From assembly GCA_946965045.2 (NCBI GenBank), contig OX337241.1:2542001-2606000 (forward strand): a DNA stretch of 64,000 bases. Reading direction: 5' to 3'. Under the pieces are notes generated by a model. It saw only the letters and a program-made list of their open reading frames with translations, had not been told where the DNA came from and did not search any database. The stretch is from Epithemia pelagica. Its lineage: Eukaryota > Protista > Bacillariophyta. A program made the position numbers and the translations under genes. Below are positions 1 to 64,000 of the stretch, piece after piece. Position 1 is the first letter of the stretch; the number at the start of each line of letters is the position of its first letter.

Positions 1-58
1 CATCCGTTCTGGATAAAGAAAGAAAGGAACGAGGTGACAACACAAAACGATGAGGGGA

Positions 59-2473
59 CTACATTCCTGATCGGAGTCTCCTTCGAGTTGCGGACGAACA
101 ATACGTACCAAAATCGTGCAGTGCTCCCGATTCTTCTTGTTCCTGTCGAAAGATATCCATATATTCTTCCAAATCGACACCCATTTCAATGCCCAACCAT
201 CCCAACATGGTTTCCGTTAGCCCTCCCATAATGACAATGGTAAAGAGTACGATAAACATGGTGGCAGCGGTAAATTCATCGGCATTTCCGTTGACATTGG
301 GAAATTCACGGACACAAGCATAGGCCACAGCACCACGTAACCCGGCAAACCACAAAATATGCATCATTTCCCACGAGATTCGTTCCTTCTTGACATTGTT
401 CATCATACGACCTCTTCGTTCTCGACGTTTGCGCGATTGATGAGTCGTCACCGTTGTGACCGATCCCCGAGTATCTTCGGTATCAAACGAGTTGTTTCGA
501 GCATTCCGATGATGAGCTTGCATGGCCTGGTTGGAATGGTGATGATGGTGGTGGTGGTGGTGATGCACCATTCCTCCTGGTGGTGGAAAGGGTTGTTGTT
601 GTACCACCATTCCCAAGGGTCCTCCTCCTTGATGGGAGGACGACGACATGTTGTGTGCATGCGGTGTGGGTTGATTACTCATACTCATGACATTGGTGGA
701 CACTGTCGATGGTACGGTGGGAACCGCGGCGGGACTCGTCAATGGTTGTTGCGGTTGTTGTTCCAGTGCTGTAGTGGCTGCTCCTGCTGCTGCAGTAGTA
801 GCAGTGGGAGGATTGGTGGTGTGAGCGACAGTGGAAGTGGCGCCACTGCCACTACCACCGCTGCTTTCGGCACCTTCTTCTTCCCAAACGGCATCCAATA
901 CGGGTGGTTGCAAGCGATTGGTGGTAGTAGCGGGAGACGGATTGGTGGTGGGAGTCGTCGAATCCGTGTTAATGCTGGAATCCAACGACACATTGTTGTT
1001 ATTGTCGTTACTACTGGGTTGTCCAAAGGTGGTGGGTTCGATTTGGGTGGGTGGTACATAGGAATAATTTTGCAAGGCCGCTGCGGCAAAATCGGCCGAA
1101 TGCTGCGAGGTTGGCGAAGTCGCTTCCAACGAGGACGGTGACAAGGCCATGGGAGTAGTGTGATTGGATCGACGACCTTGTTGTTGCTGCTGCTGCTGTT
1201 GTTGTTGAAATTGTTGTTGCTGCTGTTCTTCATTCGACACGGCATAATTGTGCAAGAGCGCCAGGGGATAAATGGCGGCCCCACGGGCAATCAAACAACA
1301 AATCAAGGAATAGATGATAAAATCCCAATTGAAACTTCCCGAAAAGCCAAAGATGGACAATCCCAATTCCAAAAAGATGCAAGTCTCGGACAAAAAGGCC
1401 ACGAGTTGAAAAATGGTGGCACCCGCCTTTTCCGTGACGCGACTCACATTGGGTGCCACATAGCGACGGACCGACAAACCGGCAAAGAAAATGGTCACAA
1501 TGCCACTCAAGTGCATTGATTCGGCAATCATAAAGGGCACATACATGAGCATGAGGTACAAGGACAGTTCGAGCATGCGATACTTTTTGCGTCGCAAATC
1601 GACCGCCTTGAACAAGAGGGCAAATCCAAATCCAAAGGCCATTCCCAGCAACGGCGATCCCACGGCATCGACCAGAAATTCGGGAAAGAATGCCACAAAG
1701 GCTTCGTAACTGTAGTCCTTATCGGCTCGTAACAAATCCGCAAAGGAATTGTACAAAACCAAGGCGACGGCATCGTTCAAGGCCGATTCTCCAAAGACAA
1801 CATAGAACAAGTGCGGATCGACTCGTTTGGCTTGCAAGACCGCAATCACCGACACGGTATCGGTTGCCGCAATCAGACTGCCAAAGGCAAAGAGTTCGAG
1901 CAAGGTTGGATCAAAGGTGGAAAACAAGTGCCATTGTTGCAAGGCCCACAACATCATGGCACAAACAATCGAGGAGGTAATGGTCCCCATGACGGCAAAC
2001 ATGACAATGGGATAAATGTGTCGCAAAAACAATTCGCGACGCAATTGATACCCGGAATTGAACAAAATGGGAGGAAGGAGTGCCATGAAGAAAATATTGG
2101 GTGAAAAACTCAGCAGTCGTTTAAAGGCAAGGTCTTCGTCCGATTCATCGTCATCTTTGTTTTGTTGCGAGTAACTAAAATAGTCGTCATCGTCTTCCAC
2201 TCGCATCAAGGCTTGCGCGGCATCGTATTGCAAAAAGGTTTCCGTCAAAAAGCTGACAATCAAGCCCACCATGAGAATTAAGGAGGCTTCACTCAAGTAC
2301 TTGTTGAGACGAGGTGCTTCGTGCAAATACTTGGACATGACCAAGACGGCAAACAATAAGGTAGCAAACAAGATGAAATACAAGGAACTGGATTCCTTGC
2401 TTTCCGAGGAATGTGCATTTTCCGATGCGGCCGCATCATCGTGTTTGGTAGCATCGTCCGTCTCATACGACAT
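59..2473 (-). CDS. Na+/H+ exchanger (CPA1/NHE-NHX family); 3' end probably spliced and running off the window
   Basis: Motifs FSPNIFFMALLPPILFNSGY, FGSLIAATDTVSV, VFGESALNDAV, GLRGAVAYA and many TM helices. GT donor (G|GTACGT) at 108 after ...ALHDFG suggests the ORF tail 59-108 is intron. Confidence 0.93.
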   Translation of the reverse strand: MSYETDDATKHDDAAASENAHSSESKESSSLYFILFATLLFAVLVMSKYLHEAPRLNKYLSEASLILMVGLIVSFLTETFLQYDAAQALMRVEDDDDYFSYSQQNKDDDESDEDLAFKRLLSFSPNIFFMALLPPILFNSGYQLRRELFLRHIYPIVMFAVMGTITSSIVCAMMLWALQQWHLFSTFDPTLLELFAFGSLIAATDTVSVIAVLQAKRVDPHLFYVVFGESALNDAVALVLYNSFADLLRADKDYSYEAFVAFFPEFLVDAVGSPLLGMAFGFGFALLFKAVDLRRKKYRMLELSLYLMLMYVPFMIAESMHLSGIVTIFFAGLSVRRYVAPNVSRVTEKAGATIFQLVAFLSETCIFLELGLSIFGFSGSFNWDFIIYSLICCLIARGAAIYPLALLHNYAVSNEEQQQQQFQQQQQQQQQQGRRSNHTTPMALSPSSLEATSPTSQHSADFAAAALQNYSYVPPTQIEPTTFGQPSSNDNNNNVSLDSSINTDSTTPTTNPSPATTTNRLQPPVLDAVWEEEGAESSGGSGSGATSTVAHTTNPPTATTAAAGAATTALEQQPQQPLTSPAAVPTVPSTVSTNVMSMSNQPTPHAHNMSSSSHQGGGPLGMVVQQQPFPPPGGMVHHHHHHHHHHSNQAMQAHHRNARNNSFDTEDTRGSVTTVTTHQSRKRRERRGRMMNNVKKERISWEMMHILWFAGLRGAVAYACVREFPNVNGNADEFTAATMFIVLFTIVIMGGLTETMLGWLGIEMGVDLEEYMDIFRQEQEESGALHDFGTYCSSATRRRLRSGM

Positions 2474-4072
2474 AATTATAAGAAGGAAGATTCACAATGG
2501 AAACCAGAAAGAGAAGGGAACGCGCCAGTTGGTACTGTACTTGTTCTCGTTGTTGCTACCTTGAAAGTTTGGCAGAGTACCTCGAAATGAGAGAGCTTCT
2601 CTCCAGCAAGCAAGCCTGTTTTCTCCAACTATAAAGCGATCGAAACTAGGTTTATGGAACGAGACTGCGTTCCAAAGTGCTGGGGTGGATACAACAGTAA
2701 TTCGTGGAACGAATCGTTCCGAAACAAACAACCGGTAGAGTGGATTGGAGGACCCAAAAGTCTGTTTGTTTTCAGGGCTGTGTCTTGTTTCCGGTATTGG
2801 CTCTCCGACTTGACAAACCAAGGTGAGTCACACACGAAATCTCTTCAAAACACAGGAAGCGTCTCTTATTGTGGTGCGTTCCAGAAACAACGCGCAGCAC
2901 AGCTACAGCCAAGATCGAGAATGACAATGTATGCAACAAACAACCAAAGAGAGAGAAAGCGAGAGCGCAATAAAGAAAAGAACGATGACACGGCAGCTTT
3001 GGCGTCGTCCATGGAGAGAGACGGTGCGCACTACGACAATATTTTTTGGTTTTTGTTTCTTCCCGTGCTCGACCGTGGCACGCCGGAGTCACAACGATCA
3101 GTCGCCCGTCGGTTTTTGGCATAAGTACAATGGCAACGGATCAAAGGATCGATCCGTTGGTTGGCTGGCGTGCAGCGGCATACCCAAAGGATGATCCAAC
3201 GGATCGTTCGCATTGGCCTCCCGGTACTGGATTTGTTTATGGGGCGTCGCCTTAACTGCTATAGTAGTATACACGTGCTGTCCATTGTAACTAATGAACT
3301 CGGAAGCATGAAATGAGTTGCCTTTCGTGATTGGCTATAGAGGCTATTGTAAAACGTCTGTTCCGAATCCAACGGTCCCATGTCGCATCTACGAATGAAA
3401 CTGGAATACTTAGAGAGTGGCACGTGGTCACGGTCCGTTCCGAACTCCGATTCCAAAAATCCCCAAAAATCCAGAGTCCAGAGCGACGAAAAAGGCCAAC
3501 CACCATCCAGCATGGCCATCCACCGAGGCCATGCACACAAACAGAGGAGGACCACGGACCATTGCAATCGTTGCACAAAGCCACATGGCACAAGGTTCCA
3601 TTTTCCGCCCTGTCCAATTATTCGAAAAGACTTTCCGAGGGAATTGTGAGAGAACCACTAAAGAATCAAAAGTTCTCACAGACTATGGTTATTTCTTATT
3701 TGTACGGTGATTCACGGAACGCAAGTCCGGATACAGCACAAGAGTCTGGTCTTTTTCTGCTAGAGCCGTGTCTAGGTAGGATCGTATTTCTCGTCGATCG
3801 TTTCGTCGCGATGGATCGAAGGAACCAGTGTCATGGGTGTGTCCTTCCAACGAGGACGACGCCTCAAAACGGACTCCATTCCGCTCTACCCATAGAATAT
3901 CTAGGAGTAAGGTCCGAAAGGAAGAAGAACATGTACTCCTAGGTTGGAAACATCCACATGGCCGCCCTGAATGAGTCGACAGTGGATGATGATTAATGAT
4001 CGACTGCATAGCAGGCCATATCCATGCATGACATTGATTATATAGCCAAGTTCCCCTACCAAAGAGTAACCT

Positions 4073-4145
4073 GGCCCTATAGTGTAGGTGGTTATCACTC
4101 AGGGTTCTGATTCCTGCAACCTGGGTTCGAATCCCAGTAGGGCCT
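4073..4145 (+). tRNA. tRNA-Gln (anticodon CTG)
   Basis: Cloverleaf: acceptor GGCCCTA/TAGGGCC, anticodon stem CAGGG/TCCTG with loop TTCTGAT (CTG at 4107-4109), T arm CTGGG-TTCGAAT-CCCAG. TTTT follows a few bases downstream. Confidence 0.95.
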
Positions 4146-4899
4146 CTTGAGGTTTTACCTTTTCCTGACTCCGGACAGACGCACGCACTACGAATTGCTC
4201 CCACCATGGTGCAAAGTGGAAACGAGCGTCACCACCACCGCCATGGAGCATGTTTCTTGCTTTTGTGGCAAGAAATCAAGGAGACCACTGTACAGTCTCT
4301 GTCATGGCGGTGCGGCGGATTCGAGACTCTCTAGTGTAATGACGAGAAGGGGAAACGAGTCAACTTATATTCTACGAGGGAAACACCATAGATCGACCCA
4401 AATCGTAGACTGAGGAAAATGAGGATGATACTGGTATGGTTGCTTCACGTTCGTACTGTTGACTGTGGAGTGATTCGGGTCGTGTGTTTGGGGGATGGTG
4501 TGGAAGAAGAGAGAGCTCTCTGAAACATGTCTTGTCTTGGACACACCCAACACACAGAAAACCGGTCCTTCTTCCGGAACCATCCCTCTTTTTTCCAAGA
4601 AGGAGCGTGACGTGACGGTCTGTCACAAGAGAGCAAGAAGGGGAAGCTGAAAGTCTTGTTGTGTGTGGGGAGAAAAGAACGACGTAATACGAACCAAAGG
4701 AAAGCTCGATTTGTTGGAAGCACGCACCTCCGTTAGTTGTGTGGAGGCGAGAGATGTGTTTCTCGGCTCTAGTACGGTTGGAGAACGGTTTGTGGTGGTT
4801 TGGGTGATTCGGAGGTGCGAATGAATGAGAAAAAGGGAGCAAACTCAAGACAAACAAACCAAAAAACTCGATACACCAGAGCAAGGGCCAGTGCTGTGT

Positions 4900-4902
<3 letters not shown>

Positions 4903-4931
<29 letters not shown>
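4903..4931. repeat. (GA)n microsatellite upstream of the 1219-aa gene
   Basis: About 14 GA units read directly. Confidence 0.9.
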
Positions 4932-4991
4932 CAATCAATCAGTCTCCACTGCTGGAAAGAAGCACAGTCTCTGCTTATCATCATCATCATC

Positions 4992-5702
4992 ATGTCATGC
5001 ATTATGCGGCAAAGGATCCTGCTGGCATTTTTCCTCCTCACAACCATCCCATCATGGACTCCTGGTACAACAAGCATTGCTTCCGTACTGGCAGAATCAT
5101 TCCATGACCAACAACCAGACATGGACGAATCGTCCTGGTTGACCTTTGCCTTTTTGGAAGACTCCTGTCATCGGTTCAATCACCACCAAGACGACGAGAA
5201 TGACGACCCTGTCACCTTTTCCAGCCAACCAACGGCAACGGCGTGGACGACCACAGGTACTACCACCAACCATTCGACAAACACGTCATCAGCATCTTCT
5301 TCCCCACTGGTTTGTTTGCCTTCCATGGGCATTCAAACGACAACCAATATCGATAACAACGATACTCAAGCTGCTGGTTTGGTCTCGGTTTCCACATTTG
5401 AGGAATTGTGGCCGCATCACCGACAACAGAGAAGTGCCGGCCTTGTAGTGGCCTTGTGGATTCAACCACCACCCATTCCAAAGGAGGACAACGACAAGGC
5501 ACCACAATCCCTCTTGGCCCTGAAACGACCTCAAACCGAATCGTCCTCATCCTTGGGATTGACACCCTGTGATGTCAATCAGGTGGATTTGCAACTGATT
5601 CACCATTACGACCAAAATCAATGGGTCTTGGATGTATGGTTTCGAACGTCCGAAACAGTCTTTGCGGCCTGCCATCGATTGCGCCTCACGTCCACAAGCG
5701 CC

Positions 5703-5737
<35 letters not shown>

Positions 5738-8651
5738 GATGCAACATGTGGCCCTATCCTTGGTCAATGGCTTGCAACAAGTGTATTGGAATGGACAATT
5801 GCAGCAAGAATCGTACGAACCCTTTGACAATGCTCTGTCGCATTGGCATGCCGCAAGTCGACTGTCCTTGCTGGGCGTTCCGAAATCAAACAACGACAAC
5901 AATGACGACGATAATGACGCGTCCTCTGTTGCACCCTGGAAGGGTACCTTGTATCAACTCGACCTGACCTCGGGAGAAGCGTCGGTGTCGGACTTGTTTT
6001 ATCAGGGGTTGGTCCCTGCTCCTCCCCTCGTGCACAACAGTTCTGTGACGATCAATGAAGATGCCGAACCAGTGGCCGAATCGCATCCACCGGAATGGTA
6101 TAGCAGTGCCACCAATAATATTCTTGCTGGGATGGATATGGACACGATCCCTGTCCTGGAGTTGCCGATCGAATTGGTCCAATCCCAAGCCTGGTCCGTC
6201 ATCCGGATGGAGGAAGAGTCACCACACGAAACAACACAAGAACACCAGACCCTACCACCCAATCCCCAGGACACGGTTCATCGATACATTACTCGACTGC
6301 CCCAAGTTGGTAACTTGTATCGACTACGTTCCGGAGGAGGCGAACCACTACTCCTCGAACCAACCAATGACGACAACGGCGACGACATCAATGACACGGA
6401 CGAACTCTTGTGGGAAATTCCCTCACAAGACAAGCTTGTCTATCTCCCTCCTCCTAATGCACATTCGCCCATTACGCATTCGCATCTGCTGTCTTCGTCT
6501 TCTTTGGCAGAATTCCAAAATGACACCCAGCAATGGCTGTTGCCCCTCGTCACAGTGGAGTATTGTGCCTCTTTGCACCCCTTGTGGCATGCACAAGAAT
6601 GTGCCAATCGTCGTGCCACACTCTCCATTATTGTTCGACCCGTCAATGATCCACCCATTCCCAACTTTGTTGTCTTGAATGAGGAAGAGGAGGATTCCTC
6701 GGCGGCGGCAACCGCCGTGGTGGTCTACGAAGGTGTTCCAACGCACAATCCCCACCAACGACGACGACGGAATCAACGACATGCCAAAATTCTCTTGACG
6801 GGGTCCGATGTCGATGAAGGAGATGCGATTCGACGTGTCCAAATTACAGTGCCACCCGAACATGGAGAACTGGTTTTATCGGTGAGTACCTTTCGACGCG
6901 ACGGACTCGTGGATGGCACACTCTTGTCGGAGTTGGAGGATTGGCGGATCCGGGGTCGAGATCCAGTCTACGTCCGCTATCGATATACGGGCGGCGTCGT
7001 ACTACGACAGACACATTCGGATCAATTTTCCTTTCGCGTGGCCGACAAGGCGGGACGCTGGTCGGTGGAGAAAACGGTTCCCATTGAAATTCGCTCGGCC
7101 TTGCAGGTCCATGATGGTAATCACACTGTCGTCATTGATACCGCAGCGTCCTCTCCTTCTTCTTCCAAGGATTCAGTTCCACCGAAAGAACTGGTTCTGA
7201 CGCTCAACGATGATTCGGGGTACAATCGGAGTTTGGGTCTCTTTGTGGAACCACCCGATCAAGGAGGCGTGTTGGTCGATCCACAAACGGGCCAACCAAT
7301 CTCGAACGGTGGGACCACGGTGCTGGTCAAATCGGAAACTGATGGTACCACACGATACGTCCAAATTGCCTTGGAACCATCCCCAACCTTGTGTACTAAT
7401 GCCAATCAACAAGACCATGTCATTCGGTTCCGTACCAAAGCGGTTGCGAGAGATGCTACCACGGGAGCCATTCAAAGTGTTTCGAACCGTGTGGTGCAAC
7501 ACGTCCACGTGCATTGCTTACCCGCACCCCTCCAATGGCGCTTGGATTCGTCATTATTGACGGACGAGGCAACTACCACATCACCACCAAGACAGTTGTT
7601 TCGTGTCCAGCAATCCAACGCGCTTATTTCCTCGCTCGATCCCTGCAGTGGAGGTCGCTTTTTCAACCGTACCACCACACGACAACGAGAAGAGTCATCT
7701 TCTGCATGGGCATTATCATCTCTGTGGCAGCAACGAGCCGTGGCGTGCCAGAATCGAGCCATCCTTTTCCAAGGCTTGACGGTCCACAGTGATACACCCC
7801 TGTCGTGGAGAGATTCGGATGAGGAGGTGATACTTGAAGTATCTACGGGGCACGGCTACGTAACTTGGAATGCCGAGGCATGGCATTGGACACGGCCCCT
7901 GTGGCGGGGAGGTCGACGCATCGAAGTATCGGGTCGCATGCAAGTGGCCGTGGCACCGCAACACGTAGACGCTGTCCTGGCCTTTTTGCATTATAGCAGT
8001 CCGACTGTGGGTCCGGATATCCTGGAATTGGCCTTGTTTCAAGGCAATTGCTCCCTCGTTCTGCAACAGCAGCAGGACAACAACGGTGACAACCATACTA
8101 CCTCGTCGGATCCTGCTGTTCCGTCGTCCATGACTTCCAATGATGCTTCCGACTGTCACGTGGCACGACTTGACATTCCCATTGTGGTGGGGGCCCCACA
8201 ATCTCACCACCACGTTACCATTGTGTGGGATGACAATCACCATGGCGATACTAATTCTCTGGGAGAATGGACGGTAGGAGTTCCGTGGCATGTTTTGCTC
8301 TGCATGGTGGGATATCCCTTGATCTATATCGTATGGGTCACGGTCGAAGCATGGCTGTGTCGCTCGTCTGCCAACCACCCAGAACCGGAGGAGGACAATA
8401 ACGGCGACGACGGAGATGACGAAGATGATTCCGGTACTGTGTGGATTCAATACGAAACCCAAGAGGGAGACTATTTTTATTATCAACACACCCGGACGGG
8501 TCAAGTGACGTGGATGGCACCGATTGACTCCACCGTCATTCCCTGGAATCAAGCCGAGGGTGTGGAGCTTTATCCGGGCCACCACAACGACACGGAACAA
8601 ACCAAAGACATGGTGGAAGACGACGACAAAGAAAATGAGGATCTTGCGTAG
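4992..8651 (+). CDS. Type I membrane protein: signal peptide, LamG/ConA-like domain, bacterial Ig/cadherin-like (Big_9-type) repeats, TM helix, cytoplasmic WW domain
   Basis: Signal MRQRILLAFFLL (alternative ATG 5004). LamG-like MQHVALSLVNGLQQVYWNGQ...WKGTLYQL. Ig-like VTINED, IIVRPVNDPP, LTGSDVDEGD, DQFSFRVAD. TM WHVLLCMVGYPLIYIVWV. WW domain VWIQYETQEGDYFYYQHTRTGQVTWMAP. Confidence 0.8.
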
Positions 8652-9029
8652 GACGGACCACCAGCAGTACCATAGGGAATGAAACATATTTATGTAGAGA
8701 GAGAGAGAGAGAGGAGTATTTTGAACATAGCGAATCCTATCATAATTTTACTGAATATTCGACGAAGTGTATTGGATACAGTGTGCACATCTGTTTGTTG
8801 AATGACAACAAACAGACGTGAGGAGGAGAGACTCTTTCTCCTTTCTTTTGTTTCATTATTCCATGCGTGTTTTTTTCTTCCAGCGTTGTTGTGGTTGTGA
8901 AAAGTCCCCTTTCGCTCAACACGCGCTAATGCACGTCTTTTTACTAAACTGTGGTTTGTTTCTTTTGTCTTTTTTGTTTCATTTGTTGGTTTGTGGTTGT
9001 TGTTGGTTTTGCTGCCCATGTATATGGTT

Positions 9030-9813
9030 TCACGAGGATCGTGTATCGACATAAAAATCTTCGTACAGGCCCGTGGGTTCTTCGTCCATCACCTCCAAGA
9101 CGGTTGTCACCTGGGACAAGCCCACCTTGCCCCGACGACACCATCGAACAAAGCCATCGACGAGTTTGCGTTTGCCTTCGACATAGATTTCCGCTTGACG
9201 ACTGGCATCGTCCGGTGCCGACATGGTTCCCACCAATCGACGAAAGCGACCGGCCTATATAGATAAAGATAGAACGAGAGATCGAGAGAGGCAACAACCA
9301 AAACGAGTGAACCGGAAGGTGTGGAAATAATTTGGTGGCAACACAAATCAACCACACACACACAAGAGACAAAGAATAGTATTGCGGTTTCAGTAGAGAA
9401 AACCAAAGAGACAAGCACCGTTGCAACCATTTCCATGGTTACACACCAAACACAAGACAAAGCAAACCGAGGCACAACAAAAATATATTGAGTGTCTTTT
9501 TCTCGCTTTCTTTCTCTTGTGTACGTTGTTCCATCACGGGGACAACACCACCTACCTCATTCAAGACACAGGATCGATAATAGCCCCCTTGTACATCACC
9601 TTCCACGACAATGCGTCGGGCAATCAATTCGTCTTCATCTTCTTCTTCTTTGGCGGACAATGCCAATCGCGTCGTGGTGGGAGCGTGTGGTCTCACCACA
9701 GCCGAGGAGAGCGTCCTTGTCGTCGTCATCGTGGAGGACAAGGAAAGAGTCCAACCCTGGACACCATTATACAGGCACTGAACCACGAGGAAAAGGAAAA
9801 CGACCAACCACAT
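9030..9813 (-). CDS. Acylphosphatase-like protein with predicted bipartite plastid presequence; join(9813..9556,9254..9030), 160 aa
   Basis: GTAGGT donor at 9555 and TATAG acceptor at 9255 give an in-frame splice: RIVVEGDVQGGYYRSCVLNE|AGRFRRLVGTM...FVRWCRRG...EDFYV, which aligns with AcyP (VQGVGFR...W..G...F). Signal peptide ends VQG-WTL, then an S/T-rich transit region. Confidence 0.8.
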
Positions 9814-10586
9814 GGATTGGATGGAATGTGGTTGGGATCGTAATACCAGCAACGACATGATGATGACGATGATGATGATGGTGGTATCTCCAAGTTTGTT
9901 TGTTTCTTGGTAGTTGCTCTTGTGGTTCCTAAGGCGGGGAATTGCCGTTCTCTCTTGAGCGTAATCACCGTGATGACAATCGACACGGCTCGGTGTGTCG
10001 GAAGTCGGAAGATCGCGTCGCAACAGAGGAGAGAGTTTGGCACTTGGCACCCCCTTTCCTTTTGGGGGTTTCACGTTGAAGGTTGGAGAGGGGTGGACTT
10101 CCACGTGTCCTTGTCCCCGACCCGTTACTCCCTATCACTAATGGTAGGATTACAGTCAGTGAACCTTCACATAACCATATATCTGGATTTCGCGCTCAAG
10201 AGTACACGCCGGCGCGCAAGCTCGCAGCGCGTCGCGAATCGCGTGACCTCTCCCTCCTGGAACGCAACGAATGACCATGACACACATGAAATGCGCGCAA
10301 GGTATTATCGGAGGGAATGCAAGATCCACACTCACGGTGAACCACGTTGTGCTATGGTTTGGATCAGCAGCGTGGGAGTCCAGTCCTGTCAGCGTGGTGT
10401 CTCCGTATATAGTCCGTAGGAGTAGGTGTCGGCGTGGTGTCTCCATGGCGGAGTCACCACAGCACGTTGCCGTCTCAGGGTCCAAAGGAAGAAAACGTGA
10501 TAAATCACTTGTTGCTATTACCTCGATTGGGTAACGTTGTTCCTTTAGTGGCAAAACCTCGTGGTTCGCACCCTGCTGCTGCAGCC

Positions 10587-12800
10587 ATGGCATCCCAAGA
10601 CTCCTCCCGCAAACGCCATGGCATCTTCTTGGAGCAGGTTCGTACCAAGATGACTGCAATGGATGAGCCAGAACACAACAAAGGGAAGATGTTATTAGAA
10701 ACGTTGCGTCAAGATGATGCGGCACTGGCCAAGCTCCTCGGAAGCAAAAGCGAGGGAATGCCTGACGCTCTCAAGGAGATCTTGCCAGCATCCGAATGGA
10801 AGCTCGATGATAGCTCTATTGAAGCCATAAAAATAGCTCAGAAAGTCCAAAGCTTTAATTTTGACAAGGACTCCATTTGGAAGGAAGTGATGGGTGAGGG
10901 AATCATAATGAATGGCAATGAATCGGTCTTGTCCCGCTTCAAGAAACAAGGTTTTTGCCAGTCTGCGGCGGCATGGTCCAGGAATCCAATCCCCCTGATA
11001 ACGGAGCAACTACGAGGTGGAAACCCAAAGACTCCCTCCTACACTGCATTTTCGGGGGCTTCTGGTTCCGGCAAGACCAGCACCATGCTGTGGACTGTTC
11101 GTCAACTGGAAATGGAACGGGTGCTTCCAACAATGTGCCTCAAGTTTTATCTTTCGTGCAATGTACCAGAGGATCTTTATAGCTATGTCTCTGACTAGCT
11201 CAGAGTATATTTGGACAAGGCGATTCAGGCTGGTACTTCCAATACCCTCGGGTTTGGCGACTTGGTTACTCAACGGAAGGCCACGACATTGGTTCTGGTA
11301 CTCGATGAAGTCCAAAGTGGATTGGATCACAAAACCTATAACGCTCTCCCGGGTCAACTGGAGCAATTTCTGCAATTTCACAGAGTTGTGCTGCTGGTCG
11401 GTTCCACAGCCTTTTCCCAGGAGGTCTTGAGGCAACCTACTGGAGGGTCAGAAGTTTGGAACATTCGGATGAAGCCAGTAGACGAAGCAAATATGCCGTC
11501 GCTTCTTCAACACCATCTTGGTCGACTGCAGCCCAAGATCACTTCGTTGGGGGCACAACTCTTGGACCAAATGCCAGTCCTGTTGGACCTCATGTCCAAT
11601 CATCGGTGCGCCTACTTTTCGGCGCTCGTGCTCACGGAGTTGTTGGGTGGTGAAACACCCATGGAGTCGTTGCCCGATGGCTGGGGCGTTGGACACAGTG
11701 CCTCCCTTGTATCCATGGTAGCATGCAAGTATCGCGCGAATGGCGGATTGAGAAACAAACCGCAAAGCGAATGCCAGACTCTCATGCTGGAGTCCTTAGC
11801 TTTGGTGGTATCACAAACTGTCATTCCAGCCAATGAGGGAGTGGACAAGAATCCTGCGAAAGGGAGCCTCGCGTGGCTATCCAAACAAGTGATTGAGGTA
11901 GGATTAGTGGAGCGGGCGATCCTGCCAGATGAGCAACTATCCAACAAGAAGAAGGACAAGGTGAAAGTGGATGGTCCCTATGAATTTCAAATGTCTCCCG
12001 CATTGACACTGATATGTGTTTCATCCATTCTACCATGGATTGGAGGGATATCGAATGCAGCACATCACTTTGAAGCATTGGTTGCAACGTTGATGGTGGT
12101 AATGCGATACGCACAGACGAACAGAATCTTTCATGTCCGTCGCTTGGATCAAGCTGTTCCCTACAGTGGAACTGATGAAGACGACCACCTCTTGTATCAT
12201 CCAAGGATTTCCATTGACGAGAAATGTGTCATCAATGGTACCCAAGCACCTTACAGTGACCTCATTGTTGCACATGTCCCAAAGGATAATGTGCTTCCCA
12301 CTGCTGTCAGCGCCCTTGCGAAAGGAATCGCTGATTCTCCAGGTGTTGGGGCTTTTCCGGTGGATCACATACTCGTTCAGTGCAATCTGACAACGAATGA
12401 TACTGCCGACGTTACTCCACAAGCCGAGCTCGCCAAGATGGGACTCGTTGTTTGTAAAGAGGGTAAATTGACTAGTCCGGAACCTGCCAAGTCTGGATTC
12501 CCACAAGACTCCCGGCAGTACCAACAATACCGGAGCGGGCGATGGTTGACCAATACTTGGGTGAAGAACAATCGACCGGAGGACAAGATTTCAGTTGTGT
12601 TTGCGACCAACAAACGGTTCACAGACGGTATTGACACTACAAGTTTGGCCCATGTCACAATGATGGAAGCAGACCGGCGTGAGAAGTGCTATGCCTGGCA
12701 ACAGCTATATCCAATCATTCAACTTGTTCGCGACGACGAGACAATCCAAAAACTCACCAAAGAAACCGGGAGACAGAAAGTGGATGTAGGGGAGATGTAG
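10587..12800 (+). pseudogene. P-loop NTPase + PD-(D/E)xK-like nuclease (Crinkler/CR-effector-type NTPase-REase architecture) interrupted by one in-frame TAG at 11196-11198
   Basis: Walker A GASGSGKT (11055-11078) is in ORF 10434-11198 and Walker B LVLVLDE is in ORF 11211-12800. The two ORFs are in the same frame, separated only by TAG. C-terminal FEALVA...INGTQAPYSD...LVQCN...ELAKMG resembles an REase fold. Confidence 0.6.
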
Positions 12801-13543
12801 GAAGAAACGAGTACAAATACAAACGAAGCCACGGATTCGTACCGTCATTGCATGCATCTACCGTGACAATCATAATGCCTCTATCCCTTTTGTACCTTGT
12901 GTAGTTTAGGTGCAAGTTATAATCGATACTTAACTTCTTTAATTACCTGCCACTGTACCTGTAATGACGACAGATTGCTGAGAGATGGGCAAGTTCCAAA
13001 ACTGTGTGCGGGAGCCGGAAAGTTTGGCAAATGAAATGTCCCATGAAGTTGGACGGAAAGTAAGAGCCCAAGTAATGTTGATCCGAAACAGAGCCTTCGA
13101 AAGAAACCTGTACTCTGCGTATTGTGGATTGTGGCAATCGTACATTCAGCTTGATCGCTCTCCCTTTCCTCTGCTAGGTAGGTACTGTAGAGCTGGGCTC
13201 TTTCTTACTACCAGAGAGCCCTATTAGTAGCCAAGAGGCTCGCCCTGAGCATGCCCATGCAAGGTGGTTGGTAACTGTTCTTGTTGGTTTCGCTGTAGAA
13301 GAGAGTATAGTAATGAAAATGGAACCTTCACTGGAGAAAATGATTTCCACGTGAGGATCCACTGGGGTGCACTGTTCTTGTAAAATGGCTATAAAGATTA
13401 AGAAGAAAAGTAGTATACCTAACGTTGTTAGCATGCAACAGGTGGCGTGTGCGAATCGAATGGATAATGTCGTTGTCGGAAGCGGCACGCGAGTATCATA
13501 TTTCTATGCGAGAAGAAAGCCGAGAGAGTTCCAGGGGAGCGCG

Positions 13544-15931
13544 TTACACTTCGGCAATGCGATGCATGTCCGAAACAGCGGTGTACTCCAATTCCATTTC
13601 GTCACGACTCGTGACTCCAATTTCATCTTCTTCCATATCACCACCATCGTCGTCGTCATCGCTTGCGGCCTCTGCCTCGTCCGTGCTGGATTCCGACTGT
13701 TGCTCTTGTTGTTGTTGCCGTCCCACGGCAGTCTTTTCCAAAAAGCATTCGTCCGTGGCACAATTGACATATTCCACCAGGGCGGTCAAGGATGGTTGCA
13801 CAGTTTCTTGTGCGACACGGCCATCCATTTCCCCGCGACTCACGGCATCTTCCATTTGTTTCAATAACCGGCGGGCCAAAAACTTGGTACTGGAATTGGG
13901 AATCACATTGGTCAACCCACTGTCCATGGCATTGGCCGTGTTGGTGTCGTTGTCGTTGGGGAGAATTTGCTGCTTCAATTGCTGTTCGGCATCGACCAAC
14001 ATTTCCGAGGCCACGCGGCTACCCAAGACGGCACTGGCCAAGGTCCCATCTTCACAGGCAGCCAAGACGGTATTGTAGGTCAACACATTGGGAAAGACCA
14101 ATCGGGATCGCATCCGTTTCAACCATTCGTAGGCCATGTCGGGTTGTTTTTGTCCCTCGGTTCCCACGACACAGGCGGCAATCGCGGTCGTGTAGGAAAC
14201 CACAGTGGGTTCGACTCCTTCCGACAACATGGACAAGATGATACCTTCACACGCGGCCATATTGCCCTGTTTGGCCAATCGTTTGAGGGCAATGTTGAAG
14301 GTGATAATGTTTCCTTCGACATTGTGTGTCTTTTTCATGGCATCCAAAACTTGTAAGGTCAAGTCTTCTTCATTGCAAATTTCACACGCGTTCATGACCG
14401 TGTTAAAGACGGACAGGGGCGGCATGTCGGCCGATCTTTGTTCGTAGGCGGCCACCCATTGCAACAAGAGGCTGGACGCCTTTTTGCTCTTTTCGGCCTT
14501 GGCACAGCAGGTGACGACATTGCGCCAAATCCAGGGGGATGGTTTCAAGGATCGTTCCAACATGAGCTCCAATACCTTGACGGCCAATTTCCATTGCTTA
14601 TCTTGGACCGCCCGGTTAATCGCCCGTTTGTGAATCAAGGTCGAGGCTCGTTGTGCCATGGAACTGTACGAGGCCACCAACACATCGCCCTTGGAAACTG
14701 TCGGTTCCTCCTCCTCAACGTCCTCGTCCTCATCTTCGTCATTTTGGTGGTAGGGTTTGGTAACCGACACTTTTCCGGCCGCCGTCAACAAGCGGAGTCC
14801 CAATCCGACATTGTCCATTTGTTCCGAGGCAATGATACCGCACGCCAACAAGTGTCGTCCATCGTCAATGGAGGCTACCGTATCGAGATCGTATCCCGAG
14901 GCTTTGGCCAATCCCAAAATGGCCGGAACTTGATCGGCGTAGGTAGTCGTCGTCGTAGTGTCATCGTCCTGCGTGCGTGTGGTGGTGGTGCTGACGGCCG
15001 CTTGTGCCGTGGCGGCAAAGGTGGCCAAGGCCGGAGTTTCCGATTCGTCATTGACAACGGTCCGCAACAAGGAAACGGCCGCCGTCAAGGATCCTTCCTT
15101 GGCCAAAGCGGTGACGAGTTTGTCGTAGGTTTCCAATTGAATGGGCGTCTTGGCTTGTCGGAGGGCGGCCAACATGGCCAAGGCGGTATCCAATCCACCA
15201 AATCCTTGATGCGTACTTTGCGGTCCCTCGTAGCCCAAACAATTGCGAATGCAATAGTTGCCAGCCGTTTCGGAAATGCCGTAGCCCTGTTCCACGAGCA
15301 ATTCCAACAATTTGCGCACGGGTTCACTGGCCCGTGCTCCTTGCAGTCGATGATCCATGCACACTTGCAAGACACAGGCAATGGTGGATTCCTCCACGAC
15401 GGGCACGAGTCGCGAATAGCGTTTCAATTTGCGCAAGGCCGCCTTCCAATGTCCCTTTTGCACCTTGTCGTCCAATTCGTTCAACAACTGTTTGGCTTCA
15501 AAGTCGGGATCGGATTCATCGACAAACTGAACCCGTATCCGATTCAATTCGTCGTTGTCGTTCGGGAGACAGTCATTGTCCATGTCGTCGTCCGATGGTG
15601 GTACCAGACATTCGTCGTCGGCGTCCACAGCTTGTTTGAGACGACTTCGCAATTGACCCGTCGTACCGGCCGTGGACAATTGCAAGTGTTGCAATTCGGC
15701 TTGCAATTCCCGAAAGGTTAATTTGGAAATCACATCTACCGTAAGGGCGGCCGAGGAAGTGGTTGTTGTTGTTTCGTCTTGTTGTGGTTGTTGCGGAGGT
15801 TCCGAAATGGAGGACGCTAAAAACGTACTACGAGTCGACCGATGGGGAGGCACCGACACCAAGGGGGCCCAGGCATGGGTGCCACTCACCACCAATCCCC
15901 ACAAGAGACCGACGGAACGTTGTGTTCTCAT
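13544..15931 (-). CDS. Plastid-targeted SAP-domain + pentatricopeptide repeat (PPR) protein, 795 aa
   Basis: Signal peptide ending THA-WAP (ASAFAP-like). SAP motif ISKLTFRELQAELQHLQLSTAGTTGQLRSRL. PPR units VFNTVMNAC, IITFNIALKRLAKQG, VVSYTTAIAAC, VLTYNTVLAAC. Confidence 0.88.
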   Translation of the reverse strand: MRTQRSVGLLWGLVVSGTHAWAPLVSVPPHRSTRSTFLASSISEPPQQPQQDETTTTTSSAALTVDVISKLTFRELQAELQHLQLSTAGTTGQLRSRLKQAVDADDECLVPPSDDDMDNDCLPNDNDELNRIRVQFVDESDPDFEAKQLLNELDDKVQKGHWKAALRKLKRYSRLVPVVEESTIACVLQVCMDHRLQGARASEPVRKLLELLVEQGYGISETAGNYCIRNCLGYEGPQSTHQGFGGLDTALAMLAALRQAKTPIQLETYDKLVTALAKEGSLTAAVSLLRTVVNDESETPALATFAATAQAAVSTTTTRTQDDDTTTTTTYADQVPAILGLAKASGYDLDTVASIDDGRHLLACGIIASEQMDNVGLGLRLLTAAGKVSVTKPYHQNDEDEDEDVEEEEPTVSKGDVLVASYSSMAQRASTLIHKRAINRAVQDKQWKLAVKVLELMLERSLKPSPWIWRNVVTCCAKAEKSKKASSLLLQWVAAYEQRSADMPPLSVFNTVMNACEICNEEDLTLQVLDAMKKTHNVEGNIITFNIALKRLAKQGNMAACEGIILSMLSEGVEPTVVSYTTAIAACVVGTEGQKQPDMAYEWLKRMRSRLVFPNVLTYNTVLAACEDGTLASAVLGSRVASEMLVDAEQQLKQQILPNDNDTNTANAMDSGLTNVIPNSSTKFLARRLLKQMEDAVSRGEMDGRVAQETVQPSLTALVEYVNCATDECFLEKTAVGRQQQQEQQSESSTDEAEAASDDDDDGGDMEEDEIGVTSRDEMELEYTAVSDMHRIAEV

Positions 15932-16398
15932 TTTTCAATTCTTTTCTGTCAAGATCGATATTGTGGTGGTTGTTATTGCTTGTCGAAACACAAAGCTGTT
16001 CCTCGTTTTTGTAGCAAGAGTTGGATACGTAGGGTGATGATGATCAGGGTGGTGATGACGAGGGACTTGATACGATGATGCAGATTTGGTTAGTCACAAC
16101 CTGCCATGGCTCTGTTGTTCTCGTTCGATGGGTGTCTCTCTGCGTCGTGATGAGTTGGTTCGGTGATGGTTGCGTTGTGGTGATGATGTCATTCCATCCG
16201 ATTTTTCCGATTGGCGGGCCACGTTCGAATTCGGTACCGACAGTTTACTGACAAAGTGACAGACATTTTATTTATACCGACAAGTGACTGACATATTTTT
16301 CGGTCAGTGAACCGGGAAGAGCGACCATGGTGTGTCACACCCCGAGAAAACTTTTGGAAGGAGAACGACGCTTTTTTTTCGTTTGTGGTTTCATCAAA

Positions 16399-19033
16399 AT
16401 GGTACAAGGACTTGGCTTTCTCTCCAAAAAGGTATGTGTCCCTGGAGCTTGTGGTGTGTAGAGAGAATGTGGTTCTGGTTCTCTTGTAGTGACGGTTTGC
16501 TCTCCAAACTGTGGTTTTGGGGAAGAAGAGTTTCACGGCCAAACAAACAAACCTGCACACACGCTCTCACAAGGTTTCGTTTCCCTCTCTTTCTCTCTTG
16601 CGCATGACGTCTCTTTTGGGTGGCATGGTGGATCTTCTGGTTTTGGGACAACGTCTCCTACGATTGTACATCCTACTATGCTATTGTTAGTCGTGGCATG
16701 TCAAGAACATTGCCAATCAAGAAAAGGTATGGTTGGCCGAACAACGACAGGCTCAAGAAGCGGCCAAGGCGGCCGAATTGGCCAAACAAATTCAACAAGA
16801 ACGAGAACAAGAAGAATTGAATCAAATTGCCGGCAAGGCGTCGTCGGCCATGGATCGAGGAATTGATTGGATGTATCAGGATCAACAGGGCGGTGGTGGT
16901 AGTTCGGACCAAGCAGCCGCCCAAGAAGCGGCCGCCCAAGAAGAATACTTGTTGGGCAAGGAATATATACCGTCTCATACAACGACCACGGCGGCCGCCG
17001 ATGCACCGCCCGTGGGGGATTTTGTTCAAGCGGCCGCCGCAACCACCACACCGTCCTGGGCTGCCACTACGACGACGACAACCACCACCACAATGGCGGA
17101 CCAGGAGGATGGCAAACCAGCCGCCAGCCCCAACGAACCACCACCACCACAAGCCTCGGTACCATCATTGGACCCTCCCATGATGACATCTGTCGAGGCT
17201 CAAAATCGAGACTTTTTTCTGCGTCATGAAGATCCCATGTTTGCCGTCGCCCAAGCGGCGCATCAACAACACAAGGAACACACGGCCAAACGACAATTGT
17301 TGGAACGTGTCACGGGTCAACACGTTCAAGTTGTGCCGCGCACGGACCACAAAAACGACACGAATGACACCCCGAAATCCGATACCCAGGAAAACGAACA
17401 AGACGATCGTCGGCGTCGGGAGCGAAGTCGGAAACGAGACAAGAAGAAGCAAAAGAAAAAGAAGAAACGGAAGAAGCATCATCGTCGTCATGGACGAAGA
17501 CGGCATGATCGTGAGGATGACGACGAGGACAGTCGTGGTAGCAGCAGGAGTAGCCAAAGCTATTCGAGTGAAGAAGAAGACAGCGAGTATGATCGTCGAT
17601 CCAGACGACATGGACGACGAGACAAGGATGATGAAAACGAAGAACCACCACCAAGGAAACGACCACGATCTCCAAGTGTTCAGGAAGGAGACAGCAAGCC
17701 ACATTCAGATCGCGCCCGAAATTACCAACGTTCCGAACAAAGGCACTCGGATGTGCGGAACTGGCGGAAAACGGACAAGGAACCAGAGAGAGGAAACGAG
17801 GAACGTCGTCATCCAAGACGAGGGAGGAGTCGCTCACAAGAGGATCGTGCTAGAAGGACTCGAAGTGATTCGGAAGAAGGCCGTCACAGACGGCGGAGAA
17901 CGAGGAGTCGTTCACCAAAAGAGGACCGAAGAAGGAGTAGGAGCCCCTCGCAAGGTCGTCGTGACCACCCAAACAGATATTCTTCAGAGCGTCAGCAATA
18001 CGAACGAGACCGAAACTATTCCCAAGAACGCAATCGTCGTGACCGTAGCTTTTCCCAGGAACGCAATCATCGTGAACGCAGCTACTCCAGGTCACGTCAC
18101 GGGCGCAGCTATTCTCAAGAACGCAATGACCGAAGAAGGAGTTATTCTAGAGAATATGAGAAGGTGAGGGGCGATGACCAAGACCATCGTCGTAGGACGA
18201 CAAGGGGCCCTGAGCATGAGGATGAGTATCGAAAAGCTCGTGGCAAAGATCAGGATGCTCCTCGCCGTAATCACGAGCAAGATCGACATGGGCACGCTCA
18301 TACAATGCATCGACATTCTCATCATCGGGGAGACGCTGACTTTCACAATAATCGTCCAGAGCGATTCGATCATCACAAGGATGGCAGGTATTCTAGACGA
18401 GATGGCCACCGGAGGGACCGTAGTCATTCTCCTCCTGTCAATAGGAAAAGACCTCGATCAGACGAGGAACCAAGTATGTCGCGACAGAAGAAGGATCCGA
18501 ATCGGGGTAATCCAGAGCGAGCGAATAACTATGATGAATATGGTCGATTGCGAAAGACGGCCCCACAAGAGGATGTGACTCAAGATCGAAAGAGTGAAAA
18601 TTCTCACAAGTACCAATCCAAACCTCAAGTGCCAGAAGACAAGGGAGCCCCACCCAAACTTGCTGGATATGGCTTGCAAGGAGAGAAAAAGACTAATAGC
18701 ACAGGACACGATGGCTATCTCGGTCCGGATCGAACCTTGTTGGAACGTAAACGAGAAGCCCGTCATGCCGAACGTGCACAGCGGTATGCGCAAAAGACGA
18801 ATCGATCCTACCGGACACGAGAAGAACGTGAACAAGCACTGGCAGACATGCAGGCCCATGCTCAAGACCGACACCAGAGACGTGAGCAGCAGCAACAGCA
18901 AGACCGTCGTGTGCCCGACGAGTCCAGTCAGGACGACAAGCGATCTACCACTACGGCATCCTTTCTGTACGATGTGAATCGACAAGTACACGGAGCTTGG
19001 ATGGCAGAGAAAGATCGCCGTCGACAGTCATAA
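16399..19033 (+). CDS. CWC25: Pre-mRNA splicing factor CWC25; join(16399..16431,16691..19033), 791 aa
   Basis: Splicing GTATGT(16432)...TTAG(16690) restores the diagnostic N-terminus MVQGLGFLSKK|SWHVKNIANQEKVWLAEQ. Also IDWMY, EEYLLGK, EDPMFAV, a long RS/RD-rich tail and a C-terminal EREQALADM. Confidence 0.92.
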
Positions 19034-19119
19034 ACATCAGGTCTACGACTTGTGCTGTCGGTGTGATACAAAATCTTACGTGATGCGGAGTTGAATTCAA
19101 CCCGTTATTGAGTTATTCG

Positions 19120-19410
19120 TTCGATATGTTTCAAGTGTCATTGAGTTCGAAGCAGGAAATCAAAAGGACTTGGTCAAAACAGAGACAGGTCTAAGATTTC
19201 CCGATATCATGACTCCGATATGTTGCACACGTCACTATATAAAGTACCACCAGGGGTCTCTTTTCCCCTGGTCCTCCTTCAAAAACAGAATCTTCCGTTT
19301 CAAAGGTTCGCATAAAGGCATCTCGAAGCCTGGAAGATGAAGCAATACGTCTATCGGGCAAATTGACGCTTGTCTCATATGATCGCCGCGTTTTGATGTT
19401 AAGCGAAAAA
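19120..19410 (+). repeat. Dispersed repeat A, copy 1 (homologous to 23255-23595)
   Basis: Shared blocks GTTCGAAGCAGGAAATCAAAAGGA, GGTCAAAACAGAGACAGGTCT, ATCTCGAAGCCTGGAAGA, AAGCAATACGTCTATCGGGCAAATTGA. Confidence 0.85.
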
Positions 19411-19646
19411 ATTTGCATAGTTGATCGCGGTTTCTTGGGTGTACTATACAAGGCCATTCGGACGAGATCGGTAGAGACTTTGTGTCGGGCTCGAACGCCA
19501 CTCATCTCGTATTCTTTGTGATGGACAGCCGCATACAAATCTTCTGGCTGTTGAAAGAGCCTCATCGACGCCATTCGCTCTTCTTGGCTGCTTGATGTTT
19601 CCCCAAGCTTCTGTTGACTCTTAGGCACAAAAAAGGCCGTCATCAT
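19191..19646 (-). CDS. Hypothetical 151-aa ORF, partly overlapping dispersed repeat A
   Basis: ATG-initiated ORF with no recognised domain; the 3' half is homologous to 23255-23595. Confidence 0.25.
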   Translation of the reverse strand: MMTAFFVPKSQQKLGETSSSQEERMASMRLFQQPEDLYAAVHHKEYEMSGVRARHKVSTDLVRMALYSTPKKPRSTMQIFSLNIKTRRSYETSVNLPDRRIASSSRLRDAFMRTFETEDSVFEGGPGEKRPLVVLYIVTCATYRSHDIGKS

Positions 19647-20284
19647 GAAGACAATCGAAAAGAGACAGGTCCGTCATTGTATTCTATTCGGAACTGAGTG
19701 GTATTCAAATTCAATTTCGCGTTGCTCCGCACGAAATTTACGATGGCTTTCTTAATACATCATAAAGCAGAACAGTGGAAATCGCAGCCATCTGAGGATT
19801 ACTTAACGACTACCGTACTAATTGATAATGCACTTCGATAGGATGATTGCAAATACAGTTTCTTCTAGTTGTTTCTATGTACAAGAAGTTTGTAAGACAA
19901 ACAAGCGGCAGCACCCTCTCCTCAAGTTGTCTTGAATTTAGCGTGCAAAATCAACGTATCTGAGTTGTTGCAGGGAATTCGTTGCTAGGGTTGAAGAGAT
20001 CGAAGGTGTTGATTGCAATAACCATTTGAAAATCGGATTTTACCTGAACACAATATCTAAATAATCATTCCATTTTCAATTATAATACATATATTTTTGT
20101 TTTGTTTTGTGCCTCGTGGGCAGGCCTGGCGGTGAAGGCCGTGTATCTTTCACACCCCTTTAAACATACATTGCACGGGCGGTTGCTGCCATCGATCGAT
20201 AATAGCTACCGTGGTTGGCCGCAAACGATAGCATTAGACTTGCAACCCAACATCTTACGAAACTAAAAGTATTCTTTCAGGCGA

Positions 20285-21626
20285 TCAGGCCAGCAAAAAG
20301 AAAGCAGCGGCGAGGGGAAGGGTAATAGTCATGCCGGCAACAAAGCCGGATGCCGAAGACTCACCATCCAATGAAGCGGGATTCTTATTCTCTGGTGCAG
20401 CAGTAGCGTCATCTTCGGGAGGATCCGGAATATCTTCTAGCCCAATCAATTCCCATTCGCAACTTTCGATGGTGCCAGGGGTATTGGTGTATTTTATGTC
20501 CAAGATGGACCAATCCGCTGGATTCGCAGGACACGACAAGCCTTTGCACTGAGGGAATTGTGCGTAGTAGACAAATAAGTTTCCCGCTCCACTACTGGAA
20601 AGTCCAACGCATGTGACTTTCATGGTACCAAACTCCAAGAATTGGTAGTTTGGCTGGGTTTCGCAGTAGGCTTTCCTCTTAGCATTATTCTCCTGCCCCT
20701 CATCGCAGATTATGTCGAGATCCATCACAATGAAAGTATCATTGCCGGACATCCATTGAAACTTGGGCGCATTTCTGCACTCGGGTTCGCTACTTGTGAT
20801 ATTTACCCACTCCTCGTCGGCGGCTCTCAAAGTAGGGAGAGCGTCGATCTGATCGATGCATTCTTCCGAGAGATTGTCGGGAACGATGGCGTCCGCGAGG
20901 TCAACTGTTGGTTCTTCCCCCTCCTCCAAGAATTCCGTGACGCAGGTCGTGGTATTGCCGCCACGCAGAAACAAAAACTCCAAAACATCTTCCGGTGACA
21001 ACTCGGAATCGGAAGGACACGACGGGTCCACGCACTGGACAAAGTCATAGGTGTAGATTAATCTCGGAGCGGGTTCGATGTCGGCGGGGTTTGGTGCGCA
21101 TGTCACTTTGACATTCGGAAACTGGACGGATTGATAGTTGGCGTCGCAAAAGGCGAGGTACGCGGAGTGATCGCAATCCCTTCGGTCAGCTACAAAGGCA
21201 ACGGTGCCATCCTGGTTGGTATTTCGAACAGGGCAGGAAGAAGCGACAGATGCATATGTGGTATTGTATCTGATATCTTCGAGCCACATTCGTTTGGTTC
21301 CATCGATACACTCCTGTGAAAGGGTGAGCTCGGCTCGTCGTCTCGAGAGGGATTTCTCATCAACATCTCGGATGAGATCGGTCTCCGACAAACTTTGGAT
21401 CGTCCTTGGGTAGGAACGGTAGGATTTCAACCCCCCCCCCCCCCCCCCCCCCACAGCTCGAAACTGATCAAACAAGGTAAGACTCGGGATCAATGAAGTG
21501 TTCTATTGAAATGTTGCCCCTTGGGAAACGTACCTCTTCCTTTAGGTCCTCTTGAAGCAAAACAAAAGTCCCATGGCTAAGTGTTCAAAGCGTCGCCAAG
21601 ACAAGAGTACAAGAAGAAAGTTTCAT
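20285..21626 (-). pseudogene. Secreted, probably GPI-anchored Cys-rich protein with two internal 6-Cys repeats; join(21626..21534,21463..20285); TGA at codon 14 (21587-21585)
   Basis: Exon 1 MKLSSCTLVLATL*TLSHGTFVLLQEDLKEE, GTACGT donor at 21533, TGATCAG acceptor at 21464. Repeats LSQECID...MKVTC-like...QC..SCP occur twice. C-terminal SSASG + hydrophobic tail FVAGMTITLPLAAAFFLLA. Confidence 0.75.
21431..21452. repeat. C22 homopolymer (G22 on the coding strand, poly-Gly)
   Basis: 22 consecutive C, located 11 nt into exon 2 of the GPI-protein gene. Confidence 0.9.
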
Positions 21627-22281
21627 GATGCTGATGACCGTCAATCTCTCCGAAAAGGTGACGAGGTTCTTGGTTTCCTTTGCTATGACGTAATGAGAAA
21701 TGAGACCAGAGGCTGAGTGGCCTCTGAGATGGCTCCAGTTCCAGTGAATCGGATATCTCTATCTCCCGGTGCGAGGTCCAGAGTCCAGACTCCAGCCTGA
21801 AGACAACGTCTCACAAATAATTGCGAAAAGCTCAAAATCCAAACACATCCGATTCACTGCAATTAGAGGCATACGAGTACGATCTCAGACCTCAGATGCG
21901 ATGGATTGCGACTGCGACGGAGAAACAAAAAAAATTGTCTCACAAATTAACTCTCAAAATCCAAGCACCGGGAGATAGAGATATCCGATGCACTGGAACT
22001 GGAGCGATCTCAGAGGCCACTCAGCCTCTGGATTCATTTCTCATTACGTCATAGCAAAGGAAACCAAGAACCTCGTCACCTTTTCGGAGAGATTGACGGT
22101 CATCAGCATCATGAAACTTTCTTCTTGTACTCTTGTCTTGGCGACGCTTTGAACACTTAGCCATGGGACTTTTGTTTTGCTTCAAGAGGATCTAAAGGAA
22201 GAGGTACGTTTCCCCAGGGGCAAACATTTCAACACAGCACTCCATTGATCCCGAGTCTTACCGTCCTCTATGATCAGTTTC
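21460..22281. repeat. Long inverted repeat: arms 21460-21772 and 21965-22281, spacer 192 bp
   Basis: The reverse complement of the left arm matches the right arm across promoter, ATG, exon 1 and intron. By eye, 5 mismatches in ~240 bp of promoter plus exon 1, and more divergence in the intron. Confidence 0.93.
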
Positions 22282-22904
22282 ATGCACAGCTTGCAAAACT
22301 TGAACATGATTGACAAGACCGACTCCTTGCTACGAGCCGCCGACTTCCTCCAAGGGGCAAAGATTACTCGGGTGGAAAGAAACAAAAGGGTGACAAGAAT
22401 GGTGGCAAAATGAACCGTTCGGAGTGCAGTCGTGACATTTCGTTTCGATATGGCTCGGGTTTGGCCCTTGCGACTGTCTATTGTCCTGGTTCCTGCATGT
22501 CTGCCGTATTTGATGGACCAAGCGAAACTCATACTTGTGACACGAGCGACAAACGTCAGTCTTGGACAATTCAACCCGTAGCGGGGAGTCCGGCGGTTCA
22601 AATCAAGAGCGATTACACGCATCAGTGCGTCGGTCTAACGGACTGTCGTCCTGGTTTTCCAACGTTTGATGATGAGACACGGCCCCTCGTCGAATCCACC
22701 GCCCTGGACTGTGATGATCCTGACACAGAAATGATCTTCATCAATGGCTTTTTCATGGCATGGAACTGCTGGAAACAAGGTGTAGCGGACTTGTATTTTG
22801 ATCCTTCTGGTGAACTAGAATGTGAACAGGGCATGTTTGATGACGATGGGTTTGGTGGTGGCCTCCTTATGTTTCTTGATCCTTGCGTACTGGACAGTCA
22901 TTAA
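22111..22904 (+). pseudogene. Secreted ricin-B/beta-trefoil-like Cys-rich protein, copy 1; join(22111..22203,22278..22904); nonsense TGA at 22150 and 22311
   Basis: Colinear with the intact paralog at 41984. Motifs CDTSDKRQSWTI, QIKSDYTHQCV, MAWNCWK. Two in-frame TGAs where the 35168 copy has TGT and GGA. Confidence 0.8.
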
Positions 22905-23254
22905 AGAAACTGGAACTCTTTGTCACGCACAGTTATCAGCACTGGCTTGTGACCACGGAAACGTACGTGATGGAAGGAGAATTCCCTGGGGGGTTACTGG
23001 TTGAGCAACCAAGAGTAGGAGGAAATCAGGGTCTATTGGTTCGAGGAGAACTGATACCTTTACATGCAGAAAATAAATGAAACTTCTCGTGAGTATCGAA
23101 TGGTAACAGCCTGTAGTCCAGTTAAAAATGTTCTGTGCCTGTATTGCCCGTCGATCGCTCGACGTTCTCATTTCTCATTGAAAGCGTGTTCTATATTGGA
23201 TGCAACACGATCGAGGACTAATAATAAATATCAGTTCTACGAACGTGATACAGA

Positions 23255-23595
23255 AATATTCGTTCACTTTGTTTAAGTGTCATTCAGCAGTTCGAAGCAG
23301 GAAATCAAAAGGAGTTGGTCAAAACAGAGACAGGTCTGAGATCCCCCGAAATCTACAGAAAACGGAAACAACATGCCTCCGATAAGTTGCACACGTCACG
23401 ACATAAAGTACCACCAGGGTGTATTTTCCCCTGGTTCTCCTTCGAGAACAGAATCTTCCTTCTCCAAAGGTTCACAAAAGGGCATCTCGAAGCCTGGAAG
23501 ACGAAGCAATACGTCTATCGGGCAAATTGAGGTATGTCTCATATGATCGCCGAGTGCGTGGTACGTTTTGATGTTAGGCGAAGAAGTTGGCATAT
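23255..23595 (+). repeat. Dispersed repeat A, copy 2 (includes the last codons and 3' UTR of the Tim17-like gene)
   Basis: See copy 1; homology extends to GTTTTGATGTTAGGCGAAGAAGTTGGCATA. Confidence 0.85.
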
Positions 23596-24557
23596 ATGAA
23601 AGCAATAAGCACGCTCGTACCGAGGACTCGATTGTGCCGAACCAATCGTTTTTCTGAATGGTTCAGAATGTGATGGTAGTAGGGATACAAGACAGCCACA
23701 CCAAACAAGTCGTTGTAGAAGTCCTCTCGACGCCTTATCAATTCCAGTGTTTTGGCGGCACCCCGTTGGACCGCCAAGATGGAACCAAAGTACAAGGCAT
23801 TGCTGGGAACGGCCCACCACCAACCAGCCAGGGGTGGGAGAGGACGAAAGACTTCGCCAACAAAGGCACGCGTATTGGCCGCTGTAGGAAATAGTAACAT
23901 GTTGTCGATGAAACAGTAGACGCAGATTGGCCACCAATCAGTGGTCGTACCAGTCAAGGCGATCATTCAAGACAATAACAGAAAACCAAAACAGGAGAAT
24001 CAATTCACAACGTGTGAGGTCCAAGTGTTGGAAGCTGCTGTGTAACACTGAGCAAGAAGAGGAACTTCTCGTAAAACGTACCTCTGGATTCAGCCGTTCC
24101 AGGAGCAGCAAATGGCGTCACCTGAGAGAAAGGATGTACAGGAAAGACATACAGCAAAGATATGTGATCGGAAAAGAAAAACGAATGAGCATGAATATCG
24201 CATCCCAAAGAGCCCGTGTATTTCATCGGGCGAACAATCGTGAAGCTTTCTGCGCTTTTTGCACCGACATCACCCATAAAAATAGATGCGAACACTTACC
24301 AGTCCCCATACGGCACCATACATACAGCCATGAACGAATTGGTACACCTATAATTGCAGCAGCAAAACATCTGTGTCAGAGCTTTTGATTGAAGGAGGGG
24401 TTTGCTGCATCAGGTATTCGAACATGATGATGATTGTTCTGCTATATGGCCCTTTTGCTTTTGTAGTTGGACGTACCGTTTCGGCCTGTACTGTCTTGAA
24501 GGACTTGAAGGTGACGAATCCTCCACCAACACCACCGGGTCCGTCCCAATTGCTCAT
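23574..24557 (-). CDS. Tim17/Tim22/Tim23-family-like small membrane protein; join(24557..24477,24347..24300,24121..24082,23881..23574), 158 aa
   Basis: Three canonical introns (GTACGT/TAG, GTAAGT/CAG, GTACGT/CAG) give one open frame: MSNWDGPGG...VHGCMYGAVWGL...ALYFGSILAVQRG...ELIRRREDFYNDLFG. The GxxxG TM helix and RxxxDxxN motif are typical of the family. Confidence 0.7.
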
Positions 24558-24652
24558 GGTCGTCACAACCGATAATTTTGTTGGTGACTGGTGAACAAAA
24601 AGATCTTTTTTTTTTACTACGTAGTGCGTTACTATGTTATGGGTGGGTACTC

Positions 24653-27600
24653 CTAAGCGGTGGGGACGCAGAGGAGCGGGGTGATGTCGGTGTCAGGGAA
24701 GAAGTCCGAGAGCGACCGGGGGGAATAGATAGGGGTTACTGGTGCGAAATGTGTGGTTGCCAGATTGGTCAGTTGTGTGGATCGGGTGCGTTGTTTGGAT
24801 GCGTGTTCCTGGAGGGCACTGATTTGTTGATTGGCGTGAATGGCCAAGGAGGAGATGATCGCATGCGACAAGGATGCCCTGGCGAATTGCGAGAGGGAGA
24901 AAATGTTGGCTTCGGGGTATCGGAACTTGTGGTTGTCGTGGATTCGGTCGAAGATGTGTTTCGGAGCATGGGGAAGTTGTTGGTACAGAGCATATGCGGG
25001 GGCATGGGCGGCGCTGCGGGATGGCGATTTACCGAAGTGAGGGTTGGGCCATGGCGGAGGCTCGGCGGTGGAGAATGGATGTGGGTGGCGGTCGGGTGGA
25101 AAAGGAGGTTCTGGGCAAAAGATCCCAGCGACCCCAAGTGGTCGACGGTAAACGGAAGGAGGTAAACTCCATTCCGGTGGAGGTGTGCTGCGGTCTCGAC
25201 GTCCCAACAAAACTTGGATCGTGCGGCCTCTTGATGCGTCCTGGATGCTGCTTGAGCGATGGCTTGGTGGTCGGACGGGGCAAGGGTTGGATCTCGTTGT
25301 TGTGGCGGAGGGACCGTAATATCAATGGCCATGTAGTGGAATGGATCGTTGCTGTGTGGTTGGGACAGCTTGAGTCCAACGTCGGCCGGGCGAATGTTTC
25401 GGTTATGTTCGGGGGCGAGCCCTGGGGGTTCGACGTGGACGTCGTGTGGTCCGTCGACAGTTTTGGCTTTGGGGGCGGTATGTCGGAGCACCGTGTAGAG
25501 GGTGTCGCGAATGGCGTTCGACAGGGCTGTCTTGGAGGCAGCCGTGCAGTGGAACAAGTGGTCACCTTCTGGGTCCAGTTTCCGTCGTGCAGGGCAACGG
25601 CATGTGGTCGTGGTGGTGGTATTGATGGCGTTGGGTGGAAGAAGGGGAATTCGTAGCTTGCGCCGGATGGCTGTGCGAAAGACCGGGTTGTCAAGGCGGA
25701 ATTCGGTGGCTGGGCGAGGCATGTGAAGGGCGGTGCTCGTGATGGGAGAGAGGAGGGATGGGAGCATGGCTGTGTGCTCGGCAGGGGTGATGTCAAAGAG
25801 AGTACCGATGACGTGCTCCTTTAAAATATGGTTTGTTTGTCGATGGTGGGTTGTCCGGTCAAAACGGTCGGGGGCGACGATTGCCTCGTCGGCAAGTTCT
25901 TTGGTGAGTAGGGCCAGGCCTCGGCGGAACTGTGTGAGACGTGGGTCCTCACTATGTTGCCAGTTGTTGAACCATCGGCGATGGGGTGCGGGAATCGGGG
26001 TCTGTTTCGATGTTGCCAGGGAGATCGCCCGTGCGGTTTGGGTGAGCAACCTTGGGTAGGCGGAGGCTGCAGCGTGGTGGTATCCCAGCCCTCCCAATCT
26101 TTGCGGGATTGCCGCTAGAAGGGTTGACATGGCGGGGATGGCGTTGGGTGGGGTGGCGGTGAGTTGGGCTACAAAATCAACAATCAACCGGTCGACCGCG
26201 TCGGTGGTTGGGCTGGACCACAGACTGGTGCGTTGGTCGGGTTTTGGTGGGCTTGAGTGATGTCTGCCGGAAGTAAGTGAAGGATGGCGGGGACCGCAGA
26301 GTATTTGAACAAAATACTTCTGGTTTGGAGGTTGTGCAGTTTGTGGAGGATACTGGTGTCTTTGCGGATTTTCTCCGTTCGGTCACGGATGAATGTCTGT
26401 GCAAAAGTGTGGGAGCCGACGGGCTGGCCCAGAAACCTTGCTCCTGTGGTGATTTCGGCGTCGGCGGGATTGGAGGGGGACAGGGTTGTGAGTACCGCCG
26501 AGAGGCTGTCTCTTGCTGTTGGATGGAGGTCATCCATTGGTGTTCCGCCGTTTGTTGAGGTCAGTATTTTCGTTTTCCCGTAGTTGAGGTCGATCCCGAG
26601 TGGTTTTCCTAACGCTGCGAAATGTTCAATGAACCAGGGCAAGTCTTCTTGGGGTAGACACACGGAGGTGTCATCCATGATGGAGGCTGTGTGGGCCAGT
26701 CCTCCTTGGTTGTCGTTGTGTTTGTGATCTTGTTGTTTCCGCTTGTTTGCTCTTTGGTTTTGCTCGCGGTTGAGTTTTGTTGTCAGATGGAGGAGGACGA
26801 GACAGGCGAATAGGGGGCTCAGGGGGCATCCCTGGGGGAAACCCTCTTCTTGGTCGATTTTCCTTGGCGTGTCGGTTTCGTCGAAGTACCAGGAGTGGGT
26901 GGAAGTTTTGGTTAGCAGATCGTAGAGCGGCAGCAGTGGGGCCGTCGCTTTGTTGTCCGCTAAGATTTGTCGGGCCGCTGTTCGAGAAGTATTGTTGAAC
27001 ATGTTGTGTAAATCCAGCATTATCAGGGCTCGACTTGGTGGTGCTGGGTTGTGTTCGTTGGCGTCGTTTGTTGTTTGTCTGTCGATGTATTCGGTGACAT
27101 CGGCTGCAGTCGTCTGTGCCACGAAGTCGACTCCTCCGGCGACTTGGATCCCATATTGTCCGCCACGCAGCAATAAGGGCGTGATGGTGTCCAAAGTGTG
27201 GACGAGGGCGGCCTTGGCAGCTACTCGTCGTAAAGCGGTCCTGATTCCTATCGGTCTCAGTTTTTTGAGGTTGTTCGGATCCTTGTGCAAGGCAAGGAAG
27301 TAGTTGCTTGATAAGGTTTGTTGGGCCGCCTGTGGGACTTGGCCGGTGATGATGTGTTCCGTGATTGTTTTGATGGTGTGGAAATACGGTCTGGTAGCGT
27401 CGGCGGAGGCCGTGGTCCGGTGGAGGGCCATTGCGGTTACAGCGTCCGTGCATGTTGCGAACGGGCCTGACGCGGTGCCACGCGTCATTTGGTGGAGGGC
27501 CGCTTCGAAGGTGTCGTCTTGGAGTTGCAGCGTCGGTGTTGCTGTCGGTTTGGTGCCCTTGCGGTGCCGGGTGTTTGTCGGTGGGTCCCTCCTTGGTGGG

Positions 27601-28519
27601 AACAGGGTCTGTTTGACTCGTTCTATTCGTTCTGGTGTTAGTGTGGCTGTTGGCATATGCGCGGTCAGTCGTTGATATGCTAACGAGTAATTGCCGAGGT
27701 CGGCGGCTTGTTGTGCTGCTCTGATGGCTGCTGCTGGGGGTTCGTCTGTCGTTTGGGCAGCCCATTGTTGTCGTTTCCGGGCTTGTTTGTCTTTCTTGCG
27801 GGCTTGGGTGTGGTGTTTTGCTGGGAGTGGTTGTGGGTGCCAGGTTGCGCTGAACAGTTCTTGTATTCTCCCTGTTTTGAATAGGGCGAGTCTTGATTTG
27901 AGGGCGTCTGAGTAAGATCGGTGGACCGTGTTTTTGATCGGTGCGAGCAAGAGTGGCTCGGCTAAGATGAGGAGTTTCCAGAAGGGGCTTGCTTCGGTGT
28001 CCCATTGGGGAGGGTTGTCGTCCTTGAGGACAGACGGGTGTAGCTGTGGGGTGGCCTCAATGGCCCAGTTGGCAATGGTGTGGTATGTATGGAAGTATTC
28101 CTTCCTTGTGGGTGCTTTGAGGTGGTGCCATATCGATCGGCGGAATGGTCGTGGTGTTGGTTGTGGAGGAAGTCGAGACTCCTTTTCCAGTTGTTTTGTG
28201 TTTCCGGTGAAGCGTGTCGAAAAACGTTTAACACTAAAGTGATGTTGGTGTTTTTTCTACTATGTTTTGTTGTAATGTGGTTTTGCAGGTGTCCTGCGGA
28301 AGTGTAGATGGTGTCGGTGGTGTCGCATCTGGAGCAGAGGTGGTATCCGTGTTTGGTGCAGTAGGCTTCCGTCATATAGTCGCTTGGTTTTGTTTCTTTG
28401 TGGCTTGTCATTAAATGCTCCTTCAAGGATGCATGTGGTCTGGTGGTTATCGTCGGCACTGTCCAGGTGCAGTTGGGCACCGGGCAGTGTCGTGGTGGGT
28501 GAGTCCGTTGTGGACTCAT
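24653..28519 (-). pseudogene. CRE ORF2 (Zn fingers-RT-CCHC-RLE) with three apparent frameshifts (~28160, ~26230, ~25065)
   Basis: N-terminal CPVPNC..H...H and C..C...H...H fingers (27962-28519), RT (26184-27950 frame, open up to ~28230), RLE (24769-26187) and C-terminus (24653-25210 frame) join into one colinear protein. Confidence 0.8.
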
Positions 28520-31500
28520 TCGGCGCTTTGGCCCATTCTTTCATGCGGGTCCACATGGCCGGTGCGGGTGCCGGCGACGGTGGGAGGGCCCGCCTGAAGC
28601 AACGACTGGGCGTAGTCCCACGCGTCTTGCGCGTCTTGGTCGGTACTGAAGGACCGAATGTTGTGTAAGTATCGCTGGATGTCTGGCAGTCGCGATGGGT
28701 TGTGGGTCCGGACGTAGTTTGCGATGGTTTCCATTTCGTCCGCCGTGGCGCCCGATTGTTGGTTGTCGCTGTCGGTTCCCAAGAGGGGTTGCGAGCCCCC
28801 GTCTGTTGTTTCTCCCTCTTCCTCTGTTTCCATGGCGTCGTCGGAGTCGTTGTCATCGGTGTGGTTGTGGTCCTGGTTGGTGTCGGCCAGTGGGGCGAAT
28901 TGGTTTGTCGTGGCTGGGGGCTTCACGTTGTCGTTGTCGTCGCTGTTGTCGTTTGGTTCGGTGGGTGGTGACCGAAGGTATGGGGAGGCCGCGACGACGT
29001 GTTGCCAGTTGGTTCCGTCGTCATACGGGTCCTCGTTGTCGGACCAAGATTGTGCCGGTTGTTTGTTTGGGGGTGGTGTTCCTGGGGGACTGTTTCGGTT
29101 TCTGGTTTCTCCGGTGGTGTGGGAGTGGTTTTCATCGTCGGGGTCGTCTTCGTTGACGGTTTCTGCCGCCGTCGGCCGTCTGTGCAAGATGCTGTTGGCA
29201 AAAGCCAACAGCCGGTTGGTGTGGCTGTTGGTTGGAGGGTTGTTGTTGTTGTTGTTGTTGTTGCCGCTTGGGCGCGGTGGGCTCGCCGCCACTGCGGCCA
29301 TGGTTGGTAGGAGGATGTTCTCTGGGAAGCCTTGATGTTGGCGGATCGTGGACGCGTTTAGGTGGTGCGTGTCCGCGGTGCGTCTGAGGTAGACGGTGTA
29401 GGATTCGGGATCGGGGTCTCCGTGGGCGTATTCGGGAAAGAGGACGGCAAATTCTTCCATGGCGGCGAGTCGGTCCCAATCGCCGTGGGTCGCTTCGATG
29501 TTGATGGGGCGGAGTCGGATCTTGACACAGGAGTTGTGGAACTGGTCAAGATCCTTCAACGCCTCCAAGGTTGCTGTCCGAGTGGTTTGGGTCTTCGGCA
29601 TGGGTAGGAGTTGGATTCTGTTTTCGCACCAGGTGACGGCTCTGTTGCTGTTGGCGGTTTGTTGGGCGTTGTAGGACCGGATGAGGTTTTCGAAATTGAG
29701 GCGGGATGATGCCGCAATGTATACAACGGGTACTTGGCCGCGTTGTTTTGTCTTGAGTTTGCCGCTAAACGTGCCGGCCCGAAAGCCGATGTGGTCGTGG
29801 AAGTCTGTTATGCTGCGGAGCTTCTCGGGGAGATGCGGGAGGAGTGTTTTCCGGATGGATTCCGCCAGGTCGAGAAAACTGCGACGGTGTTTCATTGCGG
29901 CGGCCGGGATGCCGGCCACGATGCCTTGGGTCTCGCACACTCTGTTGTTGCATGCCGGGAGGTAAATGCTCACTTGATTGAAGCGTGGGTTGACGGTAGG
30001 GTTTGATTGTGGCGTACCGTTGCGCAGGACGCACTGGTCGCCTTGTTCGTTGTACTGGTAATCGTCACGGTGGTGGCGGTGTCAGAGTTGAGTCACGAAC
30101 CGAATGCCTTGTTCATGGAATACCTCGCTGTCGAATTGGTCGTTGGTCGGAGCGGGAGAGAGTGTGGCGTGGAACGAGGAGGTGTGGCCCCTGCCTCTGT
30201 TCTGTTGCTCGCCGTTGTTGTTTTGCCTTTGCGGGGTCCTTGGTCCTTGTTCGGTCTCCAGGAAGTCCACTCGGTGGACTTGCAGCTGCATTGGGTCTTC
30301 GCCTTGTCGCCGGCTGTGGTGGGCGAAGACGTTGTTGAGGTGGTCTTTGATGGCGGTCTCCGTTAAACGGGGGAGCGATGCTTCCACCTGGGGGTTGGAG
30401 TTATGGGCCACCGCCACATGGAGGTGGATGACGATGTTCGGTTCCTCCTTCTTTGGTCTCGGTTTGGTTTTGGTCGTCGTGGCTTTAGCTTGTTTGGGCG
30501 ACCTGTAGGGGTTGAGCATCCGAGTGGTTGGTTCCGTTTTCGGGGCCTCTTCTTCTTCCGTGTGTTCCTGGTGGCTTTCCTGTTCGGTCCATTTGGTTTC
30601 TTCCTCGTTGGTGTTGTCGTTGGTGTCTGCTCCGTTCGGATGGTGGTTATGCTGGTCTGTGTCCCACTGGTGGGCGTTATGGTGGTCGTCGGGGTTGGAT
30701 TCGGTGGTTTGGAGGATGTGGTTGGTCTGTTTTTTCTGGTTTTTGGTTGGGTTTTTGTTCTTTTTCTGGGTGTTTTCGGTGTTGTTCTGGTGGTGGACGG
30801 GTGTGATGGTGACGCTTGGGTGCTGGGTGGGGCTGGACGTGCCTGGGTTGGAGATGGAGGCATGGGTGCCTTGGCTGGTGTTGGGCTGACGGTGGCCACG
30901 GGCAGGGGTGATGGTCTGGCTAGGCTGCAGAGGGGGGAAGTCGTTTCGGTTAGGGGTTCCGGGGCCGGAGGACGTGGCGGCAGTGCGGCGGGGAGGCTGC
31001 TTGCCGTTGGTTGGCTTCGAATGGAGCTGCATGGTTTTGGTGTCTTTCTGGCGGCGGCTTGGGTCTCTGCTGGAGGCTTTGGGCAAGTTCTGGGATTCCC
31101 GAGAAATGGTGAGGGGAAGGAGGACGGGTGTGCCGATGGGATAGTTTCTTGGGGGGTCTTTTGGGTTTGTTCGGAGTCCGACGACGTGGGTTGTGTCCTG
31201 ACGTGGTTGGCTGGGTCTCGAGTGGTATCCATCTCTGTCGTTTGGGTGGGCGGTTTGCGTTGCAACGGTTCTCGTGGCGGTTGGCTTTAGTGTCTTTTTG
31301 TTGTTGTCAGGGGGAGAGTTTTGTTTGGTCGGTTCAGAGGCGACGTGGTATGTCCCTTCGTTGGGCTGGATGACTGTTTGGTGGTTGTTGGCCGAAATTG
31401 GTGTGGGCTTGATGTTTCCTTTGTTGTTTTGGGCTTGGAGTCGGTCTGGCCGCCCTCCGTGGTTGGGCTTGTTGGCTGTGGGGGTGTGGTGTGGACCATG

Positions 31501-31731
31501 GTGGTGTTTGGTTGTGTCTCGGCTTCGCGGATTGCGATTTCGGAGACCAAGGAGTGGTTGCATGACGAGTGGTGGCGTCGCCGTGCGTGGGTCGTGCCTT
31601 TTCGTGACCAGTGGGGGTGCTGGCTTGGCTTTTGGCTGGATCGGTCGTGGGAATGCCATTGGGTGTGGGTTAGAGTCCGAAAAAGCCCATGGCGGGTCCG
31701 CGCTTTCCGCCCAACCGGGCGGGACCGTCAT
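28516..31731 (-). pseudogene. CRE ORF1 (~1070 codons) split by one in-frame TGA at 30084-30082
   Basis: ORFs 30082-31731 and 28516-29973 are in the same frame (36 sense codons lie between the stop and 29973). P/T/N/Q-rich termini with a globular central region. Confidence 0.65.
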
Positions 31732-32201
31732 CTTGCGGGTTCGGTTACAGATGTTCGGACGCTCCGAGTTCGGATGTAGTTGTAATCGGCGTCTTGGTGT
31801 ACTTCAGGCCAATCCTTTAGCTCGCAAAACCAAATCGAGATTGCGTGCACGTCAGCATTTTGCGTCACGTTTACGTCATATATCCGGGTAAAACAGCATT
31901 TCTCTAAGTCAATTTTTTTTGCTCCCCTGCGGGTGAGCGTGTTTGGGGGGCGGAAAAGATAGGGCAGAACCCGCGGCCCAAGGAGACCTTCGGTCGCACG
32001 TTACCTTACCTAGCTCCATACTACCGTCCAACTCGAAACACCCTAAAATGACCACCAGTATTGGAAAACATAGCCAACTCTTTTGAAGGAAGACCACTCT
32101 ATCATTGGCATTAGCTGTATACTCTCTAGTAGAAGAACGACAAACGTCGTTTTGGAAACTGACCGCACATCAAAATTCGCATGTTCATTTCATGCTGCGT
32201 T

Positions 32202-33233
32202 TCAAAAGGAACACTCTTCCTCCTCCTCGTCCAACTCCCACCACTCGTCATTCTCTCCTCCGTTTGTCAAACCATACCAGCCCACATCCGGTCCATAGAT
32301 GGTGCACGGTGGCGGCGACCATTTCTTGGGGCTTTGGCATTCCCACTGCTGCATCGCGGATGTGGTGGTGTCGTCCTCCTTGGTTCGACCACGTTTCGAG
32401 GGTCGTTCCACCAGTGTGGAATGAGAAGTCTTGGTTGTGAGCGTCGGCGGTAAAGGATTCGCTTGTCCTTGCGGTTGTTGCAGATTTGGGTTCGTCGTGG
32501 CTCGTGGTGTTGGTTCCGAACGAGTGCACGGTGACTGGAACGAGAATGGCACATTTGTGCTGGCTTCGTCCTCCATGACATAATCCACAGTGTCGTCGTA
32601 CTGAATGTCATCCCAGGGGGCTTTCGAACTGGAGTCATGCGATTGTCGGTGGGGATTAATGATGCTGCAAAAACCAGAAGCCATCTGGGGTCTTGCTGTC
32701 GAAGGGGTCCTGAATTCCGATACAGAGGAAGAAGACAGACGAGGAGAAGAACCATGTGATTCTGTTTCTTCCAGGAGATATGGCAGATCCTGACAGTGTG
32801 GTGATGGCACGTCTTGTTGCTCCGGGCGGACGCTGTGGGAGGGTGCACCAGGTGTTGTTGCAGTCAAAGTGGTAATAATGTGCATGCGAGGCAAAGCAAA
32901 CTCTGTTTGGTCGTGGTGCATAGCAATCTTGGAATCGGGCAGGGTAGGTGTCAAAGTACACAGGGACAGTTTTCGTTTCTTGTTTGGGTTAGCCCAAGGT
33001 GACAAGTACGGATGCTGATCCAATGTGGGAGGCGGTGTGACTGTTCTTCCGGTGGTCATTGTCGTGCTAGTAGTAGCGACATGCGGACTGGTCCTTGCGG
33101 TTGTCACCATCGAGTCTGTACTGTTGCTCTTCTCCACTCGGGTCATGGTGGCCAGAATGCGGCGACTGCCGTTTGAACTGCCGCCATGTGTGACAGCGAA
33201 AGGTCGTCGGACCGAAGAAGGAGAATGCATCAT
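32202..33233 (-). CDS. Hypothetical S/T/P-rich protein, 343 aa
   Basis: ATG-initiated long ORF, NLS-like PNKKRKL, acidic/aromatic C-terminus; no recognised domain. Confidence 0.55.
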   Translation of the reverse strand: MMHSPSSVRRPFAVTHGGSSNGSRRILATMTRVEKSNSTDSMVTTARTSPHVATTSTTMTTGRTVTPPPTLDQHPYLSPWANPNKKRKLSLCTLTPTLPDSKIAMHHDQTEFALPRMHIITTLTATTPGAPSHSVRPEQQDVPSPHCQDLPYLLEETESHGSSPRLSSSSVSEFRTPSTARPQMASGFCSIINPHRQSHDSSSKAPWDDIQYDDTVDYVMEDEASTNVPFSFQSPCTRSEPTPRATTNPNLQQPQGQANPLPPTLTTKTSHSTLVERPSKRGRTKEDDTTTSAMQQWECQSPKKWSPPPCTIYGPDVGWYGLTNGGENDEWWELDEEEEECSF

Positions 33234-34984
33234 GGTTGACGGAACAAGAATGTTAGAAAGAAAGTGTCTGGTGTCTTGAAAGGGATACGTCTCTTGTTGG
33301 TATTCGGTTGTAAAGATTTATGAGAACAATAAAGGAGGAGGAGGAGATGTTGGAATCGTGCCCACTGTATGGAGTGAAGTGTGTCGTCGCAGAGAGAGGT
33401 GGGTTTCGTAAAACCGTACGAGGTGTTTGGATGGATACACGAAACTGGTTCGTTCGGGTTCGGTTGAATACGGCGAACAGAGGTGCAACTATACCCTTCC
33501 AACAAGACAGCGATGGAGAATGAGGGGGGAAACGAAGGACTTGCTGTCACTCAGTGGGATCGAAACGTTGACACAGCAATGAGATTGTGATCTCTTTTGA
33601 TTTTCTTCCTTTTTGTCCTGTCGTGTTCTGCTTTCATGCTTGCTTGGTTTGCTGATGTTGATCGCTATTGTGGATTCCCCCCTCGTGTTTGTGTTGTCAC
33701 AGTCACACCCTGCTCATTCTGACACGGGCCGTTCCCCGACACAAAAGCCCCGCTCTCGGATTTTTCCACATGCGCCTCCCCCCTAGCGAAGGTTGTTTTG
33801 AGGTTGTAGTTTCTGGCTCAGATTTTACACCCTATAAGAGCGTCTGAGGCTCCCCGTACATCTCATCGCGAAGGCATATTTTTCTTCCTTAAAATATGTT
33901 TAATTTAAAACATGTTTAAACGCTCGTACTTAATGGGTCGTGTGTAAGTCCATCCGCTATTTCTATGTGGTCTACCTCCATTAGAATTGTTCTTCATAAT
34001 ACACACCTTCTCCTACTCCTAGATGAATTATGAACCGCCAAAGTGCCAGACAGCTGAAACGTTCCAAAGGCAATGCTTTCTCTTTCAAGCACCCATCACT
34101 TCCTTGGACTTTGGTTTTGACTGATATCTTGACGGTTTCTAGTCTTCGGCATATTTCTGTCGATGCTGCCTAGGATATATATTCGGTGCCGCCATTTAAC
34201 CTTACAGGCCTGTCGGGTAAGCATGAAGGAAATGAATGGTGGGACTGTTTTGTAGTGGTCAATGCACATTGTCACACTCAACAAGTCGACTTCTTCAGCA
34301 GGTGAAACAAAAGATAGTTGGGTCTTCTCACTGAGACAGTAGCTTTCGTGAGCTATTATGACGTAGGAGTATTTGTTTTCCCCTGGCTCTTGAAGGAGTA
34401 CACTTGAGCGAGTGTCGTATTGAAAGAATGACATAACATGTAACGTACAATACGGACATGGTCCTTTAATGCTGTTCACATCGCCTCACCATATTTTCCG
34501 CAGGCGCAGGAGGAAAACATTCGCGCTTCTCTTCTATCTACAAGTAAACATTCGCGTTTCTGGCAGATCATGTGTTTTGGACAAGAGTTCTTCTCCTAGA
34601 ACCTAGAACTGCACCTTGATATTGCGACTTCTGTCCAGCATGACGCCGTTTGCGAGGCCAATGTCCGTAGTACCGCATTGTCGATTGATTTGGGGAATGG
34701 GGAAAGCGTCTCATTATTTTCGGATTGGTCCTTGCGAATTCTTATTCATGCGGCTTGCGGTAAATTCGGCGTCAGACGCTGGCATAGCCATTTTTATTGC
34801 CCCCAGCCCCAGATCGAGCATGCACATACAACCTACAAATTCTTGTCTACAATGTTTCTTGGGATAGACTCAATATCAATAGTACTTCTAGCTAGTGAGT
34901 ACGAGTAGGTACATACTCGTATGACATATGCCCATGGTACCAGTACTCGTAGAGATGCCGAATGCCGACGGCGACCAGCGACTG

Positions 34985-36245
34985 CCGCCTCACAAATTAC
35001 GAAACAAAATCCAAGCACCGGGAGCCGGGAGATGGAGATATCCGATTCACTGGAACTCTAAATGCATACGATCTCAGAGGACACTCAGTCAGTGAACTCA
35101 TTATTTCAAACCAAAAGAAGTCAAAAACCTATTCGCCTTGTCGAAAAGATTGACGGTCATCAGCATTATGAAACGTTCTTCTTGTACCCTTATCTTGGCG
35201 ACGCTTTGTACACTTAGCCATGGGACTTTTGTTTTGCTTCAAGACGATCTAAGGGAATGGGTACGTTTCCCGAGGGGCAAACATTTCAACACAGCACTCC
35301 ATTGATCCCGAGTCTTACCGTCCTCTATGATCAGTTTCATGCACAGCTTGCAAAACTTGAACATGATGGACAAGACCGACTCCTTGCTACGAGCCGCCGA
35401 CTTCCTCCAAGGGGCAAAGATTACTCGGGTGGAAAGAAACAAAAGAGTGACAAGAATAGTGGCAAACAGAAGCGTTCGGAGTGCAACCGCAACATTGCGT
35501 TTCGATATGGCTCACGTTTGGCCATTGCGACAGCCTATTGTCCTGGTTCGTGCATGTCTACCGTATTTATGGACCAAGCGAAACTCATACTTGTGACAAA
35601 AGCGACAAACGTCAGTCTTGGACAATTCAACCCGTAGCGGGTAGTCCGGCGGTTCAAATCAAGAGCGACTACACGCATCAGTGCGTCGGTGTAACGGACT
35701 GTCATCCTGGCTTTTCAACGGTTGACGATGCGGCACGGCCCCTCGTCGAATCCACCGCCTTGGACTGTGATGATCCTGACACAGAAATGATCTTCATCTA
35801 TGGCTTTTTCATGGCATGGAGCTGCTGGAGACAAGGTGGAGCAGACTTGTATTTTGATCCTTCTGGTGAACTAGAATGTGGACAGGGCATGTTTGATGAC
35901 GATGGTTTTGGTGGCGGCCTCCTAAGGTTTCTTGATCCTTGCGTACTGGACAGTCGTTAAAGGAAGTGGAACTCTTTGTCACGCAAAGTTATCATCATCG
36001 ACTCGTGACCACGGAAACGTACGAGATGGAAGGGAATTCCATAGGTGGTTAATGGTTAAGCAACCAAGAGTAGGAGGAAATCAGGGTCTATTGGTTCTGG
36101 GAGAACTGAAGCCAATGATGCATAGAAAACTACTCCTAATGAAACTTCTCGTGAGTATTGAATGGTAACAGCCTGTAGCACAGATAGTCCCATATGCCTT
36201 TATCACACGCCGATCGCCGAAACTCTCATAGAAAGCGTGTTTTGG
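34985..36245 (+). repeat. Segmental duplication of ~21935-23195 (ricin-like gene plus flanks)
   Basis: Colinear identity from TCACAAATTA..CAAAATCCAAGCACCGGGAG through the CDS to AAGAGTAGGAGGAAATCAGGGTCTATTGGTT and GAAAGCGTGTT. Confidence 0.9.
35168..35960 (+). pseudogene. Ricin-B-like secreted protein, copy 2; join(35168..35260,35335..35960); 1-bp deletion after 35568
   Basis: Intact signal exon MKRSSCTLILATLCTLSHG. GTATTT-ATGGACCA here versus GTATTTGATGGACCA in copy 1 explains the split into ORFs 35257-35637 and 35481-35960. Confidence 0.8.
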
Positions 36246-37234
36246 ATTGGGGATCTTCTGCTGGGGAATCGACACAACATGATGGAGGACTGAGTCGCCT
36301 TCGCCGTCTACCAGTGACTATCTCAAGTGCCATCTACGGGTACAGGGGCTTTTGGGGTGTCCTTGGAGCTTCATGGACAGATGAATGACTTAAGGTCAAA
36401 GTGGAGTACGTTGGGTTTGCGTTGATTTGAATGACAATGATAAACGTGTGCGGCGATCACGCCAATTACCAACTACGAGCCCACTGGTTGAAAGTTGAAA
36501 ATCATTTTGTTGACCACGGTCAAAGCAATACCATGATGACGCTGACTCTTCTTCTAATCTTGGCGAAATGTCGTAGTGTCTTCCCAACAAAGATGTGAAT
36601 TGTACTTCCCATGTTTGATTGGGAAGTTTATCGTCATGCTGTTCCCTTCGGGAAACTTTTGGGGCACTACGAGTATTGTAATAGTTTGGCATCATGGAGC
36701 ATGGCAGTGTGATGGTCAATCCCAGCCAGTTGAAAGCAACGTGCAAGTGCAATCTTCCAGTATTCTCTAGTATGACGATTAAAACTTCGAATCTTCAGTC
36801 CGTATCCATCGACTTGTGAATGGCGCATCATGCATGCCGCGGTTCGGATTTTGTGATTTTTTGACAGGGGAGATGGATGGTGGACCGCATGCTCGTTCGC
36901 TTTTTTTCGGCCAGAGGGAAGAAGCAGCTGTCCACTGCACCCAAATCCGGACATGTGATGGCTTCCTCAGCTTCGTATTCTTGAAGGCCGTCCTTCTGCC
37001 CGGTGTGTAATTGTCGAAGGACCTCATGGTCGTTCGCATTTCCGGTTTTGGTATCATGTGCTTGTTTGTTCAGCTTCCAGTTGCACCCAGATCCGGAAGA
37101 TTCTTCAGAGCACCTAAAGCACGTGTGTTGTTACAGGTTTTGGTTTTGCGAAGCCAAAAAAGGGCATGCCATGAGCCGTTGATTTGTCGGTTGTCCATTG
37201 TAAACGATCCGACGCCCGAGGTGGTCCCTCCTTT

Positions 37235-37628
37235 GTCGCACAAGTTATAGGTATCCGATCGAGTCGTCTCGATAAGGAGTACACCTTCTTGTGGTTGATT
37301 CACTTAACACACCGTAGACAAGACTCGAACTATCATAACTAGTTCTCTAGCTAGGTATGCTATAGAAGACGAGATTGGCGCCATTGACCATGACGGGACT
37401 ACCAACATTGGCTTACATGTGAGAATCAAAGATACATGAGAGAACCTGTGGTCATTGGGAAATGGACAATCATCCAAGGATACGTACAGGATACGTAGCC
37501 AAGGTACATTAGAGATATGACCCAGTAGATCCTCGTAGCCTTAGTACATTTGGGAAGAAATGCACGTAGGATCTCTGTACCCAGTACTGGGGATAATAAC
37601 CTAATGTGGCAGCAAAGACAGCCATGGG
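37235..37628 (+). repeat. LTR-like direct repeat, 5' copy
   Basis: Matches 41027-41414 apart from a few substitutions and small indels (e.g. an extra CTAG). Confidence 0.9.
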
Positions 37629-38103
37629 CAAGCAAGGCAAACAACAATCAACCACAAACCTGACTCAGAGAGTCTGTTGAGACTGTTAATGAACGACAAT
37701 CTTATCTCACTAGTTTATGAATAAGACAGCAAGAAGTATGACAGAGACTCAAGGCAATGCTGACCTGACTTTCTCTCTGAGTGTTGGGGAGAATCTTGCA
37801 CTGGAGGAAACTCATCTAGAAAGTTTAGGTCACATCTTCTGTACTGTATTCCAGTGTCCACGATACCTAGTTCCTTTCTGTGCCTGGATGGAGTACAACG
37901 GTTATGATTCTTTTTCTGAGGTTGTTGAGATTCTATCTATGGACATCAAGCTTGGTCTCGACAGTACAAATGGATTCCTAGCTACAACTACATCGGAACC
38001 TATTTTGCTACCCAAAACAGTGGAATATGCACTAGAGGACCTAGCTATGTGGGCTATTGACAAGATGCATTTCACGAGAAAGATAATCAGTGACACGGAC
38101 TTA

Positions 38104-38907
38104 GGCTATCTCCACCCGGGCCCGCTAAAGGCCTCAAAACCGCTATCGAACTCCACCATCTCCTCTAACCGCTAAACAGCTCCGCCATCCGCTATTTTTG
38201 CCGCTATTTAGGGCCCCGAATAGCGGGGAAAATAGCGGATAGCGGAGCAAAATATAACCGTCGGCATAAATTAATTAACGTCTGCTGCCAACAGTGAAAC
38301 TTTGAATCTCTCGTGTCGAAAACATGGCAATGACACGTATTGATTGTGACGATCGCTTACCATCTCTTTTTCCATTGTTGTGTTCCCTACTTCCTACAAT
38401 GGGACAAGAACCATGCACAGCAAGATGATTCGAGGATCACGGATCGGAAGGAATGCAACAATCAAACAAATGCATCATTCAAACTATTGATGAGTTCGAT
38501 TATCAATTATCAGACAATCAGTCGGAAATCGGACAGGGAATAGGAAGATTGGACTGCAACCTACAACCTACAACCTACATCTACATTGGCCATGAACAAC
38601 AACATGATTCACCATGACAGTCAACAATGAAGAGGGAGAACAACGGGTCCTCCATCTTTGGTTTATGCTTTGTGCTCTCGTTGATTGTCTTGTTTGAATT
38701 CCGCAACTTCCGCGGTCGCACCCCTTTTTAACCGAAACAAGAGAGGGCATATGCGCAATGCGTACGCGCAACGCGAGATAGCGGCGTTCTTTTAACGGAG
38801 ATCGTGGAGTTTATTTCCCTTTGGCTCCGCTAATCCGCTATCCGGATAGCGAGGCCAATCAGAAAGCCCCAATACGTCAGCATAGCGGCGCTCGGGTGGA
38901 GATAGCC
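38104..38907. mobile_element. Non-autonomous PIF/Harbinger-type MITE (804 bp) nested in the gag-like ORF
   Basis: TIRs GGCTATCTCCACCCG / CGGGTGGAGATAGCC, TTA on both sides (38101-38103, 38908-38910), and about a dozen subterminal CCGCTA/TAGCG(G) motifs. Removing it restores the frame DTDL|LDLTPSG. Confidence 0.88.
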
Positions 38908-41026
38908 TTACTAGATCTTACTCCCTCCGGCCTTTTTTTATCGCACGAAGTTGAGAAAAATGACATAACGTCTCGAGCGTCAGCCCATTCGCGCTAAAAA
39001 TTATATAGATCGAAAGCTTATTACTAGACTCAAATTTCCATGTATAATTTTTATGTTCCATCTCACAATCCTGAAGAGCTACATGGAACTAAAAGAGGCT
39101 AAAAACGCAATCCAAACTTTGGCGTACCGGTTCTGGCCCCCCAGGCGCACCCAAGGGATGGCACCCTCCAGCCAGGCCCGCGAGGGGGTAAAGTACATAG
39201 ACTTGCCGGCTAATGACTGTGGACGTTCTATAGACATTCATCTATCCTTCCCCATCTGAATGGCACCTTGCCAGAGGTGTTTTGTCTTTCGTCGCCAAAA
39301 TTTTTGGAGTTCATCGATCCATCATAAGTAGGCTATGAGAGTGCGCAGAGCAACTCGCACGCGGTGGACTTAATTAACTCCCCCGAAATTTCATCCAACG
39401 CACGCGCGCGTGGTCGATTCCTATGTGTTTTTCGACTGCTGTTACAAAAGCGGTTAAAAGTGTAACGCGATAGAAGGATAGTTAAGTTGTGGTGCGTGTC
39501 ACATTGAATGTTCATCTCTAAAATTCGACTCCGAATGAGCCGGCCATCCTCCTGTAGAAATGTACCAGGTCCTACGACGGATGTTTATGCGACTGATTTT
39601 TCGAAAAATAGATCGTGCGATAAAAAAAGGCCGGAGGGAGAGTAGCTACCAAGAGTTTGTTGACTGGCGTGACCAATTTTCCGTCAATCATCAGTATCTA
39701 GATCCTGATCTACCTCTTCCAAGTCTAGTCCTACGAGATGATTCTGATCACACGTGTGACATCATCGCGAAACAGATATCTTCGGCTGACAGACGGACCA
39801 TATTCGGATTCAAGATTACACTCAAGACTAAAAACTATGTTGTCTTGCGCAACCACATTAATATTAGGTATCCTCGCTTTGGATACCCACATGGAGTACA
39901 GCACGAATATCATGGTGGCAAAGCATTTGGACGCACATAGAGAATCAAGCCTGGCTCTGTATCTGGAACCCAAGTAGGTATCCAAGACAATGATCATGGC
40001 AACGCAACTGGGGCAAAGCTGGGAGACAATGGCAACCCAATTGGGGCAGAGCTGGGAAATCTATCTGATCACTTGGCTAGACCTAAAGTGAGAGTTCAGA
40101 ATGATGGAATAGAGATGAACCAAGATGATGGTTCTTGTAATATCAAGCATGAACAAATCATGGGTAACCTTTCATCTAGCTATGCTGGCAATGGAGTCAA
40201 CGAAGCCTTGAACAATCCTAAAGCTAGCTATGATGGCAATCAACTTGGAGTCAAGATCGATCACACTAGTTCTAGCTATTTAGCATCGCTTGGAGAGAAG
40301 CTAGTTCTATCTAGATCAATCTCGCAACCAAAATGCAAAGAGGGGGTGACAGTTCCAAAGAATTCCCCTTCAGCAGCAAATGGGGGAGCACTAGTTCTGG
40401 AAAAAGACCTTCCAACATCAGAAAGGGGGGCAATATGTTTGGAAAAAGACCAACCGGATGAACACGGACAGAGAGCTACTTCGCACTATGTTGACTACCC
40501 AAATAGAGTCGAATGGGGAGAAGTAAACTATGATGGCAATGGAAGTGGAGCTCAGAAGGGATATCATCGTTGTGATGATGATTTTATTGATGGAGAAGAC
40601 TCAGGAATGGAGGATTATTTTGATGAACATAATATTAGCCATGAAATCATTTTTCTAGACGATCATGATGGAATCAGCAATGGCTACATTATCAATCTCC
40701 TCTTCATCCACAAGATGAAACATAGAGGACGATCACTACCTTTTGTGACGACAAATTCATCAGAGGCATGTGGAGGCAAACACATCTATCATAAAGGAAA
40801 TGATGGACTTAGATTTGGCATGCCATGGGGAGACAATATGGGGAGAAATTTAAAGAGTTGGAGAAAACTAAGTCCTAGGGGACCTATGGTTTTCTGTGTC
40901 AATGCTAGCATGACTAGCCGAGCTATGCGTTCAATGACAAATGTTCATTATGGACGAGAAATTGGGGAGAAATCAAGATTTGTTGGAAATTTGTTTGATT
41001 TGGTGTGTAAATCTGAATCAAGGGGA

Positions 41027-41414
41027 GTCGCACAAGTTAAAGGTATCCGATCGAGTCGTCTCGATAAGGAGTACACCTTCTTGTGGTTGATTCACTTAAC
41101 ACAACGTAGACAAGACTCGAACTATCATAACTAGTTCTCTAGGTATGCTATAGAAGACGAGATTGGCGCCATTGACCATGACGGGACTACCAACATTGGC
41201 TTACATGAGAATCAAAGATACATGTGAGAACCTGTGGTCATTGGGAAATGGACAATCATCCAAGGATACGTACAGGATACGTAGCCAAGGTACATTAGAG
41301 ATATGACCCAGTAGATCCTCGTAGCCTTAGTACATTTGGGAAGAAATGCACGTAGGATCTCTGTACCCAGTACTGGGGATAATAACCTAATGTGGCAGCA
41401 AAGACAGCCATGGG
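41027..41414 (+). repeat. LTR-like direct repeat, 3' copy
   Basis: Matches 37235-37628. Confidence 0.9.
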
Positions 41415-41983
41415 GAAAGACATTCAAATCTAGAATAAAGCTCACAATCTAAAATCTCACCATTCATCACATCTCTTTGTGTCCTACCTACTCTCCTAGT
41501 AGTTGTTGGCCTTTTCCTTGACCCGTGAGGAACTGGCTACGTAGTTGGTGACTCCTGATTGTCCTCTTTGCTCTCTGTCTGCTGAGGCTTTGGTACAGCC
41601 TCTAAAACCTAACACTCACCACATTCCTGTTTGGGCAGACGCCCTTTAACCTTTGCGACTTTGGTGGATTTTGGAATTTGTTTGGCGCACCCAGATTTTA
41701 AGCATTTAACAATAGTTGGGGGAGCTGGGGGATTTCAACCGCCAAGGCTTATGCAAGAGCAATCTTAGAAAGGGAATTGGCATATAGAAAATAGATGATA
41801 GAGCTCTTTGGTCCTGTCAAATTTCATAAATGAACCCGCATGCGAAGCTCCCAAGAAATAATAATAGACACGAGCTTGAAATTCCTCCACATCCACAGAA
41901 ATCTTTCGCACCCGCGCTTTCTTCGTCTCATTATTTTTTGAAATCCAGGATTTTGACAGGCACAATCAGACCACGCCATCACC

Positions 41984-42827
41984 ATGAAGTTTGCTTCCAT
42001 TCTCATCTTTACGACGCTTTCTTCCCTGGCGCGTGCAAACTTCTTGCCTATCGAGGAGGGTCTAAAGGAAGAGGTATGTTCGAAACAAGTGAAGTTGCCG
42101 AACGACGAGATGGTTCATCTGGAGTCTTACCGATCTTGACTTTTCCTAGATTGATGCGGAGCTTCGCAAGCTTGAAGAACAGGGATATTACGAACCTCTT
42201 GTGAATCGTCATCGCAAACTCCCATATTACAGGGGCGAGAAGGACTCAAGTAGTGACAAGGACGACTCGAGCGGCAAGAAACAAAAGGGTCACAAGAAGG
42301 TTGCAAAGACGGGAGACCGTTCCTCGAAGTGCAACAGTGACATCTCATTCCGCTTTGACTCTGGTTTAAACCTTGGAACACAGTACTGCGCTGGCTCTTG
42401 CTTGTCGGCTGTGTACGATGAACCGCCCCTCATTCTTCCCTGTGACGCAAGTGACAAGAGTCAGTCCTGGACGATTCAGCCTGTTCCTGGCAGTCCGGCG
42501 GTTCAAATCAAGAGTGACTATACGCATCAATGCGTCGGTCTCCCCGAATGTGTCCCATGCCATCCTCTGGGGTGCAATATACCTGAGGATGAGGAGTGCG
42601 AGCAGGAGTTGATTCGGTCTACGTCCATGGACTGTAGTGATCCTAACACGGAAATGGTTTTCGTTCGTGGGTCCTTCATGGCATGGAACTGTTGGAAAGA
42701 AGGCATTGCCGATTTGCACTTTGATCCAGCAGATGATCATTACTGTGAATCAGGCACATTTGATGACGATGGCCTATTCGGTGCTCCCATCCTGTTTCTT
42801 GATCCTTGTGTCTTCGATAATCATTAA
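41984..42827 (+). CDS. Secreted ricin-B/beta-trefoil-like Cys-rich protein, intact copy; join(41984..42073,42150..42827), 255 aa
   Basis: Signal MKFASILIFTTLSSLARA, GTATGT...CCTAG 76-bp phase-0 intron, pro-region ending RKL, then LPCDASDKSQSWTI, QIKSDYTHQCV, MAWNCW. Confidence 0.8.
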
Positions 42828-43441
42828 GGAAGTGAAGCTCGTTGTCATTCAAAGCTCGGATTGGTGTTTCTGCAAGAAGGACAGTTTCATCATTGTTCTT
42901 AGTCCTTTGCCTCCGTAACTCTGTTTATCACATACACGATTGTTTATGGAGCAAGTCTTAGTTCTCAATGGAGCGCCATAATGTGCTGTGTTTGGTCTGT
43001 GAACGTAGTCATTTGAGACAAATATTTAGGCCTCAGAACATAACATAGCTGAATCAAAACAACGAACTACCTAGAGGAGTAGATGACGAACTAAGAGTTA
43101 ATTGATTCTATTGAGCCTGAATATCTATGGAAAAGTCGTCTAGACGTTGTTCATGTGCACAGAACCTGCCGTATTCAAGCATGGAGTTCAAATCTAATGT
43201 CGCGGCAATATTAATGTAGAAAGGGAGCATGACAACGATGATGAACCCAACAAGTATGAGGTAATGTTCGAGTCCATGAGAGAGCAGCGCTGAGGTTCAG
43301 GTGGAATCGAAGCAAAGTCAGTTGTGTTGTGCAATACAGTCCATGAACAGGTTCTCGTGTACATCGTCGGCTTCAATTTTGATCAATCCATACGTGTGGG
43401 ATGGGTGTCGTGATTCAATCACACTTGTGTTCTCGACTGCT

Positions 43442-43852
43442 TCAGCCCTCACAGGTGGACGAGGAGGAGCAAGAGGACGTGCTTCCGCCATGGACGACTG
43501 TCACGCCCACAGCCTCGAGAAACAATCGTCGCTTCATGCGTCGCAACTTGGTTGCCATGCTTGGTGGAGTAGTACCAGGAAGTGATCTTGTGCTTGTGAT
43601 GGAGGTGGTATCAGTGGTCGGACGGGAAGCCAACAAGACGGAGGGGGATGAGCTTGAGGGCGAATACGTGGAGCTTTCGTGGTCACGGTCTCCTTTCATC
43701 AACGTCCTTGAGGCAAAACTTCCATCGTCTTCCTTTCGTGCATTCGTGAAAGTGGTTGTCATGATTCGATCCTTGGTGGTTTCCATCTTGAGCCACAGGG
43801 GAAGATCCGTGGTGATGTTGTGAGAAGAACTTTTGGATGGAACCTTGCACAT
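43442..43852 (-). CDS. Small hypothetical protein, paralog of 45189-45515
   Basis: Shares SxATKLRRMKRRLxLEAVG with the 108-aa ORF; the 3' end may be spliced or frameshifted. Confidence 0.4.
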   Translation of the reverse strand: MCKVPSKSSSHNITTDLPLWLKMETTKDRIMTTTFTNARKEDDGSFASRTLMKGDRDHESSTYSPSSSSPSVLLASRPTTDTTSITSTRSLPGTTPPSMATKLRRMKRRLFLEAVGVTVVHGGSTSSCSSSSTCEG

Positions 43853-45188
43853 GATACTGACAAAATGGTTTGTTGAAACTGGTTAGGTGTACCTTTACGG
43901 TGATCTTAGGAATCAATAATAAATGACGCAAGGGAAAATAATGAGCTCTTTCTCGCCGTCCTTTCTCGTTTTTGTTCCGGCGATTTTGTTTGCTCACTTG
44001 TTGTGTGTGAAGACGATGGTTGATTGGTTGGATGATTGCGGGATTCTTGATGGATTTGGAGGCGTACTATTTGAGCTATACTTACCCCAACGGCTCGAAT
44101 CAATCACCTCCTTCCGGTAGATATTCCCCGTAGAGTTTTACGGAGTCTGAAGAATGGAGAGAGAAGACCGCCCATCCATCAACGAATGCGAACGACATTT
44201 CTCTCGGCCGGTCGCTGGTTCTCTCGGAGCATACTCCTTATCCATCAACACGTCCGTTAAAAGGTACAATCTAATCTATTCAATAATTCGTGTGTACGGC
44301 TTGGTAGTGGAAAAACCCGAACAATTCCTAATCTTCTCCGAACTCCGTACCCGCGTGCGTACGAGCACGAGCCGCCGCCATCCGCCATGGTCAACCGGTG
44401 TCTGTCTTGTGCCTGCGCAGTGACCTTCCGCTTCCGCCGAACCAGTGAAAGTGAAATCCATGCCGTCTACCCGAAGTGCTGTCATCTGTCATGTACCCCC
44501 AAGCAGTTGCGACCCGGTCAGTCGCACTTTTCGGTGCCTTCAACAGATGTGCAACGTAGTTGCACGACTCATCTGCGTCCTTACCGCTGCTTGGGAGTAT
44601 CTGTCATGGAGCAGAGAAGTCGGAAGTCGGAAGACAATGGCAAAAGCCGAACTCTCTAGAGCAGCATTTGATGGTTCGAATTGGTCTTTGTCTCAAGATT
44701 CCTACCAAAGTCTTGAGTGTAACAAGCGTCAGGTACTTCGTTGGTACGGTACTCAAGTGACACTAGACGAATAGATCATACGCTGTGATGTGTTGCTTGT
44801 GGAAATGTGCCGATTTCCCTGCCCATGTACCGGTTGAAATTTGTCGACATCATTTGCAACCCGCTACTTCTGTACAAGAACGTTCATGAGGCCTTGTTTC
44901 GCCTCCGAGCTACCCGGGATCACTTAGATACTACTAGAATGAATCATGACTGGTACACGTTCACCGGGGATATCCCTGGGTTGCCCGCCATAAATTCATT
45001 CAGGACACGACCTAGGACGCTGGATATGGATACAATATGGTGTCTTTTCTCATCGGCTTTATAGCTAGGGATTATGCAATATACAACACAGGTATATAGG
45101 GTAGCATTTGGGCTTATTCCAATCATGAAAGCGTCGAATTCTCAACTTGAACTGATGTTTGACCAACATACAGATCATGTTGAAAGCT

Positions 45189-45515
45189 TTATTGTGGCCG
45201 ATTGGCATAATGAATCAGGATGATAGACTTCAACTTTTCTTCTTCTTGTTCATCGTGATATCTCGGGAAATCGATCCCCACAGCCTCCAGCAAGAGACGC
45301 CTCTTCATCCTTCGCAGCTTTGTTGCCAAGCTCGTCGACTTTGCCAATGTATCTGCATAAGGAGCCAAGTGTGAATTTGTCGAATGATCGGTGGCCAAAA
45401 GCTTTGATTCCATGACACCTTTGGGACTTTGTGGCTCTTCTACACCTTTGGGACTTTGTGGCTCTTCTTGTTCCGAAACCAACGGCGTCGTAGATAAAGC
45501 TGCGTCATTAACCAT
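45189..45515 (-). CDS. Small hypothetical protein, paralog of 43442-43852
   Basis: Same motif; internal 27-bp tandem duplication (EEPQSPKGV x2). Confidence 0.4.
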   Translation of the reverse strand: MVNDAALSTTPLVSEQEEPQSPKGVEEPQSPKGVMESKLLATDHSTNSHLAPYADTLAKSTSLATKLRRMKRRLLLEAVGIDFPRYHDEQEEEKLKSIILIHYANRPQ

Positions 45516-46513
45516 TGTCGTATAATGCGTGTGGTCTTGTTGATCGGTTACTTCTGCTTTTCGTTAACCCTGTCAACGAATCGATGAATTGAAATTTTGT
45601 CTGCATTGCTGTGGGTTGCTATTTGGTACGTGATGGCCATTCCCGTGGCGCTCATATCTGGCGCCCGTTGTTGTATGAAGGATCTGGGACGATCTTGGAT
45701 ATAGTGGGGTGGAATGAACTATTCGTGATAGGTAGTAAATTCATATTTCAAACCCTATCATCTTTTCACATAAAAAATATAAAAATCTACGATATTACTT
45801 CACACTGTAAGGCCAGGAATTACAACTTATTCCATATTGCGTTGTGAGTGGATACCCCACTTTGCTGGAGCCCGGGATCAGCCATCAACACGACAAATTA
45901 CAAAGTACACTTTCAACCTCAATCAAACCGCAACAAGACAAAAAATGTCGGACTCATTCAGTTTACAGTTCAAAGCTAAAAGATCGCCTGTTTCACTAGG
46001 TTGTTGCTTGACCAATGATGAAGGGACTGACAACAAAAAACCCGAAGAGCGACAATTTTCTCTATTTCGGATCGCCTCGGCAATCAACATTCATGAGGGA
46101 TCCAACTACCATGACCCGTTAGTGGGCTTGGCCTACTAGATTGCCGATATTGGCGCAGCTGAAGCGTAGCCATACGACAAACTCGTAAAAAGTGCAGTCT
46201 TCGGCATCGTCGACAAATGGAAATCAGAGTTCGTACCTGTAAGAACTTGAGCAGTTCATGTCGATTAATCTAGCTCGTCCTCCCACGGCGCCAAACCATC
46301 ACATGCCCTTTATCTATGCCATAGTGCGCCTTTATTCTGTAGCTTCCTGAGTTCAGAGAAGGATACAGCACGGCCACAGACCACATCAATCCATCGCTGA
46401 ATGGGTTTTCATGGTGGCGTGAGCTTCGAGAAGACCAATCAAAGAGCCCAGATGCACCTTGGCTATTGGCTTCCCAAGACTTTTTGGAGCTGAGACTATT
46501 CGTCATTATGCAA

Positions 46514-48673
46514 TCATGTCTTTGTACGAGTCAGACGGTGCATTAAACGAGCATGCAACTCCCTCATCTCATCATCTCGTTCACCACCAATGCTGTAGGA
46601 CATTTCCGATGAGAGGAAGGAGTCTTCTGGGTTAACATTTCTATCGTTCAGAGTGGATTCGTTGTGACAATGGTGTCTGCAACCTGTCGAGTGGTTGCAG
46701 ATGCTACCGCTCTCCGAAGCAGAGTATTCGTCTGCTGATGTAGCAGGTGGAATCGAAATGGCCAAAAATTCATTGACCCATTGATCGACCAGGTCGCCGT
46801 GATCGTCAACACCCACAAAATCGTCCAAACAATCTCGCAAAATGAGATCCATCATTTCTTTTTCCGCCATTCCCATGTCGTTCAGTGTCGAAGGATGCAT
46901 CGTCCTGTAGTCTTCAGTACTAGTGTTGATACTAGTGGGTGACTGAAAAAAGTGACCAAGACAGTCTTGAACAATAGGGTCCACCAGCATCACGTCTACT
47001 GGTGTCACAATAACCATGTCGGCGTCCACTCCCTCCGTGTCGTTTTGTCGACGTGAAAAGAGCAAACTCAAAATTTGGTCCGTCAATTGAAACCTCATGG
47101 TGCTGTTTTCTGTGTCCACAATATTGGCTGGAGCTCCTCGTGGAACGGATCGTGGCATGGGGGTGAAACCACAGTGGATTGGTGGCCGGGGAACAAGTTG
47201 TTGAATTTGGGTCCGGGTCAGCCAACCATCCAAACTGTGGACCCGTAGATCGAGACAGGAACCCGGTAAAAAGGGTACAATGGGTGCCACCGCTTGTGCC
47301 AACAACCAGTGAGATGAGACTGCATCGATGCATTCCATGGACGGTTGGAATGGTTCCGTTTGTCCAAAGTCAGCTGGATACAACAGTGGGTGTGGGTCAC
47401 GGTTGCGTTGCAGCCATTGGACCAACGGGGGATAGTACAACTCATGGTTCTTGCTGCAACCGGTACTACTGTCCCGACTACAACATTGTTTGGGAAGGAG
47501 TATTGTGTATTCTTGATTGGGATCATAGGGACGTCCATTGATACGGGCAATCTCAAACGCAGTGTCCCGGTGCTCGTGGCCCGGAGCACCACGAAATTCG
47601 ATATTGGAGCAAGTGTGCAAAAACGAACACTCAGTTTGGGATGGCATTTTGACATTGTTGGAATCCCTGGCTCCATCTTGTTCTTGTTGTCGGGTGACCA
47701 AAGAGTCGGACAAGGATTGTCGTGAGATATCCAAGAGGGCTTGTACAATGTGACCGGGAACCTGCGACAGAGCCACCATGTCTACCGACTGTGGCATCAT
47801 GTCGTGTTCGAAATTGTTCCATGTGAACCATTCCGTGTCCTTGATATTGTCCACAAACAGTGTGTTGAAACATGCCTCGGGCAACAAGACTAGGTCAATC
47901 ATGGGTGGTGACATTCGTGCATTGGTTGCCGTCACGGCGGACTGGTCCTTGTTCTTCTTGTTGGGAGAACCACGTGGAGACCGAGCCGGCGTGAAACTGG
48001 CGGACGAGCATGTTGTGGTATTGGTGGTATCGGGAGAGGTGGGTCCCGATTTTGGATCCTCCTTCATCCATGATGTTGATATGTCTGGTGGTGGTTGTGC
48101 TGCTTCCGCCGCTGCCATCCATCCCAGGCGCAGGAGGGTTGCCACTGCCATGGGCACGACGACGCGACTGGAGGACCATTCCTCCGGTACGCTTTTCGTC
48201 GGTGTGTCACGTTCCGCTGTCGTTTGGTGATCCTCCACCTTCTCTTTCGTGGTGGTGATTGTTGTGTTGGTGGTGGTGATTTCCGGAGGATCATCCACCA
48301 GAGAGACATCCAGTGTGGGGAAGGCACCTTGTTGATCATTGAATCGGTATTCCTGGTCATCCTCGTCCTCCTCATCCTCATCGTCTCCTACAGTGTCGAG
48401 TTTCTTTTCCTCCCAGCAAAACTCTTGTTTGCGACTCTTGTCATGTTTGGGAGACATGACTCGGACCGTTCCCTTTTTTCGGGCTTTCCACAGTTGAGTG
48501 GGGGAATCTTCCTCGCTATAGAGCATGGTCATGGAACTGGTGGTCGTATCTTGATCGTGTTGATGGGGTCCATACGAATTGTTTTGCGGTGGCACTGATG
48601 ATGGTGACGGTTCTAGTAGTGGTGGGTCTACGAATAGGGATGGAGAAGGATGACGCAAACTCGAGTCATAGTC

Positions 48674-48704
<31 letters not shown>

Positions 48705-49387
48705 ACCTGCCGTTGGTGTACCAGTCGTTGGTGTCGCAATTGCGTCAAGGCGTCATGATACTGGTACCATCGTTCCCAACGAAACAAGCGTCCCGAGGAG
48801 GGAACCACTCCAAGCAACCAGTTGGGCACTTGTGGAGCAGTGTTTGAGGAGGACCGCCGCCGCTGTTGTTGTTGTGGTCGTGCTGATGTGGCATGAACCC
48901 GAGAAGGAGGACTGTTGGTTGTTTGTCTCGTGCTCCAAACAGGGTCCGTCCTGGGAGAAGGCGACGGCAACGAAGATGACGACGACGAGTAGCTGGTGGT
49001 GGGTGTGGTGGTTGTTGTTGTGGCACAAGGACTGGTCTTGGTGGCAGCCGCAGGAAACGACGAATCGACACACCACATGGATGGCGATGAAGGAGAAGAA
49101 GCAGAAGACGCATGTGCCTTGCTCTTTTTGTCCTTGAGTGGCGACGAACAACAAGACGAGGACTGGGACTGTCGCGACGGAGACGGCTGCCAGGAGGGCC
49201 CAGCACAAAAGGAAGCAGTGGTGTGTGCTGGAAGTGGGTCGGTTGGCGATTGTTGTTGTTGCTCCCCCCTCCAGCTCACTGGATTCTCCTGGTCGTCGTC
49301 GTCGTTCTCATCCGTGTCACTGACCATGGCGGTAAAGTGATCTCGCCTCGTCAGTCGTCGCCGTCTTGGTCGACGAATGGGCTTCAT
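46514..49387 (-). CDS. 957-aa protein: long disordered S/T/P/Q-rich N-terminus plus a 5'-nucleotidase C-terminal-like domain
   Basis: FTWNNFEHDMMP..MVALSQVPGHIVQALLDISR...SFLHTCSNIEF...IARINGRPYDPNQEYTILLP fits the 5_nucleotid_C pattern. No calcineurin-like metal motifs seen upstream. Confidence 0.55.
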
Positions 49388-50611
49388 GGTTTTCCGCTAT
49401 GCAACCAGCTTGCCATTAAAGGTGGTAGTTCATATAGTCGTTGTTGTCGTGTTGCCTCTTTATTTTTTTTCGAAATTTCGACAGCGATGCTTCCACTCCA
49501 ACTAATAAGAGAGAGAGAGAGAGACAAGAAGAAAGAGACGTTGCATGCCACCGCCAACGAGAGAGAGCGCTCTCGGGGTTCTTTGCTACAACCACAAAAT
49601 GTGGTGCAGGTCTTGTTTTTTGTGGTTCGAAAATTATGAGCCCTAAAATCCATGAAGCGTGGCACGCCTGCCGCTTCCCAAAATTGGCGAAGAAAGAATA
49701 GTTCGGGACCTACTATTTGTTCTACAGTGATACGAGGCAATGACTGCGCGACTGCGACGAATGACCACCTCCAGCGCGTGACGATCTCCATCCGTATCAT
49801 TGTGGTCGGTTGGCGTTTGTATGACGGAAAAAGTATGGGACGGAACACCTTTGGCCCGTCTCACTTTTTGAATCCCAGGGGGCCAATGGCCAATGCGCCT
49901 CACGGTTGGAAGTTGGAAGACTTCTGGATTCTGGACTGGACATCTTGTTGGAAGAAATCCTCGATCCTCGGTGTTGTATGGTCTGGAAGACGCATCGATA
50001 ATGGGTCTAATGACTGATTCTTTGTGGTCATGACAGACAGTTGTCGCCATGGTATACCCTCCTTTGGCGTTTGCTTTTGTTGGAATTTCCCAAACGAGCT
50101 ACACACAACGTGACGAGAGGAAGCAATTGCAGCCGCGCCAGCACCAACATGTATTTAGTCGTCTTTTGTGACGAGAAAAAGCAATTGGGAGTATTGGATG
50201 GACATGACATGGGAAGAAGGGTTCATCGTTTTGGTTTGCCTTGTCGGAGCGTTGCGTCGTCGAGCACCAACAACTCGGTCGACCGGTAAGATGCTGCGCA
50301 AACTCCACGGCTCTGTTCTAGAAAGAGACACGAGTTTCTCATTTTGGTTCCTAACATTTACTTTTTATATGTATCGCGCTTGTGTAATATTATATCTTCA
50401 ACAGTCAGTCATTCGGTTCCATGGTGCCTGATTCAAGTGGATGAAGAAGTGTTGTTTTTTCTGCTGTGTAAGGTTGCTTTGCTTGACGATATATATATTT
50501 GCATACAGTGATGCTTGTCCCCTGTTGTTTGGAATGCCCCCCAGGAATATTTTTGTTTCGGTTTTTTTGACATGACTCCCAAAGCCTTACTGGACCTTGT
50601 GGCGCGCCTTT

Positions 50612-53600
50612 CTAAAGGACAAGATGCTTACCCTTGGTCGGTTGCGCGGTATCCTCATCCATAAAGACTTCGGGAGCTTTCATACTGGACGAATTCCCAC
50701 CAATGTTTTCATCCTCAGAGTCTTCCACAGTCTCGCTCGTGGAACCTGGGGCACCACCAAGCTGTGGTGATTGCTCCAGCATGGTGGGTTTGGCCGTGGT
50801 GGTGGAAGGCGGAGAAGAAGGACTATTGGGAGTGTTCTGACTCATGCTGGAACGCATCGAATGGAGCATTTCCTCCACCACCTCACGACCACGATCTTCC
50901 CATTCCTGACGATTCTTGAGTGCGTAATTCAAATATTCGTCACTGGCCACACCAAAGACACCACAAATTTTCAACTTTTTGGCCAAGGGAATAATGTAAA
51001 AGTCAAAAAAGCCCAATTCGCCCTTGTACCAATACGAGGACGGGTCCTTTTCGGCACGACCCTCCTGAAAGGCCTGGTAACATTCGCGGAAAAAGTTTTC
51101 GTTCCACTTGCGGTACACGTGCCTGTTGTTGGACCAAGCGCAACGAAATGGAACAAAAGCACACACACAAGACATGAAAAACATGTGAGAGTGTTGGCCA
51201 TGAACACAGGAAACCGACAATAGTCCTGACGTACCAATGCTGCATGGTATGGGCGACATCAGAAGCTTGAATCAAGTGTTCAATCACAATGGTAGCCTTG
51301 CGATGAATCGTATCCCGAGGGTTCTCTTCCCGTTCGGTTTCCGCAAAGGCGCTTTCCCATCGGGCATTGCGCAAGGTTTTGAGTTCCTTGTCGACAATGT
51401 CCGTTGCCAAAACAGCCTAGTAGAAAAAAGTGGGTCGACCGCGAGTGCGGGTGACGCGTGAGAATCTGGAAGCATACACAGCAACACAAGGATGCAACCT
51501 TGTGTGATGCTTACCTGTACAACCAACTGGCGGAAATGATCAAACTCAGCCTTAGTGGAGTAAATGCAGGCGCGAAGCTCTTTGAACTCATCATCCTGTA
51601 ACAAATCCCATGCAACATCGATCGAATGTTGTTCGGCCACACTCTTGTTGCGATACATCAAGGCAAGGACACGCTCCTCTTTGATCAGGGTTTCATTGGG
51701 AATTCCTCGGTGATCCACATCATGGATCAAGGCAGAAAAGACAAGAGCAAACTGCGTCAACGGATCCGATGTAATACCGTACGTGTTATCGTGCAAAGAA
51801 GAGGCAAGATTACCCTTCTTATTGGACCCATTGGTACGCTGTCCAGACGTTTCATTTTCTGTCTGCAGTTCAGGAGGGACCAGTACGATACGGGAGAGAA
51901 GCTTCTTGACGGACATGGTTACATGACATGCATGGGCAAAGTTGTGAAAATGATTGGGCCGATACATACTTGCCACAGTCGTAATGAAAGTGCGAAGTTG
52001 ACGAATAACATTGGGCCCGAGGTCGACTTTCGACAAGTCTTCGTTCTGTCGGGCCGCGGCACGTGCATCAAAGTCGGGCAGATGAATAATCTCCTTGACT
52101 TCGTCCAAGGAAATCTTTCCTCGACTTGCCTTCAATTCATAGTCGGCCGCTAGCACCGGCTTGCTGTTGCGGGGAGCTGCGGATGTCGCTGCGCGGCGGG
52201 CAACCATTTGCTTGAGCAAGCTTGCAAACATATCAACTTGCCAGTCAATCAAACGTCTGGTCTTGTTCTGCTCTTCTGTGAAAGAATCGTTGATGGGCTG
52301 ACCGGGTTTGTCCGCTTTCGCCGCTGCTCCTGAGCCATCCAGCAAGTCGTTGAGCTTTTCTCTGTCATCTCCGTTTTCCGATTGATTACGGACCGAGCTA
52401 CCAGTGGTCGACGAGTTACCAGCGCCGGGCTTGTTGACGTCGTAATCTCCTGCACGAGAAGTGTCAATCCAGAAGGTTCTCATGGTGCCTTTTCCCTTTG
52501 CCTGGACCAACTCTTGCCGAGCATAGACCCAATGTCCCTTACCAGCATTTCGAAGCAATTCAGCGGTTTCCTCAGAGACATGGATGCGGTTTTTTTGTCC
52601 TGTACTTTCCATTCGTGCCTGTGGGGTACGATGAGTTACCAATGCAAACAGTTGAGGATGATATGATCGCACCTTTTGCACATCAATCGCCGTTGTAATA
52701 AGAACGTACCGCTGTGTTCATTGTATCACCAAATAGCTGAAACCGAGCTCGTTCACCTCGCAAAACCCCTGCCGTGACTATTGGTGGAAAACAAGTACAT
52801 GTCAGTATTTCATAGCAAAAGTTCTGCCCACAAGATCCTAGTGAAGACGAAAACGTACCTGGACCACTGTGCAGACCAATCCGGATTCCCAATTCACCGG
52901 TATCTGGACCGAGAGTCAATTCTAATTTCTTGACCAAATCTTGAACCGTAAACAATGTGTCGCGAGCAAATTTGGCCATTACCATGGCATGATCTTTCCG
53001 AGGAATTGGAAGACCAGCCACGGCAACGTAGCAATCACCAACCGTCTCCACCTTATAGACCCCTCGCCTTTTTGCGATGCGATCCAACGCCGAAAACACA
53101 GTTTCTAACAAGGTGAAGACGTCAGCAGGCTCTCGGACAGATGACCAAGCGGTGAAGTTCGTGATGTCAGCGAACATGATGGTAGTCTCCAAGAAAAAGT
53201 CAGCAATGGACCGTCGTGTACCTCCTTCTGTTTGAAGGGCATCGGCGGCATCCTGATCTGCGTCAAGGAAACTTTTCAAATTATTCTTGTCATTTCTGTA
53301 CGTTGATAGCCCTGTGGACTTTTTGCCCTTGGCATCAACGGGTGTGAGCAGTCTATCTCGAATGTTGCTTGGAAAGAGAGACATGACAAGGGCATTCGAA
53401 TTCGCAGCATTCAAGATAACCTTGGTGTTTCGCCTTCTTTGGAAACTATCGTAAGCTATGAAAGCTGATATGATGAGAATGAAGACAGCACCGACAACCA
53501 CGGTCGAGATGAGTGGTCGATTTGATGTATAGCTCTCTTCAAAACTTGATGTTGGATAAAGCCTCAGAGTGTGACTACACAGTTGCATGGAACGGGCGAG

Positions 53601-54865
53601 TTCTTTGTTTCCGTAAATGTCAAGCTCAGCCTCGTACTTTAAAGAGTCATAGGAGGGGTCGTGGAGATCCCCGACTCCCATGAAAACAGCCTTGCTTCCT
53701 TGAAACTCCCACGTCATGGACGTATCACACGTACTATCCAGGACAAGATGGATTCCTCGAACACTATCTGGCATTGCATTGGTAAAAAACGAACCCCATG
53801 GTATAGTGAACTGTGCGGCGGCAACAAGTCTTCTGGTGGTCGTGTTGAAGTTGTCATAAATGGCCTGGACGTAGGCAGAAAAGGGCTCGGAAGTATCCGT
53901 GACAACTTCACTTGCTTGCGGCCAGATCGGAGTGATGAGTTCGTATGGAAAGTTAGCAGTGAAAACACCCTCTCCCAGGATCGCAGAATGATCAATGGAG
54001 TCTTTCAACGGTTGCCCTGCTCCCGCATCTGAGATAAAATCAAAGTTCATCATGTTATTCGCTGGGAGAGGGTCAATCTGCCACACTGGACCATATGGTC
54101 CGGGATATTCGAACAACAATTCACCAGTTGCCAGATCCGCAGAATAGATCACGGGCGAAAACTCCAAGCCCTTGAACCATCCCTTATTCATGATCGAATA
54201 TACGGTCCAGTTTCCCTTTTGCTCTTCGGTCACCAGAGGGAGCATCCACACACCGATGGTTCCCGTTTGTTTCTGAACATTCTTTGCGAGAACATCAAAG
54301 TATTCGAACGTGAAAAAAGGCCATTCTGCTCCTTGTTCGAGACTTGCTGCAGTGAGCTGGTCCGAAAAGTCGCTGCAACTGGAACGGATCGACGATGTTT
54401 GATAGAAGGTGAAATCGACGATTGTCGAAGCAAATTGGCTGAACTGTAGAAGAAAGGTTATCGTTTGCAGAACGCGGTAACGGTGCACTAAGGATGAGCA
54501 ATAGTGGTATCGACGTAGTCTACCTTCCACAGAGACGCATTGTCGATGCGATCTACCTAGGAGGTGATCGAAACACTTACTGAGGTTTTGAATTCACTGT
54601 CTTCCTCCTCTGACACAAACATGTAGGTAGCCGTCGTAACAGCAGTAGACACCAAAAGCATGGCAACGATAACAACCAAACGCCAAGCCAATACCACACG
54701 AGTCTCGTCTTGTATAAGTTTCTTCACCTCCCCTACTTCATCCGGACGCGAGTCCGTGACGGAAGGAGTTTTCGAAGAGGTTTCATCTGCAGGGTCATCA
54801 ATATCATGGTTGGGATCGAGGGAAGAATCCTCTTCATCATGACTCTCCTTATGGACCTCCATCAT
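50612..54865 (-). CDS. Transmembrane guanylyl cyclase-phosphodiesterase fusion; join(54865..54581,54443..52859,52777..52710,52618..51515,51416..51235,51122..50612), 1244 aa
   Basis: Five canonical GT-AG introns give one frame. Two TM helices flank an extracellular CHASE-like region. Cyclase TIMFADI, VETVGDCY, IGLHSGPVTAG, FQLFGDTMNTAARMES. PDE FHNFAHACH, LIHDVDH, QASDVAH. Confidence 0.93.
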
Positions 54866-56393
54866 TCTTGTGAGATTGTGTGATCGAAAAAGTTTGCGAT
54901 AAGACTGATCCCCAAAAAGTTTGCGATGATCAGAGGAAGAACAGAAGCCGATTAAAACATGAATAAATGGGGCACTTCAGAAAATCGATACATGAATATA
55001 TTTTTGTCCTTCTCTTTCCCCCAATTTGTACTGTCTTTTATATATTTCGAGCTTCAGAAAAGAAAATATATGATATTCAGAGCCCTACCGATCCCAAAAT
55101 ATGCTTGTTTCGTGATCCCGGTAGATGTCCATGTCCTCGTCCACGTCCGCTTCTATCACTCCCAACTCCCAACCCCAGCCAGAAAGGGAGATACTCTTTT
55201 CTCCCAAGATGTAAGAGGATTAGGCTATGACTATGAGCTATCAGTATCAGTAATCCGGTACTCTTCCGCTCGTCTCCATACTGCGTAGTCGAGCTCCCTT
55301 CCCCTGCAGGAAATCAGCTTTGGTTTCTTACAGCGGAGAGATCTTACCTCGCTTCGAGCACTGGTAACTGGTACTCGTATTGCTCGTCAGTACTTGTAGA
55401 AAACATGACTGTAGAAAAGTGGTTGGGAATTCCCCTTCTCTTCCTCTACTCATATTCTTATGTCTTGTACACGAGTATGAGACAAAGTCGAAGTTATAGA
55501 GTACGGACCTCAGGGAGTTGTTGTTTTTCTTCAAATAATGGTCTATGGGCAGAAGGAGAAGGATGACCAACTAGATACAGTCTTAATATGGTAAAAGGCT
55601 TTGACCTCTTGACGACCAATAAGTGCTACAATCTCTTTCATACTTTCATTCAGTATATCACTGGTTATAGTTGGAGAAATGAGACGATTTGTCATGACAC
55701 GAAACCCTCACCTCTTGCAAGGGTAATGTGCACAAGAAGGGATAATCATGTATCAGCTCGTATCAAGAGTGACGAATTGCGAACGAGTTCGAACAAAGTT
55801 TAGGGGGAACGCAAGACAAGGGAACAAGGAACACAAGGGCACGGACCACGGTCACTGAACTGGCGTGGAGATTGTTCCACAGGGATCCCTACGAGGATCG
55901 AGGAAGTATGGTATGACTCCATCTTTCTCTCGAATTGTCTTCGAGAAATTAACAGCAGCGTATCGGCATCCAAATTTTGATGCTGCCTGGCATCTACCAG
56001 AAGAATGTATCGGGGCCATCGATGTCCGGCCAGACTTATCGCCATTGAATTGCGGACTCCTATCAAATCCTCCGTCTTCTTACTCCATCTGAAAAGTGAA
56101 CAAGAAAACCAGTAAGCGTCAATTGTCGACTTTTAACGACACAAAATGAGCAAGGCTATCGATGGAGCATCGAGCTTCTAGTGAACAACCAGGAACGATC
56201 TATGCATAAGTCCATGTTGTTTCCTGCTCGTCCATAGTCCATGTTTCCCGGACCAAGTTCACCAGCTTGGTGCTTGGCTCTTGGCTTATCCAGACGTGCG
56301 TATAAGAGGAGCATATTTCCCAACAGGAAATCACTAGAATACTTCGGGGGAAGGGCGTATGAAGAAATATGTCACAAACTCGGGGGAACGATG

Positions 56394-56433
56394 ATCCAGA
56401 CGTGATGTCCAGACGTCCAGACGTCCAGACGTG
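56394..56433. repeat. Short tandem repeat of TCCAGACG (4 copies, one interrupted)
   Basis: ATCCAGACGTGATGTCCAGACGTCCAGACGTCCAGACGTGA read directly. Confidence 0.7.
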
Positions 56434-58265
56434 AGGTTGTTTTCTTCTTCATGATTCATGATGTCGCGACTGACAACTATCTACAAATTGTCGCTTCGAT
56501 CCATGCGACAGTCAGGGTTCAACGTGTACATGGAGTTGACGATGGAAAACCTATGGTCGCTGGGTAAATGACATGAGAACTACGCTCCAATCAAGCCATG
56601 GTTGTCAACCTGTTGGACCTGGAGGCAGCTGTGGAAACGGGAGAACTGTGACAAAACGAAGAGGAATGACCTCACAGAACTCAATAATAGACCATCGTCC
56701 AAAAGCTGCCTTCTTTTTGAACAAATTGATATGAGGATTGACGATTTTATTTCATGTTCTTGCTTTAGCAGAAGCTGCCATGCAGCATGTATAGAATATT
56801 ATTACTGAGCCGTTTCCATAATGATCCACGCCGGAGTGCCTTTGCCCATCCGAAGGAGTCCATCGCTGTGTTTTCGCGACTCGTAGCACCGACCGGAACG
56901 AATAATCGATGGCTGGAACCACTTGTGCCTTGTGGTGGAGAACGAATAGCTTGATCGTTGGAAGAAGGGCACTCCGGTCACCTTTCTCTTGCTGTGGTCA
57001 TCATACCCCTGCCCTGCAGTATCATACTCCTTTTGAGAACCAAAGGGAAAGGTATTCCGTCGTCGTAGTCGGTGTCGACGCCATGGAAATTTCCAAAATC
57101 GAAGCCACCACGTGGTTTGGATGGTTCCTCGTCGCGCCGGATCGTATTCAACTGAAGATGGTAAACAACTTCCCATGAAATTAATTGAAGTGTTGTAGTC
57201 GGGTTGTTCCCTCGTCGATATCAAAATTCTGATTGTCTTGTTGGTTTTTTATTTCCTTGTTGTTTGTTTGTGAAAATCATGGTTCGAGGTTTTCGGTCTG
57301 CTGGTTCGGATTGTCAAGGATCAACGAAGATAATGTTGCTCAAGTTGCCAGAGAACGATGATATTGGACTTCTGATTTTGTGTCTCACACGTTCTCTCCT
57401 TGTACATTTTGTGATACAGTGCTACTTTTTCTGGTATACAATCAAGAAGAGAAGAGAATGAGTACGCTTCCGAATTTTGAATCGCCCTGCGCGAGACACG
57501 AGCGATCACGATTCCGCACGATTCACGATGCCAGAGCACGGGTTAGCCTGTGCCGCTATCCTCCTTCTCTTACCTCTATCTTTAGCTAGATTATGTTGAA
57601 TGCGACCTTTTGACATTGCAGCTTCTACGAAAGACTTAGCCATCGCCCTTTCAAGTCTAGACAGACGAAGATTCAAGCTGGATGTTGGTGTGGAACGCCA
57701 AGACAGCAGCACCAACCAGAATCCAACGAAGAAGAAGAAGAAAACGACAATAAGTTGTATTAGACGACAGCCACTACATGATCGGCACCATTCGTGGTCG
57801 TGGTTTTGTTGTTGGTGCTGCCTTGTTCGGTACGAGACACAAAGTTGTAGTGGTCGAGGTCTAAAACACTGCTGTTCGACAGTGTTGTAATCGTGCAACA
57901 AGATTTCGGTGGAACTGGCATTGAGGGTCAAAGCATCGCAATGGGGAGCAACTTGTTTCCAGGCATGGACAATCGAACGAGCAAGAATACTGAGACAGGA
58001 AGAAGTGGTGGTGAACGTTTCCTGACTCGTCGTCGTCGTCGTCAATGCCACGGGAAAGCCCAGAAAGTCCAACTTTCAAGACGGAATTTAATACAGTCGG
58101 ATCCACGGCAATGACACCATCAGTTTCGTCCATTTGAGGTATGTCAGGAGGAGGAAAGATGACGGCCTTCTTCTTCTTTTGTGGTTGCGTTGGTAGTTCG
58201 GGACGAGACTCGATTCCTTGTTGTCGTTCTGGTCCATTTCGACAACAGGCACGACCGATCCGATT

Positions 58266-58811
58266 TCATGGGTTCCTCTTGGACATGTTCTGGAGGGACT
58301 TCGCTGTCCTTGTTGCGACGGTCCTCCTCACGAGACGAAATCTCATTGGGAGGAGACCACCACGACGATGACAATGTTGTAGGGGTTTGTATCGTGGGCG
58401 TTTCGACTTGGAAGGCGTACGTCCCTGGTCATTGGGTTCCGCCATGGGAGCAGGAAGCTTGATGGTCAAGAATCGAACACATTCGGTCGAATGGGCTTGA
58501 CAGGCCATATGAATCGGCAAAATCCCCACCAAGAATCCTACCACTTCCAACGATGAGGCGACATTGCCATCCTCGGCCGTCTCCTCCGTGGCTGGTGGTT
58601 GGACAGCCGACATTGTGGATTTGTCATTTGCGTCGTCATCTTCATTGGGCCATTCCGGAGCACGTTGACTCCTCCGAAAGGACAAACTGTTCTTGGTCAT
58701 CATATTGGAATTGGACATGACACGTTCCTCCCTCCTTACTTCCATCCAAAGTCGACTCATTGCGAAATTTGAGGAAGAACCATAAGAAGCGGACCACATT
58801 AGGTCCAACAA
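58266..58811 (-). pseudogene. Ankyrin-like repeat fragment within a broken minus-strand coding region (~57500-59000)
   Basis: GILPIHMACQAHSTECVRFL...PNDQGRTP resembles an ankyrin unit; flanking ORFs are short and out of frame. Confidence 0.35.
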
Positions 58812-59189
58812 GGTTTTGCCTTGTCGTGCCTCTGCTCATGCTCCTCTTATCATCGGACATATGGATCCACCTGTTTCGTCCTTTTGTGAACCAAAGCCAA
58901 ATCGAGAAGCTGGACCAAACTCTTCCTTTTCGGAATGGACCACTGTCATCGGTTCCTGCCCTAGCTGTCACAGGTACCAATCCATGGACGACGATGTAAA
59001 GTGCCATGATACCACCCCAAAGCACCAGAATCTACCACTTGTAGAGACACAGAAGCCGGGTCATTCCCTCCACGCCTTGACAACAAACAAGTATGTTCTA
59101 TCTTGCACCTTGTTCTTTGTACTTTGGAGTGAGCACTTACTATTGCAATTGAACGTAGGAAACAAGTCAACCACTCGAGAACTAAACGG

Positions 59190-60191
59190 CTAGGTTTCAT
59201 CATTCCCTTTATCATTCTGGCGCGTATTGGGCCTTGCCCGTTTACGAGCTGGTGTCCAGATGGAGAAGGGTGAGATATCAACATCTCGGATACCCTTACA
59301 TTCAAGAGAATGATACCATCCGTTCAATTGCTGCTCAAAGAGTCGATGAAAACACCACGAATTCCTATCCATAAGTGGTAATGTCGTGCAGGACAGATCC
59401 TCCTCTTCACTAATCACGGCAACTTGATTGGCAACAGTCACCATACTGCAGCCAAGACGGCCTTCTCCGAGTGGTGGGAGATTCCACACGCGGTTGTGGT
59501 GCGTATCCAATACTTCGACGGTTTGACGGCTTCCTCCTGCCACAACCAAACAGGATCCCACGGCAACCACTCCACAAGAATACCGTGGGTCGGAAAGCAC
59601 CAAATCAGAATGAGTGGTCCAAGCGGACGAGAAGGAAATGACAGTAGACAAAGTGTCGTCGTTTCTCTCCTCTGCAAAGTCCAAATACTCCACCGAATCA
59701 AGATTGCCGTCCGCGTTTTCGCCTCCAATGACAAAGATGCGGTGACCAATGACTGCACTGACACAAAATGATCGAGGAACAATCATGGATGGTCCAGTAG
59801 TGACAATGTGATTGTCTGTATCAATAATATCCACCGACGACAAATAACAATGGCTGTAGCCACCCATTACAACGATGTATCGATTGAGAACCGCGACAGC
59901 ACAACATGCACTTCGTTCCGTTGATAAGCGGCAATTCAATGTCGTCCAATTACTCGCATGTGTGGGGCTTGTTGTTAAAGATGATTGTAGCAAATCATTG
60001 ACATCGATTCGTTCGATACAATCCCATTCTACAACTAGATCTCTTCCTCCCACAACGTAGACACCTCCGTTGCATACAACAGCACCATGTCCCCAACGTG
60101 TCTTGTTCATGGGCGGTCGTTCTCGCCACTGCATGTTTGGATCTGCTAGATTCAATGCAAGAACGGAATCTCGGCACCAACCTCCCATCAC
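59190..60191 (-). CDS. Kelch-repeat protein (N-terminus uncertain)
   Basis: Repeated GG...W units: VMGGW, VYVVGGR, IVVMGGY, IFVIGGE, LVVAGGS with W and R at expected spacing. The upstream frame hits TGA ~90 nt above the first Kelch strand. Confidence 0.88.
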   Translation of the reverse strand: MMGGWCRDSVLALNLADPNMQWRERPPMNKTRWGHGAVVCNGGVYVVGGRDLVVEWDCIERIDVNDLLQSSLTTSPTHASNWTTLNCRLSTERSACCAVAVLNRYIVVMGGYSHCYLSSVDIIDTDNHIVTTGPSMIVPRSFCVSAVIGHRIFVIGGENADGNLDSVEYLDFAEERNDDTLSTVISFSSAWTTHSDLVLSDPRYSCGVVAVGSCLVVAGGSRQTVEVLDTHHNRVWNLPPLGEGRLGCSMVTVANQVAVISEEEDLSCTTLPLMDRNSWCFHRLFEQQLNGWYHSLECKGIRDVDISPFSIWTPARKRARPNTRQNDKGNDET

Positions 60192-60787
60192 GACGACCGT
60201 TTGTCTCTTGTTGTTGCTGTTATTGTCTTTATCCGGATGACTGAAGCATGACGATGACGTCGTCCACCACCCTCAAGAGGAGGCCAGTCATTTTGATTCC
60301 ACTCTGGTGTCTCGTCCAAAAGGACAAGGCCCGACTGCCATGCTTGTTCTTTCAATGTCGTGGTCATGGTTTACTCAATTTCTTTGCTGAGCGACGCTCA
60401 TGTGGGAATGGGAGGTCAACATGGTGTCTGTCGTCCGACACACAGACCACTGTATCGCACATAAACTACATGACATGTCGTATCTTTTGTTCACTCAGAC
60501 ATGGTGTTTGACTTACTTCCTAGCGAAAATTTGAGTCATGAGATTTCGTGACTGCCTCTTTTTGTGCGTTCGTACATAAAAAGGTGTGATGAGAGGGAAG
60601 GGATAGAAGTGGAAGGGATCACTCTTCCGCTTGGGGTGTAGCGTATGATCACAAAAAGTAAAAAAAAATAGTTCTCAGATTTTTTTGCAGATTTGAGATT
60701 TGAGATCCACTTAACAGAATAAAGCCGGACGAAAAAGTACGTCTAAGGAGGTTTTTTGAAGATAAGTGACTGGAATTCCACCAACAG

Positions 60788-60968
60788 GCGCGTGACACAC
60801 GCCCAATAGGCGCGTGCAGCACCCCCAGAACATGGATCAAGCGCATTTGGCGCGTACGAAGCGCGTGGCGCTCCAGATTGCGCGTGAATGCGCGTGAAAC
60901 GTGTAGACAACGCGTGAAACGTGTTGACACCCGCGTGAGCATGTTTATTGTATGTGGAAACGCGTGCA
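60788..60968 (+). repeat. Cluster of same-orientation CGCGTG motifs (possible transposon subterminal repeats)
   Basis: Eight exact CGCGTG plus near-matches in ~180 bp. Confidence 0.6.
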
Positions 60969-61267
60969 CAGAGCCTAGCCTTTGCCTAGATACCTAACTA
61001 CTAGCTACACATATAGCACCTAGTATTCCAGTCGCACGTAAACTCCAAAAGCGACCCACAAATTTCTCCTCCACCACCAAATCACGTCACAGTGACATAC
61101 GAAGAACAATGGACACAAAATCACAGAAGAACGCTGAAAATTAGATTTTCCTCACACAACAACCACACGAAAGATATACTCTCCCACTTTTGTGATCACT
61201 TTTTGACGATAGAGTCATAGAGTGCCTCATCCAACTCACACCAACCCCCAACGCCCCAAAAAACACA

Positions 61268-61306
61268 CAGCAGCAGCAGCAACAACAACAACAACAACAC
61301 AACAGC

Positions 61307-61397
<91 letters not shown>

Positions 61398-61430
61398 CAA
61401 CAGCAACAACAACAACAACAGCTACAACAA
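61268..61430. repeat. (CAA/CAG)n microsatellite with ~30 uninterrupted CAA (61306-61395)
   Basis: Read directly. Confidence 0.95.
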
Positions 61431-61848
61431 ACAGGCGAACACAAAGAGAATCATTTCCTTTTTCAAATTGGAAAGGTGCTAGGTAAGCCAAGTCGACAAG
61501 ACAACAGTGAGAGTTCATTTTGTCGTTTTCCTATATGCCCACTAATCATTTTCTTCTGTTTCCATGAAAACCCAACCATGTGATCGCTGTTTGGCAACTA
61601 TTTCTTCCCTCCTATCATCCCACAAGACAATTTTCAACGCTCTGAACGACTGGATTGGTGGTTCTGTTTGAAAAAGGGCGAAGACACCAAGTTGGTGCAC
61701 CCATTTCATTCTCCCATCAATTTCCATCGACCAAAACTGGTTGGATTGCTGGATTGCCGCTACTTCTTCCCTCCTATTATCCCATAAGACCATTTTCAAC
61801 AATCTGAACGGTCGGATTGGTGAGGATTCTATTGAACAAAGGGCAAAA

Positions 61849-62443
61849 GACACCAAGTTGGTGCACCCACTTCCTTCACCCCTCCATCTCCATCGACCAA
61901 GACCCTGTTGGATTGCTGTGTTGCTACTCCTTCTTGATTGGAACGAGGGCCTAGACACCAAGTTGGTGCACCCATTTCCTTCACCCCTCCATTTCCATCG
62001 ACCAAGACCCTGTTGGATTGCTGTGTTGCTACTCCTTCTCAATTGGAACAAGGGCCGAGACACCAAGTTGGTGCACCCACTTCCTTCACCCCTCCATTTC
62101 CATCGACCAAGACCCTGTTGGATTGCTGTGTTGCTACTCCTTCTCAATTGGAACAAGGGCCGAGACACCAAGTTGGTGCACCCACTTCCTTCACCCCTCC
62201 ATTTCCATCGACCAAGACCCTGTTGGATTGCTGTGTTGCTACTCCTTCTTGATTGGAACAAGGGCCTAGACACCAAGTTGGTGCACCCATTTCCTTCACC
62301 CCTCCATTTCCATCGACCAAGACCCCGTTGGATTGCTGTGTTGCTACTCCTTCTTGATTGGAACAAGGGCCTAGACACCAAGTTGGTGCACCCATTTCCT
62401 TCACCCCTCCATTTCCATCGACCAAGACCCTGTTGGATTGCTG
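61849..62443. repeat. 105-bp minisatellite, ~5.7 copies, preceded by diverged ~167-bp related units (~61580-61848)
   Basis: GACACCAAGTTG recurs at 61849, 61954, 62059, 62164, 62269 and 62374, and at ~61682 (167 bp earlier). Confidence 0.95.
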
Positions 62444-64000
62444 ATTGGTGCATACCGCCGTATACCATCCATCATTATCTTGACAGATTCAACTGATCGT
62501 CGCGCTGTTTCCTTCGCGGCAGGAGAACGTGGGTCGCTATCCCAAAATCTATCCATCCTTGTCCAGTTGTTGAAACAGAGTATTGTCTCAAACAGGAAGA
62601 GGAAATCCAGATATGGTTCCCGCTCACCTTCATCCCAGATCGATGCATATGCCACAGGGTCATCGTTGAATACTGTTTCGCTCGTAACCTGTACCTCAAT
62701 GTGAGGTTCACAATATTGGTAATCTTCATTTTCCTGTACATGACCGGGCAGATTGTCGTTGATATTTGTGGTTATTTCTTCGTTCCTATCATCCACAGAT
62801 GAGTCATTCTCATCCGAATCGGATGAATCATCAGCGATACTGTGGTGTACAACCCGTTTCTTTTTCGATTGTCGTTGACGTTTATTGTTGGTAGAGGATA
62901 CGTTGTTTTGTCCAGCGCCCATTCGTTGTGGTTTTTTCTCTTTTTTTCTCATTGTTTTTTCTTTCTCTTCTGTTCTTTCTCTTCTTCCTTTTTCTTTCGT
63001 CTCTCTTCTTCTTCTTTGCACCATTGTTTCCACTCTGCAACTACTTTTTTCCATTTCTCCGCCATAGTCGAAGCGAAAATAAGATGACCACGAACAGAAA
63101 CACACAAAGCGGCTGAGACAAACATGATACCAACCCATTCATTGGCTGTTACCTTTGTAACATTACTGATACCTGCAGAGAAGGATGTTCTGGGGTACCC
63201 CCAACTAGAAGAATAAGAGAATACCGACTGCCGGTTGGCTCGGAAGAAAGAGATGTACAAGAAATCAAACATGGCTTTTTCTCTCATTGTCATCAGAGCA
63301 AAGAAATCAGTCATGATATATTTCATGATCCCCGATTTCAAAGTATGTAATACATCACAACATGCCGCGGTAAAAATCCCATGTGTTTTATTAACACCCT
63401 CACCCAAATACAAATGGTTGTAGATGTTGTTCACTGGGTATTGTCCAATCTGATGTAAAATTTTCTTGGAATTGTTCACAGGTTCTCTCCAAGGATCCTC
63501 TCTTGGATCATCTATACCGGGTTGTCCAGAATCGATAACTACTGGGTTTCCTGATGGTTTTTCTAAACCAAGCACACGGAGGCTTCTGAAATGGATAGGG
63601 TTTTTGAAGAGGTAGTTGCATGTGGACCATGGGTATCTAGACTCCCGAGGTGTGCAATCACACTGCCAAACAAGCCGGCCAACACTTTGATGATGAGATG
63701 CATATCTTCCTGCGATGTTATCTTGTGACTTCGCATCTCCCTTTATCATGATCACGGGTAATACTTATCTCACCACCTTCTCGATCCCATGGATCCGTAA
63801 TCGCATCCACAATCCACCTCGATTCTGTATCTTCAAAAGAGCTTGGTGTATTCGCGAGAGCTGTGCATGATAATTCCGACAGGGGGACCCCCTATCCAAG
63901 ATGTATTTGGCCCCAGATGACTTCCGTTCCATATCTGTGATCAACCCTAAGATGATTTGTCTATTCGGTTTTCGCATTTCAGACATCGTCAAAAATGAAG
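62401..64000 (-). mobile_element. Plavaka-like DNA transposase, decayed (TAA at 63767-63765, frameshift ~62960-62990, C-terminus lost); continues beyond the window
   Basis: Motifs NYHAQLSRI..GG, PVIMIKGDAKSQDNIAGRY, GIFTAACCDVLHTLKSGI, YPRTSFSAGISNVTKVTANEWVG, FETILCFNNW. Confidence 0.72.

Follow-up and report, generated by a model that had tools for sequence, protein, structure and literature searches.

Why should two genes whose mature products are unrelated, lying head to head in the genome of the diatom Epithemia pelagica, begin with nearly the same leader? Within the stretch of DNA analyzed (64,000 nucleotides, here called the window), a first-pass annotation had seen an inverted duplication at this place and had taken it for a portable secretion module (promoter, signal peptide and phase-0 intron) that is exchanged among surface or secreted proteins and drives two of them from one bidirectional, palindromic promoter. 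The duplication is present. Positions 21460-21772 recur in inverted form at 21965-22281, over 317 nt with 95% identity and 4 gaps, the inner 259 nt being 98% identical and the intron part 85%. The architecture described can likewise be seen in the alignment (Table 1): each arm carries an upstream region, an ATG, a 93-nt exon 1 of 31 codons ending in GAG, and a GT..AG intron in phase 0 that begins with GTACGT and ends with gatcAG. The resemblance between the arms outlasts the gatcAG acceptor by 4 nt, as had been noted, and stops at 21460; the arm may reach as far as about 9 nt into exon 2. A 37-nt probe from the leader gave 0 chance matches in shuffles. On the right, the acceptor of the intron of gene A aligns codon for codon with the first exon 2 codon of its paralogue C; on the left, the intron preceding the gene called here X carries X-side-specific substitutions that are common to a second haplotype. 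Direct repeats of about 300 nt (19114-19388 and 23257-23552) flank the locus and occur in the genome in two copies only. They were considered as transposon ends and rejected on account of that copy number and of the lack of any link found to the palindrome.

In the window, exon 1 of both arms reads MKLSSCTLVLATL up to a TGA, in frame, at codon 14. Neither arm can therefore deliver a signal peptide, and the idea of a working secretion leader driving both genes has to be given up for this haplotype.

Table 1. Features of the locus, in window coordinates
Feature	Positions	Strand	Basis or remark
Gene X exon 2, 393 codons including stop	20285..21463	-	ORF
Junctional run of C/G, translated as poly-Gly	21431..21452	-	
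Fusion junction	21453..21463	-	Five-way arm alignment; identical in both haplotypes
Left-arm intron, 70 nt, GT..gatcAG, phase 0	21464..21533	-	Arm alignment and site table
Left-arm exon 1, 31 codons, TGA at 21585-21587	21534..21626	-	Sequence reading
Left-arm upstream region, putative promoter	21627..21772	-	Arm alignment
Spacer, 192 nt, continuing the leader unit upstream	21773..21964	+	
Right-arm upstream region	21965..22110	+	
Right-arm exon 1, gene A, TGA at 22150-22152	22111..22203	+	
Right-arm intron, gene A, 74 nt, GT..gatcAG, phase 0	22204..22277	+	Aligns with copy C
Gene A exon 2	22278..22904	+	Second TGA at 22311-22313, this haplotype only
Paralogue B, 89.6% identical to A	35025..36178	+	Pseudogene
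Paralogue C	41984..42827	+	Only intact family member

If the leader were a cassette, recurrently exchanged and co-regulating two genes from a palindromic promoter, several unrelated payloads should stand behind it. A search of the whole 60.5-Mb genome with the leader DNA returned 3 matches, namely the two arms and paralogue B, and a search with a profile of exon 1 found the two arms, B and C only (the next match had E = 0.11 over 12 residues); neither search brought up further copies of the leader in the genome. Since the leader is absent elsewhere, it has acquired a single foreign payload, gene X. The same exon 1 and intron do recur at 35168 and 41984, as annotated, in paralogues of A rather than as independent uses of the design. 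What survives of the original proposal is that the leader has moved once, onto X; ongoing exchange finds no place in a genome where the leader is seen only at the arms, B and C. Indeed, the DNA and profile searches bring the result close to what the annotation itself had named as damaging to the idea, a leader that elsewhere precedes only ricin-like genes. The idea has its attractions: the leader does precede one unrelated payload, a phase-0 intron suits shuffling, and a similar design, with the signal in exon 1 and then a phase-0 intron, occurs in many Plasmodium exported-protein genes (PMC1431722). Against these stand the confinement of the leader, the nonsense mutations in both window arms, the pseudogene status of gene A in both haplotypes, and the separation of the arms in the other haplotype, where about 25.7 kb, including retrotransposons, comes between them, and recurrent exchange of a co-regulating cassette is very improbable. 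The last two facts also make co-regulation by a bidirectional promoter unlikely as a designed feature. The leader is not a cassette system, and it serves none of the other genes in the genome.

Genes A, B and C are the sole members of their family in the genome. In B, exon 1 (35168-35260) is intact, with TGT at codon 14, and is followed by an intron (35261-35334) and by an exon 2 (35335-35961) that carries a 1-nt frameshift near 35568, common to both haplotypes. Both haplotypes have the codon-14 TGA of gene A; the second TGA occupies what was a Gly codon. The corresponding parts of C are an exon 1 of 30 codons (41984-42073), an intron (42074-42149) and an exon 2 (42150-42827). An open exon 1 is found solely in B, in C and in the X-side arm of the second haplotype. 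Selenocysteine or an alternative code was considered for the TGA codons and rejected: X itself stops at a TGA, where the stop of its orthologue lies, the second TGA stands in place of Gly, and selenocysteine in the core of a signal peptide would make no sense.

By sequence, the family appears weakly similar to ricin-B-type beta-trefoil lectins and to the CdtA/CdtC domain (PF03498, PF14200). The residual ORF of A (22410-22904, 164 aa) has a partial CDtoxinA/ricin-B-like match, a stretch of about 50 residues (profile positions 62-112 of 149) that includes a Q-x-W motif (QSW) and corresponds to one trefoil lobe. It scores 26.5 bits against a Pfam CDtoxinA cut-off of 22, and P0010 scores 26.3, whereas the intact C falls below the cut-off at 17.1, as do P0012 (19.2) and P0006 (12.7); the score for RicinB_lectin_2 is about 16, with a cut-off of 25.6. 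An AlphaFold model of C, made from a 6-sequence alignment, has a pLDDT of 29.5 and is unusable for judging the fold. A PDB profile search with C gave 0 matches, and an Atlas feature search gave no usable match.

Gene X, on the other side of the palindrome, would encode a two-repeat, Cys-rich protein with a hydrophobic, GPI-like C-terminal tail; direct reading of the letters gives the tail as ...SSASGFVAGMTITLPLAAAFFLLA, and the orthologue has a conserved version of it. X is single-copy (a search of the genome found no paralogues) and matched no Pfam family. BLASTP detected no similarity between X and C, and the model of the X orthologue is mixed alpha/beta (pLDDT 62.7), with no match to PDB folds at E <= 0.001; the two payloads are, as the annotation held, unrelated. 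P0001 and P0008 are products of gene callers without intron modelling.

The orthologue, P0002 (62% identity), is an intronless gene in L010. Both P0002 and the more distant relatives P0003-P0005 begin, in a 5' end free of introns, with signal peptides of their own that differ from the borrowed one. The DNA homology of the orthologue to X reaches 21434 and stops there, at a run of G; since homology begins right after that run, the native 5' end of X has evidently been replaced, leaving the gene without its first 33 or so codons. A search of the genome for the missing end, using the first 1290 nt of the orthologue and run without a positive control, found no match. At the junction, the first bases of an A-family exon 2 (TTTC, then GAGCT) are joined to sequence native to X. 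The marks of a chimera are thus present on both sides: the relatives possess a native N-terminus and their homology to X starts at the junction, while the arm is 95% identical to the 5' end of A, ends near the intron/exon boundary, and has a phase-0 intron that leads in frame into X in the second haplotype.

That haplotype is represented by contig ctg1277l, which comes from the same ENA assembly as ctg1341l, the latter belonging to the haplotype of the window. The status of ctg1277l as a second haplotype follows from its 96-98.6% collinear identity and its absence from the primary genome. It has the same junction, an intact exon 1 (TGT at codon 14) and an open frame into X, with ATG, donor and acceptor all kept; its A-side arm carries the TGA. 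Its X-side promoter has been entered by a Copia element, flanked by a 5-bp target duplication, and is interrupted by a tandem duplication as well; the window holds the empty target site (TCTGG, 22027-22031) in the right-arm upstream region. In ctg1277l the spacer sequence is found ahead of the leader on the X side and is reversed with respect to X; its orientation thus differs by haplotype, and the segment u2, also upstream, has a mosaic make-up.

The run of C/G at the junction differs in length from one version to the next: it measures 22 nt in the window and 6 nt in the second haplotype, both of which keep the frame, and 30 nt in ctg1341l, which does not. Runs of 20 nt or more number roughly 55 in the genome, an estimate from 139 overlapping matches. 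A further and less likely possibility, should the second-haplotype allele be a working gene, is that the run, which falls among the opening codons of exon 2, switches the reading frame of this surface protein by changes in its length. The disagreement between 22 and 30 nt within one haplotype, together with the proneness of long G/C runs to error, could suggest that both palindrome and homopolymer were created in assembly, by a fold-back or a chimeric read. A fold-back in assembly was among the outcomes that the annotation had named as fatal to its idea. It would hardly produce arms that are imperfect, gapped and set around a unique 192-nt spacer, nor would it explain why the X-side intron substitutions and the exact junction recur in the independently assembled ctg1277l, and an artefact of this kind is scarcely credible.

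How did the same stop codon come to stand in both arms of the window? At six consecutive sites (21585-21669), the TGA included, the X arm of the window agrees with the A type against the X arm of the second haplotype. This tract, over which the window arms are identical, is flanked by side-specific sites shared across haplotypes: on the inner side at least 10 of them (21505-21427), and on the outer side one (21731), along with two private sites (21704-21705). The pattern is that expected of gene conversion from arm to arm, for which the evidence comprises one shared derived site, the TGA, and five nearby sites. The same distribution could in principle arise from an excess of private changes in the second-haplotype arm plus back-mutation, which is unlikely. 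A simple reciprocal crossover was rejected as the source of the left-arm TGA, because the right arm has no X-type sites. Conversion between the arms of palindromes is familiar from the ampliconic palindromes of the human Y chromosome, and conversion from CYP21A1P to CYP21A2 imports nonsense mutations from a pseudogene into a gene. The present tract, non-reciprocal and some 85-158 nt long, resembles these in carrying the disabling mutation of a dead copy. It differs in that the arms are only about 317 bp. Since they head different genes, the conversion damages the leader of an unrelated gene.

Taken together, these observations are probably best explained by a one-time replacement of the 5' end of X through exon shuffling, followed in the window allele by a knockout through conversion from pseudogene A. 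According to this model, the tandem secreted genes A, B and C would natively share their upstream region, a signal/pro exon of about 31 codons and a phase-0 intron. A piece of the 5' end of A, roughly 320-500 bp long and comprising upstream region, exon 1, intron and a few nucleotides at the start of exon 2, would have been duplicated, inverted and fused into the coding sequence of the neighboring X at about codon 32, deleting the promoter and signal peptide that X had of its own. Splicing of exon 1 to the retained gatcAG acceptor could then have yielded a complete, secreted, GPI-tailed chimeric X; use of the promoter, splicing at gatcAG and secretion are all things that we infer from the sequence. 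Gene A would have decayed afterwards, acquiring the codon-14 TGA now seen in both haplotypes. In the haplotype of the window, with the arms still 192 bp apart, a conversion tract would have brought that TGA into the leader of X, and the junctional G run would have grown from 6 to 22-30 nt, so that the window would show a disabled allele. In the second haplotype, insertions of retrotransposons would have parted the arms, and the leader of X would have kept its TGT.

Perhaps the chimera never worked: X would then be a truncated scar of rearrangement, its product never secreted, decaying slowly as a pseudogene in both haplotypes, with the frame of the second haplotype open by luck. The dN/dS of X is 0.83-0.85 relative to the orthologue and 0.64 between haplotypes, and evolution so near to neutral may mean just that. 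The window allele is clearly broken, A and B, the partner genes, have become pseudogenes, and the X-side promoter of the second haplotype is interrupted by the Copia element and the tandem duplication. The chance that a neutral X would have stayed free of stops since its capture is 5-21% (ignoring indels), a figure that leaves room for luck and lends weak support to function. Set against the dead scar are the retention in X of all 14 of the 14 family-invariant Cys columns, the lack of any stop or frameshifting indel across 381 codons in either allele (0 of each), and the intact ATG, donor, acceptor and frame at the junction of the second haplotype; on this balance a scar that never functioned appears unlikely. 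It is a tentative possibility, somewhat below even odds, that the TGT allele is a working gene, in which case the locus would present, resolved to the nucleotide, a signal-peptide swap that is still polymorphic, with a dead donor poisoning the leader of one haplotype and transposons shielding that of the other.

The capture of a leader by X is an event of a known kind, cleanly exemplified, and reveals no new genetic system. For the presequences of diatom plastid proteins, "semi-exon shuffling" has been proposed (Kilian & Kroth 2004, J Mol Evol 58:712, as cited in PMC1431722 and PMC3017844), and in the PEXEL exportome of Plasmodium the signal sequence occupies exon 1 and is followed by a phase-0 intron (PMC1431722). 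The first introns of that set are in phase 0 in 93% of cases, and exon shuffling was judged the most parsimonious route of acquisition (PMC1431722). The present case is like these in that a targeting signal, on its own first exon and with a phase-0 intron, has come to precede a pre-existing one-exon gene. It is unlike them in being a single event, of which the donor can still be seen together with the junction and an orthologue that keeps the native leader, in the exchange of one ER signal peptide for another with the same destination, and in the lack of a family-wide radiation. Chimeric genes are also known to arise by partial duplication or illegitimate recombination, as with Hun Hunaphu in Drosophila (PMC1463047; partial and chimeric duplicates are reviewed in PMC3449122). 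With these X shares a 5'-end partial duplicate, regulatory sequence included, fused to another gene with little or no homology at the junction. In X, however, the duplicate lies inverted beside its donor, the two making a palindrome with a short spacer, and the recipient lost its own 5' end, so that no extra gene was made.

For diatoms and for the exported proteins of Plasmodium, the shuffling of presequence exons is a proposal of long standing, and its support has come mostly from the positions and phases of introns rather than from observed events. Here donor and recipient can be viewed side by side with their exact junction, an orthologue that retains the original leader, and alleles both open and knocked out, and this makes the idea directly testable. 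The locus also points to a cost of capturing a leader in this fashion: as long as the copy sits near its donor in a palindrome, the defects of the donor may be imported by gene conversion.

The inverted repeat reported by the first-pass annotation is present, its arms matching over 317 nt at 95% identity. Each arm, read towards its gene, consists of about 146 nt of upstream DNA, then ATG and a 93-nt exon ending GAG/GTACGT, then a 70-74-nt intron ending gatcAG, and the homology stops 4 nt beyond that acceptor. Identity is uneven: 98% over an inner block of 259 nt and 85% in the intron part. A 37-nt probe derived from this leader (upstream region, signal-peptide exon and phase-0 intron) gave no matches in 100 shuffles. 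The annotation was right that the signal-peptide exon is duplicated on each arm, but it overlooked the in-frame TGA that interrupts exon 1 in both; the translation of either is MKLSSCTLVLATL*TLSHG...

Features of the locus and its surroundings, in window positions
Feature	Position	Strand	Remarks
Trinucleotide-type repeats	5702-5737; 48674-48704		type also found in the 61257-62443 region
ORF, 766 aa	16733-19033	+	extremely rich in Arg/Ser/Glu/Asp, RS-like repeats; looks like a splicing-factor-type protein; both haplotypes
Direct repeats flanking the X-A pair	19114-19388; 23257-23552		about 300 nt, 83% identity; both haplotypes; 2 copies in genome
Gene X	20285-21463	minus
C/G run within X junction	21431-21452		22 nt, in frame with gatcAG acceptor
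Left arm (heads X)	21460-21772
Exon 1 TGA, left arm	21585-21587	minus
Spacer between arms			192 nt
Right arm (heads A)	21965-22281
Exon 1 TGA, right arm	22150-22152	plus
Second TGA of A	22311-22313		window haplotype; lacking from A exon 2 of the second haplotype (segment L012)
Long ORFs (472, 588, 485, 549 aa)	24700-31900	minus	GC skew +0.3, AT skew -0.4; one ORF RVT_1 29.3 bits, slightly below 29.6 cut-off; probably a retroelement of about 7 kb, in both haplotypes
Copy B	35025-36178		89.6% identity to A
Direct repeats between B and C	37235-37628; 41027-41414		394 nt, 97.7% identity, 3.8 kb apart; look like an LTR pair
ORF inside this repeat pair	40073-41134		no Pfam matches
Copy C, exon 1; exon 2	41984-42073; 42150-42827		intact
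Dense tandem arrays	61257-62443		short-period repeats 61257-61430; units of about 105 nt 61828-62443

The left arm heads X, which occurs once in the 60.5-Mb genome and encodes a protein with a pair of Cys-rich repeats, each about 160 residues long. On inspection, its hydrophobic C-terminal tail reads like a putative GPI signal. No Pfam family was found for X, and the model of its orthologue (mixed alpha/beta, pLDDT 62.7) gave no fold match in the PDB. X shows no similarity to C, the intact gene of the family that carries the leader, and the view that the leader precedes unrelated payloads holds within the limits of these tests. The closest relative of X is P0002 (62% identity), the product of an intronless gene on segment L010, and P0003-P0005 are more distant. 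All four begin with signal peptides of their own, unrelated to the leader of A, B, and C. The DNA homology between X and its orthologue extends from past the stop codon to position 21434, stopping at a G run at about codon 32 of the orthologue. Since the homology ends there and the relatives carry signal peptides of their own, X evidently no longer has the promoter and signal peptide native to it, and the exact place of that former 5' end is now occupied by an inverted copy of the 5' end of A.

The genes to which the leader is native are A, B, and C, which form a tandem family confined to the window. Exon 1 of B is open, with TGT at the codon where A has TGA, and a frameshift near 35568 in its exon 2 is common to both haplotypes (proteins P0011 and P0012). 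A, the gene of the right arm, carries the TGA of exon 1 and in the window haplotype a second one, and what remains after the stops is a 164-aa ORF without leader. When gatcAG is taken as the acceptor, exon 2 of A and B matches that of C codon for codon, starting with the first one (FHAQLAKLEHDG vs IDAELRKLEEQG), and on that basis gatcAG is the native acceptor of the family. The label "ricin-B-like" is weakly supported. The family matches Pfam CDtoxinA over a stretch of about 50 residues including QSW, at 26.5 bits for A and 17.1 bits for the intact C (cut-off 22), and the AlphaFold model of C (pLDDT 29.5) is unusable. C had no matches in a PDB profile search or in the Atlas, and a word-index protein search found no relatives of the family beyond this assembly.

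X, A, and C each cluster with a second sequence, one from contig ctg1277l of the same ENA assembly. Because this contig is collinear with the window (96-98.6% identity) and absent from the primary genome, it is taken as the other haplotype, hap2. Its junction between X and leader equals that of the window base for base except in the length of the G run, and the intron substitutions specific to the X side are also present. The fusion is therefore real and predates the split of the haplotypes, and its origin as a fold-back artefact of assembly is very unlikely. Judged by its sequence, the hap2 chimera is intact: exon 1 on the X side reads MKLSSCTLVLATLCTLSHGTFVLLQEDLKEE, with TGT at the position of the TGA, the intron has 70 nt and the G run 6 nt, and exon 2, FRAVGGLKSYRSYPRTIQ..., continues in frame into X. 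The hap2 arm on the A side has the TGA. In the window haplotype the frame of the junction is untrustworthy, since its G run of 22 nt is 30 nt and out of frame in ctg1341l, the ENA contig of that haplotype, which is otherwise identical across 13 kb. C or G homopolymers of at least 20 nt occur at about 55 loci in the genome (an estimate from 139 overlapping matches), and these may vary in length too, as this one differs between assembly versions.

How the window's X leader came to be broken is suggested by a comparison of variable sites five ways: X and A arms of the window, X and A arms of hap2, and B. At six consecutive sites from 21669 to 21585, including the TGA, the window X arm is of A type, unlike the hap2 X arm, and on either flank the two X arms share states specific to their side. 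B, like the hap2 X arm, has TGT at the TGA site, which makes the TGA of A the derived state. The whole site pattern is what a short gene-conversion tract from A arm to X arm, no shorter than 85 and no longer than 158 nt, would leave, and the conversion would have taken place in the haplotype whose arms lie 192 bp apart. Without conversion, one would need a surplus of private changes together with a back-mutation in hap2, which is less likely.

The arms are arranged differently in hap2. There, X lies about 25.7 kb from A, and the interval holds at least two Copia-type (RVT_2) ORFs. A Copia-type LTR retrotransposon (segment L011, 3567-9661; 1702-aa RVT_2 ORF, TG..CA LTRs, 5-bp target site duplication TCTGG) sits in the putative promoter of the X-side leader, its empty target site being 22027-22031 in the window, and next to the insertion 68 nt of this promoter are duplicated in tandem. 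The A side of hap2 (L012, 9854) is without window 22003-22097, some 95 nt of the proximal upstream region of A. The window's spacer, 21785-21964, lies in hap2 upstream of the X-side leader and is directed towards X, hence its orientation relative to X differs between the haplotypes. The upstream segments are mosaics. With A a pseudogene in both haplotypes and the palindromic layout not conserved between them, the proposed co-regulation of two genes from a bidirectional palindromic promoter is unlikely.

Did the chimera work? In favor, the ATG, donor, acceptor, and frame of hap2 X are all intact, X keeps 14 of the 14 invariant Cys columns of its family, and 381 codons are free of stops and frameshifts in both alleles. 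Against this, dN/dS for X is 0.83-0.85 relative to the orthologue and 0.64 between haplotypes, the Copia element disrupts the hap2 promoter, and the frame had a 5-21% chance of staying open since capture under neutrality, indels ignored, as calculated from the divergence of the arms (about 6.6% in hap2; about 15% in the intron part in the window). On these features, the hap2 allele may work or may not, with about even chances.

The first-pass annotation had proposed that the leader is a portable cassette, exchanged among different payloads. A genome-wide DNA search located the leader at three sites, the two arms and B, and an exon 1 profile made from B, hap2 X, and C recovered the four known copies and no further ones, the next match having E = 0.11 over 12 residues. 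With the leader restricted to these copies and a single foreign payload behind it, the proposal cannot be upheld. This is near the outcome that the annotation itself had set against a cassette, a leader found elsewhere only ahead of ricin-like genes.

Gene conversion driven by palindromes or pseudogenes is a known process and is one of the closest concepts to what is seen at this locus. The others are the exon shuffling of presequences and the formation of chimeric genes from partial duplicates. For the plastid presequences of diatoms, acquisition by exon shuffling has been proposed (Kilian & Kroth 2004, as cited in PMC3017844 and PMC1431722), and so it has for exported proteins of Plasmodium, where exon 1 carries the signal sequence and the first intron is in phase 0 in 93% of cases (PMC1431722). 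Chimeric genes from partial duplicates are described in PMC1463047 and PMC3449122. The locus in E. pelagica is not a system but a clear single instance of known processes, and not a new category.
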